From an uncultured Nitrososphaerota archaeon (GTDB lineage: Archaea > Thermoproteota > Nitrososphaeria > Nitrososphaerales > Nitrosopumilaceae): DNA of 64,000 bases. Location: assembly GCA_963701075.1 (NCBI GenBank), contig OY969559.1, positions 1,472,001 through 1,536,000 of the forward strand, read 5' to 3'. How positions within the stretch are numbered: position 1 is the first letter of the stretch; each line of letters opens with the position of its first letter. The position numbers were made by a program, and so were the translations under genes. This document shows, in pieces, positions 1-64,000 of this stretch. The notes under the pieces were generated by a model, which was not told the origin of the DNA, did no database searches, and saw nothing but the letters and a program-made list of their open reading frames with translations.

Positions 1-30
1 TTGAACAAGAGCAAGACGTCCAAGAATAAT

Positions 31-909
31 TTATTTCATCACAGGAAAGTGGAATGCAGCATCAAGTGCAATTCCTACAAATATTATTGTAAGATATGGA
101 GCAGTCACCTTGTAGGCTTTCCACGCAAAGTCTGAAGTCGGAGTCTTTGTCAGTTTGTAATGATACAGCAACATAAGACTGCCTGATACTGCAGCAATTG
201 CAAGATAGACATAACCTAATCCAAATGCTACAAGTGCCAATGAATATGGAAGCAATATTGCGGTGTTGACAAGTATGTATTTTGATGTCCTTTGCATGCC
301 AATCAATACTGGCAACATTGGAACATGTGCTTCTGCATAGTCATCTCTTATCTTCATTGCAAGACACCAAAAGTGGGAGGGAGTCCACGCAAAGACAAGA
401 ATGCCTACAAGTGCTCCCAGTATATCCATAGAGCCAGTCGCAGCTGACCATCCTGCCATGGCAGCACAGCTACCAGCAAAACCTCCAATTACAATATTGG
501 ATGAATTCGTACGCTTGAGCCACGCCGTATAGACTATCACATAGAAGAAAACTCCTAGCGCAATGAAAAATGTAGAAATTGGATTCAGGGTAAACCATGC
601 ATAAATTACAGAGGCGGCACTTACAATTAGACCATATATCAAAACATTTCTTGCAGACATCCTTCCCGATGGGATTGGTCTGTTACTGGTTCTTTTCATC
701 AACAGATCGATGTCTCGATCATAATAGTGATTAAGAGCACTTGAGCCGGCTGAAGAAAGCGATCCGGCTATGATTATGTGCAGTAGACTGACATAGTTAA
801 GTGGAGGACCTATCAATTTGCTGGCTGCGTACATCGATGTTACGGCAGTAATTACAAGCAAAACTACTATACGGGGCTTTGATATCTCCAGTATTTCTTT
901 TAATCCCAC
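31..909 (-). CDS. cyoE: Protoheme IX farnesyltransferase (heme O synthase)
   Basis: UbiA-family motifs KPRIV, LNHYYDRDID..MKRT..RPIPSG, YTAWLKR and WTPSHFW; multi-pass hydrophobic protein. Confidence 0.95.
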   Translation of the reverse strand: MGLKEILEISKPRIVVLLVITAVTSMYAASKLIGPPLNYVSLLHIIIAGSLSSAGSSALNHYYDRDIDLLMKRTSNRPIPSGRMSARNVLIYGLIVSAASVIYAWFTLNPISTFFIALGVFFYVIVYTAWLKRTNSSNIVIGGFAGSCAAMAGWSAATGSMDILGALVGILVFAWTPSHFWCLAMKIRDDYAEAHVPMLPVLIGMQRTSKYILVNTAILLPYSLALVAFGLGYVYLAIAAVSGSLMLLYHYKLTKTPTSDFAWKAYKVTAPYLTIIFVGIALDAAFHFPVMK

Positions 910-1003
910 TAGTCTTAGCGAGTCTGCTGGGAATTTAATTTCTTCGAAGTTTGTCGCGAGAGGTCAAAAGAATTAAGTACCTCACTTAATCGAACTACCA
1001 CAG

Positions 1004-2101
1004 ATGAGCGACTGGGATCTAATGATGCCTGGTATGGGTTTGACCGCCATAGGTCTTGGAGGAGTCATTTTATCATACTTGGGAATTGCCAATACTTTCC
1101 TTACAGGAATGCAGGCACTTTCAGGTTTGACCATGTTTGTAGGCATGGTGTTCTTGTCCGCAGGAATTCTAAGCGGAGGTGTTTCAACTAGTCCAAGAGC
1201 TAAAGCAACAACTCTTGTAATATTTGGAATTGCAGGCTCGGTAGGAGCTTATGCAATAAGTCTGAATACCGTCATAACATCATTGCCTAGATTTGTAGGC
1301 GTTTTAATCATCATAATCATACCAAGTGTTGTCATAGCATTTTCTTCTATGAAGGCACAAAAATATTTCAGGCCCATATCTATAATATTTTTGGCTGCAA
1401 TGGCAGTTGGAGTTGGATCATTTACTGCATTTGGATTCATAGGACCAGGTGCACAATTCTCGTTGCATTCACTAAATGAAACTAATGCAACACAAGCAGC
1501 TAATCAGACTTTGCCAACAGCACCAGTAATATCTGTCACCATTCCAGTCAATGCATCCATCAAAGGAAATCCAAACTTTACACCCAATACTGTAACTGTT
1601 CCAAAAGGGGACATAATAGAGTGGACCAATAATGACACAGTACCTCACACTGTAACAAACGCTCCAGACGGTTCAATATTTGATTCTAATTTGATTTCAG
1701 CTGGTAAGACATACTCACTTGATACATCAAAATTAAATGCAACAGAATATGATTACATGTGCACAGTGCACCCATTCATGACAGGCAAGATAATAATAAC
1801 TCAACCACTTGTCGCAAATGTTACAATCTCAAAAGGTGCATCCACACAAAGTGCTGGACAAAAATATTTTGATCCAGCAAGTATTTCTGTCAAAGTTGGA
1901 ACAACTGTAATTTGGACTAACCAAGACGCTGCATCTCACACAGTCACAAGCGGTGATCCAAGTGCTGGACCCTCAGGAACATTTGATTCTAGTCTGATCA
2001 AACCCGGAGATACATTCAAGCATGCGTTTACAACAGCCGGTACAACATCATACTTCTGTACAGTTCATCCATGGATGACTGGAAAAGTAATAGTAGGATG
2101 A
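1004..2101 (+). CDS. Membrane-anchored protein with two plastocyanin/azurin-like (type-1 Cu) cupredoxin domains
   Basis: About 5 N-terminal TM segments, then two repeats of W.N.D...HTVT ... Y.CTVHP(F/W)MTGK giving His/Cys/His/Met ligands. Confidence 0.9.
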   Translation: MSDWDLMMPGMGLTAIGLGGVILSYLGIANTFLTGMQALSGLTMFVGMVFLSAGILSGGVSTSPRAKATTLVIFGIAGSVGAYAISLNTVITSLPRFVGVLIIIIIPSVVIAFSSMKAQKYFRPISIIFLAAMAVGVGSFTAFGFIGPGAQFSLHSLNETNATQAANQTLPTAPVISVTIPVNASIKGNPNFTPNTVTVPKGDIIEWTNNDTVPHTVTNAPDGSIFDSNLISAGKTYSLDTSKLNATEYDYMCTVHPFMTGKIIITQPLVANVTISKGASTQSAGQKYFDPASISVKVGTTVIWTNQDAASHTVTSGDPSAGPSGTFDSSLIKPGDTFKHAFTTAGTTSYFCTVHPWMTGKVIVG

Positions 2102-2511
2102 CATTACAAAAAGAGATAACACTTTCCAAAAATCATGTTGACATACTAATACTACATGCAAAGAAAAATGAACCCAATGAATCTTGTGCCATACTTTTTG
2201 GAAAGAATGACGATGGGCAGTTTTTAACATCAGATGTTTTTCTAACAGAGAATTCAGAGCCCTCACCTGTTAATTTCACCATATCAAACGATGATCTCAT
2301 AAAAGCATATGAAGAATCTGAGAAGAGGAATTTAGAAGTCGTGGCAATATTCCACTCCCATCCAAACTCGATAACTTATCCCTCTTCCACAGACCTCCAA
2401 TACATGGAAGTAAATCCAGTTCCATGGGTTATCTATTCAAATGTAAATAACGAATTTAGGGCATATATTTTAGAATCGACTATTGTACCAGTTAATGTAA
2501 CAATCCTCTAG
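2098..2511 (+). CDS. JAMM/MPN (M67) metalloprotease
   Basis: PNESCAIL and FHSHP......PSSTD JAMM motif. The ATG at 2098 overlaps the upstream stop (ATGA). Confidence 0.88.
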   Translation: MTLQKEITLSKNHVDILILHAKKNEPNESCAILFGKNDDGQFLTSDVFLTENSEPSPVNFTISNDDLIKAYEESEKRNLEVVAIFHSHPNSITYPSSTDLQYMEVNPVPWVIYSNVNNEFRAYILESTIVPVNVTIL

Positions 2512-2513
2512 CA

Positions 2514-2621
2514 TTATTGCTTGTGTATGTTCTTTTTATGTCGCTCAAAATGCTCTTTATCTACAAAGGTTGCGCTACAATCCTTACATTTGAATCCGGC
2601 TTTTTGGCCCCACACTGACAA
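2514..2621 (-). CDS. Small C2H2 zinc-finger protein (35 aa, not in ORF track)
   Basis: Manual translation from a TTG start: MSVWGQKAGFKCKDCSATFVDKEHFERHKKNIHKQ, a canonical C-x2-C-x12-H-x4-H. Confidence 0.6.
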   Translation of the reverse strand: MSVWGQKAGFKCKDCSATFVDKEHFERHKKNIHKQ

Positions 2622-2927
2622 GTAATACACGCAAGTTACGTAAAAGAATTGCTCTCACTAAACGTAATCTTTGTGCCATTATGGACTTTATTCACAAATT
2701 CCTTGAAGTCTGGATATGATGGGAAGACAAGTCACGGGGAGATACCGCATCTTGTCATTTGACTCGATAGTAGTGGAAAACAACTGAAATGATCGAACAG
2801 TGGTGCAAATTCGTTATCAAATTCTAGAATAATATTCTTGATCTTTGGAAGATCGACAGTACTTTACGTATCACAATAAAAACCCGCGGGATTTAGAATA
2901 AATATCCCTTTTTTATCCATCAAAAAC

Positions 2928-3185
2928 ATGGAAATTCACGTATACGACACATATGTAGAGGCAAAGGACGGCCATACGATGCACTTTGATGTCATTACAA
3001 ATGTAAAAGATCATCAAAAGGCAATCCAGTATGCAAGAGAATGGCTTAAGACAATAAATGAGTCAGAGGCAAAAGTTACAACTGAAGAGTGCCAATTCTG
3101 TCACTCACAAGGTGCACCTCAGCCAATTGCTAACGAGATCCAACAGAAAGGATACTTTATCCAGAAGATGGAAGGCTGTCCGTAG
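2928..3185 (+). CDS. DUF2024 family protein
   Basis: VYDTYV...DG.TMHFDV and C.FCHS motifs. Confidence 0.8.
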   Translation: MEIHVYDTYVEAKDGHTMHFDVITNVKDHQKAIQYAREWLKTINESEAKVTTEECQFCHSQGAPQPIANEIQQKGYFIQKMEGCP

Positions 3186-3257
3186 CTACCTTTTTCAATT
3201 TTTTAAACTCATTATTTTTGAAAACTCTTTTTAGATCGCTTCATCCTATTTGATATC

Positions 3258-3455
3258 ATGGTAAACAATAGCAAATACAACAAACTGACAGTAGAAGGTG
3301 AGATCCAAACCAAGTGGATATGTGGTTGTTTTGAAACTGTGGACGGATTCTTCAAGTTTTGTCCAGAACATAACAATGCAATGAAAAAAACAATAGAGGC
3401 TCAAATAGACGAGCTTGACATGACATTGATTGTGGATGATAAAAAATCAGAATAA
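3258..3455 (+). CDS. Small hypothetical protein, possible Zn-binding (CGC...CPEH)
   Basis: 65-aa ORF with W.CGC and FCPEH. Confidence 0.6.
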   Translation: MVNNSKYNKLTVEGEIQTKWICGCFETVDGFFKFCPEHNNAMKKTIEAQIDELDMTLIVDDKKSE

Positions 3456-3456
3456 T

Positions 3457-5490
3457 CTACAGTACAAAGATAGCAACAAACGCAGATACGAAAACTATTG
3501 CTACGGTGTTTAACAATTTAATGACTGTATTTAGTGCGGGTCCGGCAGTATCCTTGTATGGATCCCCAATTATATCACCAACAATTGCTATCTTGTGTTC
3601 TTCTGTTCCCTTTTGTTTGTTAATTTCCATGTATTTTTTGGCATTGTCCCACGCACCACCAGTATTTGCCAGATGGAATGCCAGGAAAATTCCTGTAATT
3701 ACTGCACCCATTAAAAGTCCAACAACTGCAGATGGGCCTAAAACTATACCAAGTACTATGGGCGCTGCAATTGTTATTGCCGCAGATTTCCAAAGCTCAC
3801 GTAATGACGCTACTGTTGCAACATCAACACATTTTGCATAATCTGGCTTTACCTCGTATGTCAAAATGCCTGGAGACTCCTTGAATTGTCGCCTTACTTC
3901 TTCTACCATTTTAGAAGCTGCCCTTGCTACTGCGGCAATAAGCTGACTTGTAATAAAGAACGGCAATAGGCCACCTACAAGCAATCCGACAACTACCGCA
4001 GGGTTTGAAAGACTGTAATCAAAAATATGATGGAATACTTTTCCTGCCTCATACTGAAATGCTTGGATCATAGCTAGTGCGGCAAGTCCTGCACTAGCAA
4101 TTGCAAAACCTTTAGTCACAGCCTTTGTAGTATTTCCTACTGCGTCAATTTCATCTGTGACTTTACGATTTTCTTCCCCCATACCTGTCATTTCTACAAT
4201 TCCACCTGCATTGTCGCTGATAGGGCCAAATGCATCTATACTCAACACAATTCCTGCAAGGCTTAACATAGCCATGGCTGTAAGCGATGTACCAAATATT
4301 CCATAAAGCGTAGTTTGCGTAGGATCTGGCGCTGCAGATGATGCCAATACATATGATGTAGCTAAAGCCACAACAATTGCAATCATAAACGGGCCAGTGG
4401 AACGCATTCCTTGGATTATTCCCATTAGTGTAAGTGACGCATATCCCCATTTTGCAGAAGCAGCAATTTCTTGGACTGGTTTGAATCTATAACTTGTAAA
4501 GTAATCTGTGATTCTCTGTATTACTGGTACCAGAATAACTCCTATTACCGTACTACCAAACAGTGCATACGCGATCTTCGTATGACCAAGAAACAAATAT
4601 GTAAAAACAAAATTAAGCGCGATTGCTATTGCAGCCGAAACATAAAATGCGTTGGCAAGTGGCTTGTTTACATCCGTCATCTTTCTTGGAGTTATGGTTG
4701 CAATACCAATAATAGATGCAAATAATCCTGAAGCACCGATTAACATTGGATAAAACAAGTTCTGAGGAGTTCCAATCAGCCCGGCAATCAGTAGCGATGC
4801 AAGCATTGTTACAATATATGATTCATAAATATCAGACCCCATTCCAGCTGCGTCTCCTACATTGTCTCCCACGTTATCAGCAATCGTTGCTGGGTTTCGC
4901 GGATCATCCTCTGGGATATTTGCTTCCACCTTTCCTACCAAGTCTGCACCCATGTCGGCAGCCTTTGTGAAGATCCCTCCACCAACCCTGATAAACAAGG
5001 CAATCAAGCTAGCACCAATGCCAACACCTGCAATTGTGATAGGACTTGGAAATGCAAAATAGAGTAAACTCATGCCCAAGAGAGCCATGGCAGGCACGGC
5101 AAGACCTACTGTTGCCCCACCCCTAAATGCAAGAGCAAAGGTATGCCCAAGCCCTTTTCCGGACGCATTTGCAGCTCGAACCGCTGCCTTTACTGTAATT
5201 TTAAGTGCGATCAATCCGGCAATAGCAGAAAGCCCTGCACCAACAGAAAAAGCAATGCCATTAGTAAAGCCAATTGCGGTACCGATCAAGACAGCAAGAC
5301 CTATGGCAATAGGAATAACAATTCTAAACTCTCTTCTCAAAAACGCCATTGCGCCTACCCCCACCGCATTTGAAATATCTAGCATCTGCTGTGTTCCAGG
5401 CTTTTGTTTAGATACCCATGCTGCAAGTACTGCTGCAATGATAAAAGATATGATTGACGCGCCAACCGGAATCAGTTCTTTGAGCGTCAT
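3457..5490 (-). CDS. hppA: Membrane-integral H+-translocating pyrophosphatase (K+-independent type)
   Basis: GGIFTKAADMGADLVGKVE, DNVGDNVGD, GNTTKA (Lys at the K+-dependence position), GGAWDNAKK and GDPYKDTAGP. Confidence 0.96.
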   Translation of the reverse strand: MTLKELIPVGASIISFIIAAVLAAWVSKQKPGTQQMLDISNAVGVGAMAFLRREFRIVIPIAIGLAVLIGTAIGFTNGIAFSVGAGLSAIAGLIALKITVKAAVRAANASGKGLGHTFALAFRGGATVGLAVPAMALLGMSLLYFAFPSPITIAGVGIGASLIALFIRVGGGIFTKAADMGADLVGKVEANIPEDDPRNPATIADNVGDNVGDAAGMGSDIYESYIVTMLASLLIAGLIGTPQNLFYPMLIGASGLFASIIGIATITPRKMTDVNKPLANAFYVSAAIAIALNFVFTYLFLGHTKIAYALFGSTVIGVILVPVIQRITDYFTSYRFKPVQEIAASAKWGYASLTLMGIIQGMRSTGPFMIAIVVALATSYVLASSAAPDPTQTTLYGIFGTSLTAMAMLSLAGIVLSIDAFGPISDNAGGIVEMTGMGEENRKVTDEIDAVGNTTKAVTKGFAIASAGLAALAMIQAFQYEAGKVFHHIFDYSLSNPAVVVGLLVGGLLPFFITSQLIAAVARAASKMVEEVRRQFKESPGILTYEVKPDYAKCVDVATVASLRELWKSAAITIAAPIVLGIVLGPSAVVGLLMGAVITGIFLAFHLANTGGAWDNAKKYMEINKQKGTEEHKIAIVGDIIGDPYKDTAGPALNTVIKLLNTVAIVFVSAFVAIFVL

Positions 5491-5589
5491 CTGAAAGTAA
5501 GACTCGGATGGGGTATTTATATAAATTTATTCTACTTTACTCATATAATGTTATAATGGAGTGATTTAAAATAATTTTAAGAAGAATTT

Positions 5590-5994
5590 TTACACTCTTT
5601 TTCTATACGGTTTGAAATTTTTTCCTGCCAAGCCTTGTCTTACTAGCTTGTTGAAGCGCTTTCCATGACTCAAGTATGGAAACCGAAAATGAATGAGCTC
5701 GTGCACTATTGTATTTTCAAGGGTCCTGTCATCAGGTATTTTCTTGATATTTACAAAGACGAGATTGTGTTGCAAATATGACACCCCCAAGTATTTGTAA
5801 GCCGAAGTCCTCCTTCCCTCGGTAATTTCCTTTGGCATGTCAAGAACCTCTCTAGTTGTTAGCAACACTCTGGGTTCTGAAATTCCAAATCTGCTTGAAT
5901 AGATTCCAACTTTTTCCAATATCTTAACTTTCAAATCTAAATCACACTTCATTGCTTGAGGATCTTCTGGAAATAGTTTAATTAGAATTGTCAA
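5590..5994 (-). CDS. Putative HEXXH metalloprotease (SprT/YgjP-like)
   Basis: IVHELIH......HGKRF motif. Confidence 0.7.
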   Translation of the reverse strand: MTILIKLFPEDPQAMKCDLDLKVKILEKVGIYSSRFGISEPRVLLTTREVLDMPKEITEGRRTSAYKYLGVSYLQHNLVFVNIKKIPDDRTLENTIVHELIHFRFPYLSHGKRFNKLVRQGLAGKNFKPYRKRV

Positions 5995-6110
5995 ATATCG
6001 TGCAAGAGTTTGTGTATTTTTCCAAGTTTACCAGAAAAGTGGTTATTTAGGGTCAGAACTTGTGTAGTTTAATCATCACATCATACAGCCACCGTGTCAT
6101 CATACCCCAA

Positions 6111-6605
6111 CTAACTCATAGAATTCATAATCTTAGTTACCTTATTTCTTATCTCTTCGGTTACCTTTACAATGACTAGCCCTTCATTTGGTTGCCCATA
6201 CATGATGACAGAATTTTTAGGAGCATGCATGGCAACAGGTAAGACCAAGAGGTCTTCCTCACCTTTTACGATTATTCTAACCGGTACATCTGCCTGAAAG
6301 GCCTTTTTTATGATAGATATGCTCTCGCTAGTAATCTCTGCTGCTGGGTTTACGCATTCAAGAGTCGTTCTTACTTTTCCTAGTGGCAGGCTTCTCTTGT
6401 TCCTCTTTTCCAGTGAATCGACTATCTGCAATGATGGATCAAGTCCAAATTTTATCATCTTCTCAGTTGTGGCATCTCCAACTGTTATCAAAAAGACATC
6501 CTTTGGCATAATTTGTAAAATAGTCTCTTTTGTTACCTCTGAATCCTTAATTAATAATCCCATAGGTTTTTTGAGACTATCACGCAGAGTGTCTGGCAGA
6601 TGCAT
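6111..6605 (-). CDS. GTP-dependent dephospho-CoA kinase (DUF359)
   Basis: LKKPMG, TVGDAT, VNPAAEI, GEEDLL and YGQPNEG motifs. Confidence 0.9.
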   Translation of the reverse strand: MHLPDTLRDSLKKPMGLLIKDSEVTKETILQIMPKDVFLITVGDATTEKMIKFGLDPSLQIVDSLEKRNKRSLPLGKVRTTLECVNPAAEITSESISIIKKAFQADVPVRIIVKGEEDLLVLPVAMHAPKNSVIMYGQPNEGLVIVKVTEEIRNKVTKIMNSMS

Positions 6606-6630
6606 GAGATACCTTTGTTTTATTCTATTT

Positions 6631-7713
6631 TTATGTAGTTGCTTCTGCAGTCATTTCCTCACTAAGCTGACTTGCAATCACACTGCATCTTGCTGCCACA
6701 TTCTTTGCCACGGTCATAAATGCCTGAGCGTTAGGAGAATTTGGATCAGTGACAAGTACTGGTCTGCCGCTGTCAGAGCTTTCCATGATACCCGGATTTA
6801 AAGGAATTCCACCCAAGAATGGCAGATTGTGTTTTTCACCCATTCTTTTTGCGCCATCTTTACCAAAGATGTAATGATCAGTATTGCAATTATTACATTT
6901 GAAGTAGCTCATATTTTCTATCACACCAATGATTGGTACGTTGAGTTTTTGGAACATGCCAAATGCCTTTACTGCAACATTGCTTGCAACTTCTTGAGGA
7001 GTGGTTACAACGACTATACCAGTAATAGGAATTGTTTGAGCTAGTGTCAACGGGATATCTCCTGTTCCTGGCGGAAGGTCTACAATTAGATAATCAAGAT
7101 CACTCCAGTTAGTATCTACCAAAAATTGTTTTAAAATTCCTGAAATTATGGGACCGCGATATATTGCAGCCTGGTGTTCCTGATCAGCAAAGAATCCAAA
7201 TGATACTACTTTTAATCCGTGTGATTCTGCAGGTTGTAGTTTGTTATTTTCAACTTCCAGTGCAGCTTTTCCCATTCCGAGCATAAGCGGTACACTTGGA
7301 CCGTAAATATCTGCATCAAGAATTCCAACTCTAGCACCGGTGTTTGCAAGAGCCAGTGCAAGATTTACAGAAACAGTTGTCTTACCTACTCCGCCCTTTC
7401 CACTTGCAACGCCTATGATATTCTTAACAGTAGGAAGCATCTCGTCCATGCTTAGTGCACGGCCTTCCATGACTTTGGCAGTAACTTTGATGTCTGGCTT
7501 TGATACCCCAGGAATCTTCGATAGTGCTTGGCGGACATCTTGTTCTATCTGCTCATTGAAAGGGCATGCAGGAGTGGTTAATTCCAGAGTAAACTTGAGA
7601 TTATTGCCATTTATCTCCAGATCCTTTATCATGCCCATTGAGACAATATCTTTTTTGAGATCTGGGTCAATTACTGTACTTAATGTCTGTAAAACCTCAT
7701 CAACTGATACCAT
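6631..7713 (-). CDS. mrp: Mrp/NBP35 Fe-S cluster carrier ATPase with N-terminal DUF59
   Basis: TTPACP; SGKGGVGKTT; DADIYGPS; DLPPGTGD; ENMS..C..C. Confidence 0.93.
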   Translation of the reverse strand: MVSVDEVLQTLSTVIDPDLKKDIVSMGMIKDLEINGNNLKFTLELTTPACPFNEQIEQDVRQALSKIPGVSKPDIKVTAKVMEGRALSMDEMLPTVKNIIGVASGKGGVGKTTVSVNLALALANTGARVGILDADIYGPSVPLMLGMGKAALEVENNKLQPAESHGLKVVSFGFFADQEHQAAIYRGPIISGILKQFLVDTNWSDLDYLIVDLPPGTGDIPLTLAQTIPITGIVVVTTPQEVASNVAVKAFGMFQKLNVPIIGVIENMSYFKCNNCNTDHYIFGKDGAKRMGEKHNLPFLGGIPLNPGIMESSDSGRPVLVTDPNSPNAQAFMTVAKNVAARCSVIASQLSEEMTAEATT

Positions 7714-7811
7714 ACAATAAAAAATTCCTTAGTACGATATTTAAACATAGGCAAAAATAGCATACAAGTTATCCAAAGATTCATAAATTCAAATTTTACC
7801 AGTTTTTTTGA

Positions 7812-8411
7812 TTGTTTTCTATATCAACCCTTACTGATGTAGTTAGAATTCCTCCAAAGTTATTTGGCGAGTCACTGAAAAAGGCAGCCATAACAATTTT
7901 GAGAGAGAAGTATGAAAGTATGATAAATCCTGAATTGGGATATGTCATAATGATCATGGATACCAAAGTCGAGAAGATGGGTAAAATCATTGCAGGAGAC
8001 GGAGGTACTTATCACAGAGTAGAGTTTACCGCACTTACATTCCATCCAAAGCTTCAAGAAATTGTCAGAGGCGAAATTGTTGAAATTACAGACTTTGGAG
8101 CATTTGTAAGAATTGGTGCAACAGATGCTTTGTTACACTTGTCACAAATAATGGATGACTATCTAAAGAGCGATGTAAAGTCTGGCATGATTTTGGCTAA
8201 CCAAAGTGGAAGAACCATGAAGATTGGTACAACTCTTCGAGCAAGAATTACCGCAGTGTCATTAGGCAAGACTGCTGCAATGAAAGTTGGTATAACTTGC
8301 AGACAACCATTTCTTGGTGCAGATGAATGGATCGAAGAAGAGATAAAGAAAGCAAAAACTCCTCCAACACCACAAGCTGAAAAGGCTAAAAAACCTGTAG
8401 AAGCCAAGTGA
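7812..8411 (+). CDS. rpoE1: DNA-directed RNA polymerase subunit E' (Rpo7)
   Basis: VRIPP, GDGGTY, S1 domain FGAFV and CRQPFLG...WIEE. Confidence 0.95.
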   Translation: MFSISTLTDVVRIPPKLFGESLKKAAITILREKYESMINPELGYVIMIMDTKVEKMGKIIAGDGGTYHRVEFTALTFHPKLQEIVRGEIVEITDFGAFVRIGATDALLHLSQIMDDYLKSDVKSGMILANQSGRTMKIGTTLRARITAVSLGKTAAMKVGITCRQPFLGADEWIEEEIKKAKTPPTPQAEKAKKPVEAK

Positions 8412-8417
8412 TAAAAA

Positions 8418-8606
8418 ATGGTTAGAGAGATGGCTTGCCGCAAGTGCAAATTTGTAACCATTGGCAAGGTATGTGCAATTTGTAAATCAACAGACCTAAC
8501 GCCTGACTGGAGTGGCGCTGTTCTCATAGTGGATCCCATAAACTCAGTCATTGCAAAATCTTTAGGAATAACTGAAAAAGGAAAATACGCCCTCAAGGTA
8601 ACTTAG
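8418..8606 (+). CDS. spt4: Transcription elongation factor Spt4 (RpoE'')
   Basis: ACRKC...C..C, DWSG and GKYALKV; directly follows rpoE1. Confidence 0.93.
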   Translation: MVREMACRKCKFVTIGKVCAICKSTDLTPDWSGAVLIVDPINSVIAKSLGITEKGKYALKVT

Positions 8607-8607
8607 A

Positions 8608-9435
8608 TTGCACAGTCGTGCAAAAAAAGCACTAGAAACATTTCTCAAAGAAGATATTGGTAAAGGTGACATTACAAGTAATCTTCTTCCAAGAAAAAAA
8701 ATTTCTGCAAACATAATTTCGCGTCAGAGAGGCATTATTGCAGGAACGCCATATGTCAAAGAAATATTTACTTCAAGAAACTGTAAAGTCAGAATTCTAA
8801 AAAATGACGGTAGCAAGATAGAGCCTAACGACAAGATAATGATAATCTCAGGCCCTGCATACTCAGTTTTATCGTGTGAGAGGACCGCACTTAACTTGCT
8901 ATCAAGAATGAGCGGAATTGCAACCCAGACAAACAAGTTGGTAGGAATCATCAAAAGTACTAATCCAAAAGTAGAACTCTATTCCACAAGAAAAACTGCT
9001 CCTGGCTTACGTATTTTTGACAAAGAGGCCATAGAGATAGGAGGCGGCAGAAAACATCGAATTTCTCTTGACCAGATGGTCATGATAAAAGATAATCATC
9101 TAGCAGTTGCAAAGTCATTGCAAGACATAATACGTGCTGCAAAAAAACGATATAAAAAATTTGAAGTAGAGGTTGAAAACCTGGATGATGCAATAATAGC
9201 TGCAAGAGAAGGAGCGACAATCATAATGCTTGACAACATACCCCCAAAAGAGATCTTGCGTATTATCCAAGTCTTAAAACGACTCAATCTTCGAAGAGGG
9301 ATAAAAATAGAAGCGTCAGGCGGGATAGATGAATCAAATGTAAAGTCATATGCCAGAACTGGCATAGACATCATTTCCATTGGAAGATTGACCAGTTCTG
9401 CTCAAGGATTGGATTTGAGTCTTGAAGTTAACTGA
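8608..9435 (+). CDS. nadC: Nicotinate-nucleotide pyrophosphorylase (carboxylating)
   Basis: ERTALN, TRKTAPG, HR, IKDNH, EVEVE, MLDN and EASGG. Confidence 0.96.
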   Translation: MHSRAKKALETFLKEDIGKGDITSNLLPRKKISANIISRQRGIIAGTPYVKEIFTSRNCKVRILKNDGSKIEPNDKIMIISGPAYSVLSCERTALNLLSRMSGIATQTNKLVGIIKSTNPKVELYSTRKTAPGLRIFDKEAIEIGGGRKHRISLDQMVMIKDNHLAVAKSLQDIIRAAKKRYKKFEVEVENLDDAIIAAREGATIIMLDNIPPKEILRIIQVLKRLNLRRGIKIEASGGIDESNVKSYARTGIDIISIGRLTSSAQGLDLSLEVN

Positions 9436-10366
9436 TTGCAAGCATGCGCTCTATAGCTAGATGCGCTTTTTGCGCAATATTTTTTGGAACCTTGACTTCG
9501 TATTTTTCTTCCTTCAATGACAAATAGACCTTGTCAAGCGTTATCATCTTCATATATTTACAAACTGCAGAGTCTGACATTGGTATGAATTCTTTTTCAG
9601 GGTTTTGCTTTCTCATTCTGTACAGTATGCCTGTTTCTGTAGCAACAACGAATGTCTTTCCGCTAGAATTCTTTGCATGGTTCATCATTCCTTCTGTTGA
9701 CAAGATCTGAACTTGCCTGTTACCATAATCTCCACATGCAACATCGTACATGACAGATGAAGTGCAACTACACTCTGGGTGAACCAAAAACTCTGCACTT
9801 GCATATTGCGTTAGTTTTTCTTGTACTTCTTGTGGTCGTATACCTGCATGGACGTGACATTCTCCTGCCCAGATGTACATGTTTTTTCTTTCTGTCACTT
9901 TGGCTACATATGAGCCAAGAAACATATCAGGCAAAAAGAGTACTTCTTTATCGACTGGGATTGATTTTACTACATTAACGGCGTTAGACGATGTGCAGCA
10001 ATAGTCAAGCTCAGCCTTTACCTCAGCAGACGTATTTACATAACCTACAGTCACCGCGCTTGGGTGCTCACTTTTCCATTTTCTTACTTGATCAGCATTA
10101 ATAGTATCTGCAAGAGAACAGCCTGCCGACAGGTCTGGAATAAGCACCTTTTTGTCAGGACAGACAATTGCTGCAGTCTCTGCCATGAAATGCACCCCAC
10201 AAAATAGAATTGTTTTATGGTTAGTTTTTGCAGCTTGACGAGAAAGCCCTAATGAATCACCTACATAATCTGCGACATCTTGCACTTCGGGTAATTGATA
10301 ATTATGAGCAAGAATCAGCACATCGTTCTGTTCTTTTAGTTTAAGAATTTCTGATTTTAGGTCCAT
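9428..10366 (-). CDS. nadA: Quinolinate synthase
   Basis: LAHNYQ, GDSL, CGVHFMAE, GCSLA, CTSSNA, CHVH, HPEC and C.YMK. Confidence 0.97.
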   Translation of the reverse strand: MDLKSEILKLKEQNDVLILAHNYQLPEVQDVADYVGDSLGLSRQAAKTNHKTILFCGVHFMAETAAIVCPDKKVLIPDLSAGCSLADTINADQVRKWKSEHPSAVTVGYVNTSAEVKAELDYCCTSSNAVNVVKSIPVDKEVLFLPDMFLGSYVAKVTERKNMYIWAGECHVHAGIRPQEVQEKLTQYASAEFLVHPECSCTSSVMYDVACGDYGNRQVQILSTEGMMNHAKNSSGKTFVVATETGILYRMRKQNPEKEFIPMSDSAVCKYMKMITLDKVYLSLKEEKYEVKVPKNIAQKAHLAIERMLAIS

Positions 10367-10461
10367 TGTTCAGAATAAAGCTGGTCTTCCTTTCCATTTA
10401 AAGGGTCATGATATTGACAAATTTGTAGTCAGGCTGAATACATTGTGGCAATATTTGCCAT

Positions 10462-11280
10462 TCATGTTCCTATTTGTATTTCTCCGTCACAAATCTTCCT
10501 TAGGCATTCAATTGCAGAAAGGATTGCAAGTCTGCTTGTTTTGGGATTGCTCTCACTTGGAACGTTTTCAATTTTTATAGAAAACTTTCCAAACTTTCCA
10601 CTGGCCTGTATCTCATGAGTGTTTTTGTCAGTTTTTGGGTCGGCAACTATTCTTACCTTGGTTTTCGTGCTTCCAATTCCAGCCAAGCTGATAAGTGCAG
10701 CAACGTTAATGTTTGCAGGAAAGAGTCTTACTGCCTCTTCTGCCGTTCCGTCGTATATTACAGTAGATTCTTTTATTTCATCTGGGCTTATTTTTGAAGT
10801 CTCGAAAAATTTTGCCCCCTTTAGCGCTTTGGGATTCTTGGTTGTAACTAATACTATTGATTCTAATTCGTCTTTTACTGCTCTAATACTATCAAGTCCG
10901 GCAATTGCTCCAGACGGAAGAAAGACATGTTTGTTAAAATCCTTGCAGCCTTCAGATACTATCTCAAATATGGATTCATCCAATAATGCACCAACGCTCA
11001 TTATCATCATGTCTTTCCTGTTTTGAAGGATAGATAACGCGTTATCTCTAACTGCATCCTGAGAAGCAGCCTCAATTATCAGATCTACTGGCGATGCTGC
11101 CAGCAGACCAGCATTTTCTGTTATTACGGGTTTGTTTTTTAGTTTTGAGACTAGTCGTTGTGATGAGTCTTTGGAAAAATCAAATACGTGGGTAAGTTTT
11201 GCATGAATTTTGCCAGAATCTATAGCAACAGCTATTTCTGTCCCTATTGCGCCACAACCCAAAAGTCCTATCCTTTTCAA
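10462..11280 (-). CDS. nadX: L-aspartate dehydrogenase
   Basis: GCGAIG Rossmann motif, SVGAL, PSGAIAGLD, FPANINVA and NPKTS. Start placed at TTG 11280 (MKRIGLLG). Confidence 0.93.
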   Translation of the reverse strand: MKRIGLLGCGAIGTEIAVAIDSGKIHAKLTHVFDFSKDSSQRLVSKLKNKPVITENAGLLAASPVDLIIEAASQDAVRDNALSILQNRKDMMIMSVGALLDESIFEIVSEGCKDFNKHVFLPSGAIAGLDSIRAVKDELESIVLVTTKNPKALKGAKFFETSKISPDEIKESTVIYDGTAEEAVRLFPANINVAALISLAGIGSTKTKVRIVADPKTDKNTHEIQASGKFGKFSIKIENVPSESNPKTSRLAILSAIECLRKICDGEIQIGT

Positions 11281-11390
11281 ACCAATACTTTTGGCAAACC
11301 ACCATGTTAAATCTGTTATCGGCTTTACAGGTACACAACACAAAATTGAATTATACAATTTATTGAGTTACTGTGGAGTAAATTCTAGAA

Positions 11391-12266
11391 TTGGAAACAC
11401 ATGAATCTACGCTTATAGAAAAATTTCTCTTCAGAATAGCAAAACAATGGATTGCAGGCGATACCATGAATGAAGCCCTTCAATCTGCCAAGGTAGCAAA
11501 CAAGAATGGAATGAATGCGGTAATCAACAAGCTTGGTGAGCACATGATGTCAAAGGACCAGATCAGTGACACTGTATCAGAATATCTAGCACTTGTCTTG
11601 AACTTGCGTAAATTCAAGGTTTCTGGAGGCATATCAGTCAAGCCAACCCAGGTAGGTCTGTCTAAAAGTGTCGAGGACTGTATGACCAATCTTGAAAAAA
11701 TAATAGAAAAAGCAACGTCCTCTCAGTCCTTTGTTTGGATAGACATGGAGTCTTCGGAATATACTGATAATACCATCAAGATCTACCTAAGCCTATTTGA
11801 AAAATATGAGAGATTGGGCATGGCAATACAGGCAAACCTCAAGCGTACCGAACAAGATTTGAAGATACTACTAGAGCATGGCGGAAAGATTCGATTGGTA
11901 AAAGGAGCATATAGAGAAAGTAAGAAGAATGCCTACAAAACAAGACATGAAGTAGATGAAAACTACAAGAGACTCACAAAGATGCTTTTTTCATACGGTA
12001 ACGAGTTTGCAATAGCAACTCATGATTCCAAAATGATTGAACTTGCCATGAATTTATCAAAGAAAAATGAGAGAAAGTTTGAGTTTCAGATGTTAAAGGG
12101 AATACGAGACGAACTAAAGCCAGTTTTGATCAAGAGTGGTTTTTCCATATCAGAATACATACCGTATGGAACCAATTGGCTTCCTTATTCAATAAGGCGA
12201 CTAAAGGAAAGAAAACGAAACATCTTGCTTCTTGGGAGTTCTTTTCTTCACTCGCATCGTGTTTGA
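11391..12266 (+). CDS. Proline dehydrogenase (monofunctional)
   Basis: SVKPTQ, IDME, RLVKGAY, IATHD, EFQML.G and YIPYG...Y..RRL.ER. Confidence 0.93.
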   Translation: METHESTLIEKFLFRIAKQWIAGDTMNEALQSAKVANKNGMNAVINKLGEHMMSKDQISDTVSEYLALVLNLRKFKVSGGISVKPTQVGLSKSVEDCMTNLEKIIEKATSSQSFVWIDMESSEYTDNTIKIYLSLFEKYERLGMAIQANLKRTEQDLKILLEHGGKIRLVKGAYRESKKNAYKTRHEVDENYKRLTKMLFSYGNEFAIATHDSKMIELAMNLSKKNERKFEFQMLKGIRDELKPVLIKSGFSISEYIPYGTNWLPYSIRRLKERKRNILLLGSSFLHSHRV

Positions 12267-13813
12267 GTTTGCTCACGCATGAATTGAAGTAAATAGTAAG
12301 CACCACCAGCGCCCTTGCCTGAAATTCCAGAATATTTCCATCCGACAAAAGGCTGAGCTCCAACCATTGCGCCTGTTGTGGCACTAGCTGCTCTATTTGC
12401 ATATGTAACACCTGCTTCAATTTTATTGAAGAAGGATTCAATCTCGTTTTTGTCCTGGCTGAAAATTCCTGCGGTGAGTCCGTAGTTACTCTTGTTGGCT
12501 TCAGATATCGCATCATCAAAGTTGTCAAACTCTTCCACACAAAGAAATGGGACAAACAGTTCTTCTTGTACTAGTTCATGATCTTTTGGAAGGCCTACAA
12601 CAATTGTAGGTTCAACGAAGTTTCCATCCTTGAATTGTGAATCAGATAAAACAGAACCGCCACAAACTATCTTGCCATCTTTTTTTGCAATTTCTGTAGC
12701 CCTTTGGAATTTTTTTAAAGACGCCTCATTTATTACAGGACTAACAAACACGTCTTTTTCCCACGGTTTTCCCATCTTTAGCACCTTGGTCTTTGCAATC
12801 AACTTCTCCACAAACTGGTTTGCAATGTCTTTTTGGACATAGACCCTTGAGCACGCGCTGCATTTTTGTCCGCTATAACCAAATGCTGCTCTCAAGACAC
12901 CATCTGTTGCCTTTTCTAAGTCAGCTGTTTTTGTAATTATTGCAGGGTTTTTTCCCCCCATCTCAGAGATGAACGGTCGTGGAGCACTTTCAACAAATGT
13001 GTTAAAGCCTGACATTCCCACCTCTTTTGAACCAGTAAATGCAATTCCGTCCACAAGAGAACTTTCTAAAATAGTTCTGCCTACAATGCTGCCAGAACCT
13101 GGTACAAAATTTACAACTGCCGGAGGAAGTTTGTGATATATCGCCTCGATGAATTTGTAGGCAGAGATAGGTGAATCACTAGATGGTTTCAATACGACCG
13201 TGTTGCCAGTAATTAATGCACCAGAGGTCATTCCTATTGATATTGCAGATGGAAAGTTAAACGGAGATATGATTCCCCATACACCGTATGGTTTCAATGT
13301 GCTACGAGTTTTTTCATTTTGATTTGCGCTTTGAGTCTCCTTTGAAAAGCCTTGGTTTATCTCAAGTTGTTCTGCGTAGAATCGCATAAAATCTATTGAT
13401 TCATCCAAGTCACCCATGGCCTCTAGTCGGTTCTTGCCATTTTCAAAACTCAATATTGCCGCAAGACTGAATTTGTTCTGTGCAAATACATCTGCTACCT
13501 CTCGAAATATTTGAGATCTTTTTTGGTACGATGTGAGAGACCATTTGTGAAAAGCCTCCTTGGCCGATTCAATCGCATGTAAGGTGTCTTCTTTTGATGC
13601 CAATGGAAAGTTTGCCAAAACAAGGTTCTTGTCAGCCGGAGAGCGTACTTGAAACTGATTGTTGGAAAATATCTCTTTTCCGCCTATTATCATTGGGTAA
13701 TTCTTGCCAAAATCTTTCTTGGTCTGCTCTACTGCCTGATCAAATTTGCGGTGAAATTCATCGGTGATGTTATTGGATGCATACTTGGGCCAAGTGTTTT
13801 CATTTTGGAACAT
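12248..13813 (-). CDS. Aldehyde dehydrogenase, probable L-glutamate gamma-semialdehyde (P5C) dehydrogenase
   Basis: ISPFNFP, FTGS, EMGGKN, SGQKCSACSR and YGLT; convergent with proline dehydrogenase. Confidence 0.9.
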   Translation of the reverse strand: MFQNENTWPKYASNNITDEFHRKFDQAVEQTKKDFGKNYPMIIGGKEIFSNNQFQVRSPADKNLVLANFPLASKEDTLHAIESAKEAFHKWSLTSYQKRSQIFREVADVFAQNKFSLAAILSFENGKNRLEAMGDLDESIDFMRFYAEQLEINQGFSKETQSANQNEKTRSTLKPYGVWGIISPFNFPSAISIGMTSGALITGNTVVLKPSSDSPISAYKFIEAIYHKLPPAVVNFVPGSGSIVGRTILESSLVDGIAFTGSKEVGMSGFNTFVESAPRPFISEMGGKNPAIITKTADLEKATDGVLRAAFGYSGQKCSACSRVYVQKDIANQFVEKLIAKTKVLKMGKPWEKDVFVSPVINEASLKKFQRATEIAKKDGKIVCGGSVLSDSQFKDGNFVEPTIVVGLPKDHELVQEELFVPFLCVEEFDNFDDAISEANKSNYGLTAGIFSQDKNEIESFFNKIEAGVTYANRAASATTGAMVGAQPFVGWKYSGISGKGAGGAYYLLQFMREQTQTRCE

Positions 13814-13929
13814 AACAATACTAGGAATAACGGTCCATAATTAGTTAGCTAGGTGTTGATTTTATGTTAACTGGGGAATGAATCTATTTCAAACGAGAAA
13901 CATTTTATCCTTACAGGTAAAGGTGTTTT

Positions 13930-14769
13930 ATGCTCAATACCGTTTATCGTGATGCCCTAAAGAAGCGAGAGGAAGCAAAATCCATCTTCAAGGGTGAAAC
14001 ATTTGAGCGCATCATCCAAGCTGCCAGAGAAAATTGGATTGAGTATTTTCCTCAGAAGAAGGATTCGATCATAGCAGGCATAGACAGTAGTTATAACAGT
14101 ACAAAGTTTCAAGGGCTTGAATTATGGGTGGTTACCGGCGTATCAATAAAGTCAGACGGTCAAATCATAACTGAGAAGCACAACCAAGGGCTAGGTCAGC
14201 CTACCCCAGAGCTTGAGACACAGGCAAGTAAGATGGAGGTTGAGGCCTGCGCTGCCTCAGTAGACATGGCAGACCTAGTAGCACTTGACGGTTCGCTTTA
14301 TTCACAGTTTCTCACCAGACAGTCTTCACTTGGCAATTCTATTACTTTGGCAATTAAAAAGAAAGGAAATGTTGTTTTCATATCAAAGACATCATCAGCA
14401 AGAAAACAATTTGAAAAACTGGGTTCTGCTGCTGGAGACATCTTCTATTACAACCATGCAGTTAAGGGACCCGGCTTTAGCAAGATATTTGTTGACAATT
14501 CGCTCGGACCAGGCAAAGTGGTGTCATATGTTTATGCAAGACTAAGAGATTCTACGCCACTAATCAAGATCGAGTTACTTGGGTCAGGAATTGTCGAAAA
14601 TGAGATAAAATCCCTTTTGGATAGATTAACAAAAAATAGTGTGGGAGGATATCCATACGCGTTAAAGTTGGCGCATGAAAATTGCAAGATAACCAATTCA
14701 GAGTTGTCAAGACTTGTTAGTCTATATGGACTGACAAACGAGATTGGCTCTAGGGAAGTGCTGAATTGA
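13930..14769 (+). CDS. nurA: DNA double-strand break repair nuclease NurA
   Basis: GIDSS, LDGSL, ISKTS and GYPY.L..AH; first gene of the nurA-herA-mre11-rad50 operon. Confidence 0.92.
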   Translation: MLNTVYRDALKKREEAKSIFKGETFERIIQAARENWIEYFPQKKDSIIAGIDSSYNSTKFQGLELWVVTGVSIKSDGQIITEKHNQGLGQPTPELETQASKMEVEACAASVDMADLVALDGSLYSQFLTRQSSLGNSITLAIKKKGNVVFISKTSSARKQFEKLGSAAGDIFYYNHAVKGPGFSKIFVDNSLGPGKVVSYVYARLRDSTPLIKIELLGSGIVENEIKSLLDRLTKNSVGGYPYALKLAHENCKITNSELSRLVSLYGLTNEIGSREVLN

Positions 14770-16286
14770 TAATAGGGGTTGTAATTGGCGAATCAAAGCC
14801 AACTGAAGTAACCGCACAATCATCAAAACCTCTTTCGGTTGGAGAGTATGTCATAATTGATTCACAGGACGGCAAGATTCTCGGCCTAGTTGAAAAGTCT
14901 GCAATATCAAGTGATGCACTCACAGATGTTAGAAATTTTGATGAGGCAGTTGAGAGCAAAGAAGTTGCCGAGATTAATTCCAGGGACAAAAATTATAAGG
15001 TAAAGATTGGAATACTCGGATTTTTGGACAAGTTACAAAAAGGGCATGTGATAATTCCTGCAATTCCACCACTACCAGGAACTTCAATTCTTGAAGCGAC
15101 ACAACATGACTTGGGGACGATATTTGGACCTGTTGGAAATGAGTGGATTAGGATAGGTGCGCTCTTAAGAAATTCAAGCATTGAAGCAAAAATAAACATC
15201 AACAAAATTGTATCAAGACACTTGGCCATTCTTGCAATGACTGGAATGGGAAAGAGCAACCTTGTTTCACTCATAGCAAAACACGTTGCAACATTAAATG
15301 GCACATTGATTATCTTTGATTATCATAATGACTATGAAAACCTAGATGTTACCAAGATGAATTACATGATGGCAAAAATAAATCCCAGGCTTTTGCCTGC
15401 AGACAAACTAGCCGAAGTCATAGAACTTCGTGAGAATGCAGACAAGCAGCAAAGAGTCTTGCGAGAATCACTTACTGATTCAGTCAAGCAAGCCAAAGAC
15501 TTTTGGTCATCTTTAGAAGAGAATGTTTCTGCATTTGGTCGCACTACAAAGGGCTATGCAGACAGCGCAAGTAGGGTTTTCGACAAAATAGATGATGCCA
15601 AGCATAGATTTTCAGACATACTAGACCCTGACTGTGGAGATCCTGTAGATTTGATAAAGGAAGGCAGAGTAAATGTATTGAACATAGCAGAACTAAGCGA
15701 GAGACAGGCAAATGCCGGGCTGTCATACTATTTACAAGAACTATTACAGCAGAGAAAGGAATCAGTCTGGGAAAGAAAAGGCAAGTCCACACACAGAAAA
15801 AATTACAAGTTTCTTGCACCAATATTTGTCATAATAGAAGAGGCTCACGTGTTCATACCAAAAGGAGAACATACCGATACTAAATACTGGGCCTCAAAGG
15901 TAGCAAGAGAAGGCCGCAAGTTTGGAATTGGCCTATGCGTAGTATCGCAGAGACCAAGAAACATTGACCCCAATGTTCTAAGTCAGATGGGCTCTCTTGC
16001 AATAATGAAGATCGTACAAGACGATGATCAGCAACAGATAGCGTCTGCTGCAGAATCATTAAGCAAAGACCTTCTTTCTCAGCTCTCATCTTTGAATATT
16101 GGGGATGCAGTACTAATTGGACAGTGGGTAAACTTGCCTTCCATAGTACACATAGATGAAGTAAAAAGTAAAAAATCTGGCTCTGACTTGGATGCAGTAT
16201 CAGAATGGAATCAAACAGACAAATTCAAAGACATTGCAAAAGAAACAACACAAGGACTAATCCAAAAAGACCTGTTGCTTGATTGA
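14766..16286 (+). CDS. herA: HerA helicase/ATPase
   Basis: HAS barrel, RHLAILAMTGMGKSN, EEAH, REGRKFG and SQRP. Confidence 0.95.
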   Translation: MIIGVVIGESKPTEVTAQSSKPLSVGEYVIIDSQDGKILGLVEKSAISSDALTDVRNFDEAVESKEVAEINSRDKNYKVKIGILGFLDKLQKGHVIIPAIPPLPGTSILEATQHDLGTIFGPVGNEWIRIGALLRNSSIEAKININKIVSRHLAILAMTGMGKSNLVSLIAKHVATLNGTLIIFDYHNDYENLDVTKMNYMMAKINPRLLPADKLAEVIELRENADKQQRVLRESLTDSVKQAKDFWSSLEENVSAFGRTTKGYADSASRVFDKIDDAKHRFSDILDPDCGDPVDLIKEGRVNVLNIAELSERQANAGLSYYLQELLQQRKESVWERKGKSTHRKNYKFLAPIFVIIEEAHVFIPKGEHTDTKYWASKVAREGRKFGIGLCVVSQRPRNIDPNVLSQMGSLAIMKIVQDDDQQQIASAAESLSKDLLSQLSSLNIGDAVLIGQWVNLPSIVHIDEVKSKKSGSDLDAVSEWNQTDKFKDIAKETTQGLIQKDLLLD

Positions 16287-17442
16287 GATGATTTTCTCAC
16301 ATATTTCTGATATACATCTTGGTTTTGTGCAATATCACTCAGAGGAACGTGAAGATGACATTTACTCAGCGTTCAACCAAGCCATAGATACTTCAATAAA
16401 AGACCACGTCAATTTTGTGATATTTGCAGGAGACATTTTTCACGTGCCAAACCCAAGTGGTAAGGCAATTGTTGTGCTAGCAAACGCCCTGAAACGATTA
16501 AGACAAAATAACATCGAGTCATTCTTCATTTTGGGAGAGCATGACATTAGCCGAATAAGGTCGACTCCGGTTCCTTTCGTATACCATAATTTAGAATTTT
16601 CAAGATACATAGGAAATGGTAAACCCCTTGTGTACAACGATATCCTCATAACTGGTTTTGACAAGAGGCGAAAGGGCGAGATCCACACATTTGAGAACGA
16701 TTTTGCCACTGCTGATCTAGCAGCAAAAAACCACCAGGGGCATAAGATATTGGTTTTACATCAAGGTATTTCTGAAATCAATAAATTTGCTGGAGAGTTA
16801 AATTCTACAGATCTACCAAAGAATTTTACATATTATGCAATGGGCCATTTACACGACCAAGATCTAAAAAGATTCTCTCACCTAGGAGGACCCTTGGCAT
16901 ATCCAGGATCTATAGAAATGACATCAAGTGAGAGCATAAAAGACGCCCAAAAGGGCTTTTACCAAGTTGACATATCAGGTCCCGAAGTCATTCCAAATTG
17001 GATAAAACTAGACATTAGACCTCAGATGTCTTCTAGGATATCAATTGACAAACTTTCCGATGAGATTGGCGTACTCTCTGAGAAGATAAAGTCATGTAGT
17101 AGAAAACCAGTGGTAGAGATAAGAATAACTGGTGATGCCTTAGATACAGGATTTATTCAAACACAGATCTCGCGGTTATCTGAATTGACTTTACGTTGTT
17201 TTTGGAAACATGTTTCATCTGAACAAAAAGACGGTTCTGTATTCATTGAAAGACCATTAAAAATAGAAGAAGAGATGCATAAGATAGCAAAAGATATTCT
17301 TGGCTCCAATGAGCTTGCAAATTTTGCTATAAATGAACTATTGCCGCTCCTCTCAAAGGGAAGTATCGAGGAGGCAAATGTTGCAATCAATGAAAATTAT
17401 ATACAATTCAAAAAGGGATTGAGAAATGCTACGATCAGTTGA
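16279..17442 (+). CDS. mre11: Mre11 nuclease
   Basis: SDIHLG, AGDIF, GEHD, HQG, MGHLH and YPGS phosphoesterase motifs. Confidence 0.93.
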   Translation: MIEMIFSHISDIHLGFVQYHSEEREDDIYSAFNQAIDTSIKDHVNFVIFAGDIFHVPNPSGKAIVVLANALKRLRQNNIESFFILGEHDISRIRSTPVPFVYHNLEFSRYIGNGKPLVYNDILITGFDKRRKGEIHTFENDFATADLAAKNHQGHKILVLHQGISEINKFAGELNSTDLPKNFTYYAMGHLHDQDLKRFSHLGGPLAYPGSIEMTSSESIKDAQKGFYQVDISGPEVIPNWIKLDIRPQMSSRISIDKLSDEIGVLSEKIKSCSRKPVVEIRITGDALDTGFIQTQISRLSELTLRCFWKHVSSEQKDGSVFIERPLKIEEEMHKIAKDILGSNELANFAINELLPLLSKGSIEEANVAINENYIQFKKGLRNATIS

Positions 17443-19504
17443 ATTAGTAAATTTTCTCTCTCATGCAAACACTAGACTTGAATTTGATAACGGAGTGACA
17501 GTCTTTGTTGGACCAAATGGGGCTGGAAAGTCCAGCATAATAGATGCGATAACATTTGCACTGTTTGGAGAACACATTAGAAAATCTACAAAAGGATTAC
17601 TGCGCAGAGGAAGCAGTCAGGCATATGCCAAAGTGGAATTTTCCATCGGAAATAGACAGTTTGAGGCAGTACGTAAGATAGACCCAAAGGGAACTGTGTC
17701 GGCTCAGCTTTACGAAAAGATCAATGGAGAGACAGTTCCACTGGCGGCAGGAGAAAGAAAACAATTTGGGGAATCCATGACACAGACAATAGAATCTCTG
17801 ATAGGACTTGATTTTGAGAAACTCAAGGTGGCATCCATTGTACAGCAAGGCGAATTGCAATCAATCATTGAGGCAGACCCAAAAAAATTCAAAGAACTCG
17901 TTAATGCAATAATTGGAATAGACAAACTTGACACTGCATATGAAATTATGAAAAAAACAATTGATGCGTTTAGGATATCTGTGAAGACTAGACTGGATTA
18001 CGATGATACCAGTATAGAGTTTCTTCAAACCAAGATGGATTCATCGTCAAAAGAGATCTCGTCTTTAGAACCTCAAAAGAAGAAACTAGAAGAAGAAAAA
18101 GCAATACAGGAACAGGAATTTTTTACATTACAGAGTAAAATAGAGAGCGATGCACCAAAAGAACTCAAGTCAAAAGAGATAGAAAAAAGAAAAGACGAAC
18201 TTGTGTTATATTTGAGAAATGCCGTAACATCCATCAAAAGAGAGATTACTGAAAAAGAAAGAAAACTTGCGGAATGTGCTAGTAGTTTACCAATTTTGTC
18301 CGCCAAACCACAGGTAGATTATGAGACAAGACAAGTGCAACATGACCTGGAACGAATACGAAGTGAATCAAAAGAGATAGGCGAAAAAATAGCCAAGATA
18401 AAAGGACAGCAAGAGATTGCTGGCAAGCTACAGATGATAGATGGAAAATGCCCCGTGTGCGATTCCAAAGTAGACCATATCAATCCCTTGTTTGAAGAAG
18501 AACATCTACGCATAGAACTTGAGGCTCTGAGAAAGAGAGGCGAAATTCTCTCCCAAGAAGAATTTGCCAATCAAAATAAGAAAAAAGAGATAGATTTGAA
18601 AACTCAGCAGATCATAAAGGCAGAAAGCGTCCTGTCCTCAAACAACATCAAGAGTCAAGAGGATTTGGCAAGACTAAAAGAAGAAATTTTGAGTTTACAA
18701 ACTAATATCAAAGAAGTTCCTCTCGAAGTTAGTACAACAGGAAATCTGACACAGTTTGCAATAGATGAGTATTCAACGGATGCAATAAGATCAATATTAT
18801 CACTAATAGAAGAAACAAAAGACTTTGACGTTGTAAGCTTTAGAAACATCAAATCAAAACTTGAACCGCAACGAAGACTTCTCAGTACACTAGATCAAGA
18901 ACTAGGTGCTATGACCACTAGGCTAAAGTTTCACAAAGAAGAGACTGAGAAAATTTTGCAGATATTAGAAGAGCTGCATCATGTGAAGCAATATGTTTCA
19001 AGTCTTGAAACTATTCGTGGACAGATTTACAACAGGGACGGTCCTGTTGCCACAAGCCTTCGCTCATGGGCGCTTGGAACTATATCACAAAAGGCCTCAG
19101 AGTACTTGACTACATTTAACGTAAAAATTCAGAGAATCATTCTTGAAGACAAAGCAAGAGATATTGGAATTACGTGCTATTCTGGTAATTCCACATTGGA
19201 TTTAGAATCGTTGAGTGGAGGAGAGAAGGTAAGTGTTGCTCTGGCATTACGTCTTGGCATGGCACACCTCATGGGGTCATCGAGCCTGAATTTCATTATT
19301 CTTGACGAGCCAACTACACATTTGGATCAAGAGAGGAGAAAATCTCTTGTAAGTGTACTCTCACAGGCCTTTGAATCAAACGTGGATGCCATATCTCAAT
19401 TCATTATAATTACACATGATTCAGAGATCTTTGAAAACTCTAACATAGATGCGATATATGATTTCAAGTCAACGCCAGAAGGAACACTGGTTACGCCAAT
19501 TTAG
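17426..19504 (+). CDS. rad50: Rad50 SMC-like ATPase
   Basis: GPNGAGKSS, coiled coil with CPVC zinc hook, LSGGE, LDEPT and ITHD. Confidence 0.95.
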   Translation: MLRSVELVNFLSHANTRLEFDNGVTVFVGPNGAGKSSIIDAITFALFGEHIRKSTKGLLRRGSSQAYAKVEFSIGNRQFEAVRKIDPKGTVSAQLYEKINGETVPLAAGERKQFGESMTQTIESLIGLDFEKLKVASIVQQGELQSIIEADPKKFKELVNAIIGIDKLDTAYEIMKKTIDAFRISVKTRLDYDDTSIEFLQTKMDSSSKEISSLEPQKKKLEEEKAIQEQEFFTLQSKIESDAPKELKSKEIEKRKDELVLYLRNAVTSIKREITEKERKLAECASSLPILSAKPQVDYETRQVQHDLERIRSESKEIGEKIAKIKGQQEIAGKLQMIDGKCPVCDSKVDHINPLFEEEHLRIELEALRKRGEILSQEEFANQNKKKEIDLKTQQIIKAESVLSSNNIKSQEDLARLKEEILSLQTNIKEVPLEVSTTGNLTQFAIDEYSTDAIRSILSLIEETKDFDVVSFRNIKSKLEPQRRLLSTLDQELGAMTTRLKFHKEETEKILQILEELHHVKQYVSSLETIRGQIYNRDGPVATSLRSWALGTISQKASEYLTTFNVKIQRIILEDKARDIGITCYSGNSTLDLESLSGGEKVSVALALRLGMAHLMGSSSLNFIILDEPTTHLDQERRKSLVSVLSQAFESNVDAISQFIIITHDSEIFENSNIDAIYDFKSTPEGTLVTPI

Positions 19505-19995
19505 CCGCCAGTCAACTTTGCAAATCGCTCGTTCTTGCAAAGACTTTCCATAAACTTCAAGTTAGACAATGCCACTACTGCAGAATCTCTTACCTGTTCG
19601 CTTGAATCCTCAAGTGCTTTTTGCAGTGTCTCTTTTGCGTCTTGAGATCCAATCACACCAAGGGCAACAGCTGCTTCATGTCTAACAAATAGACTAGGAT
19701 CATTTCTGGTTGCATCTTCTAGTGGAGATATTCCACTTCTCAAACACATCTGCCCTAGAGAAAACGCAGCCTCGTGTCTTACCAATTCATTGGAATCTTT
19801 CTTTAGCACACTTGCAATATATGGAATGACATCTTCTCCACCCATGTCAACCAGAATACAAACTGCTCTGCACCTAATTACAAAGTCTTCATTATCCAAT
19901 AGGTTGACAAAATATTCCTTGTCCTTTTTCTCATATCTTTCTTCCATTTCAGATAAAAGGTCAAGGCGGTCTTTAGGAATAAGTTCCATGCACAC
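19501..19995 (-). CDS. HEAT/PBS-lyase repeat protein, DOHH-like
   Basis: HEAT repeats containing VRHEAAFSLGQM and VRHEAAVALGVI. Confidence 0.85.
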   Translation of the reverse strand: MCMELIPKDRLDLLSEMEERYEKKDKEYFVNLLDNEDFVIRCRAVCILVDMGGEDVIPYIASVLKKDSNELVRHEAAFSLGQMCLRSGISPLEDATRNDPSLFVRHEAAVALGVIGSQDAKETLQKALEDSSEQVRDSAVVALSNLKFMESLCKNERFAKLTGG

Positions 19996-20029
19996 AATTT
20001 TATAATCGCATATTTATTTCAATGACTGT

Positions 20030-20488
20030 ATGAGTCGATTACGATATTGGAAATTAACAATAGAAGATCTCAGAAAGGCACAGTATGATCCAAAAAAAGT
20101 ACTAATCTGGGAAATAAAATGCACCAAGGATGACAAGGGCACACATTTTGGAGTTTTCTGTTACAGAAATGGTACCCCATGGGATTACACATCCGTTCAT
20201 GGTATTGTCTTTTATCACAATCAGATAACTCAACAAGAAATAGGAAAGATAACCGATTTTCTCAAGGGCAAGTTTGGCGGCGAACCGGCAGAAAAAGGCA
20301 GTAGAATATTTTTAAAGAATTCAAGGGAGATTTACGCACCAAATGAGATAGCAGACCTTGCAGTTCAGATAGGAGACACCTTTGAGGCAAGTACAGAATT
20401 AACGGTCGAATTAGAGAACTTTACAGTCCCCGAACAGGAACAAAGCAACTTGCCTTCAAGCAAGATTCTCCCCATACCTGGCAAGTAG
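20030..20488 (+). CDS. Hypothetical protein
   Basis: 152-aa ORF filling the gap with native composition. Confidence 0.7.
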   Translation: MSRLRYWKLTIEDLRKAQYDPKKVLIWEIKCTKDDKGTHFGVFCYRNGTPWDYTSVHGIVFYHNQITQQEIGKITDFLKGKFGGEPAEKGSRIFLKNSREIYAPNEIADLAVQIGDTFEASTELTVELENFTVPEQEQSNLPSSKILPIPGK

Positions 20489-20522
20489 ATAAATAGGGTT
20501 TTGACAAAGTCTAAGATCTCTG

Positions 20523-21320
20523 ATGGATAGGTCAATGACGATCATGGAGCATCTGGAGGATCTAAGAAAGCGAGTCTTCAAGATGATCATTGCGGTAGGA
20601 GTTGTTACTTTCTTTATTTTAGGATTCCATTTGAATCCATTTATCTACAATGGGATTCATCTGTACTATCCAACTTTTAGTCCTTTTAACAACATTGCAG
20701 CGCAAGCTACCGTTGTCATGAAACATAACCTGCTTCCACCTTCAGTACAATTAATTCAGACAGCTCCAGGGCAAGCATTTTTTGCACAGTTTTATATTGC
20801 AGTTCTACTCGGCGTTGCCATAAGTATGCCAGTCATAATAAGAGAGTTCATGGGATTTCTAACACCGGCACTTGGTAAGAAAGAGACGCAAATAATAAAA
20901 TCTGTCACATTTCCCGCAATTGGCCTTTTTGCAGCAGGTTGCTTGTTTTCATACTTGGTTGTTACTCCATACACGTTAGCATTTCTCTACAAGTATGGCG
21001 AATCTGCAGGTCTTCTTACTTTTCTTAACGTGGTAGACTTTATCACGTTTGTATTGCAGTTTGCACTAGCATTTGGCATATCATTTCAGCTTCCACTCAT
21101 AATGTATGCAGTAACTGCGTCTGGAATGGTTGGTGAGAAATTCTGGAGAAACAACATAAAGTGGGCCGTAATTGCGATGGTGATTTTAGGAGCTGCGATA
21201 ACACCTGATGGGAGTGGTGTTACAATGTGGTTTGTTGCAGGTCCGCTGATAGGACTATACCTCATAGGCATGTTCCTCTCAGAGAGACACGCAAATCAGA
21301 TTGCAACACTTAAATCTTAA
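20523..21320 (+). CDS. tatC: Twin-arginine translocase TatC
   Basis: EHLEDLRKR, F.TPAL...E, FGISFQLP and AAITPD. Confidence 0.95.
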   Translation: MDRSMTIMEHLEDLRKRVFKMIIAVGVVTFFILGFHLNPFIYNGIHLYYPTFSPFNNIAAQATVVMKHNLLPPSVQLIQTAPGQAFFAQFYIAVLLGVAISMPVIIREFMGFLTPALGKKETQIIKSVTFPAIGLFAAGCLFSYLVVTPYTLAFLYKYGESAGLLTFLNVVDFITFVLQFALAFGISFQLPLIMYAVTASGMVGEKFWRNNIKWAVIAMVILGAAITPDGSGVTMWFVAGPLIGLYLIGMFLSERHANQIATLKS

Positions 21321-21341
21321 TCTGCCGCATTAAGAGCACTC

Positions 21342-21519
21342 ATGGCATATGAGAATGTAATAATTATTGTTGTAGTTATCGCAGTGCTTATTTTTGGAGC
21401 GAAAAAGATCCCAGAGCTGAGCTAGAACATTTGGCAAGGCAAAAGGGGAATACGAGAAAGGAAGAATAGAAGCAGACAAGGAACTAAAAGAGTTCAAAGA
21501 CAAAGAAGAACTCAAGTAA
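21342..21519 (+). pseudogene. tatA: TatA, frameshifted (+1 base near 21419-21420; possibly a sequencing error)
   Basis: Removing one base gives MAYENVIIIVVVIAVLIFGAKKIPEL|ARTFGKAKGEYEKGRIEADKELKEFKDKEELK*; follows tatC. Confidence 0.85.
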
Positions 21520-21556
21520 AGAACGCTTTTTTACCCATACAAAAAGAGATATTCCA

Positions 21557-22649
21557 TTGATCAAAAGATCAGAGATTCAAAAAATAGTAAAAGAATACTC
21601 GGATCTCTCTATAGGTACACTTGGTAGCCACTCCGCCCTTGAGATAATGGATGGTGCCAAAGATGAAGATTTTAGGACAATAGTAGTATGCCAAAAAGGC
21701 AGGGAAGTTCCGTACAAAAGATTTTCACGAATTGTCGACGAAATGATCATAGTCAATAAATTCAAAGACATGCTCTTGCCCAAGATTCAATCAAGGCTTA
21801 GGTCATCAGACACCATAATAGTTCCACACAGAGGCTCTTACTGCATATCTTGGATATGAAGCAGTAGAAAACAAGTTAAAGGTGCCGTTGTTTGGAAATC
21901 GCTCACTCTTTCAGGCAGAAGAACGTGCATACAAGAAGAACCAATACTATCTGCTACAAAAGGCCAAGATAAGACTGCCCAGAATTTTCAAAGACCCAAA
22001 AGACATAGACAGACCTGTCATAGTAAAGGTTCAAGAAAAGACACGCAAGTTAGAAAGAGCTTTTTTTATAGCAACTTCTTATTCAGATTACAAAGATAAA
22101 ACTGAAAAGAAAATCAGACAGGGATTGATATCAAGGGACGCATTAAAGGTTGCAAGCATTGAAGAATTCATAATTGGCACCTACTTTAATTTCAATTATT
22201 TCCATACACCAATATCAGACGAGGTAGATTTTCTTGGAATTGAAAGGAGGTTACAGACGAACATTCATGACTTTGTTTCATTGCCAGCAAAGCAACAACT
22301 TGAGACAAACATAGAATTGCAAAACATCGAGGTTGGTCACACGCCTGCCAGTATACGCGAATCGTTGCTAGAAAAGGTAATAGAGACAGGAGACAAGTTT
22401 GTGTCAGCAGTAAAAAAAGAATATCCCCCCGGCATCATAGGCCCATTTTCGCTTCAAAGTGTAATCACAAAAGACTTGGAGATAATAGTATACGATGTAT
22501 CACTTAGAGTTCCAGGCAATCCAATTCTTGCAACTACCAGTCCATATACAAAATACAAGTATGGAACAACTTTTGGCGTAGGCAGAAGAATAGCAATGGA
22601 GATAAGAAAAGCACAGCAAGAAGGAAAACTCGAAGAGATAGTAACCTAG
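21557..22649 (+). pseudogene. purP: PurP-family formate-AICAR ligase, frameshifted (+1 G near 21833)
   Basis: GSHSAL, VPHR|ALTAYLG (joined by removing one G), FGNR, ERAFF, GHTP and IIGPF.LQ. Confidence 0.88.
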
Positions 22650-23071
22650 GCTTCCATTTTTTCTTTTAAAAGATTTTTTCTGACAAGTATCGGTATATTG
22701 TAAAATGATGCCAGTGCAATGGCATCGGATGCCCTGTAGTTTCGCATGACAAGATCATTTTTTCCTGTAAAGTAAAGATTGGCACGCAGTACACTCCCAC
22801 TTTCATACACTTTTATCCTAACAAGAACTAATTCGTTGACTTCAGCAATTTCCTCAATCATGTTGTATATTGTAGGTATTGCGCCTCTTTCTCCTTCAAT
22901 AAAATTTGTAATGTGTCTTGCAACCTCTCCTGAAAATGCCCTTATGTGAAATTCTTTACCATCATCAGCTCGCAGTATAACCAGACCTTCTACGCCATAT
23001 GGATCAATAAAACCAACGTAGGTGATCTTAGTCTCCGCATAATCAGAATCTTGAGGCTCGTCTATCTTCAC
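22646..23071 (-). CDS. Bifunctional nuclease / DUF151 family protein
   Basis: PTIYNM and RASDAIALA...PILV motifs. Confidence 0.85.
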   Translation of the reverse strand: MKIDEPQDSDYAETKITYVGFIDPYGVEGLVILRADDGKEFHIRAFSGEVARHITNFIEGERGAIPTIYNMIEEIAEVNELVLVRIKVYESGSVLRANLYFTGKNDLVMRNYRASDAIALASFYNIPILVRKNLLKEKMEA

Positions 23072-23158
23072 GGCTATTCTTTATCGAGCGCCATTGCAGA
23101 TAAATACTTTGAAAAAAACAGATAGAATTTAATGTCACCGTGTCACGTTTTTTACTAG

Positions 23159-24001
23159 TTGGAAAAACAAAGCACAGTACACCGTTCACACAGAATGTTG
23201 ATCACTGTTGGATTTGTAGCAATAGCTGCATCATTTCTTGCCTATGCAAGAAATGATGAGATTACCATAACTCCCGCGGCTATGCCAGCATTGCAGAATT
23301 TGGCAGTAGCAACATATGTCATTTTATTCACGTCATTTGGTGCAATAGGATGGGGTTTGTACAAGTTTTACAAAGCCAAGATAGAGCTTCCTGATTCATC
23401 AACTGCTTCGATAATTTCTAACGCCATAAACAACAAGAGGGCAAAACAGATCTTTATCATAAGTGCTATAGGATATGGAATATTTTTCGGACTAACGTCT
23501 GGGATGATCCTCTACAAGCCAGAGATCAATGCAACAGACTATGGTTTCCCAACTCCTCCACATATTGAGCTCTCCCCTTGTTGTGATTTGCCAGGATACA
23601 TGCCAATGATATTTGCCTTTTTCACAGAACATGTAGGATTACAAATCGTTCCAATAAACTTGGTTCTTCTTGTTGCAGTGTCCTTTCTAGTTGGATTGAA
23701 TTTTGCCCTTTCTGCAACCACGTTTACAGTAGCAAGAGGTGCAGGAAAGTTTGGCGCGTTTGGTGCAGTAACAGGACTCTTTGTCGGGTGCCCCACCTGT
23801 GCTGGCACGGCCTTTACAATGCTTTTTGGCCTGGGAGCTAGTGCAACAGGTGTAACATTGTTTTTGACCAGTTATGAAGCACAACTTCAAACTATATTCA
23901 TAGCTGCTTCAATTCCTGTGTTAATTGCCACTCCATTCATCATGGCAAGAAAGATAAGAAAAGCACAGAACGGAAGTTGTGCATTAGAGCCTAAGCAATA
24001 G
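23159..24001 (+). CDS. Multi-pass membrane protein with CC and CPTC motifs
   Basis: 6-7 hydrophobic segments; SPCCD and GCPTCAG. Confidence 0.75.
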   Translation: MEKQSTVHRSHRMLITVGFVAIAASFLAYARNDEITITPAAMPALQNLAVATYVILFTSFGAIGWGLYKFYKAKIELPDSSTASIISNAINNKRAKQIFIISAIGYGIFFGLTSGMILYKPEINATDYGFPTPPHIELSPCCDLPGYMPMIFAFFTEHVGLQIVPINLVLLVAVSFLVGLNFALSATTFTVARGAGKFGAFGAVTGLFVGCPTCAGTAFTMLFGLGASATGVTLFLTSYEAQLQTIFIAASIPVLIATPFIMARKIRKAQNGSCALEPKQ

Positions 24002-24245
24002 ATTTTGTAACCTGAGGGGTTTTCCAGTCTCCAATATTGTAACCATCTTGTCGCAAATATTTTAGAGTAAGCTTGTAGACCAACTCGTCATTGTCAGAGA
24101 CTTCTAGAATTTCTTTCCAAGTGACCACTCCTGTCTGCTCTATCTTCTTTTCAAGTTGAGAAGAGACAGATTTTGCTATCTCTCGGCATTGATCAAATGT
24201 TTTACCATTTTTGTAAGCTCTTGTCCTTGAATCACAGGCGTCCAC
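23991..24245 (-). CDS. Hypothetical protein
   Basis: 84-aa ORF, GTG start, native composition. Confidence 0.7.
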   Translation of the reverse strand: MDACDSRTRAYKNGKTFDQCREIAKSVSSQLEKKIEQTGVVTWKEILEVSDNDELVYKLTLKYLRQDGYNIGDWKTPQVTKSIA

Positions 24246-24318
24246 AGTTCACAGAATACATGACCTAAATAAAAAGTTCAATTTTTTGAGTTTATTTAAT
24301 AGAAGAGTTTTAAACTAA

Positions 24319-25251
24319 ATGAGATTTATAATTTGTCAATTGCTAACAGATAACAAACAGAAATTTGTCAACATCAATCCGGTGGATGCGCTTCTTTGGA
24401 CATTTCGTAGAAATGAAAATGATGTCATAAATCTTTACGATGCACTTTCATCCCTAATGCAGATCTCTACTGGAAGCAACATGCTCAACTTTGGATATTG
24501 GAATGAAACTACGTCTGATCCTCATCAAGCACAGATCACACTTTGTAAAACTATTGCAGAGATGGCTGAATTAGAATCAGCAAATGACATACTGGATGTA
24601 GGAAGTGGTTTTTCAGAACCTGCAATTATCTGGAAATCAGAATTTCCTCACATCAAGATATCTTGCCTGAATGTAAATCCACAACAACTCAATTTTGCCT
24701 CAAAAATTCTCAAAGGAAACGGTTCTGCATCAAATCAATGTAATTTTGGTTCAGATCACATTAGCCTTGTCAATTCTACTGCTACAAAATTGCCGTTTGC
24801 AGATAAATCCATGGACAGAATAATCGCCTTAGAGTCTGCACAGCACTTCAAGCCATTTTCAGAATTCATATCAGAAAGTAGAAGAGTGTTGAGGGAAAAA
24901 GGCATCCTAGTTCTAGCCATACCAACACTGGCAAAATCAGCAAAATCCCTTGAGGTTTTCAAGCTTGGCATACTGTCTTTTACGTGGTCATCTGAACACT
25001 ATGATCTTGAAAATATCAAAAAGACAATTACAGATGAAGGATTTAATGTGATTTCTACAGACTTCATAGGCTCAAAGGTATACGAGCCACTTACTGATTA
25101 TTACATGAGAGAAAGAGATGTTTTAAGATCAAAGATATTACAACAATATTCGCCATATGTTGAAAAGATTCTCTTCAAATCACTTTTAAAAATGAAAGAG
25201 GTTTCTGAAAACAAGACCATCGATTACATTCTTTTAAAGTGTGTCGTATAA
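24319..25251 (+). CDS. Class I SAM-dependent methyltransferase (sterol/tocopherol MT-like)
   Basis: NFGYW, ILDVGSG, LPFAD, ALESAQHF and RVL...G. Confidence 0.88.
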   Translation: MRFIICQLLTDNKQKFVNINPVDALLWTFRRNENDVINLYDALSSLMQISTGSNMLNFGYWNETTSDPHQAQITLCKTIAEMAELESANDILDVGSGFSEPAIIWKSEFPHIKISCLNVNPQQLNFASKILKGNGSASNQCNFGSDHISLVNSTATKLPFADKSMDRIIALESAQHFKPFSEFISESRRVLREKGILVLAIPTLAKSAKSLEVFKLGILSFTWSSEHYDLENIKKTITDEGFNVISTDFIGSKVYEPLTDYYMRERDVLRSKILQQYSPYVEKILFKSLLKMKEVSENKTIDYILLKCVV

Positions 25252-25297
25252 CAACAAACAAACCCTTATTTTGTAGTACGGCACAGTGTCATCATAA

Positions 25298-25347
25298 TAC
25301 CAGTTCGTCTGGTACCCACTGCGTAGAGTAATTTCTACGCAGGTGCC
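25298..25347. ncRNA. Candidate small structured RNA or regulatory double hairpin
   Basis: Stems taccag-ttcgt-ctggta and ctgcgtaga-gtaatt-tctacgcag in an intergenic gap; AT-rich box about 25-30 nt upstream on +. Confidence 0.3.
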
Positions 25348-25493
25348 ATTTTATCACAATCCATACTCTACAGGTAAAGCGTGCGTTTCCATCATTAGTT
25401 TTAAGAAATTTGTCATAGAAGATCAAAAAATATGTCGTACACCATTTAAACTAGAGAAAAAGAATTATTAGCACATTTTAACTATCTTGGTAT

Positions 25494-25658
25494 ATGGGCC
25501 TATTTCGAAAAAAAGAAACGCCTGAAACAAAATGTAAAGAGTGTGGCCTAGAATTCAATGACCCTGTACGTTTAGACAGACATATGAAAAAAGCCCACAA
25601 GCATGCGCCACAAAGGAAATCTGACGAACAAGGGTTTTCCACTGGTGGCATGTGGTAA
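25494..25658 (+). CDS. Small C2H2 zinc-finger protein (54 aa, not in ORF track)
   Basis: MGLFRKKETPETKCKECGLEFNDPVRLDRHMKKAHKH...GGMW*. Confidence 0.75.
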   Translation: MGLFRKKETPETKCKECGLEFNDPVRLDRHMKKAHKHAPQRKSDEQGFSTGGMW

Positions 25659-25703
25659 ATTCGCGATAGGTATAATTCACTATTCAAACGGCTATAGAAG
25701 AAG

Positions 25704-26333
25704 TTGGTTACCGCAGAGATACTTAGCAATTTGACGAATTTTATTATTCAAACCATATCAAATTCTGGATATGTAGGAATTTTCTTCCTCATGGTTGCCG
25801 AAAGTGCACTCATCCCCATACCAAGTGAGGTGATCATGCCATTTTCAGGCTATCTTGTCTCAACAGGAAAGTTCAATGTCATACTTGTCATAATGACAGG
25901 CTCCATCGGGAATCTCGTAGGAGCACTGATTGCATATTTTATTGGAGCGTATCTTGGGAGAAGTTTTGTTTTAAAATATGGCAAGTATGTTTTACTCAAA
26001 AAATCTCACCTTGAACTTGCCGAGTCTTATTTTAAAAAATATGGCAACAGATCAACTTTTGTCAGTAGATTATTGCCAGCGATAAGGACGTACGTATCTC
26101 TACCTGCAGGGGTTGCAAAGATGAACTTGAAGAAATTTGCAGTTTTCACTCTAGCAGGCTCTATAATATGGAATACCGCATTAACATACATTGGCCTAAA
26201 ATTAGGCGAGGAATGGAATAGCATCAGAAAGTATTCAGATTATTTTGACGCTGTTGTCGTAATAGTTGTAATAGTTGCCATTATTGCATACTGGAAGAAG
26301 AGAAAGGCCACACAGCCAGTCAACGATCCTTAA
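25704..26333 (+). CDS. dedA: DedA family membrane protein
   Basis: ESALIPIPSE, F.KYG and SRLLPAIRTYVSLPAG. Confidence 0.93.
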   Translation: MVTAEILSNLTNFIIQTISNSGYVGIFFLMVAESALIPIPSEVIMPFSGYLVSTGKFNVILVIMTGSIGNLVGALIAYFIGAYLGRSFVLKYGKYVLLKKSHLELAESYFKKYGNRSTFVSRLLPAIRTYVSLPAGVAKMNLKKFAVFTLAGSIIWNTALTYIGLKLGEEWNSIRKYSDYFDAVVVIVVIVAIIAYWKKRKATQPVNDP

Positions 26334-26601
26334 AATGGCTTAGTTCTTCTAGTATTATTTTGAATATTGTTTCATTATCAAGTAGAACGCATGGAATGTT
26401 GTTTTCCTTGCATGCCTTACCAACTTCGGTGTCTTCTGTGACCATTATCATGCCATTTTCTTCAGCATATTTTATCATAGAATAGTCACTAGTAAGTTTC
26501 TTGCCTTCTGCAACCAGTTTTTTTACACTTAGTGCTTCATATCCAAATTCCTTTAGTTTTGCATCTATTCCATCATACATTGCATCAACTAGCACTTTCA
26601 T
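26320..26601 (-). CDS. DUF5615/Mut7-C-like PIN-fold protein
   Basis: MKVLVDAM, SD..MI.YA and VTEDTE. Confidence 0.75.
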   Translation of the reverse strand: MKVLVDAMYDGIDAKLKEFGYEALSVKKLVAEGKKLTSDYSMIKYAEENGMIMVTEDTEVGKACKENNIPCVLLDNETIFKIILEELSHFKDR

Positions 26602-26859
26602 AGATTAACCTCAAAAGAGTTCCTATTTTTATCATTTGGTTTTAAGACAGATGACATGCACAATTTGATTTGGATTTGTTTTTCTTGCTAAAAAGATGAT
26701 TTTACATATAATGACATTGATTCTATGAAGACACATATTGCAATTATGTCCTAAAAGGAACCTTTAGAAACATTGCATAAAACTTTTAGATCATGGAGCT
26801 TTCCGTACCACATGAGAAAGGAATCAAAATGCGTATAAACACGTTCATTCTGCCCTAGC

Positions 26860-28535
26860 ATGAACATGATACTAGATACAATTTTTCTAAATATTTCTGT
26901 GAGGGAGTTTTCACATGTGCTTCTCTATTCCTCATATTCTTTGCTAAGAATGACTATTGCCCTTGTCATATCGTATGTATTTGCAATAACATATGGTGTT
27001 GCAGCAGCGCGTAACAAAAAAGCTGAAAAAATACTGATGCCCATTTTAGATATCTTACAATCGGTTCCCATTCTGGGATTCTTTCCGGCAGCCATATTCT
27101 TCTTTATCGCCTTATTCCATCAAAGTTGGGTTGGAGTTGAGATGGCTGCAGTATTTCTCATCTTTACAAGTCAAGCTTGGAATCTTGCCTTTGCAGTGTA
27201 TGAATCAGTATCATCCATACCTGCAGATTTGGAAGAGGTGTCAGGTTCATTCGGATTAAAAAAGTGGAAAAAATTCACGACATTGTACATCCCAGCGTCC
27301 TTACCAAAGCTGATCTATAACGGGATTTTATCATGGTCTGCAGGATGGTATTATTTGGTGGCTGCAGAAATGATCTCCATAGGGTCACAGCAGTTCAACA
27401 TGCATGGTATTGGAAGTCTATCTCAGCTGAAGCGACTTACACAGGAGACTATCAAGGAACAATCATGGGTCTTTCTGTGCTTGTCATGATAATTCTTTTT
27501 GTCGATTTGATATTGTGGCGCCCTCTAAGACACTATGCAAATAGATTCAGGTATGAAGCAGTGTCTTCTGAGGAAGATCAGTCTCACAAAGGCGGTATTC
27601 AGGATCAGAGAATTACATGGTTGCGAAGTCACTTATTCATATTACCTGTCAGATCTACAGGACTGACTCAGGCAATTACTACTAGCAGATTCAAACCAAT
27701 CATTGCAACCGTCAGACATGCTACAGAGGAACCAAAATTTGTTCAAAGACACCGCAAGCCGATACTGATTGCAGCGATAGTTATCATCTTGGGCATATTT
27801 GTTATTACAAGTGAAGCTTTTCTTGTAGGACTAGTCTCGTTTCCAGCTAGCATGACAAATGACTTGAAAAAACCAGAAATAGCTTCGGTGGCAGCCCAGA
27901 TCCCTGCTGCATTAGGAGCTTCAATACTTCGACTATTGGCAGCTTATCTAATCAGCATAGCATGGATTATTCCTCTAGCTCTAAAACTAGCAGGCAAGCC
28001 AAAATCTTTTGGCACGTCCATATTTACAATGGAGATTCTTGCGTCTCTTCCTGCAACTGCACTCTTTCCAATTATAGTGCTAGGAACCATGCATTTGCCA
28101 GGTGGTCTACAACTCACGTCAATTGTTCTCACAATGACTGGAATGCAGTGGTATCTGCTCTTTAACATACTGGGCGGGGTCAAGGCAATTCCATCAGACT
28201 TGGTTGAAGCAGCAAAGACATATCGCATCACAGGATTGCAAAAGCTCCGAAAATTTATCCTGCCTGCAATTCTTCCCACATTTATTACTGGAAGCATAAC
28301 TGCATGGGGTGGTGGATGGAATGCATTGGTTTTATCAGAATATATCACATTTAACAAACAGACATTATCCGTGCAAGGCATTGGGGCATTAATGAATGAA
28401 TCAGCGTACAATCTGGGTAGTGTTACTTTGCTTACTTTGACTATTGTTGTGATGGTCTGCGTAGTAGTAGGAATGAACAGATTGATATGGAGACGACTTT
28501 ACAAAATAACGTTTACAAAGTATAAGTTGGATTGA
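26860..28535 (+). pseudogene. NitT/TauT-type ABC transporter double permease, frameshifted near 27418-27425
   Basis: LDILQSVPILGF, SQAWN, WSAGWY and second-half GGWNAL motifs continue across a frame change (GIGS|...AEATYTGD). Confidence 0.85.
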
Positions 28536-28544
28536 TGAGATTAA

Positions 28545-29318
28545 TTGACAACACAAATTGAGATGCCAAAACTAGTTGAACTTCGTAATGTTACCAAAGC
28601 ATACGGCCCATTAACTCAGAGACCACAAGTTGTTTTGGAGCACATCAACTTCACGGTACGACAACATGAGTTTGTCAGCATAGTAGGACCGTCAGGATGT
28701 GGAAAATCAACACTCTTGAGAATAATGATAGGCCTTACCAAACCAGAAGATGGCGATGTGTATTATCACGATAAGAAGATTGGCGGAATTTGTGAGGCAA
28801 TGTCAATGGTTTTTCAGACGTTTGCATTATTTCCATGGTTAAATGTTATTGGAAATGTGGAACTTGGACTAGAAGGAAAGCCGTTTTCTAAAGAAGAAAA
28901 AAGAAAACGAGTATTAGACGTAGTCAAGGTAATTGGTCTTGAAGGATACGAGGAAGCTTATCCAAGAGAACTGTCAGGAGGGATGAAGCAACGTGTCGGA
29001 CTTGCAAGAGCAATGGTTTCAGAACCTGAAATTCTTTTGATGGATGAACCGTTCTCAGCATTAGATCCTTTGACCTCTACACACCTAAGAGAAGAGGTAT
29101 TGCACCTATGGGCAGACCCAACCTTGCCCCCAGAGGCAGTAGTAATGGTAACACATAATGTAGAAGAGGCGGTATACATGGCAGATAGGATTATTGTTTT
29201 GACATCTAGGCCAGGCACCATAGCCAAAGAGTTCCACATAGATCTACCCAGACCAAGAGATACGCGAAGCCCTGAACTATACAAGCTTGTAGACGAGATA
29301 ACAGGATTTATAGTATGA
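28545..29318 (+). CDS. NitT/TauT-type ABC transporter ATP-binding protein
   Basis: GPSGCGKST, LSGGMKQR, MDEPFSALD and VTHN. Confidence 0.95.
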   Translation: MTTQIEMPKLVELRNVTKAYGPLTQRPQVVLEHINFTVRQHEFVSIVGPSGCGKSTLLRIMIGLTKPEDGDVYYHDKKIGGICEAMSMVFQTFALFPWLNVIGNVELGLEGKPFSKEEKRKRVLDVVKVIGLEGYEEAYPRELSGGMKQRVGLARAMVSEPEILLMDEPFSALDPLTSTHLREEVLHLWADPTLPPEAVVMVTHNVEEAVYMADRIIVLTSRPGTIAKEFHIDLPRPRDTRSPELYKLVDEITGFIV

Positions 29319-29351
29319 TGAAGATTTATTTGGCAGCAATAAAACCGGAAT

Positions 29352-29861
29352 TTGTTTTATGGAGAAAATAGGTTGACCATTCCGCGTGTTCAAGTTGGAA
29401 GAATGATTGGGCTCTTGGAGATTTTACAAGACTTTAAGGGCAAGGTGGATTTGGCCAAAGTTGCAGAAGAGCTTAGACTAGAGCTTGATGACATACTTCC
29501 TGCGGTGGATGCTGCAAAGCTTTTGCGTCTACTTCAGGTAGATACAGGTGATCTGATTCTAACTGAAGATGGAAAAATGCTACTCTCAAATAATGCAAGC
29601 GGCAGAAAAAAAATGCTCAACAAGACATTGTCAAGTTTGGGAGAATTCAAAGGCATTACAGATTTTATTAAAAATGATCACGGTGGCGAAATAACAAAAG
29701 ATGAACTCATTGGATTCATTAAAGAAAACATGCCCGATGTTGATGCAGAGCAGACATTTTCATGGATTGTGGAATGGGGACGCTATTCATTATTGTTAAG
29801 GTATGATAGCGGCAGTGAAAAAATAAAGATCACACAGAAAAGCACAAGTTCCAAAGAGTAA
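29352..29861 (+). CDS. AAA-associated domain protein (stand-alone C-terminal partner of the ABC ATPase)
   Basis: GLLE, L.LDDILP.VDA, GDL.LT..G and WGRY motifs. Confidence 0.8.
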   Translation: MFYGENRLTIPRVQVGRMIGLLEILQDFKGKVDLAKVAEELRLELDDILPAVDAAKLLRLLQVDTGDLILTEDGKMLLSNNASGRKKMLNKTLSSLGEFKGITDFIKNDHGGEITKDELIGFIKENMPDVDAEQTFSWIVEWGRYSLLLRYDSGSEKIKITQKSTSSKE

Positions 29862-30070
29862 TCACTAGACAAGATTAGTATTATTCAGTGGTTTTTTCCC
29901 AGTGGACATTTTTATCAAATCTTTGATTTCCTTGTTAGTTATTATGCTAAAATAGATCATTTCTATTAAAATTGATTTAAATTAACTATAAATCTAGTAT
30001 AATCTCTATTTTGTATGGAAAATCAAAGGTTCATAAATCGAATTCACCAACTCTCGGAGAATTACCTATC

Positions 30071-31784
30071 ATGAAAGAATTTGGAACCTTAGAGTATGTC
30101 TTGGATACATATTCAAAAAACTGGACTTGGAAGCTGACCGGCTCTAGAGCTGTTAGCATGGTTGCCCGAGTTATTCCCCATGCATGGTATGGGGATGGTC
30201 CTGAAGAAGCTATAGTACCTGATACAGAACACAATGTTCAGAAAATTAAATGGATAATGGAAACATATCCACTTGAGATAAAATCTAGAAACATTTGGCA
30301 AAGAAAGACAAGACATATGAAAGTGTCAAAAAAGAAATGGACTAGAATAGAAAAATTGCGAAAAGCAAACCCCGGTGAGCAGTTCAGGGGCACGCTACTT
30401 AATTTTCAAAGAGAAGGACTGGATTTTCTTCTAAAATCTTCTGGCAATGCCCTTTTAGCTGACGAAATGGGATTGGGCAAGACAGTCCAGACCCTATCAT
30501 ATCTTGCAACAGAAAGACAAACATTTCCAGCTCTAATTGTTGCGCCTCTTGTGACCTTGAGCAATTGGCAAAGAGAAATTCAAAAGTTTCTCAAGAGAAG
30601 AAGCAGAAATGGAAGAATAGTTGAAGGTGAGTATCCAACATCAGTTTTAATTCGAACTGGCAAGTCACAGGAAATAGCCAAGCATGACATTTACATCATA
30701 AATTATGATCTGTTATACAAGAGGTTGGATGATCTTTCGAAACTTAACATAAAGACACTTGTATGCGATGAGGTGCAACACCTTCGTTCAAAATCAACTA
30801 AAAAGTATTCCGCAGTAAAGAAACTTGCCGCACTAGAATCTGTAAAATACAGAATCGGACTGTCTGGCACTCCAATCTACAACAGAGGATCTGAGATTTG
30901 GCCCATAGTAGACATACTCAGACCTGGACTACTTGGAAGTTTTGATGAATTTTGCGAGTATTTCTGCTATGTAAACGAGAAGGGCAAGGCAATAGTTCTT
31001 GAAAATAAACGTGCCAGCTTGGGTGAAGAGCTAAGAAAACATGTAATGCTAAGGCGCAAAAAGTCAGACGTACTAAAAGAGTTGAAAGAAAAAGTAAGAT
31101 ACAAAGAACTCATCGAGTCAGACATCAATTATTATCATGCTGAGCTTGACAAAATATGGAAGCGCTTAGAAGAAGAACAAAAAACTGCGACCTCTGCCTT
31201 TGACAAGTTTTCATCATACAAAAGAGCCATCCAAAGCGAGAGACAGGCAGCAGGCGCTGCAAAAGTACCTCATGTCATAGAGTTTGTCAAAAACATCATG
31301 GAGATAGAGGAAAGTGTTGTTGTGTTTTGCCACCACAAGGCAATTCATGGATTGTTACACAAGAGTCTTCATGAATATTCCCCGTCTTCCATCATAGGAG
31401 GCCAGACAGACAAAGAGCGACAAGGCAACATCGACAGATTCCAAAATGGTGAAACAAAGACTAATGATTGCAGGACTCAGGGCTGGCAATGTTGGAATCA
31501 ACCTGAGTAGGGCAAGATATGTAATATTTGCAGAACTTGATTGGAGTCCTGCCATTCACAGACAAGCTGAAGATAGATTACACAGGATAGGACAGAAGAA
31601 TACAGTATTTGCATACTATTTGATGGGCAATGGAACATTAGATGACCACGTAGCAAATGTGTTAGTTGACAAGAGTTATGAGATAGATGCCATCATGGAT
31701 GAAAAAGAAGAGCCTTTTGAAGACAAGGACAAGGCGGAATTAATCTTGGCCCAAATTCACGACAAGCTCTCAACTAAGCGCTAG
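30071..31784 (+). pseudogene. SNF2/SWI2-family helicase, frameshifted (+1 A near 31460)
   Basis: LADEMGLGKT, DEVQ, SGTP, then ETK|LMIAGLRAGNVGINL, WSPA..QAEDR.HRIGQ after removing one base. Confidence 0.88.
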
Positions 31785-31786
31785 TT

Positions 31787-31963
31787 TTATCGCTCTTCAT
31801 GTATCTCGTATGTGTCAAAAAAGTCCTGGCCTTCCCCTAAATGTTGTGTAATAAATGACTCTAGTTTTTTAATTACTTCGGCACGACTCATCCTTCCTTC
31901 CTTGGATACGTAATACTCTACATTTGATTTTCGAAATTTCTTATAGTTCATCCCTTTTGCCAT
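31787..31963 (-). CDS. Small hypothetical protein
   Basis: Likely start MAKGMNYKK at 31963, avoiding overlap with the next gene. Confidence 0.6.
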   Translation of the reverse strand: MAKGMNYKKFRKSNVEYYVSKEGRMSRAEVIKKLESFITQHLGEGQDFFDTYEIHEER

Positions 31964-31998
31964 TATTATTATTACAGAGTTATCCATAATAAGAGATC

Positions 31999-32736
31999 TT
32001 ATTGTCGCAACTTTTTTGCCTGCTTGATGCACTTGTCGCCCTCATTTTTTCTTCCTAGTTTGAGCAGGAGGCTTCCCTTGTTATACCAAGCATTTGCAAA
32101 GCCCGGATCAAGACTTGTTGCTTTATCAAATGATTCCAGTGCTTCATCATATCTTTTCAGATTGTAGAGACAGACGCCATTTAGATTCCAGACTGCTGCA
32201 TGTTTGGGATTGAGCGTTATTGCCTTTCCAAAAGACTTCAACGCTTCAGCATATCGTCCCAAGTCAGAGAGACATATACCCTGTAGGTTCCATGCACTCA
32301 GTGAATTTGAATCAATTTCCAGTACTTTATCATAGCATACCAGTGCCTCCTCGTATCTTTTCAAATTAGAAAAACAGTCACCCTTCTTGAGCCATGCGTT
32401 TGCATATCGTGGTAACTTTGCAGTAGCCTTGTCATAGCATACAATTGCCTCATCATACTTGTGTTTAGCAAAAAGTGCTTCAGCTTGGTCGTACCAGGAA
32501 ACAGCATCTTCAGGGTACAGATCGGCAAATTTTTTGTGTGATGTTACCACAGATTTGTGGTGATTTCGCAAGATTTCGTATGCATCTGCGATTAGTTTGA
32601 ATTGCTTGTCGTCTTTTTCTGGCGAATTTTTATCAGGATGGTACTTGAGGGCCAATTTTCTATATGCACTTTTTATCTCTTTTAGTGATGAGCCTGGTTC
32701 CACACCCAAAATTTCATAGCATTTGGAAACATTCAA
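31999..32736 (-). CDS. DnaJ-domain + TPR repeat protein
   Basis: YEILGV...[14 protein letters not shown]-domain followed by about 5 TPRs. Confidence 0.92.
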
Positions 32737-32990
32737 CTCGTATCGCCTTTCATGAAGAACATCTCATCAACTCTAATTTGCAAAAACCTCTACAAATTAG
32801 GCTTTCACAGCATAACATTATTAATTTTATCATGCATAAATGTAAAAACTCTATCTTTATGGCGCATTTATCAACAATCCAAACGATCATTTTGATATCA
32901 CAGCATGCAATTTCGTTGAATTTTATTTAATTCAAAGTATCAAAAAATTATTCCCAAGAAATAAATTGAAAAATATTTCAACAGAATTGA

Positions 32991-33155
32991 ATGGCAAATC
33001 AAACAATAAGTGAACTTGTCAAAATGGCGGACAAGATAGTAATTGACGAAGTGAAGGGAAAGAAGGTGACTTTGAAGATAAGCTGGTTTGATCTCAAGGG
33101 AACAAGAAAATCAAAAAAGTTTTTGTTGACTGAAAAGGAAAAGATCGAGTTTTAG
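32991..33155 (+). CDS. Small hypothetical protein (54 aa, not in ORF track)
   Basis: MANQTISELVKMADKIVIDEVKGKKVTLKISWFDLKGTRKSKKFLLTEKEKIEF*. Confidence 0.6.
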   Translation: MANQTISELVKMADKIVIDEVKGKKVTLKISWFDLKGTRKSKKFLLTEKEKIEF

Positions 33156-33418
33156 ATCTTGACCTAATCATCTTTTTTGTCACCCATAATCTATTTTTCC
33201 AAGTTTTTTGCTCTCAAACTAGCGAAACGCCCAATATACTTGATGATGCAGATTATGTAATGGGTTTTGTATTCTATAACAAAAGACAGAGTCTTTACAG
33301 AAAATCATTTGTTTTGTATTCCAATGATTATGAAACAATTGATGATGAGGAAGAAGACTAGAGAAGTACGTCTAAACATGCACCCATCAATAAACATCAT
33401 AAATAAGCAAGTCTTGGT

Positions 33419-33661
33419 TTGTTCATGAAGAAGCATGAGTTCAACAAATCTCTTCTTGACAAATTTACCCTAAATCAGTTACATGAGCTTTGCAAAATAT
33501 ACAAAAGAGAAATGAATCCAATAGATTACAGAGACAGGGTGATTCTGGGCGAATCAGATCCTGAAATAATAAAGAAGAGGTTCATTCCATACATAGTCGG
33601 TTTCTTTGATCAATCAGAGATCATGGAATTTGCCAGTAAATACAAGATAAAGATAGATTAA
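33419..33661 (+). CDS. Hypothetical protein, paralogous to 57218-57574
   Basis: Shared LL.KF...LC ... FI..I ... SEI..(F/Y)A.K.KI pattern. Confidence 0.7.
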   Translation: MFMKKHEFNKSLLDKFTLNQLHELCKIYKREMNPIDYRDRVILGESDPEIIKKRFIPYIVGFFDQSEIMEFASKYKIKID

Positions 33662-33677
33662 CTCAAAAATCAATGCC

Positions 33678-34337
33678 TCAAGGACCCGACAACGAATTAT
33701 TTTCAGTCAGGTTTGTTTCATTTGCAGATTCTGTGGCATTATTTCCGCTGGTAATGTCACCAGAATAAAGAAGCCCCACTGCAGACATGCGGGCTTGTAC
33801 AAGTGCCAATTGTTGTCTAACATTGTCATCTACGTAGCTTTGCTTTGACTGACAATCCCATTGACCTTTTCCAAAGATAAGATTTGAGAATGCTGCAAAG
33901 TCATAATTTTTCTCATATGAGTATGGAATCAAGCCCAAAACCTTTGTTTTGATGAGAAGTGTTGAATTAAAATCTGTATTAGACTCGTTGTTCAAGACCC
34001 AATCGATAAATGTCTTCATAGTACTGGAATCGGTAAAACCTAGTGTTCCTTGTAGTTGTTCTTCAGAAAGGGAGGGAACCATGTTTCCCGCAATATCAAG
34101 TGAGCCATAATCACCTGAAGTACCACGCATATCAGATTCTACACTCTCAATAATTACAGGCATAAATGATGGGTTACACACAGCCAAAGTAATATCCATC
34201 CCAGCCGTATTGACTTGCCCTATCCCACCTCCAGCAAACTCTAGACTTTTTGCCGAGTAAGATACGCCGATAAATAGTGCGGATAGTGCAATCGCCATTA
34301 CAACTGCAAGTGTTATTAGAGATCTTTTCAAGACCAC
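33678..34337 (-). CDS. Membrane-anchored/secreted hypothetical protein (LEA_2/WHy-like)
   Basis: N-terminal TM segment; CNPS (NPN-like) motif followed by a beta-rich region. Confidence 0.6.
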   Translation of the reverse strand: MVLKRSLITLAVVMAIALSALFIGVSYSAKSLEFAGGGIGQVNTAGMDITLAVCNPSFMPVIIESVESDMRGTSGDYGSLDIAGNMVPSLSEEQLQGTLGFTDSSTMKTFIDWVLNNESNTDFNSTLLIKTKVLGLIPYSYEKNYDFAAFSNLIFGKGQWDCQSKQSYVDDNVRQQLALVQARMSAVGLLYSGDITSGNNATESANETNLTENNSLSGP

Positions 34338-34482
34338 ACTAAATCATACAAATATCCATAAATTTCTTGATAAGAATAGATCTTTTGCAGGACCTCTTGT
34401 AAGCTGATCAATTCCAAAACGGTTACAAATAATGCTCCAGATCTCCGTTTTACTTATTAATCTACATACTATCCGGAACACA

Positions 34483-35073
34483 TTGAAGAACAAACAAAAA
34501 TTTAGCATATCTCTGTCTAATGAAGTGCTCAATAGGTTAAGGATTGACTCAAAAAGAGAGAGTATCTCCGTTAACAATTTGATAAATCATATACTAGAAA
34601 ATTATTCTAATTGGAGCCTTCACAATGCTGAATTCATTCCGATCAGAAAAGCATTGCTTTCGAAGTTACTTGAAAAGTTCACACATGAGGAGATTGACTC
34701 CATTGCAGCGAACATGGCACAAACCAGGAACAAGGATACAGTGCTACGATTTACAACTCAATTCGATGTACTAAATACATTGAAGACAGTAGACGAGTGG
34801 CTCCGGATGACAGGCTTTCCATATTCTTATGAAGTAGAAGGCTCTATACACAGATTCATCGTGCTGCATGATCTTGGAAGCAAGTGGTCACTTTACATGG
34901 CAAAGCTTTTAGTTGGTACTCTGAATCAGTTTGGTCTTATTCCAAAATACGAATACACTGACAAGATACTCTCAATTACAGTAGATCTTGGTCAAATCGA
35001 ATCTGAGAGAAAAAGAACTGCCAAGCAGATAGACATGCTAAATTCTGCAATTAAAGAAATAGAATCTAGATAA
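34483..35073 (+). CDS. Putative ribbon-helix-helix DNA-binding protein with C-terminal domain
   Basis: FSISLS..VL..L...SKRESISVNNLINHIL pattern, HDLGSKWS; probable TTG start at 34483. Confidence 0.65.
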   Translation: MKNKQKFSISLSNEVLNRLRIDSKRESISVNNLINHILENYSNWSLHNAEFIPIRKALLSKLLEKFTHEEIDSIAANMAQTRNKDTVLRFTTQFDVLNTLKTVDEWLRMTGFPYSYEVEGSIHRFIVLHDLGSKWSLYMAKLLVGTLNQFGLIPKYEYTDKILSITVDLGQIESERKRTAKQIDMLNSAIKEIESR

Positions 35074-35091
35074 AGGAATCTTTTTTGTTTT

Positions 35092-35439
35092 TTATGCACT
35101 GACTGGACATGGCAGAGACTCGGACAATTTTACAATCAATCTTTGCGCTATTTGGTTGTCTATTTTGCCATCACTTATTGTCGAGAGCGGCAAGAAAGTA
35201 GAGGCAAAGTCCAGGATGGATATGATTGTTTTTGCATCCTGCTCGTCTATCTGCAATCTAGTCTGTAGTGTTTTAGAATCAGTCTTTCGGAGTAGAAACT
35301 GCTTGAGTGTATCGTATGAATATTCTATGCCATGCTCCTCGGAAGAATGGGTCATGAACTTTCCAAGCATGTCTTTTTCCTCGCCTTCAACTTCATATCT
35401 GCACTCAAATCCATAATCGGCGCACGCAAACTTTGCCAT
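35092..35439 (-). CDS. DUF1059 domain protein
   Basis: C.DYGFEC ... H..EEHG motif. Confidence 0.75.
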   Translation of the reverse strand: MAKFACADYGFECRYEVEGEEKDMLGKFMTHSSEEHGIEYSYDTLKQFLLRKTDSKTLQTRLQIDEQDAKTIISILDFASTFLPLSTISDGKIDNQIAQRLIVKLSESLPCPVSA

Positions 35440-35637
35440 AGATTGCATGATACCATTTAATCTCTTAAGAAGTAGCTTGATCGAAAATCGCAAATCTTGA
35501 TGAAACAAGCTGAAATCATCACATGCAGGACGAATAATTGTTCTTGTCACAAGCGGGTTTGTGGCTGCCCTTTACAGAATGAAGAGAATCAAACAAGATA
35601 ACGCTGAAAAGTGGAGTCTACATCTCAAATAAGGGCT

Positions 35638-36624
35638 CTAGTTCTCTTGTACAAATACGTTCAATGACTCTTTGAGTCCCTTGTACCTGTTTCGTATCGT
35701 GACCTCGGTTACGCCTGCAGCCATGGCAATTACTTTCTGGGTAGTATTATCTCCATTTACAGTACATGACAGATATAGTGCGGCAGCTGCTAGCCCCATC
35801 GGGTCCTTTCCTGCGGAAAGTTCCATGTCGTTTGCGTCCTTTAAAATCTCAAGCGCTCTTCGCTTTACCTTCTCGCTTAATCCTGCTTGGCTTGCAATTC
35901 GTGACATGCATTTTATTGGATCAAGCACTGGCATTGTCATGTCAAGCTCTTCTAATAACAACCTGTAAGATCGTGATATGTCCTTTCTTTTTATATTAAT
36001 TTGACGCGCAATCTCGTTTAATGTCCTAGGAGTGCTAGATTCTCTGCATGCCATGTATAATGCCGCTGCAATAAGACCTGAGATTGACCTACCTTTTGTG
36101 AGTCCCCTTTCCAATCCCTTTCTGTAAATGTATGCTGTCTTTTCAATTACGGCGTCAGAGAGGGCAAGCTTGTCCCTCAGCCTGTTGAGTTCACTAAAAG
36201 CCTGTCTCAAGTTCTTGTCTGCTGACTCGCTAGCCTTGCTTCTGTTATCCCATGTTCTGAGACGATCCATAGTATGTTTCATTGAGGAAGAAAGCGGTTT
36301 TCCCATTGCATCTGTTCTACCATGCCCGATCATAGTTGCAAGTCCCATATCATGCACTGCAAGTGATGTTGGCATTCCTGTTCTTGCCCTGTCATCATAT
36401 TCTTCCTTTGTAAACGCGCGTGTTTCAGAACCCAAGTCTACAATACGATCTTGGATAACAAAACCGCAACCACTGCAAAATTTTTCTCCAGTAGAACTGT
36501 CTGTTACGAGTGAATCTTTTCCACATCGCATACAACTACCAGCATTATAATTATGTAAGACCATACAATTTGTCACCTGCATTGCATGACCTATCAATAA
36601 GAACTCTCGTATTTTGCGATGCAT
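35638..36624 (-). CDS. tfb: Transcription initiation factor IIB paralogue
   Basis: Zn ribbon CMRC...CSGCG, HDMGL, two cyclin repeats and GVTEVTIRNRY. The true start is probably somewhat downstream of 36624. Confidence 0.95.
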   Translation of the reverse strand: MHRKIREFLLIGHAMQVTNCMVLHNYNAGSCMRCGKDSLVTDSSTGEKFCSGCGFVIQDRIVDLGSETRAFTKEEYDDRARTGMPTSLAVHDMGLATMIGHGRTDAMGKPLSSSMKHTMDRLRTWDNRSKASESADKNLRQAFSELNRLRDKLALSDAVIEKTAYIYRKGLERGLTKGRSISGLIAAALYMACRESSTPRTLNEIARQINIKRKDISRSYRLLLEELDMTMPVLDPIKCMSRIASQAGLSEKVKRRALEILKDANDMELSAGKDPMGLAAAALYLSCTVNGDNTTQKVIAMAAGVTEVTIRNRYKGLKESLNVFVQEN

Positions 36625-36743
36625 GGTTCAGGTTCTGTTGCGTTTTTTGTTGCTGATGTTCAGAAATCACAGAATTGATCAATCAACAAGGTAACAATGA
36701 CACAATTCAACATGCTTAATAGCGATGCAAGTTCTCAAATAAC

Positions 36744-36806
36744 ATGGCAAAAGCCAAATCAAAAGCAAAGTCGAAATCAAAAACCGCAAAGAAAACAAAA
36801 AGATAA
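36744..36806 (+). CDS. Putative 20-aa Lys-rich basic micropeptide
   Basis: MAKAKSKAKSKSKTAKKTKR*; TATA-like cttaata about 23 nt before the ATG. Confidence 0.45.
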   Translation: MAKAKSKAKSKSKTAKKTKR

Positions 36807-36917
36807 AAAATAGTGACCTGAAATGGTCAATCTCATTTTTTCCATAAAAAAATTCTGAAAATATAATAGTCAACGTCACATGGTCACATTTATTATTCAG
36901 CAATGGTGTTACTATCG

Positions 36918-37061
36918 ATGTCTGCAAAACTGCTTGTCATCGGTATTATCATAGCTGTTATCGTAGCTATCATATTTTACTTTAGAACAAAAAAGATAAG
37001 AGATGGTCTACGGTCAGACCTGCCCAAACATGCAGATAGACCAGATACAACTGAGCTATAA
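36918..37061 (+). CDS. Small single-TM protein (47 aa, not in ORF track)
   Basis: MSAKLLVIGIIIAVIVAIIFYFRTKKIRD...TEL*. Confidence 0.55.
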   Translation: MSAKLLVIGIIIAVIVAIIFYFRTKKIRDGLRSDLPKHADRPDTTEL

Positions 37062-37775
37062 TCAACTCACGTTGGTTTTACAAAAGCATCCTTATTGATT
37101 CGTAAGAATGCAGCCATATTGAGAAGAAAATCACGTATTTGTCATGAATTTATCGAATTATTCTTGCGAATTCCATTAGGTTTACATCTACATTTTGCTT
37201 ATTTTTTATTTGCACTAGTTTTTTCCAAATAAACTAGAGTTACGTTATCATTAATTTTTTTCAGTTTTAAATATTTTATATCCAATCTTTTGATAGAGAT
37301 GCATATTTGTCTCACTTTTATTGCCAGTGAATAGTTCAAATCTTTTACATGACTTGAACAAACTTTCTATTTCATTCATTAATTTTTTTCAATACCGTGA
37401 CGTTGCGAGTCAAGATGAACCATGAGTCTCCCCAATATGACGGGCCTCTTTCTGTGCAAATGCCCTAACAGAGTCTCTATTATTTTTTCATCAGATTGAG
37501 ATTTAAGAAATACTTTCCAAATTCATCTTCTTATATATTTTGTAAAGTTTGAATCATTAGATAAGTTGAAGTTATCATAAAGCTTGACTTTACTTTGGTA
37601 TACTAATTTTTGAAGCAAAAGTATTTCTTCGGCATTAGAGACTGTTGTTTTTCTATTATCGTCATTTGATTATTGATTCAACCCCTTCAAATCTTAAAGT
37701 TTTACAACAGCTATGCGTTCCAATACATAGCATCTATAGCGTATCCTTTAACTAGACATTACATATAGTGAAATT

Positions 37776-38117
37776 ATGGGCCAAAAAGTATCAGGAATTG
37801 AAAAACTTCTTGCACCATCACTAAACAGAATAGAGGAAGAATTGAAAGTAATTCATGATGAAATGAATACAGTAAAGGCAAAGATAGATGAGACTAGCAA
37901 TAGGATTACAAAGATTGAAGATGACAATAGACGCCTTGCAAATAGAATAGATAAGATAGGCAGCGGTCTGCCAACCGAGGTGCAGGTCTCAATTGACAAC
38001 ATAAACGACATGGAACGACATGATAGAGATGAAATCGATGTTCTAAAACGTGGCATTGATGTTGCCCAAAGAAGGTTAGCCATCTTAGAGGCCAAAATGA
38101 AAGAACTAGGCAAATAA
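37776..38117 (+). CDS. Coiled-coil hypothetical protein
   Basis: Heptad-rich 113-aa ORF. Confidence 0.7.
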   Translation: MGQKVSGIEKLLAPSLNRIEEELKVIHDEMNTVKAKIDETSNRITKIEDDNRRLANRIDKIGSGLPTEVQVSIDNINDMERHDRDEIDVLKRGIDVAQRRLAILEAKMKELGK

Positions 38118-38206
38118 ATTACATTCCAAGATAGGTTCCATGTTTGAAAGAATTGCTTTGTCATTTTAGATAATTTGACGATCCTGTGACCTAGAGAGAT
38201 TTTATG

Positions 38207-38452
38207 TTATGATCTCTTTTTCCTTTTAGGACCATTCAATGAGGATTTCTTGTCAGGGTCATTTAGTGATGATTTCTTTTTGTCTAGATGCTTGATTCCA
38301 AAGCCTGCGAAAAAAACTAGCCAGCCGATAATAGTCACATACCCTATGACATTTTTAATCGAGTCCGATACATTATGCGAAACCGTAGAAAATATCCAGT
38401 TTAGGATGATCATAGAAATTCCTAAGATCATGATGATTGTGCCACGTTGCAT
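38207..38452 (-). CDS. Small 2-TM protein (cargo of possible cassette 4)
   Basis: Two TM segments and a duplicated DKKSSLN tail; upstream region resembles the cassette promoter motif. Confidence 0.65.
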   Translation of the reverse strand: MQRGTIIMILGISMIILNWIFSTVSHNVSDSIKNVIGYVTIIGWLVFFAGFGIKHLDKKKSSLNDPDKKSSLNGPKRKKRS

Positions 38453-38651
38453 ACAATCATAACTTTCGTACTGATCTTAAAGATTCCCCTCCAAACGAAT
38501 CATGATCGAGAATGCCTAGACAACGCCAGTTTTCACATGTAAAAGTCAGATGTACTATTTGTTTGCTATAAAAAGGAGGAACTTGATTTGATGCAAAGGC
38601 GTGACTAGTTGAAACTAAATATTTAAATCAAATTCCGTTTCATATGATGCA

Positions 38652-38909
38652 ATGTCCACAAAAACAATCGCACTAATATGTGCCGCTTTTGCAGGTGGCG
38701 TGATCGCAATAGGAATTGCGATGTCAGCAGGATCTGGATGGGAACCAGCAGGTCAGTATACCGGAATAAGCAATGCCGCGCATACGGTCAATAATTCATC
38801 GAGCTGCTATGCGTTTCAGACAGGATGCAATAGTACAAGCTATGGTTCAACAACTACCAGTTCAGACTATAGTGGCGCAGCTTTAAGCGGCTCCTATGGC
38901 GGACCATAG
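38652..38909 (+). CDS. Small secreted Ser/Gly/Thr-rich protein
   Basis: Signal/TM N-terminus; low-complexity C-terminus with two Cys. Confidence 0.65.
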   Translation: MSTKTIALICAAFAGGVIAIGIAMSAGSGWEPAGQYTGISNAAHTVNNSSSCYAFQTGCNSTSYGSTTTSSDYSGAALSGSYGGP

Positions 38910-39089
38910 ATTTAAAATCTATTATTTTTTTCATTTCATAAAGAAGTACAGCATTAATTTTTTCATCATGTAGGTTTGGGAATTATGAGAGAAAAGACTC
39001 TCTTTTGGCAAGAATATGTTTTTGGCTTTTGAAATTAAAATCAGTTAATGGCAAATCTTAAGTCATTACAGAATAATGTGATAAAAGAA

Positions 39090-39227
39090 ATGAGCGAGGA
39101 ACAATGTCTAGAATGTTTGTCCAAAAACACCTGCGAATACATGAACCCAATTGAGAAGAGCGACGGAATGCACTATTATTTTTTATGTGAAGATTGTAAA
39201 CATGAGTGGGAAATAATAAGAAAATAA
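39090..39227 (+). CDS. Small Zn-ribbon protein (45 aa, not in ORF track)
   Basis: MSEEQCLECLSKNT...YFLCEDCKHEW; two CxxC pairs. Confidence 0.65.
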   Translation: MSEEQCLECLSKNTCEYMNPIEKSDGMHYYFLCEDCKHEWEIIRK

Positions 39228-39394
39228 TGAAATTAGAATCCTAAAGCTTTACGACAATAAGAAATCATTCCATATTGTCAAACCGTTTGGTGAAAAGAAT
39301 AGAAAAATTAAACTTTAATTTCTACTGCAAAACCAAATCTGAGAATCAATCAAATTGTTATATACTAAGATTGTATGATATTATCCGAAAACAT

Positions 39395-39766
39395 ATGGAA
39401 GATACACATGAATCGTGCAAAATGGAAGGCGGTGCAGGATGTGGCTGTGGATCAATGTCGTCTCACGAACACTGCGGGTGTGATCAGATGGCATCTCATG
39501 GACACCATGGTTGTGGCGATGGTCATCATTCACATTCTGTGACAAGGATGTACAAGCGTGCATACATGGATGCGTTATATCAAGCCCAAGTAGAACGCCT
39601 AAGAAAAAGAATCGATGCCAAATTCGGGTCAACGCTTGACAAAATGGCTGATGCGGTAGCAGAGTCGTTCGGGAAGATGTGGGAGTCCAAGATGGCAAAA
39701 ATGGAGGCAAGACAGGAGCTGGAAGCCAAACTTAGGAAGATTCTTTCTGAAACAACTAAAACCTAA
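39395..39766 (+). CDS. His/Cys-rich N-terminus plus helical domain; putative metal-binding protein
   Basis: MEDTHESCKM..GCGCG...HEHCGC...HGHHGCGDGHHSH; likely start at 39395. Confidence 0.7.
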   Translation: MEDTHESCKMEGGAGCGCGSMSSHEHCGCDQMASHGHHGCGDGHHSHSVTRMYKRAYMDALYQAQVERLRKRIDAKFGSTLDKMADAVAESFGKMWESKMAKMEARQELEAKLRKILSETTKT

Positions 39767-39956
39767 AATATTTTTTCCTCGGTCTTTTTTTTAAATAATC
39801 CATCTAGAGAAACCGATTCTAGAGAATGAAGTTTAGACGGATAGAATAGAAGGTAATGATCCTAAAGTTATGAATGGATTAGCCAATTTTTATGAATTAG
39901 CATTGAGAAAGGAAAAATTTGATCATCTTTAAAAATACTGGGAGTAAGTAGTCATA

Positions 39957-40943
39957 TTGAAAAAAACTGCATATCTTCTGATAGCATTAATTTTTGTATC
40001 AAGTATGACAATAAGTTCGTCAACTAACGCGGTTGCACAACAAACACCTACAAATAATTTTAACACAATTAATTATCCTAGCGCCACTAATACATTTGCT
40101 CTTGGAATAAACAATGCTGGTCAGATAGTTGGGTATTATTATAACAGTCAAGAGAACTACCACGGCTTTCTACTCTCATCTGGTAACTATACCTCAATTA
40201 ATTACCCCGGTGCCAGTAGTACGACTGTTCTTGGAATTAACAATGCTGGTCAGATAGTTGGATATTATTATGATAATTCAGGGCACCTCCATGGCTTTCT
40301 ACTATCGTCTGGCAACTATACCTCAATTGATTACCCAGGTGAAAATAGTACATCGGCTTTTGGAATTAACAATGCGGGTCAGATAGTTGGAAATTATATT
40401 GATAGTTCAGAACATTTCCATGGCTTTCTACTCGCGTCTGGCAACTATACCTCAATTGATTACCCCGGTGAAAATAGTACCGCTCCTTATGGAATTAACA
40501 ATGCGGGTCAGATAGTTGGAAATTATATTGATAGTGTGGGACACTACCACGGCTTTCTACTCGCGTCTGGCAACTATACCCCAATTGATTATCCCGGTGA
40601 AAATAGTACCGCTCCTTATGGAATTAACAATGCTGGTCAGATAGTTGGATATTATTATAACAATCTAGAGAATAACCACGGCTTTCTACTCTTGTCTGGC
40701 AACTATACCTCAATTGATTACCCAGGTGCGAATAGTACAGCTGCTTTTGGAATTAATAATGCCGGTCAGATAGTTGGAAGTTATTACGATGATTCAGGAC
40801 ACTACCACGGCTTTCTACTCTCGTCTGGTGAGACTATACAAACTACTCCTGAATTTGGCCCTGTTGCCCCAATCATACTTGGCATTTCAATTCTGTCAAT
40901 AATTATTTTATCGGTCAGAACTAGATTCTTACACAGATCCTAG
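39957..40943 (+). CDS. Secreted HAF-like repeat beta-propeller protein with PEFG-CTERM anchor
   Basis: Signal peptide, six 43-aa repeats (GINNAGQIVG...HGFL), then PEFG, a TM segment and a basic tail. Confidence 0.88.
   Translation: MKKTAYLLIALIFVSSMTISSSTNAVAQQTPTNNFNTINYPSATNTFALGINNAGQIVGYYYNSQENYHGFLLSSGNYTSINYPGASSTTVLGINNAGQIVGYYYDNSGHLHGFLLSSGNYTSIDYPGENSTSAFGINNAGQIVGNYIDSSEHFHGFLLASGNYTSIDYPGENSTAPYGINNAGQIVGNYIDSVGHYHGFLLASGNYTPIDYPGENSTAPYGINNAGQIVGYYYNNLENNHGFLLLSGNYTSIDYPGANSTAAFGINNAGQIVGSYYDDSGHYHGFLLSSGETIQTTPEFGPVAPIILGISILSIIILSVRTRFLHRS
40059..40829 (+). repeat. Intragenic tandem repeat, 6 x ~129 bp
   Basis: Six copies of ggaat(t/a)aa(c/t)aatgcNggtcagatagttgg spaced about 129 nt apart. 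Confidence 0.92.
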
Positions 40944-41117
40944 AGGTTCTCCAAACAAATCATATTTCCCGTTACGATGTGAATCACTGAAAACGGAATC
41001 AGGCACACAGGAGCCTGTGTTAGTAGAAGCAAGTTGAATTGCCCTAGGATGAAAAATACGAGAGATTGATCCTAGATTTAGCCCCATCTTAAAATACAAT
41101 TACTGCGTAATTATACT

Positions 41118-41471
41118 ATGCAAGGCTCAAGTGCACTAGATAATTACGATTTAAAAAGAGCACATCAAGCTCTAAAAATGCTGCTTATTGATAGAAGTAA
41201 TGAATTTCGCCTTTTTGCTCGAGGAATTGGGTATCCGACTAACACAAAAGACTGGGAATTAATAGTCCTGAATTTTTGTCTTGATTATATAGAATGTTTC
41301 CATACGTGGACTGCCGATGATCCGCCAGACCATCACCATATCCACAAGTGCATGACACAGATGAGACAGATGGCTAGAGGAAAATCAACCATGACTGAAG
41401 TCACACATCTTCAGAATACCGCATATCTAATTGCAGAGGATTTTAAAGCAATTTACAAGAGAATAGAATAG
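41118..41471 (+). CDS. Hypothetical protein
   Basis: 117-aa ORF with a TATA-like element about 25 nt upstream. Confidence 0.7.
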   Translation: MQGSSALDNYDLKRAHQALKMLLIDRSNEFRLFARGIGYPTNTKDWELIVLNFCLDYIECFHTWTADDPPDHHHIHKCMTQMRQMARGKSTMTEVTHLQNTAYLIAEDFKAIYKRIE

Positions 41472-41473
41472 TA

Positions 41474-41525
41474 GAACCCTTTTAGAAATTCAACGTTGTA
41501 ATGATATGTTTTCTTTTTAGAGCAA
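41474..41525 (-). pseudogene. cas1: cas1/casposase 5' remnant (cassette 3), frameshifted
   Basis: Minus strand ttg-ctctaaaaagaaaacat-atcattacaacgttgaatttctaaaagggttc aligns to the other two remnants (...HYNVEFLKG). Confidence 0.6.
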
Positions 41526-41538
41526 GATTTACTCTTTT

Positions 41539-41721
41539 TTATCTAGTGAGATAGAAACAATTCCATTTCATATGAGGAATAGATTGCATACTAGGCTGCG
41601 CACAATGTAGGATGTAATGCGCTGGCATATGGGGCGTTACAAGTAAATGTACTGTAGCAATTGTGATTCCAATTCCAACTAGTACTGAAATTATTGTTAT
41701 TGCAATAACTGATTTATTCAT
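41539..41721 (-). CDS. Small single-TM protein (cargo of cassette 3)
   Basis: N-terminal TM; lies between the shared promoter motif and the cas1 remnant. Confidence 0.6.
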   Translation of the reverse strand: MNKSVIAITIISVLVGIGITIATVHLLVTPHMPAHYILHCAQPSMQSIPHMKWNCFYLTR

Positions 41722-41808
41722 AATATAATTACGTCAGTATTGATCTTAAACTATCTTTAAATCATAACGTGTCTATTACGTGAGTTGAGAACTTTTGTTC
41801 GTAAAGTT

Positions 41809-41867
41809 GGGGTTTTTATTTTTGCTTGCTGTCTACAAAAAGACAGCCCCATCAGGCCTAGAAATTT
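41809..41867. repeat. Cassette junction: GGGG-N34-CCCC with degenerate copy of the aEF-2 3' end (TIR-TSD-TIR-like)
   Basis: ggggttt-ttatttttgcttgctgtctacaaa resembles ggggtttactatttttactctttatctacaaa at 44625-44656; then ccccatcaggcctagaaatt resembles the reverse complement of 44606-44628. Confidence 0.7.
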
Positions 41868-41893
41868 CCGTATGACTTGCAGTCACGTTGTGG

Positions 41894-42124
41894 TTAATCT
41901 CCTTTTTTTCCTCTGAGCAGTTCTGACATGTCACCTAAAAGGTAAATGAATCCTATTGCAAACATTGTACCTGAAATCATCAGTAATGCAAAACCTAGAA
42001 AATCAACTTGAGAGTAATTTTCAATATTGGCGCCATTTAGATAGTTCCATGATTCGTAAAGCCCAACTATTGATACCGTGGTCAGAATAATTTCAAACAG
42101 CATTGTTTTTCCTGTCATGGTCAA
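41894..42124 (-). CDS. Small 2-TM hypothetical protein
   Basis: Two hydrophobic segments. Confidence 0.6.
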   Translation of the reverse strand: MTMTGKTMLFEIILTTVSIVGLYESWNYLNGANIENYSQVDFLGFALLMISGTMFAIGFIYLLGDMSELLRGKKGD

Positions 42125-42167
42125 AATATTCCTCTTTCTTTTTCTTCCAAGTCCATAATCTGTTCTT

Positions 42168-42350
42168 CTACTGACTTATATTGACATTCTCGTATGACAT
42201 ATTTTTGCCATACCATTCTTCGATCTCAGGTTCTTTGAATGAGTCGGTGGTATTTTTGAGAACAATGTTTGAATCTTTTACGTTTATTGAAAAACCGTAG
42301 CCCTTTAGGAATTTTATATTGTAATAATTTCGTTTTTCTATCTGTGTCAT
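42168..42350 (-). pseudogene. cas1: cas1/casposase 5' fragment (cassette 2)
   Basis: MTQIEKRNYYNIKFLKGYGFSINVKDSNIVLKN...EPEIEEW..NMSYE matches the N-terminus I recall for thaumarchaeal stand-alone Cas1; truncated at 60 aa. Confidence 0.75.
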
Positions 42351-42358
42351 AAATAAAA

Positions 42359-42760
42359 TTATTCCAACAATTTGCCGGTGACGGCACCAACAAAATTAAT
42401 TTGACTACCATGTTCGCTACTTATTGAAAAATAACATTCCCAAGTGACTTCCCAGACATACTCGTTATTCTCGTGATTCTTAAATGGAGAGGCAATAGCC
42501 AAAGACATATCCTTCATAGTTCTTTCATCTACGGCAAACAGAGTATCGTTTTTTACATGAAGTAAGTGTATGCCTACATTACGTAATTCATTAGGACTAT
42601 TGTCTGCACAAAGAGATCTCTGCATGGCAACGTCAAACGCTTTCTGTTTGGATAAAAAATGTGGATTTCCAAGATAGTCAAAGAGAATCAACAGTCCGCT
42701 GATTATGCCGATTGAAAAAATAACAATTGTTGCAACAGTAATTGGTTTTTTTCTCATCAC
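42359..42760 (-). CDS. Membrane-anchored PepSY-like protein (cargo of cassette 2)
   Basis: N-terminal TM; LSKQKA..VA, YVWEV and VGAVTGKLL (a D-A-x-T-G-like motif). Confidence 0.65.
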   Translation of the reverse strand: MMRKKPITVATIVIFSIGIISGLLILFDYLGNPHFLSKQKAFDVAMQRSLCADNSPNELRNVGIHLLHVKNDTLFAVDERTMKDMSLAIASPFKNHENNEYVWEVTWECYFSISSEHGSQINFVGAVTGKLLE

Positions 42761-42853
42761 ATGACATTACTTTCGTAATGATTTAACCACTTTCCAACAA
42801 ATCCCACGACCATAATGACTCTAGGTATGACGCCTTTTCATGATGTCAGCGGC

Positions 42854-42913
42854 GGGGATTGCATTTTTGTAGACAAAGTAAAAATGTTTTACCCCTGTTT
42901 TACTCGTAGAAAT
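42854..42913. repeat. Cassette junction: GGGG-N34-CCCC, with the aEF-2-end-like core inverted
   Basis: tttgtagacaaag--taaaaat-gttttacccctgttttactcgtagaaat vs aEF-2 sense end tttgtagataaagagtaaaaatagtaaaccccccgtttaggcgtggaaat. Confidence 0.72.
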
Positions 42914-42960
42914 ATGTTATTGTCGCAAAACTTTAGAAGATTAGAAAATAATCAAATTCA

Positions 42961-43884
42961 ATGAATGTCATAATAGTGGTTGGAATCTGTCTGTTGATGG
43001 CATTCTCTTGTTCCAATCTTGTTTTTGCACAAAAAGTTCTCACAAATCCCAATATTACAGCCACGACTGACAAATCATCCTACATCTTTGGTGATACAAT
43101 TGTAATTTCTGGCACTGTTAAAACTGTTCTACAGGGAAATATTATGACCATCCAAATTTTAGATCCCTATAGTAATTTAATTCAGACAGCACAGGGTAGC
43201 GTTGCTCAAGATGGCTCTTATGCAGACGCTGTGGAGATAGCCGGCACTGGGTGGAAATCAAGTGGTGTTTATACAGTTCTAGTTCAATATGGTTCTGAAG
43301 TTCAAACCCAAACAACTTTTGCATTTACGGCAACAACGGCTCCGATCAATGATACATTCCAAGTACAAATTCCAAATAATAGTCAGATCTTTAATGTGCC
43401 ATATACAATATTCGGAGGATCAGTGACGAACATGTCTGTTAATGCCTTGAATCCTTCTCTGACTGTATCCATACTACCAGTTAATTACGGCACAATTACA
43501 CTTTCGCTCCCACGGTCTTTGCTTGATGCAAAGACAAGTAATGGTACGGACGAACCGTTTACCATCTTAATTGATGGTATACAAATTATACCACAAAAAG
43601 AACAAGTGACTTCAAGTGATAGAACTTTGTCAATACAGTTCCTGCGAGGAGATAAAAATATCCAAATTATTGGTACCAGTGTGACACCTCAAAATAATTC
43701 TACTATTAACACGCCAAGCACAAATTTGACCACAAGTCAACAACCATCCGCACAAGTCACTAACATGTCAAAACCTATTTCGGCAGTACCTGAATTTCCT
43801 AATGGAATAATCCCCTTTATAGCTGCATTAATCGTCATGGTTGTACTTACAAGAACTACGTTTAGACAAATAATTAGGACATGA
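42961..43884 (+). CDS. Secreted PEFG-CTERM-type surface protein
   Basis: Signal peptide, TDKSSY..GD, LPRSLLDA and F.ILIDG thaumarchaeal domain, then VPEFP, TM and a basic tail. Confidence 0.85.
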   Translation: MNVIIVVGICLLMAFSCSNLVFAQKVLTNPNITATTDKSSYIFGDTIVISGTVKTVLQGNIMTIQILDPYSNLIQTAQGSVAQDGSYADAVEIAGTGWKSSGVYTVLVQYGSEVQTQTTFAFTATTAPINDTFQVQIPNNSQIFNVPYTIFGGSVTNMSVNALNPSLTVSILPVNYGTITLSLPRSLLDAKTSNGTDEPFTILIDGIQIIPQKEQVTSSDRTLSIQFLRGDKNIQIIGTSVTPQNNSTINTPSTNLTTSQQPSAQVTNMSKPISAVPEFPNGIIPFIAALIVMVVLTRTTFRQIIRT

Positions 43885-43918
43885 TTCTAAAGTTATGAAC
43901 GAGTCAATGCCGATCTCT

Positions 43919-44065
43919 TTAAATTATTTCGAGAAAACTGAAGTGTGAATTGAATGGGTCAGATGTATTTTTGAGAAATATTTTAGAGTTTTTTACGTTT
44001 ATTGAAAAGCCGTAGCCTTTTAGGAATTTTACGTTGTAGTGATTTTGTTTCCCTTTAAGAGTCAA
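43919..44065 (-). pseudogene. cas1: cas1/casposase 5' fragment (cassette 1; not in ORF track)
   Basis: The TTG start overlaps the upstream stop; MTLKGKQNHYNVKFLKGYGFSINVKNSKIFLKNTSDPF is 27/38 identical to 42168-42350. Confidence 0.78.
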
Positions 44066-44532
44066 TTTGGATGTAATACGATTGAAACGAATCCATAAGT
44101 TAGAAGACCCATGCCGAGAATTTCAAAAAATACTACTATGATTATCCATTTTGCTTGTTTGAATTCGTCTTCCGTCACTCTCTTTCTGCCAATAGAAATG
44201 TAATACACAAACCAAATCATGTCTATGCAAACTATCATTCCACCAAGCGAATATTTGCCAAGGTCACTAACAGCTACTAATCGAAAAGATGCGATAGTAG
44301 GCACAATTCCAAGAATCAAAACTTCCATGGATTCGATTAGATAATGATTTACCTTTGGGATACGTCTTACAAAAATCAAAAATAAACCAAAGACAGAGAA
44401 GCCAATGACAGTAACAAGATCTTTCCATTCTTGATCTAGTTTCAAATATGCGTCAAAAACAGCACGTAATAGAATGAATAATGCCGTAACCAGCAATATG
44501 GTAATAACTATGGAACGTGGCTTGAGTTTCAC
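44062..44532 (-). CDS. Multi-pass membrane protein (cargo of cassette 1)
   Basis: About 5 TM segments; GTG start. Confidence 0.7.
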   Translation of the reverse strand: MKLKPRSIVITILLVTALFILLRAVFDAYLKLDQEWKDLVTVIGFSVFGLFLIFVRRIPKVNHYLIESMEVLILGIVPTIASFRLVAVSDLGKYSLGGMIVCIDMIWFVYYISIGRKRVTEDEFKQAKWIIIVVFFEILGMGLLTYGFVSIVLHPN

Positions 44533-44538
44533 AGAGTT

Positions 44539-44578
44539 ATTACTTTTATCATGATCTTAAATCATTTCCAACAAATCA
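44539..44578 (-). promoter_or_regulatory. Cassette promoter-like motif (BRE/TATA), repeated at 42766-42803, 41728-41764 and 38459-38501
   Basis: gatttgttggaaatgatttaagatcat...aaagtaat; the exact 13-mer tttccaacaaatc occurs at 44565 and 42791; TATA-like tttaag lies about 25 nt upstream of each cargo start. Confidence 0.65.
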
Positions 44579-44638
44579 TACTTTCGTTATTACCTAGTTA
44601 GCTTCAATTTCCACGCCTAAACGGGGGGTTTACTATTT

Positions 44639-46831
44639 TTACTCTTTATCTACAAACTCATCTGCTGTCGGAGGTTCTGGACTGAGACCCTTTCTCTTTC
44701 TAAGATCAGCCACGATGGTTGACAGGATAGAGTTTGGAACTGGCGTCCATGCCTTAAAGTGAGTGTTCCACATTGCTTTTCCTGCAGTCTGCCCACGCAT
44801 TACCTCAGACAAGTCAAATGTTTCAGATGCAGGAATCTCTCCAGTGATAATATTTACAACACCTTTTTGTTCCATGTTTAGAACCTTGCCCCTCTTTCCT
44901 GATATGACACCTGCTACGTTGCCAATGAGTTCTTGCGGAATCCTGACCTCAATTCCAAGTGTTGGCTCTAGCAGTACTGGTTGAGCAAGCAACATTGCAC
45001 CCATGCATGCACGCCTTGATGCAGGTCCTAGTTGTGACAGACCTCGGTGTGCCGGGTCTTCGTGTGGTACAAAATGATGGAATGTAAACTTGCATCCCCT
45101 TACCTGTTCTCGAGTAAGTGGGCCTTCCTTCATGGTATCATCAAATCCTGAAAGTATAGAATCGGTTGATTCCTGAACAAACTGGACACCTTTTGTGCCG
45201 TCAACCATAACATTTCCTCTGGGATCAAACCTCATCACACGTTTTGCGTCGTCTCCGTCCCAGCCGACTTCTTTCAATATCTTTTGTACTTCCTTCTTGT
45301 CTTTGTATTCATTTAGTGTGCCGTTTCTTATCATCTCAGCTACCTTCTCGTCGAGCGGTTCTACTTTCAGAAATATCTTGTTGTGTCTGTTAGGTGATTT
45401 TGCCATGATAGGTCCTGCAGAACCACGAATTGTCTCCCTATAATTTATCAAAGGTTGCGAAGTGACAATATCCACTTTGGCATCTGCAATCAATGCTGTT
45501 GCAATCTCAAGGTGAAGCACACCCATGCCGGCAATCACAGTCTCTCCGCTTTCCTCGTTTATCTTTACGACCAAGTTGGGGTCTTCAATTGTAATTCTGT
45601 TTAGTGCCTCGACAAGTTTTGGCAAGTCTTTTGGATGTTTTGGTTCTACTGCAATTTGCACAACTGGTTCGGACACATACTGGATTCCCTCAAATGTATG
45701 AACGCCTGCTACTGTAGATATTGTCTGGCCTGCCCTTGCATATTCCAATCCCAAAAGTGCCGGAATGTTTCCTGCTGCAAGTTCTCCTACCATCTCTCGC
45801 TGGTTGCCCATGAAAAAGTTGACAGACTGGATTCTTCCCTCTCGTTTTGTATCAATGATATGAATCCTGTCACCATCTTTTATCTTGCCAGAAAATAATC
45901 TCCCTATTGCCACAGGACCAGCGGCCGGGTCAACTGTCATGTTTACAATCATCATTATGGCAGGGCCATTATCGTCACAACTGAGCAGTGCCTTTCCAAT
46001 GTCAGAGTCAAGATCACCTTTCCAAATCTTTGGAATTCTATACCTTTGTGCAACGTCAGGCGGTGGATGATGTTTTACTACCATTCCAAGAACTGCATCA
46101 TATAGCGGAGCCTTTTCTGCAAGATCCTTGACACTTCCGCCCTCAGAATAGGCAGCAAAAATATCTTTGAATGATATTCCTTTTTTCTTCATCACGTCGG
46201 CATTAAATCCCCACTTGTCCTTGGCAGAACCAAATGAGACGCTACCGTCCTGAATGCTTACTTTCCACTTTTCCTTGTATTCAGGTTCTGCATAAATGTC
46301 AATTAGCCTGTTAAAGTTGGTCACAATCTCAAGCAGCCATTCCTGCATCTTGTCAGGTGTTAATCTTAATTCCTTTATGAGACGGTCAATCTTGTTGATA
46401 TAAAGTACTGGTCGCACCCTCTCTTCTAGCGCTTGGCGGGTTACTGTCTCGGTCTGGGTCATGATACCCTCTACAGAGTCAGATACCACAACTGCCCCAT
46501 CAATTGCCCTAAGGCTTCTAGTCACACGGCCAGTAAAGTCAATGTGACCTGGAGTATCAATCATGTTGATGACATATTCTTGATCATCTTTTTCATAGAG
46601 TAGAGTAACATTTGCCTGCACGATGGTCATCTGCCTGTCTTGCTCCAATTTCATCGAGTCAAGTGCAAGCGCCTGTCCTGCCACAGATGGACTGATGATA
46701 CCGCTTGATGCAAGAAGACTATCACTCATTGTAGTTTTGCCGTGATCTACATGAGCTATCACACCAAAATTTCTGATGTGGCTCTTGTCTCCAATAATTT
46801 TGAGAATCTGCTCAGTCGCCTTAAATTTCAT
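44639..46831 (-). CDS. fusA: Translation elongation factor aEF-2
   Basis: AHVDHGKTT, DTPGH, NKID and the diphthamide loop HEDPAHRG. Confidence 0.98.
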   Translation of the reverse strand: MKFKATEQILKIIGDKSHIRNFGVIAHVDHGKTTMSDSLLASSGIISPSVAGQALALDSMKLEQDRQMTIVQANVTLLYEKDDQEYVINMIDTPGHIDFTGRVTRSLRAIDGAVVVSDSVEGIMTQTETVTRQALEERVRPVLYINKIDRLIKELRLTPDKMQEWLLEIVTNFNRLIDIYAEPEYKEKWKVSIQDGSVSFGSAKDKWGFNADVMKKKGISFKDIFAAYSEGGSVKDLAEKAPLYDAVLGMVVKHHPPPDVAQRYRIPKIWKGDLDSDIGKALLSCDDNGPAIMMIVNMTVDPAAGPVAIGRLFSGKIKDGDRIHIIDTKREGRIQSVNFFMGNQREMVGELAAGNIPALLGLEYARAGQTISTVAGVHTFEGIQYVSEPVVQIAVEPKHPKDLPKLVEALNRITIEDPNLVVKINEESGETVIAGMGVLHLEIATALIADAKVDIVTSQPLINYRETIRGSAGPIMAKSPNRHNKIFLKVEPLDEKVAEMIRNGTLNEYKDKKEVQKILKEVGWDGDDAKRVMRFDPRGNVMVDGTKGVQFVQESTDSILSGFDDTMKEGPLTREQVRGCKFTFHHFVPHEDPAHRGLSQLGPASRRACMGAMLLAQPVLLEPTLGIEVRIPQELIGNVAGVISGKRGKVLNMEQKGVVNIITGEIPASETFDLSEVMRGQTAGKAMWNTHFKAWTPVPNSILSTIVADLRKRKGLSPEPPTADEFVDKE

Positions 46832-46889
46832 GTTTTAGCTAAATCCTTTTCTAGCCGCTATTAAACGTTTACAAGAATTATACAATAAA

Positions 46890-47798
46890 TCAATAGATCA
46901 TGGAAGAACTGGTGTTTCGCAATCTTTTTTCTTCAATAAAGAAACAGTCTTTCCTATTTTTCTTTTTTGCTGCATACAATGCAATCAATTCTGAAACAAA
47001 TATGAAAAACAAAATCTGCTCCTGAAGATTTCTAGTTTTAGGACAAGGTCTTTTTGTTACCAATCCGTAATTTTTCAGAGCCTTCAAGAGTTTTTCATTG
47101 TACGGATCTTTTGCATCAAACAAGATGACCGTATCGCCTTTTCTTGCTGAAAACAATCCCATGTGTGAGAACTGCTCTATTCTCTCATAGTGAGCGTCTG
47201 CACCAACTGTCTCGTATAATTTGGCTGCACAAAACATGGCAATTGGCATAGTATGGAGATTGCCCAACACGTAGATCTTGCCACCAAGAGATATCTTCCT
47301 TGCCGCATTCTTGGCCGCACGATATATCCCAGATACGTTTCTTATTTCATACCTAGATACAAGCGACAGACATGCAAGTGCGCTTGCTAGAAAACTTATG
47401 CTTCCGGAGGTCTGGATACCAGTAGAATCAAACTTTAACAAGACGGTTTTCTTACACGCTCTTGCAAGTTTGCTACTACCATTTGCCGTAATAGCAACCG
47501 TTCTTTTGGCAAGTTTTCCAAGTCTGATATTTGATACAGTATTTCCAGAGATAGATATCAAGTAAAGGTCATGCCCCTGCAATATCTTGCTATTCTTGAT
47601 TAGATCTAGCGGATCATGGGCTTTGGCTCTAAATTGTGAGAAAACTTCTGCCAGTTGTGCCGATGCAAAAGAGTCGCCCGTTCCACAAAAGATTGCTTTT
47701 TTCTGTTTGCTAATAGCTAGTCTTCTTTGCGGCACAAATTGTTCCAAAAAATCAAGCTGCATCTTGATTTCTTTTTCAAGTGCAGCAATAGTTGACAT
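46890..47798 (-). CDS. SIS-domain sugar isomerase-like protein
   Basis: GTGDS, ISISGNT, AITAN and EQFSHMG; likely start MSTIAALE at 47798. Confidence 0.8.
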   Translation of the reverse strand: MSTIAALEKEIKMQLDFLEQFVPQRRLAISKQKKAIFCGTGDSFASAQLAEVFSQFRAKAHDPLDLIKNSKILQGHDLYLISISGNTVSNIRLGKLAKRTVAITANGSSKLARACKKTVLLKFDSTGIQTSGSISFLASALACLSLVSRYEIRNVSGIYRAAKNAARKISLGGKIYVLGNLHTMPIAMFCAAKLYETVGADAHYERIEQFSHMGLFSARKGDTVILFDAKDPYNEKLLKALKNYGLVTKRPCPKTRNLQEQILFFIFVSELIALYAAKKKNRKDCFFIEEKRLRNTSSSMIY

Positions 47799-47835
47799 AA
47801 CTTGGATATTTATAATAGGGGTAAAAATCCTACTT

Positions 47836-48657
47836 ATGGAAATAACGGTTGGCCACACGCCAGATTCTGATGACGCTTTCATGTTTTATGCAATGTTGAC
47901 TGGCAAGGTTACATCCCCCCACTTTAAGGTCAATCATGTTGTAGAAGATATCGAGACTTTAAACAAGCGCGCCTTAAACCATGAGCTTGATGTCACAGCA
48001 GTTTCTGCACATGCTTGTGCATACATTAGAGATTATACCATACTAAGAAGTGGTGGAAGTTTTGGCAAGGGCTATGGTCCAATTGTAATTTCAAAACAAA
48101 GTCTTTCTCCTGACCAATTACGTCGCTCCAAGATAGCAATTCCCGGAAAGATGACTTCGGCATTTCTTTTGCTGCAGTTAATGATTGGCAAATTTGATTA
48201 CGTTGAGATGAAATTTAGCGATATACCAGATGCTGTTTTAAGAGGCGATGTAGATGCAGGGCTTGTCATACATGAGACCCAGATAACGTACGAACAAAAC
48301 AAATTCGTAAAGATAATGGATGCAGGCGAGTGGTGGCGCAATAACACAGGCGGTCTTCCAGTTCCTCTTGGAGTAAACGTAATGAGTAATCATTTTGGTC
48401 TTGATACAATAAAACAGTTTGATGCATTTTTCAAAGAGTCGATTGTTTATGGAATGGCCCGTATTGGAGATGCACTTGATTATGCAATGCAGTACAGCAG
48501 AGGGCAGCCAAGAGATCTCATTGAGAGATTTGTGCGCATGTATGTAAACGATATCACTATCGAGATGGGCATACTTGGAGAGCATGCCACACGAAGCCTG
48601 TTTCAGTTAGGAATAGAAAAGGGATTCATTCCAGAATTTGATCTAAGATTTGCATAA
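47836..48657 (+). CDS. mqnD: 1,4-dihydroxy-6-naphthoate synthase MqnD (MqnA/MqnD family)
   Basis: HTPDSDDAFMF, DIETLN, G.GYGP, IHE, LPVPLG and MYVN; start at 47836. Confidence 0.88.
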   Translation: MEITVGHTPDSDDAFMFYAMLTGKVTSPHFKVNHVVEDIETLNKRALNHELDVTAVSAHACAYIRDYTILRSGGSFGKGYGPIVISKQSLSPDQLRRSKIAIPGKMTSAFLLLQLMIGKFDYVEMKFSDIPDAVLRGDVDAGLVIHETQITYEQNKFVKIMDAGEWWRNNTGGLPVPLGVNVMSNHFGLDTIKQFDAFFKESIVYGMARIGDALDYAMQYSRGQPRDLIERFVRMYVNDITIEMGILGEHATRSLFQLGIEKGFIPEFDLRFA

Positions 48658-48717
48658 GACAAAAAAACCAAAATTGACAATCAATGGTTAATTAGGAGAC
48701 ATGTCAATCACGGTATT

Positions 48718-48996
48718 GTGGATAAGCGAGTCTTCCTCCTTGGCGTTGCAATGTTAGTGTCAGGTGGATTATCATGGTTCTACTTCAATAGCATCATGCC
48801 CATGGGGACGCCTAACATGACTGAAGATGAGACAAGTGCTTTCAACGAAGCCCAAGCAGTAAACACTGGCCTGACAAACATCTCTCAGATGGTGGCAGGA
48901 TTAGGATTCTTCATAGCCTTGATTAGTGTTGGCCTAAGGCGCAGAAAGAAAGGTGGGGTTGGAAAACCCGTTACACAAAAGCCTGCTGAAATCTAG
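48718..48996 (+). CDS. Small 2-TM hypothetical protein
   Basis: Two TM segments and a basic tail. Confidence 0.7.
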   Translation: MDKRVFLLGVAMLVSGGLSWFYFNSIMPMGTPNMTEDETSAFNEAQAVNTGLTNISQMVAGLGFFIALISVGLRRRKKGGVGKPVTQKPAEI

Positions 48997-50090
48997 AACG
49001 TTTTTAAAATATTGAAAAATGTGTCTCGCTGGGCTGCATCTCTTCCAATTTCTTTTATCATGTTTGCAAGTTCCTGAATAGAAGAGTTTGTTCCCCTACC
49101 AGCAGCACGGTAAATCTCTTCTGAGAAAGCAGTGCCAACCAGATCGTTTCCACCATATGTGAGAGCCACCTGCGCCAGTTTCTTTCCTAGTGCCACCCAG
49201 TAAACAGATATGTTGTCAAGTTGTTTTGCCAACATCAGCCTTGAAACAGCAATAACTCTCAGATCATATGTAGAGGGACTTTCAGACTTTACTAGGCCTG
49301 CTTTTTCAAGTTCTGTATTTTCCAAGCTAAATTTGAGAGGAATCAAAGTGATAAAGCCCTTGGTTCTTTTCTGGACCTCTCTTAATTTTACCAAATGATC
49401 CACAATGTGTTCTGGTTTCTCTATATGGCCAAAAAGCATGGTTGCATTACTCTTGATGCCCAGATTATGGACCTGCTCTATAGTATCAAGCCATTCTTGC
49501 CCGGAACACTTGCCTCTAACTATCTTATTTCGTATCTCCGGATGAAACAGCTCTGCGCCGCCACCGGGCATGGTGTCAAGGCCAGATGCCTTGAGCCTTG
49601 TGAGAACCTCTTTTACTGAATTTTTTGTCAATTTTGATAAAAAGAATATCTCCGCAGCAGTCAGAGCTTTTATGTTCATTTCAGGATGACTCTTTTTTAT
49701 TGTCCTGAACATTTCTTCGTAATACTCTAAAGGTAGCTCAGGATGAAATCCCCCAACTATATGTACCTCAGTTGCCCCCAGTTCTTTTGCCTTGCCCACT
49801 CTGGCTTCAATATCCTGTGGAGTTAGTGTATAGGCATCACTTTCGTTTCCCTTCCTATAAAATGCACACATCTGGCAACTTGCGGCACAAACATTTGTGT
49901 AATTTAGATAATAAGATGCGGCAAAGGTTACAGTGTTTCCTGATTGTTTCTGTCTTATCAAATCGGCTGCGGCGCCTAACATGTAAAGATTATCGTAAGA
50001 CATTAGCTCAAGGCCGTCATCATACGAGAGTTCCTCTCCAGAAATGGCCTTCTCAAGTGCTTTGGAGTCTCTGACTAGCTTCTCTAACAT
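48993..50090 (-). CDS. mqnE: CofH/Mqn-family radical SAM, probable aminofutalosine synthase MqnE
   Basis: TNVCAASCQMCAF (CxxxCxxC), EVHIVGG, MPGGGAE and NATMLFGH; start at 50090; close to mqnD. Confidence 0.82.
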   Translation of the reverse strand: MLEKLVRDSKALEKAISGEELSYDDGLELMSYDNLYMLGAAADLIRQKQSGNTVTFAASYYLNYTNVCAASCQMCAFYRKGNESDAYTLTPQDIEARVGKAKELGATEVHIVGGFHPELPLEYYEEMFRTIKKSHPEMNIKALTAAEIFFLSKLTKNSVKEVLTRLKASGLDTMPGGGAELFHPEIRNKIVRGKCSGQEWLDTIEQVHNLGIKSNATMLFGHIEKPEHIVDHLVKLREVQKRTKGFITLIPLKFSLENTELEKAGLVKSESPSTYDLRVIAVSRLMLAKQLDNISVYWVALGKKLAQVALTYGGNDLVGTAFSEEIYRAAGRGTNSSIQELANMIKEIGRDAAQRDTFFNILKTF

Positions 50091-50137
50091 GCCTTTGGTG
50101 ATTCTAATATCAATATAAAAGTAAACAGGGTATTTTA

Positions 50138-50296
50138 CTATCGAAACAACGCATTCCGGGTTATCTCTCTTGAACATTTGTTATTTTTGCTGCAATAGTC
50201 TTCGCATTCGTGGGCAGTGTTAGGTGCCTGATATCCAAATCCGCACTTTTCACAGAAATAATACTTTTTTCCTTTCCTATATTGTTCCTGAACCAT
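50138..50296 (-). CDS. Small Cys-rich Zn-finger protein (52 aa, not in ORF track)
   Basis: MVQEQYRKGKKYYFCEKCGFGYQAPNTAHECEDYCSKNNKCSREITRNALFR*. Confidence 0.7.
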   Translation of the reverse strand: MVQEQYRKGKKYYFCEKCGFGYQAPNTAHECEDYCSKNNKCSREITRNALFR

Positions 50297-50416
50297 ATGT
50301 GAGATCAATCAGTTCCCAAAATTTAGTATTTCGAAAAAATAGATGCATTTTTGTATAATAATACCATTCAGATCGTATGTCGCTATCTTATTTTATTCCT
50401 CATACTTGAGTAGATC

Positions 50417-50824
50417 ATGAAATTACATCATATCGGAGTTGTTGTACCTAACATACAAGATTCCATAGGAGAATTGAAAAAATATATGAGTTTTCAGAGT
50501 ACTAGTTTGCCTACGCCAGTTGGAAGCCAAAAGGTAAATGTTTGCTTGTTAAAAATTGGCGAGCCATTTTTGGAGTTGATAGAACCCACATCACGTGATT
50601 CTCCCATAACAGAATTTGCCTCAAGTGGGGGAGGGATTCACCACCTATGTTTTGAAGTAGATGACATACAAAAGGAATTAGACGACATGGCAATGAAAGG
50701 TGCAACGGTACTGGTAAAACCTGTGAAAGGTTTCGATGAGAGGCGCATTGCTTTTGTTGATCTAAATATGAAAAACACAAAGTGTGGACTCGTCGAGTTA
50801 CTTGAGACCAAGAAATTAGTTTAG
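50417..50824 (+). CDS. VOC-family protein, methylmalonyl-CoA epimerase-like
   Basis: HHIGVVV, LELIEP, GGIHHLCFEV and LVEL. Confidence 0.85.
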   Translation: MKLHHIGVVVPNIQDSIGELKKYMSFQSTSLPTPVGSQKVNVCLLKIGEPFLELIEPTSRDSPITEFASSGGGIHHLCFEVDDIQKELDDMAMKGATVLVKPVKGFDERRIAFVDLNMKNTKCGLVELLETKKLV

Positions 50825-52254
50825 ACTCGAGTTTTTAGAATTGATTTCTGAGATATAGCAATTATGGATAAAATAGAAAGTACAAGTATTAGAGGTGCTA
50901 TAGCACCAAACTCGGGAACAAATGTAGTGCTTTTTGAGAACATGATGCCATTGCTCCCATTGTTAGCTTGTTGCCATGCAAGATATACAGTGTTTGATGA
51001 CGACGCCATTGTGTTATACCACGAACCATATGTGCCGTTGGTTACATCTACAGGAGATTCAAAACTATTGCCATCGTCCGCACTTTTAGCTATGTAGACG
51101 TCATAGTGGCCTGGTGTGTTGTCAACCCAACTTGTGTATACATTACCACTATCAACAGATATTTGCGGCCAGCCAGATGCACCAGGAGTGTTACTGACGT
51201 TTAAAGGCGTACCAAATGTTTGTCCACCGTCACTGCTTTTTGCAAAAAGAATATCATAATTTGTGTCTGTTATAGCATTAGTCCATGCCACGTAAACGTT
51301 GTTTCCTACTACAGCAAATTGTGGATATCCTGAATCTTGCAAGTTTACACTCACATTAACTGGTTTTGCAAATGTTACCCCTCCATCAATGCTCTTTGAA
51401 AATAAAATGTCAAAGTTGCCAGGAGTGTCATCCATCCATACCGCATAGATGGTATTGCCATCCACTATCATTTGAGGAGCCCCTGAATCTCCAACATCAT
51501 TACTGATATTTGTTGGAATACTGCCAAAGGTGTTCCCAGAATCATTACTACTACTTAGGAAGACATCAAAATTTTTTGCGCCATTGTCTTCCCACATTAA
51601 ATAAACATTATTTCCATAGGCAGAGATTTTTGGAATTCCAGAGTTGCCACTAACATGAGTGGTAATGGCAACAGGTGTGCCAAATGTAGTACCCCCGTCA
51701 TCGCTTTTCGTAAAAACGATGTTGGTAATGTCGCCTGCCGTTCTTTCTAGCCATGCAACATAAACATGATTATCAGATACCGCAAGTTGTGGAAAAGAGG
51801 AATCTTTAGAATTATCGTTGATTTCAATTGCTGAGATGAAGGTGGTTCCATTGTCATTACTTTTTGCAAATGCAATACTTGATTTGTTTGCTAAAAAAGA
51901 CTGCCAGACAGCATATATTTTGCCTTGAGATTCTACAATTTTCATGTTATCAGGCGCTCCAGAGTCTATATTTCCAAGGTTAATTTCCTTGCCAAAAGAA
52001 GAACCGCCGTCACTGCTTTTTGCAAACATCACCCCAAATTTACCGACAGCATTGTCTACCCATCCAATGTACACGTTATTTCCTGAAACTATCAATTGAG
52101 GAAGAGTGGAATTACTACTAGGAGAGCTAACACCTATAGCATTTGTGAATCCTGTAGAATCAGGATCTGCAAAAACACTTGATATTGATACAGTAAAAAC
52201 TAAAATCAAAAGTACAGGAATGAGTTTTTCCACACACAAAGCTTTAGTCAGCAT
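50821..52254 (-). CDS. Secreted Asp-box/BNR (sialidase-like) propeller with PEFG-CTERM
   Basis: Repeated S.DGG.TF Asp boxes and VY..W; VPEFG followed by a TM segment. Confidence 0.88.
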   Translation of the reverse strand: MLTKALCVEKLIPVLLILVFTVSISSVFADPDSTGFTNAIGVSSPSSNSTLPQLIVSGNNVYIGWVDNAVGKFGVMFAKSSDGGSSFGKEINLGNIDSGAPDNMKIVESQGKIYAVWQSFLANKSSIAFAKSNDNGTTFISAIEINDNSKDSSFPQLAVSDNHVYVAWLERTAGDITNIVFTKSDDGGTTFGTPVAITTHVSGNSGIPKISAYGNNVYLMWEDNGAKNFDVFLSSSNDSGNTFGSIPTNISNDVGDSGAPQMIVDGNTIYAVWMDDTPGNFDILFSKSIDGGVTFAKPVNVSVNLQDSGYPQFAVVGNNVYVAWTNAITDTNYDILFAKSSDGGQTFGTPLNVSNTPGASGWPQISVDSGNVYTSWVDNTPGHYDVYIAKSADDGNSFESPVDVTNGTYGSWYNTMASSSNTVYLAWQQANNGSNGIMFSKSTTFVPEFGAIAPLILVLSILSIIAISQKSILKTRV

Positions 52255-52282
52255 TATAAGATAGTTTTGGTCCAGGAAATAA

Positions 52283-52675
52283 TCACAGATTAATTTCGTC
52301 TACTATGAGATTTAGTTCTACTCTAGTTTTTGTATTTACAGTGTTTGCCACATGTGAGACAAGAACAACGTCTTTGTTTTCATTGTCAAACAGCAAACTG
52401 GTCTTTACTTTAACAGGTTTGAATTCGGTATTCGGCCCAAGCATAATCTTTGGTAAGAGAGAGAGTATTGACATGTCACCAGTAGTAGCTCTTATCTTGT
52501 AAGCAGTTGTATCAGTAAAGTACACTCCTCCCCTTGTGGTAGGCTTTCGTACTGGAATTTTTGATTTAGATATGGAAACATTCTCTAGATCAAAGATCTT
52601 TTCATCGATGTATAGAGCATATTTAAGATTAGAAGTTTGAATTATTTTTGACATTATTTCCTCGTTAATTTCCAT
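52283..52675 (-). CDS. Hypothetical protein
   Basis: Likely start MEINEE at 52675; PTTRGGVYF and MLGPNTEF. Confidence 0.7.
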   Translation of the reverse strand: MEINEEIMSKIIQTSNLKYALYIDEKIFDLENVSISKSKIPVRKPTTRGGVYFTDTTAYKIRATTGDMSILSLLPKIMLGPNTEFKPVKVKTSLLFDNENKDVVLVSHVANTVNTKTRVELNLIVDEINL

Positions 52676-52762
52676 AAGGCGTACACTTGCTCTAACACGT
52701 AATAATCTTCCTTTTGAAGAAATGTTTAAGATGGTTTTAGAGTCATCTTCATAGATCTTTAT

Positions 52763-54265
52763 TTGAAAAATTACGAGATTGAAGCCACTTGGCAATATCA
52801 TGATGGGACAAAACATCCAAACGGAATACTTCTTAACAGAACCCACACGTACCATCCTGCAAACAGGCCTATGCCATACAAGACATACAAAAACGCTGTA
52901 CAGATTAAACTCCCACTGGATAAACAATCAAGTGCAATTTCCGCTCTTGATGCAATCTCAGTTAACACTAAAAGCGGATATGCAAACATTACTCCAGACA
53001 TCAATGTGCTTTCAAGGATGCTCTTCTTCTCAGGAGGCATTACAAAGACACTCAAATTTCCATCTCTTGGCAAGATAGAGTTTCGGGCAGCATCGTGTAC
53101 TGGAGCCCTGTACCACATAGAGATCTACATAGTATGCGCTAACATTTCTGGACTTGAGGCAGGAGTTTATCATTTCAATCCACAGAATCTTTCATTGACA
53201 GTATTAAGAAAGGGAGATTACCGTAAAATTCTTGCAAATGCAACGGCAAATGAGCCTTTTACATCATCTGCACCCATCATGCTGGTTTTCACTGATATGT
53301 TTTCAAGAAATGCAGTCAAGTATCAAGCAAGAGAATACAGACATGCATTTTGGGATTGTGGAACAATTCTTTCAAATGCCCTTGCAATGTCAAATACACA
53401 GAGAATGCCATGCAAGTTGATATTGGGTTTTGTTGACTCTGAGATAAATTCTCTTCTTGGCCTTGATGTAAAAAAAGAGGCCACACTAGCAATATTATCA
53501 CTTGGTCACTCAAGTCAGGAACTTCCAATCCCTCCCCCACTGTCCGATATTGCCAAGGCAGAGCCAGAGCAGGACATGAGTCTTTGTGCCATAAATGAGA
53601 TTCACGAGTCATCTTCTCTGACAGGCCATCAAGAAGTTTCATCTTGGCGAAAACAGAACACTAAAGACACACATCAAAAACGCGTGAAAACAATTGAAAG
53701 TATGGAAAGTATCTTTCCGGAAGACAGTCTAGAAACGGTCATTCTCAGACGCGGATCTACACGTAAATTTTCTCATAGTTCTATTTCACTTGAACAATTA
53801 TCCACCATACTGAAAAGATCCACAGGTGGAATCACTTCAGATTTTGAAGAAGAAAGTATCAACGACATTTACTTGATTGTAAATGCAGTAGATGGACTAG
53901 AACAGGGTGCATATTTTTATAACAAGGAACACAGCTCGTTGGAGATTTTACAAAAAGGAGACTTTAGAGATGTATCAGGACATCTGGGCCTTGACCAAAG
54001 TTTACCACGTGATGCATCAGTTACAATATTTTTCATGGTAAACCTTCAGAAAATTCTAGAATATTTTGGCAATCGCGGATACAGAGTTGCACAGTTAGAT
54101 GCAAGCATCATTGGAGGACGGATGTATCTTGCATCATGTGCATTGCATATTGGAGTTACAGGACTTACATTTTATGACGATGAGGTAACAGAATTTTTCT
54201 CTCCTCATGCCAGCAATAAAAGCACCATGTTCATGATTGCAATAGGCAAGAAGGCCAAATCATAG
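52763..54265 (+). CDS. SagB/ThcOx-family double nitroreductase-domain dehydrogenase
   Basis: RAASCTGALY, G.YH, KYQAREYR, RRGSTR and RGYR. Confidence 0.88.
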   Translation: MKNYEIEATWQYHDGTKHPNGILLNRTHTYHPANRPMPYKTYKNAVQIKLPLDKQSSAISALDAISVNTKSGYANITPDINVLSRMLFFSGGITKTLKFPSLGKIEFRAASCTGALYHIEIYIVCANISGLEAGVYHFNPQNLSLTVLRKGDYRKILANATANEPFTSSAPIMLVFTDMFSRNAVKYQAREYRHAFWDCGTILSNALAMSNTQRMPCKLILGFVDSEINSLLGLDVKKEATLAILSLGHSSQELPIPPPLSDIAKAEPEQDMSLCAINEIHESSSLTGHQEVSSWRKQNTKDTHQKRVKTIESMESIFPEDSLETVILRRGSTRKFSHSSISLEQLSTILKRSTGGITSDFEEESINDIYLIVNAVDGLEQGAYFYNKEHSSLEILQKGDFRDVSGHLGLDQSLPRDASVTIFFMVNLQKILEYFGNRGYRVAQLDASIIGGRMYLASCALHIGVTGLTFYDDEVTEFFSPHASNKSTMFMIAIGKKAKS

Positions 54266-54337
54266 AGGCCATACTGTAAGTTTGACATTCATACATCTCT
54301 CAATCCTTATATCTTTACTATCAAATTCATCAGGAAT

Positions 54338-54538
54338 ATGCGTATCAAGAAAATTCATGTGATACTTGCATTACTCATTCTGATTCCGTCATTTGTTAAT
54401 CTCGGAGTTCCAATCTATAACAGAGATTCACCAGAATTATTAGGAATACCATTTTTTTACTGGTTCCAAACTTTCTGGTTATTTGCATCAGCAGGATTCT
54501 ACATTGTTTTTGCTCGCCTAAAGGGGAATCAGGGATGA
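54338..54538 (+). CDS. DUF3311 small membrane protein
   Basis: YNR..P.L.G.PFFYWFQ; overlaps the start of the symporter. Confidence 0.85.
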
Positions 54539-56034
54539 TTAGTTCCGATATAACTATCGCATTTGTTTCTCTTTTCATTGTGTTTATTGCTTTAGGATTT
54601 TACGGAAAATATTGGAGAAGAGGGGATCTCAATCATGTACACGAGTGGGCTCTTGCTGGAAGAAGGCTTGGTACTACACTAGTTTTCTTTCTCATAGGGG
54701 CCGACCTTTATACTGCATACAGCTTTGTTGCAGTTCCCTCTGGAGTTTTTGCCAAAGGTTCTCTCTATTTTTTTGCCATTCCCTACGTCATGCTAACTTT
54801 TGGAGTAGCACTTGTAACCATGCCAAGATTATGGACTTTGGCAAGAGAAAAAGGATACATTACAGCTTCAGATTTTGTCAAGGACAGGTTTGGTAGCACC
54901 ACACTTGCAATAATGATAGCCATTACAGGCATAGTTGCTGAACTACCATACATAGCACTTCAGATAGTAGGCATGCAAGCAGTTTTGACCGTCATGCTTG
55001 CCGGTTCCGCCAATGCCCAAATTGTAGAGGAAATTTCACTTTTAATTTCCTTCATAGTCTTGGCTGCATTTACGTACACAAGTGGGTTACGCGGAACTAC
55101 ACTTACTGCAATATTCAAAGATATCATCATCTGGATTACAGTTTTTGCAGTAATCATAGTAGTTCCACTTAGCATAGGTGGATTTCAACACGCTTTCAGT
55201 CAAGTGAAGGCAAATTATGTCACATTACCTTCTGCTCTGATGCCTGCTTATGCTACACTGATTCTTGGCAGTGCATTGGCTCTCTATCTTTATCCTCATG
55301 CAATAAATGGTGTGCTAAGTTCTGAGAGTGCCCAAAAGCTTCGAACGAGTACAGCACTGCTCCCCCTCTATGGTGTGGGGCTTGCAATACTTGCGTTAAT
55401 GGGTGTACTAGTATATGCAGTTCCCAATGCGATGAATTTTCTTTCAGGATTTCCAGAAAGTTCTCGAGGAATACTTGTGGTTCCATCGCTGATAATGTAT
55501 ACAATGCCCGGATGGTTTTCAGGAATTGCATTACTTGGCATTTTTGTTGGCGGTCTTGTACCTGCAGCCATCATGGCCATGGCACAGGCAAATTTGCTTA
55601 CAAGAAACATAATAAAGGAATTAAAACCAAACATTACAAACAGTTCAGAGATTCGAATTACCAAAATTTCATCAACAGTTTTTAAATTCATTGCACTAGG
55701 TTTTGTTTTTGTAGTCCCTGCAACATATGCAATATCCTTACAATTACTTGGCGGAATATTGATTGCTCAAATATTGCCCGCCGTTATTTGTGGTTTGTAT
55801 GTCAAGTCCTTGAGAAAAACTCCGTTGATAATAGGCTTGCTTGTTGGCATAGGCTCTGGGATTTACATGCTAGAAGCTGCAAATAATTTTGGAGCGCTAA
55901 CAATATCACTTTTCAATACAAGTTTTGGCTCAATTTACATTGCCGTGATATCACTTGCCATCAATCTAGCAATATCATTTGGTGGAAGCTATGCAATAAA
56001 TAAGACACAGACATCAAAAATGGAAAAAAATTAA
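54535..56034 (+). CDS. Sodium:solute symporter (MctP/YhjB-like)
   Basis: [28 protein letters not shown] and LVPAAIM. Confidence 0.92.
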
Positions 56035-56100
56035 GATGTAGTATTAACCCATAGTCTAAAGATTAAAAATGCAATAAAATAAAAACTATTTTTTTAGAGT

Positions 56101-56661
56101 CTACTCGTATTCCATTAGTTTCTTCTCTTCTAGAAGAGTATGCAGATTGTGAACTGCTCTATATACCTCAGTTTCTTTCTTTGTACCAGTACATACTAGC
56201 TTTCCAGATGCAAAGATTAGAACGACAGATCTTGGATCAAGCATTCTATGAATTAACCCTGGGAATTGCTCGGGTTCATACATGCTTCTTGGGAGACTTC
56301 GTGCTGCTTTTTCAAGGTGTACTTTTCCACCAAGGCTCACTGAGGCAACTATGTTTTGAATGGTTATCTCAGGGTCATTTTTGATCTTTATCTTCCCCTT
56401 TCGAAGTTTCTGAACTACGGTATTCACTGCGTTAATAGCTGCCTCTTCAGATTTAGAACCAGTGCATACCATTTTACCTGAGCTGAAGATTAGTGTTGCA
56501 GTCTTTGGAGATTTTAATCTAAAGACCAGTCCAGGGAACTGTTCTGGGTGATATTCTACATCTGGAAATGTTTTTGTTATTTCAACAAGGTCAATTTTTT
56601 GATCGACTGAAGCAGAGGCAACAACGTTTACGATATCTACGATCGGTTTTGTTTGCGGCAT
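56101..56661 (-). CDS. tbp: TATA-box-binding protein
   Basis: Two repeats NVVAS/NIVAS, Y.PEQFPGL and LIF.SGK..CTG. Confidence 0.97.
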   Translation of the reverse strand: MPQTKPIVDIVNVVASASVDQKIDLVEITKTFPDVEYHPEQFPGLVFRLKSPKTATLIFSSGKMVCTGSKSEEAAINAVNTVVQKLRKGKIKIKNDPEITIQNIVASVSLGGKVHLEKAARSLPRSMYEPEQFPGLIHRMLDPRSVVLIFASGKLVCTGTKKETEVYRAVHNLHTLLEEKKLMEYE

Positions 56662-56813
56662 TTATAAGGGTACAATTTAGTACCATATATACCAATTACA
56701 TCCTCTACGCAGGAAAAATTGAAAAAAAATGCCTCACAGAATACAATAGAGATCAAACTACAACATCCCAAATCTCTAGTATGAGGCACATGAGATCGTT
56801 CCACTGATCTTTT

Positions 56814-57101
56814 CTACATCCACATCTTCGGATATTTCAGAAATGGTTTAAGGGTCATCCCCCCAACAACTCTTAACTTATGATCTTCTTCTGCCATTCC
56901 AATGCCATATTTTTGGCCAAGCCCAAATCTCTTTTTGTCCAAATCCGTTCCACGATGTTGTTCAACAACGATTTCTGCATGAAATTCAACATCAGTTAAT
57001 TTTCTTCCATAGTACATCGCTTGCATGACAAGTTCAGGTTTAATTTTTTACAGCCTGCTCTTTATGTCATCTAGGAACTTTGCCTCAATTAGTTGAGACA
57101 T
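56814..57101 (-). pseudogene. Hypothetical gene with in-frame premature TAA at 57048-57050
   Basis: MSQLIEAKFLDDIKSRL*KIKPELVMQAMYYG... continues in the same frame. Confidence 0.45.
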
Positions 57102-57217
57102 GATTCAATATGTCAAAACCTTATTTAAGTTTGCCAGTAATACGCAAAAACACACATGGTGCAATCTAGAACGATCTTATTGAATTATATTCTGCGAGAA
57201 AAAAGCTCTCAAAATAA

Positions 57218-57574
57218 ATGAATTTTGGAAAAATATTTGACCGCAAAAAAGCTGATAGTTCTAGTAAAAATCTAGAAGAGATTTCCAAAATAAAAGAAGA
57301 AATCGAGAAAGAAGACAAGATATTCGAAAAGGAATTGCCTGCAAAATATGCTTTATTGCAAAAATTTGACATGTCAGACATGAAAGCATTGTGTAATGAA
57401 TTGCTAGGAAGCGAGCCAGTAGTCGAGGAATACGATGATCCTAAAAGTGGAGATAAAAAAATACTTCCTCAATACAAGGAAGATTTCATACATTTCATCA
57501 TAGATGAATTAAGACTGTCTGAGATAAAGGACTATGCGATAAAAAATAAGATTGCGTCTGATGAACTTAAATAA
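57218..57574 (+). CDS. Hypothetical protein (paralogue of 33419-33661)
   Basis: Shared C-terminal pattern with the 33419 ORF. Confidence 0.75.
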   Translation: MNFGKIFDRKKADSSSKNLEEISKIKEEIEKEDKIFEKELPAKYALLQKFDMSDMKALCNELLGSEPVVEEYDDPKSGDKKILPQYKEDFIHFIIDELRLSEIKDYAIKNKIASDELK

Positions 57575-57600
57575 TAGTAATAAACACCATTTGCAGAATT

Positions 57601-59070
57601 TCAGCTGTTTGGAATAATAAGATCAAGAAAGATTGTTTTTGTTACAATTCCATTAGATACGCTAACCCCTAGTGTATAGTTACCTGGAGGAGAAGAATAA
57701 TTCCGCAATAGCAGTTGCACGTCATGACTAGAAGAAAGATCAAGAGTGTCTGGAGATAATCGCACATCGAGATTTCCAAAACCTGCAGCTGGAACCAGCG
57801 AACTTGAAGCATTCAAAAACACATGATTTGCGCTATAGGGACTCTGGCCATCAATTTTTAGATTTACAGATATTTCTTTTGAAGCATCAGAGCTTAGTAC
57901 AACCTTGTTTGTATCTGAAGATATGGAAAAAGGCAGCTGTACATGGCCATCAATTTTTGCTAATTTGTTAGTGTTCCATTCTGAAAACCACAGTATCATG
58001 TTGTCATTAGGATCTGTGGCGATGTTAAGAGGATATGTGAGATAACCATCTGCTGGCCTAGATGGAATGTCGTACTCTACCATAGTTTTGTTCACTGTAT
58101 CAAAGTATGCAAGCTTGTTTCCCTCATGTTCATTGAACCACAAGTCTTTACCATCATTAATTCCTCGTATCCAAAATGGAAGTGTTGTTGCATGATACAC
58201 ATTTTGCGAGGTTGGATACCGTACAACCTGATCATTTCCAAGATTGTATTTGGTAAGAAAACTTGTGCCGTGTTCTGTCAGCCATATAGAATCATTATCG
58301 ACAAGAAGATCAGTAGGAGATGAAAGTTGGGTCTGGTTATCTATTGGAATTTCTTTTACTTTTGTGATTCCAGTTACAGTGCCATTTTCACGGTCTATGT
58401 TAAATTCAACAATCTTTTGAGTGGTTATTTCTGTGACCCATACCGAGTTGTTTTGCAAGTACAATCCAGCTGGGGCGGTATCATTGCCAAGGTCAAATGC
58501 AGATATTTTGTAGCCAGTTTGTGAATCAGCATTTTTTTCTACAACACACAAGGCATCACCGCTAAGTGTAGTAAACCACACATCTCCAGTGTTTGCATCT
58601 GTCTTCATCTGAAACGCAGATCCTGCCTCTGATAAAATAGAGTGAAAAGTATCGTTTGTAGGATCAAAATACCATATAGATTTAGTTCCAAGCGGGGAAA
58701 ACCATATGATTCCGTCTTTATCTTGAACTACAGTCCAGACCATAGTTGTGTTCTGACCAGGATTAAAATACTGCGAATTATTGTCTGTTATCTCATAATT
58801 TTTTAGTTGCCCTGATTTTTGATCAAAGCTGTAAAGTAAGTCTGACTTGGATGATGTAGCCCACACTGTTCCTGTTTTATCTACAATTAGACCGTTAGGT
58901 CCAGAATTATCAGGTAGTGAGTATTCTTGTAGATAGGGATTTTGACTCGGGGTTGGGTTCAAGATATACTCTGAGGGTTCAGATGCGGTCGGTTTTTGGG
59001 ATACAAACCAAGCTACTGCAAAGCCAACTAGTATTACCCCTATAACAACGCCCATCTTTTTAGATATCAA
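57601..59070 (-). CDS. Membrane-anchored Vgb-lyase-like beta-propeller protein
   Basis: N-terminal TM; repeated G.(V/I)W(F/V)(T/S)E blades. Confidence 0.82.
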   Translation of the reverse strand: MISKKMGVVIGVILVGFAVAWFVSQKPTASEPSEYILNPTPSQNPYLQEYSLPDNSGPNGLIVDKTGTVWATSSKSDLLYSFDQKSGQLKNYEITDNNSQYFNPGQNTTMVWTVVQDKDGIIWFSPLGTKSIWYFDPTNDTFHSILSEAGSAFQMKTDANTGDVWFTTLSGDALCVVEKNADSQTGYKISAFDLGNDTAPAGLYLQNNSVWVTEITTQKIVEFNIDRENGTVTGITKVKEIPIDNQTQLSSPTDLLVDNDSIWLTEHGTSFLTKYNLGNDQVVRYPTSQNVYHATTLPFWIRGINDGKDLWFNEHEGNKLAYFDTVNKTMVEYDIPSRPADGYLTYPLNIATDPNDNMILWFSEWNTNKLAKIDGHVQLPFSISSDTNKVVLSSDASKEISVNLKIDGQSPYSANHVFLNASSSLVPAAGFGNLDVRLSPDTLDLSSSHDVQLLLRNYSSPPGNYTLGVSVSNGIVTKTIFLDLIIPNS

Positions 59071-59242
59071 ATATGCTCTCCCTGAAATTCATGTCTAGTT
59101 TCTTTATTAGTGTCGCGAAGATTCTTGCCTAATTTAGAACTATTCCAAATCACAAATAGACCAGATAACACACTGTATTGCTTGAAAACAAGATATGAGA
59201 CCATGACCAAATATAATATACCAAAACTGTCTAACCCACACA

Positions 59243-59758
59243 ATGCAAAAAAAGTACCTGCTTTTAGTGGTTTATTTCAGTTTCTTTGCTGGTCTTGTGA
59301 CTTATGAAATAATGCATCCATCGTTTAGCACTGATGCCGCAAAAGTCGGTAACTATGAAGTCCAAGTGTCTACAACACCTTCAGTACCTAATGTAGGTGG
59401 TGACACGAAGATTCACTTCCTAGTGTTAGACCAGAATGGCAACCAAGTTGACAAAATCAGGATGGGTTTAGAAATTTATTATAACGATAATTTAATGAAA
59501 GAATTTCCTCCAAACGATTACCCAGGAGCATTTGACATAGATTACACATTCCAAGAACCTGGAAATCATGTATTTAGAACCGAGATTTTTGATCCAAGTA
59601 CTGGAAATATAGAATTATATGAATTCAATATAACGACGCTTAGTCTATACGCATCAATTTTTGTAGTTCTAGTAATTGCAGGAGTTGGCGGCGCAGGAGG
59701 CATAGTCATAGCAATATTGATCTTTGCCAAACGAACACGTCCGAGCTCTAGATATTGA
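59243..59758 (+). CDS. Membrane protein with Ig-like extracellular domain
   Basis: N- and C-terminal TM segments; YTFQEPG.H. Confidence 0.7.
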   Translation: MQKKYLLLVVYFSFFAGLVTYEIMHPSFSTDAAKVGNYEVQVSTTPSVPNVGGDTKIHFLVLDQNGNQVDKIRMGLEIYYNDNLMKEFPPNDYPGAFDIDYTFQEPGNHVFRTEIFDPSTGNIELYEFNITTLSLYASIFVVLVIAGVGGAGGIVIAILIFAKRTRPSSRY

Positions 59759-59764
59759 GATAAA

Positions 59765-59859
59765 GGCGTGGCCCGCAAATGCAGGACACTTGGAGATTAC
59801 CTCCCTTTGAACAGCGCCTTTGCGCTTGGTTCGCATAATAGTTCCTGCAGGGCCACGCT
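59765..59859. ncRNA. Candidate structured ncRNA (~95 nt, three-way junction)
   Basis: gcgtggccc/gggccacgc, tgcagga/tcctgca, ggag/ctcc and gaac-agcgc/gcgct-gttc stems; a GC-rich island in an AT-rich intergenic region. Confidence 0.55.
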
Positions 59860-60098
59860 ATGTCAAGCCATTTTTTGTGGCTTTATGAACATGTGGTATA
59901 ATGAATTCCATAATATTTAAGAATTCATTTAAAAAATTTTGAATTAAATTTTAATTCATCGATTTATTATTAATATAATACCATTTTTATCTACAATGTA
60001 GAAGACACTGAGAATTGGCACATAATTCTAGTCGTCCTGTTTGAGCTGTATACCATCATCTTGCAATGCCGAGATTTTCTGGATATATGTAATTTCAT

Positions 60099-60629
60099 TC
60101 ATTGAGATGGTTGAGTTGTTGACGCCGAGGCTGGTACGCTTCTAAAGTATGCTTTAACATTTGGCCTGAATAGATAGAATATGATAATTCCGTTAATTAT
60201 TAAATTTATAACCTCGACAATATGAAACAGTGCAGCCACTATTGCAAAGATTCCTATGCCAACACTTGCAAAAACCACCATGGTGATCCTTGCCCACTGG
60301 TATCCTTTCAGTAATCCATATGCTACAAAGAAAGAAGACATCCCTATGATGAACATTATGACGGCAATTACGAAATGGTTCGGATGAAATAACCAAATAA
60401 AGAAAGAAAATATCCCTACGACAAACATTATGACCCCGGGACCATAAATGAACTGGGCACCTAAATGCCAAGGCATTTGCAATTGCATTCCCACGATACC
60501 AAACTCTGGCATTTTTTGGAGTGGTGCAAATAAAGCAGATATGGAGTTATTTATTATCATAAGTATGGCGGCAACTATAGACATTGCACTTAGAACCGTT
60601 ACACCAGAAGGACGTCTTTGCATCATCAT
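60099..60629 (-). CDS. Multi-pass membrane protein
   Basis: RPSGVT, GLLKG..WAR and YLFRP.VK.YF; internal duplicated TM segment. Confidence 0.75.
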   Translation of the reverse strand: MMMQRRPSGVTVLSAMSIVAAILMIINNSISALFAPLQKMPEFGIVGMQLQMPWHLGAQFIYGPGVIMFVVGIFSFFIWLFHPNHFVIAVIMFIIGMSSFFVAYGLLKGYQWARITMVVFASVGIGIFAIVAALFHIVEVINLIINGIIIFYLFRPNVKAYFRSVPASASTTQPSQ

Positions 60630-60705
60630 TAGTATGGAAATTTTGCCTTATTAGGATGTACTAGAATATTATCCATAAGAGGCATTGTAGAAAACATTGG
60701 AATTT

Positions 60706-60918
60706 TTATTCCAACATTGTCCAGAATCTAGAATATCTGAAAAGACCAACCCATCCAGATATGAAGAATACTAGCGACAACACAAATAGAAAATAGAGAT
60801 CTCTTTTACGATGTGCAAGATCCATATTGAGAAAGATGAACGCACCCATACCAATCAATCCAAAAAACAGGAGTAACCTCCCAAGTCGCTTCCAATTCAA
60901 GTATAGAACAAATAGCAA
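60706..60918 (-). CDS. Small 2-TM hypothetical protein
   Basis: Two hydrophobic segments. Confidence 0.5.
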   Translation of the reverse strand: MLFVLYLNWKRLGRLLLFFGLIGMGAFIFLNMDLAHRKRDLYFLFVLSLVFFISGWVGLFRYSRFWTMLE

Positions 60919-60998
60919 CTGAGATATAAAATAGATATGGCTTTAGATTTAAGGCAATCACTATAAAATCTATTTAGAAAATAACTTTTTAACGACGG

Positions 60999-61454
60999 TT
61001 ATACGATTCCACATTTTGCATAGTATTGTTGATGATATTCTTCTGCCTTGTAGAACTCTGGCGCATGTAGTATCTCAGTTACAATTTTTTTCCCTGATTT
61101 TTCTGAGTTTTGGAGTTGCTCCTTTGATTGTTTGGCTGCCTTTTCTTGATCTTGGTCATGACAGAAGATCACTGACCTATACTGAGCACCCACGTCTGGA
61201 CCTTGTCGGTTCAACGATGTCGGATCATGACAATGCCAAAACACATTCAGGATCTCAGCATACGATATAACAGACGGGTCAAACTCAACTTGAACTACTT
61301 CTGCATGTCCGGTTTGGTCTGAACAGACATCTTCATATGTTGGGTTACTTAGGTTGCCTCCCATATATCCCACCGCTGTCGATGTCACACCCTTTATCTT
61401 TCTGAATTCGTGCTCAACACACCAAAAACATCCAGCTCCAAAAGTAGCCTTCAT
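60999..61454 (-). CDS. msrA: Peptide methionine sulfoxide reductase A
   Basis: GCFWC, GHAE, DPT..NRQG.D.G.QYRS and AEEYHQ.Y. Confidence 0.97.
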   Translation of the reverse strand: MKATFGAGCFWCVEHEFRKIKGVTSTAVGYMGGNLSNPTYEDVCSDQTGHAEVVQVEFDPSVISYAEILNVFWHCHDPTSLNRQGPDVGAQYRSVIFCHDQDQEKAAKQSKEQLQNSEKSGKKIVTEILHAPEFYKAEEYHQQYYAKCGIV

Positions 61455-61485
61455 TGATAGATGTTCACGAGTGCAGAATTAAATC

Positions 61486-62766
61486 CTATCGGAGGAGCGG
61501 ATAAAATAATTTTGCAACCTCATCGTCAGTGATTTTTCCTTCAGCCCACGAACAAATATCTGATTTATCAATTGATGAGCTTTGGTTTTGTGATTGAGGT
61601 ATAGAGATCATTTTATTTGAATTAAGGAATTGAATTGCGGCCTCAAAGTCACTGTCTTGTATACTTCCACTACACCAAAAGCCTGCCAGGTTTTTTACCC
61701 AAGAAGGTATAAAATTACTTTCTTGACTTACTGTCACAGAAAATGATTTTAGAACAGAGTTACCCTCCTGGTTTATTGCAGAACAGGTAACTGTTGTCGT
61801 ACCAATAGGAAAGAGAGAACCAGACGATGGATAGCAAACAGGATTTACTAATCCTTGAAGCACCGCAGAGTTGAGAAAGTCTACACTAGTTCCAGATGTG
61901 CTTGTAGTTTGAACAGTGATACTGTTAGACACAGGGACACTTGGTGCTCCCGGTGCAGTGTTTTGATAGTGTGTGCCAATTGTCACATATATGCTAGATT
62001 CAGATGGGATTGGTTCTGAATTATCTTCAAATGTAAATTCCAGAGTAGAGCCAATCTCAACTGGAAAACCATCAATTGCTCGCGGTATCTTAAAGGTGGC
62101 CGCAAAAGTGTTAGTGTTTGGACCCGTCTCTCTTAGAGTACCAGTACTTGTCTCAAATGCAGGATCTGCAAGAGTAGTGCTAACCCCAGCCATGTTGACT
62201 TGAACCAAGCTTAGTGGTATATCATCTGGAACTTCGGAATCCAAATTATAATTCGGGGCATAAACCTGAAGTGTAAAATATTGTCCAATGTTTACGCTTT
62301 GTTCTGATGGCTGTCCTACTGGATTTAATGGCACGGTTGATGGAGTGGAGGATGGTGCGGCAGATGGCATGGGTGATTGAATGGTTGATGGGGTGGAGCT
62401 TAGAACTACGGATTGTGTGATTGTTTGCGGATTCCCAGAATAATCTGCAGGTTCATGATATGTCATGAGTACCACGTCACCGTTTTGTAGTGGTTGTCCA
62501 TTGACAGAAGAGGGCAGAGTGAGTTGAAGTACGAATTGACCTGTATCAATGCCAGTTTCTACCATGCTAGATGGACCTGGTATTGGGGTTCCGTTAATAG
62601 TGAAATCAACCAAACCGGCTGTTGAAAGAGTCATAACGCCCTTATGGTCTGTAACCAAATTCTCATCATTGATATAGAAAGTGATAACTGTGCCGGGAGT
62701 AGCGGATTGTGCATAACAAATTGAGATTGGCAGTAAAAGCAAAACTATTGCAAGATATTTCATCAT
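61486..62766 (-). CDS. Secreted surface protein with S-layer-like repeats, HYR domain and IP.W.K..A..W domain
   Basis: Signal peptide; ETG..TG.F twice; SGS.FPIGTTTVTC; IPSWVKNLAGFW. Confidence 0.78.
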   Translation of the reverse strand: MMKYLAIVLLLLPISICYAQSATPGTVITFYINDENLVTDHKGVMTLSTAGLVDFTINGTPIPGPSSMVETGIDTGQFVLQLTLPSSVNGQPLQNGDVVLMTYHEPADYSGNPQTITQSVVLSSTPSTIQSPMPSAAPSSTPSTVPLNPVGQPSEQSVNIGQYFTLQVYAPNYNLDSEVPDDIPLSLVQVNMAGVSTTLADPAFETSTGTLRETGPNTNTFAATFKIPRAIDGFPVEIGSTLEFTFEDNSEPIPSESSIYVTIGTHYQNTAPGAPSVPVSNSITVQTTSTSGTSVDFLNSAVLQGLVNPVCYPSSGSLFPIGTTTVTCSAINQEGNSVLKSFSVTVSQESNFIPSWVKNLAGFWCSGSIQDSDFEAAIQFLNSNKMISIPQSQNQSSSIDKSDICSWAEGKITDDEVAKLFYPLLR

Positions 62767-62798
62767 ACTGTTTACAGCAACACATGTATAATTATATC

Positions 62799-63263
62799 TC
62801 ATGATGACTCGGATTTAGAGGCACTCAGGAATTTGTCTGCGTTGTCAACTATCTTCTTCAAACGGGGGCGCATTAATTCTAGATCGTCCTTTGACAATCC
62901 CTTGTAGAGCATCTTTCTTAATTGAAGAACTATCTCTATGATAGAATCAACAATAGATTCAGATTTTTTCGTAAGATATAGTCGGTTGTTCCTCCTATCT
63001 TTTGGATCGGGCTTTCGTTCAAGCAATCCATTTTTTTCCATCTTGTCTATTACAGGCACGAGAGTACTGCCATCAACATAGATTTTATCAGCAAGCTCTC
63101 TTTGGCTAAGTCCATCAAACAAATTTAGCGCTAAAATAACCTTCCATTGGCTAGATGTCAGTCCTAGTTTACTTTTGATCTCGTACTCTGTTACTCCCTC
63201 CATCGATTTCGATGTAAGAAAGATCAATGTTCCAATGCTATCGTTTAGATCTAATTTGCGCAT
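62799..63263 (-). CDS. MarR-family transcriptional regulator
   Basis: LT..QW.V, SQRELA and GLLER.PD..DRR. Confidence 0.93.
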   Translation of the reverse strand: MRKLDLNDSIGTLIFLTSKSMEGVTEYEIKSKLGLTSSQWKVILALNLFDGLSQRELADKIYVDGSTLVPVIDKMEKNGLLERKPDPKDRRNNRLYLTKKSESIVDSIIEIVLQLRKMLYKGLSKDDLELMRPRLKKIVDNADKFLSASKSESS

Positions 63264-63463
63264 GTTTTATGTTGTATTAGGTGGTATACAAATCATTTGG
63301 ATACCAATAAGTTATATACCATAAAGCGAAATATAAGTCATGATAGAACCAAAAAACCTAAGTCGTCTCATCATTGCAACAGGTACATTAATTGCTTTGT
63401 TAGATGTCAATATGCAATGTATTGCACATGCAGGTTACACGATACAGGCAGATGAAGTAGGCT

Positions 63464-64000
63464 ATGCCACAACTTAGATCTGTCTATAGATCAAGAAATT
63501 TCATTTTCGGTTTGATAGCAATTATCGTACTAGTTCCAAGCATGCCATTATCATATGCTGATCGCATAATTGATGTACAAACAGTGGCAAATGTGAAAGA
63601 ACAATCATTACTCGCAGCTATATCTGACGTACAAAATTATCCACAAATCTTTCCTGATAATGTCAAATATGTCAAGATATTAAATAACCAAACAAATTTG
63701 GTGGATATGAACGCAGGCATAAATGGTATTTTCTTTGACACACAGGCAGTATACCAGCAATCACCAAATGGCACATACACAGTACAAGTGATATCAGGAG
63801 ATCTCAATGGAACCACATTGACAACAGAGTTGAACAAAACATGGGGCTTTAATGGGACACCAGGAATGGGAACTATAGCAAACATTAGTTTGGATTTGAA
63901 GACGTCTGGGTTTCTTTCGTGGATGCTGAGTTTTGTTCCCAATAGTTCGCTTAACTATGCGCTTCAAGACGGAATTAGCAAGTTTGTGGAATATGCAGAG
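63464..64000 (+). CDS. Secreted SRPBCC/START (polyketide cyclase-like) protein, runs off the window end
   Basis: Open frame from ATG 63464 to the edge: signal/TM segment, then SDVQNYPQIFPDNVK and VISGDLNGT. Confidence 0.7.
   Translation, partial: MPQLRSVYRSRNFIFGLIAIIVLVPSMPLSYADRIIDVQTVANVKEQSLLAAISDVQNYPQIFPDNVKYVKILNNQTNLVDMNAGINGIFFDTQAVYQQSPNGTYTVQVISGDLNGTTLTTELNKTWGFNGTPGMGTIANISLDLKTSGFLSWMLSFVPNSSLNYALQDGISKFVEYAE

What the first reader, a model, noticed from the sequence alone, without database searches (positions are those of the whole stretch)
41474..44656. Tandem array of casposon-derived gene cassettes stacked at the aEF-2 3' end
Seen: reading the minus strand from the aEF-2 stop, the same module occurs three times: C-run terminal sequence, ~50 nt, shared promoter motif, an unrelated small membrane gene (156, 133, 60 aa), then a cas1 5' stub (44065, 42350, 41525). 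Units 1 (~42.88-44.64 kb) and 2 (~41.84-42.87 kb) also keep a second gene and a matching inverted end. Known: thaumarchaeal family-1 casposons (Nitrosopumilus) insert at the 3' end of aEF-2, and CRISPR repeats are proposed to derive from casposon target duplications. Inference: repeated site-specific insertion followed by loss of cas1/polB has built a polarised array of 1-2 kb non-autonomous mini-casposons. Target-derived 'repeats' separate gene-sized 'spacers', like an integron or proto-CRISPR gene-capture locus. The farthest cas1 stub is the most decayed, as expected if new units insert next to aEF-2.
Basis: partly seen in the sequence, partly recalled or inferred. Interest (0 to 1): 0.9.

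Follow-up and report, generated by a model that had tools for sequence, protein, structure and literature searches.

The report
Decayed casposon stack behind aEF-2
Three worn-down copies of a Cas1-driven self-replicating transposon (a casposon) sit one behind another at the end of the elongation factor 2 gene of a soil ammonia-oxidising archaeon; it is a clear but not fundamentally new example of repeated insertion at one site followed by decay.

Summary
Behind the aEF-2 stop there are three casposon left ends, each with a promoter-like block, a small membrane-protein gene and the first 19-59 codons of a casposase (Cas1) gene. Two right ends are also kept.

The two unit boundaries read right end, 11 or 13 nt copy of the aEF-2 target, left end. 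This composite occurs nowhere else in the 1.9 Mb genome and in none of 5 shuffles.

The aEF-2 end still carries the published family-1 target: TTT leader, 13-bp duplication, ATAA at positions 5-8.

The genome has no intact casposase or casposon polymerase. The best reading is serial site-specific insertion followed by deletion and rearrangement in place.

This state is common in the family. Of 61 aEF-2 loci, 11 hold a full casposase and 13 hold N-terminal stubs only.

- The two ends of each unit match only at family-consensus level (11-12 of 18, against 16-17 of 17 in intact elements).
- The unit 1/2 spacer is an inverted target copy.
- Mobility of the small units, and an integron-like function, are not shown.

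At least the oldest unit's genes are under purifying selection.

The parts
44639..46831 (-). aEF-2 gene (730 aa). Its last bases form the casposon target: leader TTT at 44656-44654 and the 13-nt duplicated segment GTAGATAAAGAGT at 44653-44641, with ATAA at positions 5-8.
   Evidence: ORF. Sequence read. Target rules are from PMC8464041 (abstract and passages).
44552..44640 (-). Unit 1 left end. The terminal inverted repeat AAAAATAGTAAACCCCCC (44640-44623) starts inside the TAA stop. It is followed by a conserved block ATGATTTGTTGGA and a TATA-like TTTAAG 29 nt before the start codon.
   Evidence: Class-B end profile built from relatives, E 1.2e-16. The same end lies next to aEF-2 in G204, G220, G221, G201 and G226 at 84-92%. 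That it is a promoter is inferred; no RNA data.
44062..44532 (-). Unit 1 small gene, 156 aa, five hydrophobic segments. Its stop overlaps the cas1 stub start.
   Evidence: No Pfam or NCBIfam family. No homologue in the 60 other aEF-2 loci or the 19 casposase loci L003-L021 searched.
43946..44065 (-). cas1 stub 1: casposase codons 1 to about 40, then unrelated sequence and a stop.
   Evidence: N-terminal casposase profile E 8.2e-19. tblastn E 3e-14.
42961..43884 (+). Unit 1 cargo gene, 307 aa. It has a hydrophobic N-terminal segment and a C-terminal PEF-plus-membrane-anchor tail, and reads inward from the right end.
   Evidence: At least 15 paralogues in the own genome. The gene plus this end is a recurring block in G204 (92% nt), G221, G225 and G208.
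42880..42941 (+). Unit 1 right end (class A type). The terminal repeat is at 42895-42880 (minus-strand reading GGGGTAAAACATTTTT).
   Evidence: Class-A end profile E 1.4e-09. 83-87% identical to the aEF-2-adjacent ends of G032 and G141 in reverse orientation.
42869..42879 (-). Junction 1/2 spacer, 11 nt ACTTTGTCTAC. It is an inverted copy of the aEF-2 target; its reverse complement is GTAGACAAAGT.
   Evidence: The orthologous junction in G204 is also inverted. A second inverted case is in G120.
42768..42868 (-). Unit 2 left end: terminal repeat AAAAATGCAATCCCC (42868-42854) plus the promoter-like block.
   Evidence: Class-B end profile E 1.4e-08.
42359..42760 (-). Unit 2 small gene, 133 aa, one N-terminal hydrophobic segment.
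   Evidence: A homologue lies directly upstream of an intact casposase gene in L017 (E 6e-13) and upstream of a stub in G109 (E 5e-10).
42174..42350 (-). cas1 stub 2: casposase codons 1-59.
   Evidence: Profile E 5.8e-25..
41894..42124 (-). Unit 2 cargo gene, 76 aa, one hydrophobic window at the KD 1.6 cut-off.
   Evidence: The fusion of stub 2's 3' part to this gene is shared by G121 (85% nt) and G169 (83%) downstream of their aEF-2.
41837..41850 (+). Unit 2 right terminal repeat (minus-strand reading GGGGCTGTCTTTTT).
   Evidence: Composite regex. Profile support is weak (E 0.08).
41824..41836 (-). Junction 2/3 spacer, 13 nt GTAGACAGCAAGC. It is a direct copy of the target: 9/13 to the present aEF-2 end and 10/13 to the GTCGACAGCGAGT form of relatives. 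The ATAA ruler is lost.
   Evidence: The identity counts were made by eye from those outputs.
41745..41823 (-). Unit 3 left end: terminal repeat AAAAATAAAAACCCC (41823-41809) and a decayed promoter block with TTTAAG at 41750-41745.
   Evidence: Class-B profile E 0.085, weak. The promoter part aligns with G141.
41539..41721 (-). Unit 3 small gene, 60 aa, one hydrophobic segment.
   Evidence: 85% aa identity to the G141 orthologue, dN/dS 0.16. A homologue sits between promoter and an 86-aa stub in G226.
41462..41518 (-). cas1 stub 3: about 19 codons, frame not kept in G141.
   Evidence: Profile E 2.7e-4. blastn to the G188 stub 87% over 46 nt, E 1.5e-07. Alignment with indels against G141.
41118..41471 (+). 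117-aa gene convergent on stub 3. No right end was found, so it may be unit 3 cargo or flank.
   Evidence: 90% aa identity to G141, dN/dS 0.07. Two paralogues in the own genome.

Best explanation
This is a stack of three (possibly more) decayed family-1 casposons at the 3' end of aEF-2.

Inferred steps:
- A casposase, encoded by each incoming element, integrated the element at the target TTT + 13 bp at the end of aEF-2. The 13 bp were duplicated on both sides.
- The copy next to aEF-2 stays under selection because it encodes the last four codons and the T of the stop. The site therefore remains a good target, and later elements tend to land between aEF-2 and the older ones.
- Deletions then removed almost all of cas1, the polymerase gene and the other core genes.
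- At least one inversion or end exchange followed.

What remains is the aEF-2-side end with the cas1 promoter, a small gene inserted between promoter and cas1, and a short cas1 5' stub. In units 1 and 2 a cargo gene next to the far end also remains.

The units are now fixed chromosomal DNA. This genome has no casposase to move them. Some of their genes are kept by selection as ordinary host genes for membrane or surface proteins.
For: Shown:
- Three cas1 N-terminal stubs and nothing else Cas1-like in the window.
- The stubs match the starts of intact Cas1-family casposases in relatives.
- Two junctions read right end + 11 or 13 nt target copy + left end. They are unique in the genome and absent from 5 shuffles.
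- Six full casposons in relatives (G010, G140, G136, G101, G054, G112) show the same junction, with a 13-nt direct target copy and the next left end behind it.
- The aEF-2 end has the TTT leader, the 13-bp segment and ATAA at 5-8 that the N. koreensis family-1 casposase requires in vitro (PMC8464041). Neither internal copy keeps ATAA.
- Empty sites in other genera lack the A-run/C-run end after the stop: G038, G048, G001, G006, G007, G019.
- The own genome has only a CRISPR-linked cas1. tblastn with a relative's casposon proteins found the two stubs and that cas1, and no polymerase.

Pattern across 61 loci:
- 11 have a full casposase, 5 reading away from aEF-2 and 6 toward it.
- 13 loci have 16 N-terminal stubs. 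All read away from aEF-2, start at codon 1 (one match begins at codon 12) and break at codons 20-86.
- Only 2 other fragments were seen.
- This fits erosion that spares the side anchored on the essential gene.

Inheritance:
- Unit 3 is shared with G141 at 85% nt.
- The stub 2-76 aa fusion is shared with G121 and G169 at the same locus.
- The inverted junction 1/2 is shared with G204.

Contigs from runs of two soil-metagenome studies carry the junctions unchanged (two of the four runs may be the source sample).
Against: - The break points cluster in the first 86 codons of a gene of about 350 codons. Neutral erosion explains this only if each remnant was whittled while it lay next to aEF-2, which was not tested.
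- Units 1 and 2 keep right ends, so they need internal deletions rather than erosion from one side.
- Their left and right ends are of different sequence types (12/18 and 11/18 against 16-17/17 in 6 of 6 intact elements). So each 'unit' may join ends of two different elements.
- The inverted target copy at junction 1/2 is not produced by simple integration.
- The middle stub is better preserved than the proximal one.
- Pieces of the units lie on contigs without aEF-2 in G225 and G220. This could mean movement as well as rearrangement.
Confidence: 0.8

Rival explanations
1. Units 1 and 2 are natural non-autonomous mini-casposons. On this reading they are internally deleted elements of 1.0-1.8 kb with both ends. 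A casposase supplied by a full element (since lost, or in a co-resident cell line) integrated them as small units and may have re-integrated them as a pair.
For: - Both units are bounded by left and right ends with target copies.
- The family-1 casposase integrates artificial 1-4 kb mini-casposons with 20-bp ends and tolerates varied end sequences in vitro (PMC8464041).
- The inverted internal target copy, flanked by two direct ones, is what re-insertion of a tandem pair in the opposite orientation would give. Recombination between its outer ends would give the same. A second case exists in G120.
- The '307-aa gene + end' block occurs in either orientation and in first or second position in G208, G221 and G204, and on a contig without aEF-2 in G225. 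The 76-aa block lies on a contig without aEF-2 in G220.
Against: - No second copy of either unit in the own genome.
- No casposase in the genome.
- The end pairs do not match.
- The stub 2-76 aa junction and junction 1/2 are inherited at the same locus in relatives.
- No case of the same small unit with fresh duplications at two sites was found.
- Searches for natural mini-casposons in print found only artificial constructs.
Confidence: 0.12
2. The locus is a selected gene-capture platform, integron-like or proto-CRISPR. On this reading the host keeps the target and the conserved end promoter in order to acquire and express small membrane and surface protein genes delivered by casposons.
For: - Each unit places a different small membrane-protein gene behind the same conserved promoter-like block, 27-29 nt before the start codon.
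- The small gene is swapped between otherwise similar ends in relatives: 156 aa here, about 88 aa in G221, none in G201 and G206, a 60-aa-type gene in G226.
- Unit 3's genes show dN/dS of 0.16 and 0.07 against G141.
- 42 of 60 loci with enough sequence carry a casposon end at the stop.
Against: - No dedicated recombinase, and no evidence that cassettes are captured singly; they arrive as parts of casposons.
- Expression is untested.
- The units differ in size and content, and ends decay.
- Many relatives keep only an end or a stub.
- The pattern is explained by a selfish element reusing a protected target.
Confidence: 0.05
3. Chance or ordinary host repeats: the similarity of junctions and stubs comes from AT-rich intergenic sequence or from a duplicated host promoter, with no casposon origin.
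For: - The single-end pattern (A-run, spacer, C-run) is as common in shuffled genomes as in the real one.
- Stub 3 and unit 3's end are weak (E 2.7e-4 and 0.085).
Against: - Stubs 1 and 2 have E 8e-19 and 6e-25.
- The composite junctions are unique in the genome.
- The ends hit profiles built from other genomes.
- The same anatomy bounds full casposons in relatives.
Confidence: 0.01

Closest known systems
Family-1 (thaumarchaeal) casposons such as NitAR1-C1, integrated at the 3' end of aEF-2 (PMC4046053, PMC8464041; passages read)
   Same: - Same target gene end, 13-bp duplication, TTT leader and ATAA ruler.
- Terminal inverted repeats.
- A Cas1 without extra domains as integrase, seen in relatives' full copies, which also carry a family B polymerase (PHROG DNA polymerase E 8e-59).
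   Different: - Here no intact cas1, no polymerase and none of the shared core genes remain.
- Only ends, a promoter block, small genes, cas1 5' stubs and end-proximal cargo are left.
- The units are 1.0-1.8 kb, against 3.2-8.8 kb, measured from the stop to the right-end junction, for the six bounded elements in relatives.
Tandem casposons NitNF5-C1/C2 at ef-2 of Ca. Nitrosopumilus adriaticus (PMC6563490; sections read)
   Same: Re-use of the same aEF-2 target, with elements separated only by the duplicated target.
   Different: - The published pair are described and mapped as two casposons with their cas1 and polymerase genes.
- Here there are three units, all decayed, one internal target copy is inverted, and the ends of a unit do not match.
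Tandem arrays with an inactivated copy, and solo-TIRs, of casposons in Methanosarcina, mainly the family 2 elements of the IR1 site (PMC4779613; passages read)
   Same: - Repeated use of one site.
- Decay of older copies, and remnants that outnumber full elements.
- Comparison to Tn7 islands and to the origin of CRISPR repeats.
   Different: - A different casposon family and target.
- The remnants there are described as bare end sequences or near-full copies with a broken polymerase gene, not gene-bearing 1-2 kb units with cas1 stubs.
CRISPR arrays (leader-proximal integration by Cas1-Cas2)
   Same: - A Cas1-family integrase duplicates a short target next to a fixed 'leader'.
- This gives repeats that separate inserts, and the newest insert tends to be proximal.
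   Different: - The inserts are kilobase gene-bearing elements with their own ends.
- The repeats are 11-13 nt and decaying.
- There is no transcript-processing or interference role.
- The genome's real CRISPR-Cas locus lies about 400 kb away.
Integrons and Tn7 attTn7 islands
   Same: Site-specific stacking of gene-bearing units downstream of a conserved gene. Each unit has its own or a shared promoter logic.
   Different: - No integron integrase or attC sites were looked for or seen.
- The units are transposon remnants, not single-gene cassettes excised and re-inserted by a resident recombinase.

Membership tests
Family-1 casposon (autonomous element) | Intact casposase (Cas1, PF01867) gene | tested here: not met
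   Only N-terminal stubs of about 19, 40 and 59 codons. Pfam finds no Cas1 in the stub ORFs. The only PF01867 match in the genome is the CRISPR-linked cas1.
Family-1 casposon (autonomous element) | [quoted passage not shown] | tested here: not met
   tblastn with the 629-aa polymerase of the G010 casposon found nothing in the own genome at E <= 0.1. That protein is a DNA polymerase by PHROGs (E 8e-59) and motifs. Pfam, NCBIfam and PDB sequence searches did not name it.
Family-1 casposon (autonomous element) | Terminal inverted repeats that match each other | tested here: inconclusive
   Inverted ends of the family type are present for units 1 and 2. They match only 12/18 and 11/18, against 16-17/17 in 6 of 6 intact elements.
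Family-1 casposon (autonomous element) | Insertion at the aEF-2 3' end with a 13-bp target duplication, TTT leader and ATAA at positions 5-8 | tested here: met
   The aEF-2 end reads TTT|GTAGATAAAGAGT followed by the left end. Internal copies are 13 nt (direct) and 11 nt (inverted). The rule is from PMC8464041.
Non-autonomous mini-casposon (MITE-like derivative) | Small element with both ends, no transposase, flanked by direct target duplications | tested here: inconclusive
   Both ends are present and the integrase is lost. However, unit 1 and unit 2 are each flanked by one direct and one inverted target copy.
Non-autonomous mini-casposon (MITE-like derivative) | Several copies, or the same unit at different sites | tested here: not met
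   No second copy in the own genome. In 40 other genomes of the genus only parts recur, mostly at the aEF-2 locus. Parts on contigs without aEF-2 in G225 and G220 were not resolved.
CRISPR array | Regular short repeats, short spacers of similar length, adjacent cas genes | tested here: not met
   The 'spacers' are about 1.0 and 1.8 kb with genes, and the repeats are 11-13 nt plus decaying ends. The cas genes are about 400 kb away.
Integron | intI tyrosine recombinase with attI, and cassettes ending in attC | not tested
   No search for intI or attC was run. Pfam gave only weak sub-threshold matches, none to a recombinase family, for the 8 ORFs of the units and flank that were scanned.

The most novel reading that the evidence does not exclude
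Units 1 and 2 are natural mini-casposons: small cassettes bounded by terminal repeats that carry one or two membrane or surface protein genes behind the conserved cas1 promoter. On this reading they are moved in trans by casposases of full elements. They can also move as composite pairs, and the inverted internal target copy here and in G120 would be the scar of such a move. The aEF-2 end would then work as a polar, Cas1-driven gene-cassette array in ammonia-oxidising archaea.
Probability: 0.12. Interest if true: 0.8.

Novelty: new variant of a known kind. Interest (0 to 1): 0.45.

Why it matters
Casposons are the proposed source of the CRISPR adaptation machinery. The step from 'transposon that re-uses one target' to 'array of repeats and inserts' is usually argued from a few tandem pairs and bare end remnants.

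This locus and its relatives add three things:
- In one archaeal family the aEF-2 target is occupied in most genomes examined.
- Insertions stack and decay into short units bounded by target copies.
- Some of the delivered genes, for membrane and surface proteins, are then kept by selection.

This gives a natural series of old and young junctions. On that series the published in vitro target rules can be tested, and the fate of Cas1-made arrays can be followed. It is not a new kind of system.

Tried and rejected
1. Pfam on the stub ORFs and small proteins gave no family at its thresholds. The stubs were identified instead by genome search and a custom N-terminal profile.

2. NCBIfam named none of the unit proteins.

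3. A loose 13-mer scan for the promoter block (2 mismatches) gave 160 hits against 77-90 in shuffles. It was too permissive and was dropped in favour of profiles.

4. I looked for a second class-A end between stub 1 and the 307-aa gene, as G204 seems to have. The alignment is poor in the window, so this is not claimed.

5. I tried to derive unit 1 from a G221-like arrangement by one inversion. It explains the inverted target copy and the mixed end types, but not the direct contact with unit 2's left end. It is left open.

6. Nested sharing of units with relatives as a clock for polarity holds only partly. The unit-1-type left end is also found in relatives about as distant as G141.

7. Sequencing runs: no RNA holder is listed, so nothing can be said on expression.

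8. In contigs of four soil-metagenome runs (two studies; two runs may be the source sample) no joint skips a unit and no empty site appears. Contigs drop rare variants, so this is no evidence against excision.

9. Literature searches for natural non-autonomous or mini-casposons and for casposon islands in ammonia oxidisers found only artificial constructs and the papers cited. One preprint on AOA flexible genomes does not mention EF-2 or Cas1. Supplementary files were not seen and may list remnants.

11. No structure, complex or atlas tool was used. The question did not need them.

Full report
WHAT IS THERE

The window is part of a single-contig 1.92 Mb genome. Its DNA is held by soil-metagenome runs. 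aEF-2 lies at 44639-46831 on the minus strand. Reading on from its stop I find three units.

Each unit starts with a short terminal repeat: an A-run, 4-6 variable bases and a C-run. These lie at 44640-44623, 42868-42854 and 41823-41809. About 45-50 nt further there is a conserved block (ATGATTTGTTGGA in units 1 and 2, decayed in unit 3). It is followed by a TATA-like TTTAAG or GTTAAA 27-29 nt before the start codon of a small gene.

The small genes encode 156, 133 and 60 aa, with 5, 1 and 1 hydrophobic segments. The small gene abuts the first codons of a casposase gene. The overlap is 4 nt in unit 1; there are gaps of 8 nt in unit 2 and about 20 nt in unit 3.

Units 1 and 2 go on with a cargo gene. 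Unit 1 carries a 307-aa predicted surface protein with a PEF-type C-terminal anchor, on the other strand. Unit 2 carries a 76-aa membrane protein. Both units close with an inverted terminal repeat (42895-42880, 41850-41837).

IS IT MORE THAN CHANCE?

A profile of the first 95 residues of ten full casposases from relatives was run against all 2503 six-frame segments of the window. It hit only the three stubs, with E 5.8e-25, 8.2e-19 and 2.7e-4. The next hit had E 3.3.

The single-end pattern is not significant by itself: 156 sites in the genome against 123-159 in shuffles. The composite 'right end, 9-15 nt, left end' is significant. It occurs only at the two unit boundaries in 1.9 Mb and never in 5 shuffles.

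End profiles built only from other genomes hit unit 1's left end (E 1.2e-16), unit 2's left end (1.4e-08) and unit 1's right end (1.4e-09). Unit 3's left end and unit 2's right end are weak (0.085 and 0.08).

WHAT THE STUBS ARE

The 60-aa stub 2 matched 67 of 201 genomes of the family. That tally includes two unpublished genomes. About two dozen matches lie at the start of open frames of 331-394 aa. Fifteen such frames were read. Two were checked and are Pfam Cas1 (E 4.9e-49, 1.2e-46).

In G010 a full element lies directly behind aEF-2. It is bounded by a perfect 17-nt inverted repeat and carries the casposase and a 629-aa protein. That protein is a DNA polymerase by PHROGs (E 8e-59) and has Exo I-III and motif B signatures. 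Pfam, NCBIfam and PDB sequence searches did not name it. That it is of the protein-primed kind is taken from PMC4046053.

THE TARGET

In six full elements of relatives the right end is followed by exactly 13 nt that repeat the last 13 nt of aEF-2 (up to the T of the stop), and then by the next left end.

This agrees with the in vitro rules for the N. koreensis family-1 casposase: a 13-bp duplication, a minimal TTT leader, and ATAA at positions 5-8 as a ruler (PMC8464041, abstract and passages).

The window's aEF-2 end reads TTT|GTAGATAAAGAGT and then the left end, so the target is intact. The end starts inside the TAA stop.

Genomes of other genera without remnants have unrelated sequence after the stop (6 of 20 loci). 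Across 60 loci with at least 50 nt of downstream sequence, 42 carry the A-run/C-run end at the stop. Every same-genus locus with readable downstream sequence starts with the A-run, and nearly all show the C-run. In this genus the site is essentially always occupied.

HOW COMMON THE DECAYED STATE IS

I oriented 61 aEF-2 downstream regions: the window plus 60 relatives, up to 16 kb each, many cut by contig ends.
- Eleven loci hold a full casposase within reach. Five read away from aEF-2 and six toward it.
- Thirteen loci hold 16 N-terminal stubs. All read away from aEF-2, start at codon 1 (one match begins at codon 12) and break at codons 20-86.
- Only two other fragments were seen (G200, G114).
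- Five full elements are followed by a further left end. In three of them an older stub follows as well (G010, G101, G112).

So 'full element plus older remnant' and 'remnants only' are ordinary states of this locus in the family.

Proposed cause of the stub pattern (inference). Deletions cannot cross into the essential aEF-2 gene. Whatever lies next to it is therefore whittled from the far side. If the cas1 side happened to be proximal, the terminal repeat, the promoter, the optional small gene and a short cas1 5' piece survive. If the other side was proximal, only a bare class-A end remains, and many loci show exactly that.

HISTORY OF THIS ARRAY
- Unit 3 (promoter, 60-aa gene, stub 3, 117-aa gene) is shared with G141 at 85% over 719 nt. 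G141 has different DNA between it and aEF-2.
- Against G141 the two unit 3 genes have dN/dS of 0.16 and 0.07, at dS 0.42 and 0.65. The aEF-2 3' part gives 0.03 at dS 0.78. The stub between them has indels. So the genes are kept and the stub is dead.
- The fusion of stub 2's 3' part to the 76-aa gene is shared with G121 and G169 downstream of their aEF-2.
- A homologue of the 133-aa gene sits directly upstream of an intact casposase in another genome (L017) and upstream of a stub in G109.
- The unit-1-type left end lies next to aEF-2 in G204, G220, G221, G201, G226 and G121 (84-92%). The gene between promoter and stub differs: 156 aa here, about 88 aa in G221, none in G201 and G206, a 60-aa-type gene in G226.
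- The 307-aa gene with its class-A end is a recurring end module. It is first and reading outward in G208. It is second in G221, next to polymerase and cas1 C-terminal fragments. It is in the window's orientation in G204 (92%).

WHAT DOES NOT FIT A SIMPLE STORY

(i) The 11-nt spacer between units 1 and 2 is an inverted copy of the target. Its reverse complement GTAGACAAAGT matches the aEF-2 end apart from one change and a 2-nt gap. The spacer between units 2 and 3 is direct. G204 has the same inverted junction. An independent case is in G120, with 12 of 13 matching in inverted orientation. Altogether 2 of 9 recognisable junctions are inverted.

Three routes could produce this:
- A flip of the short loop between two inverted ends.
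- Recombination between the outer ends of a tandem pair.
- Re-insertion of a pair in the other orientation.
I could not choose among them.

(ii) In 6 of 6 intact elements the two ends are 16-17 of 17 identical, each element with its own core. In units 1 and 2 they are 12/18 and 11/18, no better than ends of different units. Unit 1's left and right ends are of two different, widespread types. So a 'unit' may join the ends of two elements.

(iii) The middle stub is the best preserved.

IS ANYTHING STILL MOBILE?

The genome has one Cas1-family gene. It lies beside cas2 and cas4 homologues about 400 kb away. tblastn with a relative's casposon proteins found only that gene and the two long stubs, and no polymerase. 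The genome is 95% complete by markers.

Contigs of four runs from two soil studies carry the junctions with no change (two of the runs may be the source sample).

VERDICT

The core inference, repeated site-specific insertion followed by loss of cas1 and polB, is well supported. The claims of matching ends, of arrival as mini-elements and of an integron-like function are not supported.

Tandem casposons, inactivated copies and end remnants are already in print for other casposons, and a tandem pair at ef-2 is in print for family 1 (PMC4779613, PMC6563490). I therefore rate this a new variant of a known kind. The features not found described in print by my searches (supplements unseen) are:
- Gene-bearing 1-2 kb remnants with cas1 stubs.
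- Near-universal occupancy of the target in this archaeal family.
- Inverted internal target copies.
- Retention of delivered genes under selection.

Noticed in passing
window 39957-40943 (+): A 328-aa protein made of HAF repeats (NCBIfam TIGR02913, E 6.5e-30) with a PEFG-CTERM sorting tail. The gene has a 129-nt internal periodicity. One metagenome contig (run X3) skips 387 nt (3 repeats), so repeat number varies in the population.
   Followed up: partly
own genome C1:1648590-1648659 (+), outside the window: A class-A casposon end (profile E 6.5e-09, the best in the genome). It is preceded by about 24 nt that look like the 3' end of an aEF-2 gene of another lineage (reads ...NEFIDKE). It lies 132 kb from the real aEF-2 and on the other strand. 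Similar detached 'aEF-2 end + casposon end' junctions occur in G225 and G204.
   Followed up: partly
own genome C1:584600-584647 (-), outside the window: A casposon-type end (profile E 2.1e-05) placed exactly at the stop of a 507-aa gene whose start looks like GMP synthase (recalled, not tested). The stop is again completed by the end's A-run. This suggests a second casposon target gene in this genome.
   Followed up: partly
own genome C1:196910-196985 and 197456-198801, outside the window: A copy of the unit-1-type promoter block (79% over 75 nt) with two weak end-profile hits nearby (E 4-5). This is possibly a third remnant locus.
   Followed up: no
own genome C1:1911908-1915765 (L001): A CRISPR-Cas adaptation cluster: cas1 (PF01867, E 1.6e-71), then ORFs that look like cas2 and cas4, and an upstream helicase-like ORF. 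Only cas1 was tested; the other names are by eye.
   Followed up: partly
own genome, at least 10 dispersed sites (for example C1:334860, 452714, 476386, 1443968): An identical repeat of about 56 nt (starting GGCATTTCTTAACATTACTGG...) followed by different sequence at each site. It looks like the end of an insertion sequence or miniature element.
   Followed up: no
relatives: G121:C14 and G121:C37; many other MAG contigs: Many assemblies break within 1 kb downstream of aEF-2 (for example G121, G151, G176, G035, G161, G194). G121 has two contigs that both carry the aEF-2 3' end with different downstream DNA. This fits strain-level variation at this locus.
   Followed up: no
L066 (G120:C30), about 4.17 kb after the aEF-2 stop: A second, independent junction with an inverted 13-nt target copy (12 of 13 to its own aEF-2 end in reverse orientation). 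It lies between two stub-bearing units.
   Followed up: partly
window 41118-41471 (+): The 117-aa gene beside stub 3 has two paralogues elsewhere in the genome (62% and 49% aa identity). It has weak sub-threshold Pfam hits to an immunity-protein-like family (Imm5_like, E 0.02).
   Followed up: no

Follow-up and report, generated by a model that had tools for sequence, protein, structure and literature searches.

Tandem decayed casposons with residual cas1 5′ ends directly downstream of ef-2 in a Nitrosopumilaceae archaeon

What are the three short cas1-like pieces that stand in a row next to small intact genes downstream of ef-2, and why is only the 5′ end of cas1 left in each? They lie in a window of 64,000 nucleotides (the whole stretch of DNA that was analysed: positions 1,472,001 to 1,536,000 of contig OY969559.1, assembly GCA_963701075.1) from an uncultured ammonia-oxidising Nitrososphaerota archaeon of the Nitrosopumilaceae; all coordinates refer to this window. 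The locus is a decayed casposon relic, with a terminus at a known target site and no casposase, and the array consists of tandem internally deleted casposons directly downstream of ef-2, the termini of its units 2 and 3 being tentative. Its features, from ef-2 outward, are:

44639–46831, minus strand: ef-2, archaeal elongation factor 2 (NCBIfam TIGR00490 aEF-2, 837 bits against a cut-off of 738)
44641–44653: T_A, 13 nt of the ef-2 end, directly next to the unit 1 terminus; the TAA stop codon is split T/AA
44580–44640, minus strand: unit 1 terminal inverted repeat (TIR), ef-2 side (profile E 4.9e-7 at 44640–44590; terminal motif at 44625–44640)
44062–44532, minus strand: c156, cargo ORF of unit 1, a multi-pass membrane protein, in the slot between terminus and cas1
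43919–44065, minus strand: stub 1, a 48-aa ORF with a TTG start; cas1 codons 1–38 followed by an unrelated 10-codon tail
43850–43945, plus strand: pPolB 3′ fragment, the last 32 codons with one internal stop, tail-to-tail with stub 1
42961–43884, plus strand: c307, encoding a secreted surface protein whose C-terminal tail is of the form PEF...TM; lies within unit 1
42880–42939, plus strand: second TIR of unit 1, far from ef-2 (profile E 2.6e-6; terminal motif at 42880–42895)
42869–42879: T_B, an 11-nt ef-2-end copy flanked by two termini that face each other; its orientation is opposite to that of T_A and T_C
42854–42868, minus strand: tentative cas1-side terminus of unit 2 (terminal motif only; TIR profile E 5.8)
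42359–42760, minus strand: c133, cargo ORF of unit 2, with an N-terminal membrane anchor; intact, ends 8 nt before stub 2
42168–42350, minus strand: stub 2, a 60-aa ORF; cas1 codons 1 to about 55–58
41894–42124, minus strand: 76-aa ORF of unit 2 with two membrane spans, directed at the far terminus
41837–41850, plus strand: tentative far terminus of unit 2 (terminal motif only)
41824–41836: T_C, an old 13-nt copy of the ef-2 end, directly oriented and identical to T_A at 8 of 13 positions
41809–41823, minus strand: tentative terminus of unit 3 (terminal motif; missed by the TIR profile)
41539–41721, minus strand: c60, cargo ORF of unit 3, 60 aa with one membrane span; intact, ends 8 nt before stub 3
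about 41468–41530, minus strand: stub 3, a start-less cas1 remnant, codons about 4–24
41118–41471, plus strand: convergent 117-aa ORF, its stop codon adjoining the end of stub 3

As judged from homology, all three pieces are 5′ ends of a Cas1 (casposase) gene. A Cas1 N-terminal profile, made from the first 70 residues of 23 relatives and searched against 90,917 six-frame pieces of the 1.92-Mb genome, gave E-values of 2.6e-28 for stub 2, 8e-20 for stub 1 and 0.0029 for stub 3 (profile positions 4–22), which exclude a chance likeness to Cas1; stub 3 by itself gave no significant match to single full-length Cas1 queries (E 5.5–8.7). Among 71 candidate relatives of stub 2, 23 passed E ≤ 0.01, with identities of 58–78% (78% for protein P0001), and 14 of these are 340–358 aa long. 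Each of the 23 has the PF01867 domain, and the casposon context of a related gene in a genome of the same genus (L040, described below) agrees with this, so that the assignment to Cas1/casposase made in the initial annotation holds against a non-Cas1 family. Stub 1 is 84% identical to the Cas1 protein P0003 over residues 1–38 (E 1.8e-14). In the full-length relatives PF01867 covers residues 19–306, nearly all of which are missing from the stubs, and a Pfam search of the stub 1 and stub 2 ORFs gave no PF01867 match at E ≤ 1. Their sequences thus place the stubs as descendants of a family-1 casposase and not as working Cas1 proteins.

The initial annotation had placed three such pieces on the minus strand at these positions, where they are present, and had counted 27 identities among the first 38 residues of stubs 1 and 2, a figure that a recount from the ORF sequences reproduced. 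Both of these stubs are open from a proper start codon. Their proteins align with 71% identity over residues 5–39 and their DNA with 80% identity over 115 nt, and each is equally distant (80% nucleotide identity) from the nearest sampled full-length cas1. Against full-length genes the breakpoints map to nucleotide ~116 in stub 1 and ~164 in stub 2; such mapping, proposed earlier, gave no position common to all stubs. The loss of nearly all of cas1 in each unit, as proposed in the annotation, amounts to ~84–95% of the gene. The annotation's description of the third piece as frameshifted requires correction. The stub 3 frame, ...KKKTYHYNVEFLKGF..., is uninterrupted across 41456–41539 and has no start codon, and its likeness to Cas1 stops at about codon 22–24, exactly at the stop codon of the convergent 117-aa ORF; it is therefore start-less and truncated, not frameshifted.

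The ef-2 gene is intact, and its orthologues in five of five genomes of the same genus are 90–93% identical. The unit 1 terminus begins within the ef-2 stop codon, which places the insertion at the 3′ end of the gene, and the T/AA form of the junction beside ef-2 is also found in L036, L037, L039 and L057. Unit 1 (1,761 bp) has terminal inverted repeats at both ends, recognized by a profile that was built from 22 termini of other genomes only. The ends of units 2 and 3 carry only the short terminal motif, of 14–15 nt, which was derived partly from those same sites, and the profile of other genomes lends them no support (E 5.8 or no match). The window contains seven copies of the motif where 1.3 would be expected; five of these lie at the three junctions, and the junction motifs stand as facing pairs 11 and 13 nt apart. 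The far terminus of unit 2 (1,032 bp) faces the terminus at 41823 across 13 nt, a spacing that matches junctions in L019, L036 and L042. When the ef-2 end together with the unit 1 terminus was aligned to 41759–41839, the score was 43, reached by 2 of 300 dinucleotide shuffles, whereas the ef-2 end aligned to junction B does not by itself reach significance (score 35, reached by 31 of 300 shuffles). The reverse complement of T_B agrees with T_A in 10 of 11 nucleotides when a 2-nt gap is allowed (hand count); its inversion cannot be produced by simple repeated integration. To the left of the 117-aa ORF no terminus that would bound unit 3 was found by motif or by TIR profile.

The pPolB fragment in unit 1 is 62.5% identical to residues 564–595 of the 595-residue pPolB (PF03175) of the L040 casposon, with an E-value of 2.8e-4 in the whole genome and 2e-5 in the window. 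It shows that unit 1 descends from a pPolB-bearing element; no pPolB remains were found in units 2 and 3. The whole genome has no intact casposase or pPolB gene, and apart from a CRISPR-linked cas1 it contains neither cas1 sequence beyond codon 60 nor any other piece of cas1. Unit 1 and unit 2 likewise have no second copy in the genome, where blastn returned only matches of 27–101 nt. The ef-2 target site, the terminal repeats with their target copies and the pPolB 3′ fragment are absent from the initial annotation.

The three cargo ORFs show no homology to one another. That of unit 1 is intact, its 3′ end overlaps the start of stub 1 by 4 nt, and it is homologous to an ORF upstream of the intact casposase in L016; it received no Pfam or PADLOC assignment, and its best Atlas score (0.89) was to unnamed clusters only. 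The unit 2 cargo ORF is 33% identical (E 3e-12) to an ORF between ef-2 and a cas1 stub in L037. The 76-aa ORF of unit 2 has no family match and no paralogue in the genome, whereas the convergent 117-aa ORF has two, 62% and 49% identical. PADLOC gave no family for any of 10 cargo and flank proteins. At least 15 paralogues of the surface protein gene c307, whose last ~11 codons extend into the pPolB fragment, occur at other sites of the genome, and L038 has a c307 homologue downstream of ef-2; c307 shares no flank similarity with this homologue and no homology with the 169-aa cargo of L036. Given its many host paralogues, c307 may be a host gene and not casposon cargo.

Related elements in other genomes provide the family-1 context of the units. 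The L040 element has a Cas1 that is 72% identical to P0003, a pPolB (PF03175, E 2.2e-25), an OLD nuclease, two termini and a 14-nt target-site duplication (TSD) at purD. In L036 the order is ef-2, terminus, a 139-aa ORF, an intact cas1 and a convergent pPolB, followed by a second unit with a stub. Stubs of the cas1 5′ end beside intact passenger ORFs were found in 18 other genomes of the order, the passengers including an AbiV-type HEPN protein, secreted nucleases and a methyltransferase. A terminal motif lies upstream of the stub in the correct orientation at 17 of 25 stub-bearing loci, and at none of the 25 loci of other genomes was a facing terminus found within ~1.5 kb downstream of the stub. 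One further relic (C1:1648613) has a terminus and a cargo ORF but no detectable stub. All 16 relics with a cargo slot have an intact ORF in it, and no stop codon occurs in their 2,774 cargo codons, whereas 793 stub codons include 3 (Fisher p 0.011, which is overstated because the genomes are kin; off-frame stop density is 8.6 per 100 codons for comparison). The earlier proposal that the deletions spare the cargo is consistent with these counts, and the selection that it invoked is plausible.

We consider it probable, at roughly 0.8, that the stubs are the dead 5′ cas1 ends of three different family-1 casposons that integrated serially at ef-2 and decayed in place. Three casposons would have entered in succession at a shared target, the final 13 bp of ef-2, each newcomer entering at the ef-2 end and pushing the older units away. 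Preservation is best in unit 1, next to ef-2, and poorest in unit 3, which fits arrival at the ef-2 end; only this degree of decay suggests the order of arrival, the equal distances of stubs 1 and 2 from full-length genes giving no such order. Internal deletions would then have stripped the mobility genes, that is, most of each cas1, and pPolB save for the 32-codon tail in unit 1, leaving per unit a terminus, an 11–13-nt copy of the ef-2 end, a single cargo ORF and the first 20–58 codons of cas1. The stubs would now be only the 3′ flank of cargo genes that selection may retain. They may persist by a form of edge protection, because deletions that took the stub would tend to harm the adjoining retained gene, and this could explain why the stubs are 5′ and short. 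Such protection predicts relics with a terminus and cargo but no stub, and C1:1648613 fits. Protection by the ef-2 or terminus boundary alone was rejected as the cause of stub retention, the retained length from the terminus ranging from 173 to 1,077 nt across relics with the breakpoints near the cas1 start.

It is unlikely that units 1 and 2 were instead non-autonomous mini-casposons, short on arrival and mobilised in trans by parent transposons in the manner of MITEs. Both are placed like full elements with target copies between them, and unit 1 has two significant inverted termini and unit 2 two outward-facing terminal motifs, as such elements would. However, MITE-like elements would have near-identical copies, whereas neither unit has another in this genome, which also lacks a casposase or pPolB gene to move them; most relics elsewhere look one-ended, and no fewer than two separate internal deletions are required to account for unit 1, in keeping with decay in place. 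The second terminus of unit 1, at 42880, might also be read as the inverted cas1-side end of a fourth relic, for c307 begins 81 nt inside it and T_B is in the sense orientation for that terminus. This reading is weakened by the L040 casposon, which likewise has an inward ORF, 97 nt within its non-cas1 end, and by the pPolB fragment between c307 and stub 1, which gives the canonical order. That the three stubs arose by local duplication of one relic is extremely improbable. They share a strand, lie within 2.6 kb and repeat a layout of small ORF then stub, but the 80% DNA identity of stubs 1 and 2 is low for copies, the three upstream ORFs are unrelated, and each unit has its own terminus and target copy. 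Moreover, stub 1 is nearer to P0003 (84%) and stub 2 to P0001 (78%) than they are to each other (71%), in agreement with the initial view of separate insertions and not of a recent duplication.

Two further alternatives give the stubs themselves a role. A preferred cut, owing to a cryptic casposon end or cis site within the 5′ part of cas1 that is used in aberrant excision or must be kept for mobilisation, is quite unlikely. Breakpoints do fall at codons 26–40 in 18 of 29 stubs and track the start of cas1 and not the distance from the terminus, and in stub 1 the ...LKN..DPF codons form an A-run followed by CCC that loosely resembles the terminal motif. The lower edge of this peak, however, coincides with the detection limit of ~26 aa, which shapes it, and nucleotide breakpoints scatter over ~78–116 nt and beyond with no common position; the ends of environmental stubs are spread widely over codons 43 to 92. 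A single cryptic cleavage site in cas1 was rejected on this scatter, and a DNA element hidden in the first 40 codons on synonymous-codon identity, which is equal there and in the rest of the gene (0.463 and 0.464; 21 full cas1 genes). Truncated transposases are known inhibitors in other transposon systems, and the stubs could in principle be kept as small peptides, corresponding to the first strands of the Cas1 N-terminal domain, that bind and block an incoming casposase; a role as Cas1-interacting peptides was raised in the initial annotation and found no support here. Stubs 1 and 2 are open from proper start codons, those of L042 and L043 keep 82–85 Cas1 residues within open ORFs of 91–93 aa, and metagenomes commonly contain such short ORFs (21 further cas1-stub proteins of 45–103 aa). 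Against this, 7 of 30 stubs are interrupted by a stop or a frameshift or have lost their start (stub 3, L004, L039, two in L041, L047 and L052), stub lengths and tails vary from one to another, Pfam does not identify the stubs as Cas1, and the genome has no family-1 casposase as a partner; the dN/dS of a stub would mainly record its past as part of a working gene. As a general account it is very unlikely, and for some stubs, chiefly those of L042 and L043, in which the N-terminal beta domain is complete, and perhaps the 60-aa stub 2, a function as translated decoy subunits that poison incoming casposase is decidedly improbable. If it were so, a dead casposon at ef-2 would guard the site and the host against reinfection, and retention of the cas1 5′ end beside cargo would be selected, not merely tolerated.

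If the stubs are the remains of serially integrated casposons, the locus captures decay partway from the published intact tandem casposons to bare solo-TIRs. Casposons are regarded as the source of the CRISPR adaptation machinery, and their entry, pile-up and decay at a fixed site bear on the origin of repeat arrays; here at least three trimmed units have accumulated beside one "leader", the ef-2 end. That 18 further genomes have this layout suggests a general rule by which mobility genes are lost and the terminus-proximal passenger stays intact. Casposons could in this way carry genes to the ends of essential genes, where the host retains them. Relics overlooked by gene callers can be recognized simply by their stubs, the 15-nt terminal motif and the T/AA junction, and these markers also point to guaA as a further casposon target. 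No description of cas1 5′ stubs, ef-2 relic arrays or the guaA target was found in the literature, although the supplementary tables of the casposon papers might list some.

The array most closely resembles the thaumarchaeal family-1 casposons NitAR1-C1, NitSJ-C1, NitNF5-C1/C2 and NitDev, which have a compact Cas1, protein-primed PolB, terminal inverted repeats and a target-site duplication and insert at the ef-2 3′ end without disruption of the gene (PMC4046053, PMC6563490). The array shares this insertion and, in unit 1, the inverted repeats at both ends; it has remnants of cas1 and pPolB and candidate copies of the target. In these papers ef-2 is the commonest target, and tandem insertion there is described for NitNF5-C1/C2 (PMC4046053, PMC6563490). 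In contrast to the complete casposons published there, three decayed, stub-bearing units stand in a row here, none intact, with 20–58 codons left of each cas1 and 32 or none of pPolB. The solo-TIRs and inactivated tandem casposons of Methanosarcina likewise decayed in place where a target had been used again, and there a single terminal repeat is left in 43 strains (PMC4779613). Those relics, however, belong to other casposon families at intergenic or tRNA-Leu sites and, as described in that source, are bare TIRs or full-length copies with stops, whereas here a terminus, an intact passenger and a stub remain (PMC4779613). Like Tn7 at attTn7 (the glmS 3′ end), the units would have inserted site-specifically without harm to the end of an essential gene, and repeated use of the site would have built an island of decaying old copies, a comparison drawn in PMC4046053 and PMC4779613; the Tn7 transposase is unrelated, Tn7 elements, unlike casposons, are not self-replicating, and membership in Tn7 is not claimed. 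As an analogy only, a CRISPR array also grows when a Cas1-family integrase adds units beside a fixed leader, corresponding here to the ef-2 end, and each insertion duplicates a short sequence, here of 11–13 nt. The units here are transposon relics of 1–1.8 kb, in contrast to spacers of ~35 nt, and what recurs between them would be duplicated target sequence with a transposon terminus on either side. Casposons in tandem and relics of the solo-TIR type are both known from earlier work, and the ef-2 array is a new example of these and not a new kind of system.

The three cas1 5′ remnants in the window (stub1, stub2, and stub3) form an array that is a real and well explained feature, an intermediate stage of casposon decay. 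They lie directly 3′ of ef-2, the 730-aa gene at 44639-46831 that encodes aEF-2 (TIGR00490, 837 bits), at the following positions.

43919-44065, minus strand: stub1, a 48-aa ORF with a TTG start
42168-42350, minus strand: stub2, a 60-aa ORF
41456-41539, minus strand: stub3, an open frame that reads ...KKKTYHYNVEFLKGF... and has no start codon

A recount on the ORF sequences gave the same N-terminal readings of stub1 and stub2 as the initial annotation and the same identity, 27 of the first 38 residues; the two are 71% identical over residues 5-39, and their DNA is 80% identical over 115 nt. The third piece had been described as Cas1-like and frameshifted. It is Cas1-like, but it is truncated and start-less within one open frame rather than frameshifted, and its likeness to Cas1 ends at approximately codon 22-24, exactly at the end of a convergent ORF (41118-41471).

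With Pfam alone, the stubs are not recognized as Cas1. However, 23 of 71 candidates are longer relatives of stub2 at E ≤ 0.01, with identities of 57-78% and, in 14 of them, lengths of 340-358 aa; PF01867 is present in all 23, and one is labeled by its source as the Cas1 of a Nitrosotalea MAG. The Cas1 residues matched are 1 to approximately 58 for stub2, 1-38 for stub1, and approximately 4-22 for stub3. Because every longer relative of stub2 carries PF01867 and the stubs align to the N-terminal residues of these proteins, the earlier assignment to Cas1 stands, and best matches to a family other than Cas1 were not seen. A profile made from residues 1-70 of the 23 relatives and run over the entire genome (1.92 Mb; 90,917 six-frame pieces) recovered stub2 (E 2.6e-28), stub1 (E 8e-20), and stub3 (E 0.0029), together with a fourth stub at C1:583895-583999 (E 9.2e-6), where C1 is the genome's own contig. 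A doubtful fifth stub outside the window (C1:282021-282215; 1474-1659 of locus L003) matches codons 19-42 with E 0.023; the 61-aa ORF that contains this stub overlaps the glycyl-tRNA synthetase gene at the 3′ end of the latter, and no terminal motif was found near the stub. In searches of the whole genome with four full-length queries, the only cas1 sequence found beyond residue 60 belonged to a gene of 28% identity at C1:1913 kb, which is the sole PF01867 match in the genome. This gene encodes a 314-aa Cas1 and is followed by 98-aa and 194-aa ORFs and a repeat array with a period of ~75 (C1:1911908-1915765, locus L005, outside the window), neighbors that mark it as CRISPR-linked. Neither the Cas1 queries nor the PF01867 search located an intact casposase of the stub type in the genome.

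The ends of the elements were located with a terminal motif (five A, then T or G, 3-6 bases, CCCC) that was derived partly from the window's own sites. It occurs seven times in the window versus 1.3 expected, and five of the sites are at junctions: 44640(-), 42880(+), 42868(-), 41837(+), and 41823(-). One of these termini borders ef-2, and the other four form two pairs that face each other across 11 and 13 nt; a spacing of exactly 13 nt between facing termini recurs at junctions in three other genomes (loci L019, L036, and L042). The remaining two matches, at 10805-10819 and 22414-22429, may be due to chance. Because the motif was partly derived from the sites being tested, an independent terminal inverted repeat (TIR) profile was made from 22 termini of other genomes only. 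It supports the termini at 44640-44590 (E 4.9e-7) and 42880-42936 (E 2.6e-6) and gives no support to those at 42868, 41837, and 41823 (E 5.8 or no match). Three sequences at the junctions correspond to the end of ef-2.

44641-44653: T_A, the real ef-2 end, with the TAA stop straddling the junction
42869-42879: T_B, an inverted copy of the ef-2 end, matching T_A at 10/11 positions
41824-41836: T_C, a direct copy of the ef-2 end, matching T_A at 8/13 positions

The ef-2 end plus terminus aligned to the T_C region with a score of 43, which was reached by 2 of 300 shuffles. Its alignment to the T_B region is not significant by itself because the score of 35 was reached by 31/300 shuffles. The termini delimit three casposon relics, in which c156, c133, and c60 are the cargo ORFs, c307 is a secreted surface-protein ORF, and pPolB is protein-primed PolB.

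42880-44640: unit 1; in order from ef-2, terminus, c156, stub1, pPolB tail, c307, far terminus
41837-42868 (tentative limits): unit 2; terminus, c133, stub2, 76-aa ORF, far terminus
41823 leftward (left end undefined): unit 3; terminus, c60, stub3

The pPolB tail, 43850-43945(+), is 62.5% identical to the last 32 of the 595 residues of the pPolB of a casposon in another genome (locus L040), with one internal stop (E 2.8e-4 in the whole genome and 2e-5 in the window). It is arranged tail-to-tail with stub1, like cas1 and pPolB in the intact L036 element, where a 629-aa ORF is 51% identical to the L040 pPolB; therefore no fewer than two internal deletions are needed to derive unit 1. Only 177 nt separate the c307 stop codon from that of c156, and this spacer consists wholly of the pPolB tail and stub1.

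In the initial annotation, stub1 and stub2 looked like independent or old insertions, and three observations agree with this. The three cargo ORFs are mutually unrelated; stub1 and stub2 are closer to the full-length Cas1 proteins P0003 (84%) and P0001 (78%), respectively, than to each other; and no further copies of any unit are present in the genome. Homologues of the cargo are found in other genomes, that of c156 as an ORF upstream of an intact casposase (L016) and that of c133 as an ORF between ef-2 and a 65-aa stub (L037). Preservation drops with distance from ef-2. Unit 1 has TIR profile scores of 25.8 and 23.5 bits, unit 2 has 3.5 bits, and unit 3 has none; a start codon remains on the stubs of units 1 and 2 but not on that of unit 3; and agreement with T_A declines from 10/11 positions in the inverted T_B to 8/13 in T_C. 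In contrast, stub1 and stub2 are equally far from the closest gene sampled, at a nucleotide identity of 0.80 for each. The decay gradient fits arrival at the ef-2 end, where new elements would enter so that older units would lie farther off.

T_B runs opposite to T_A and T_C, an orientation that simple repeated integration cannot yield. A reversed target copy is also present in L045 (~2906-2918), and the occurrence of such copies at two of six examined facing-terminus junctions suggests that the short segment between inverted termini has inverted. T_B could have arisen by an inversion mediated by the TIRs or by flipping of the short loop in a terminus-T-terminus palindrome. The cas1-side ends are head-to-head, 13-14 nt apart, in L019 (2919/2933), where the pair is one intact casposon and one stub relic, and probably in L041 (~3623/3638); the orientation in which an element inserts next to a resident one therefore varies. 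In L040, the casposon end adjoining the host gene purD is the one distal to cas1. The c307 gene (42961-43884) belongs to a family with at least 15 surface-protein paralogues in the genome (25-52% identity), one of which adjoins a relic at guaA, and L038 has a homologue downstream of ef-2. The gene may have been captured as cargo or may belong to the host and have been drawn in by rearrangement.

Several features lie to the left of stub3. A 59-aa zinc-ribbon ORF (39048-39227) has ~80% of its amino acids conserved in three loci of the same genus, at 4.6 to 11.5 kb from ef-2, and seems to be the far-side marker of a variable island downstream of that gene. Right after it, 25 nt at 39241-39265 are 84% complementary to the inner unit-1 terminus and have no TIR-profile support. 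The 163-aa ORF at 39275-39766, which has no family match, contains the Cys/His-rich stretch CGCG...HEHCGC...HGHHGCGDGHHSH and is possibly metal-binding. Inside the island, 39957-40943 encodes a 328-aa secreted protein with HAF repeats (TIGR02913); its coding DNA contains five tandem repeats of 129 nt, and the protein terminates in a PEF...TM tail. Sequences at 39845-39874 (21/24 nt) and 41055-41080 resemble the unit-1 pPolB-tail region and could be older pPolB remnants or chance matches.

Two further relics are located elsewhere in the genome, outside the window. The relic at the 3′ end of guaA (GMP synthase; C1:583895-584647, 1498-2250 of L004) comprises a terminus (E 6.3e-6), an intact ORF of 193 aa that matches DUF922 weakly, a stub corresponding to cas1 codons 13-38 with its start lost, and a convergent 313-aa secreted-protein gene. 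The other (C1:1648590-1649252, 2091-2753 of L062) has the strongest terminus in the genome (E 3.9e-9); a family-less 184-aa ORF begins 85 nt inside this terminus (C1:1648613), and no stub was detectable before the next, convergent gene. Ahead of the terminus, at least 22 nt form a pseudo-end resembling that of ef-2; it reads NEFIDKE and is more similar to the ef-2 ends in other genomes than to the one in its own. This relic is 132 kb from the real ef-2 in the opposite orientation and may have originated by rearrangement or with a carried flank.

Similar relics are present in other genomes. Matches to P0003 were found in 81 of 301 genomes of the order (a tally that includes G271, flagged as unpublished, and is the sole result here to draw on that genome), with ~25 full-length genes. 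Approximately 31 rows, counted by reading, matched the N terminus only; 24 were examined, and those left out were two of G271, two of G256, and one each of G087:C49, G079:C20, and G280. With two extra stubs from fetched loci (L039 and the second one in L048), the census comprises 26 stubs at 23 loci in 18 genomes; L059 (frameshifted, extending to residue 106) and L061 (cut by the contig end) were excluded. Breakpoints were tabulated for these 26 together with stub1, stub2, and the guaA stub.

Breakpoints of cas1 stubs (n = 29)
Codon 26-40: 18/29 stubs
Codon 45-63: 5/29 stubs
Codon 73-85: 5/29 stubs
Beyond codon 100: 1/29 stubs

The apparent peak at codons 26-40 would be the visible part of a distribution that declines with length; stubs shorter than ~26 aa escape detection. 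The terminal motif is upstream of the stub in the right orientation at 17 of 25 stub-bearing loci, and host genes were identified at the following junctions.

Host genes at casposon junctions
ef-2: L036, L037, L039, L054, L057
guaA: L004 (own genome); L043 (another genus)
purD: L040
Oxidoreductase: L058

At all of these loci the host stop codon is divided as T and AA across the junction, with the exception of L054, whose junction is one base off. Of the 20 relics whose terminus was mapped, 16 have a slot between terminus and stub, 293-987 nt long, and in 16/16 a single intact ORF of 60-292 aa occupies it and ends -6 to +18 nt from the stub start. The four slotless relics have terminus-stub distances of 82-111 nt. 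Among the cargo products identified for other relics are a HEPN_AbiV protein (E 9.7e-7), a methyltransferase, and, in two cases, an SNase nuclease; no family was assigned to the cargo proteins of the window with Pfam, PADLOC, or Atlas.

The excess of N-terminal fragments is not an artifact of the search because the N terminus is not the best-conserved segment of Cas1 (0.72 identity versus 0.86 at columns 211-225). A DNA element hidden in the first cas1 codons is rejected, since synonymous-codon identity among 21 full cas1 genes is 0.463 in codons 1-40 versus 0.464 elsewhere. The scatter of the nucleotide breakpoints (~78-116 nt and further) and the varied ends of the metagenomic stubs argue against a cryptic cleavage site, and protection by the host-gene boundary is rejected because the length kept from the terminus ranges from 173 to 1,077 nt with the breakpoints still near the cas1 start. 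Above these three explanations we rank protection of the stub by the neighboring retained gene, which fits best. Stop codons number 0 in 2,774 codons of cargo versus 3 in 793 codons of stubs (Fisher p 0.011, for genomes that are related), and the off-frames of the cargo ORFs contain 8.6 stops per 100 codons. By reading, 7 of 30 stubs are damaged by stops, by a frameshift, or by loss of the start, and the cargo beside these is open where mapped (L004, L039, L052, and unit 3). The relic at C1:1648613, which has a terminus and an ORF but no detectable stub, is also in line with this explanation. With protection by the retained gene, successive deletions would trim dead mobility genes to the edges of kept genes. 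From the open reading frames we infer selection on the cargo genes.

The element of L040 (genome G148, same genus) has a Cas1 72% identical to P0003 within 11.9 kb, two inverted termini, a 14-nt direct duplication at the purD 3′ end, a PF03175 protein-primed PolB (E 2.2e-25), and an OLD-type nuclease. As published (PMC4046053, PMC6563490), this is the make-up of family-1 casposons, the commonest target of thaumarchaeal casposons is the 3′-distal part of ef-2, and a tandem pair of casposons is possible there. Literature searches of main texts returned no account of cas1 5′ stubs, of stub-bearing ef-2 arrays, or of guaA as a casposon target. The regular combination of an intact terminus-proximal cargo gene with a cas1 5′ stub may make a census worthwhile. 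The family-1 elements described at ef-2 are complete, whereas the units in the window are decayed (PMC4046053, PMC6563490); the decay reported for Methanosarcina casposons differs in consisting of inactivated tandem copies and solo-TIRs (PMC4779613).
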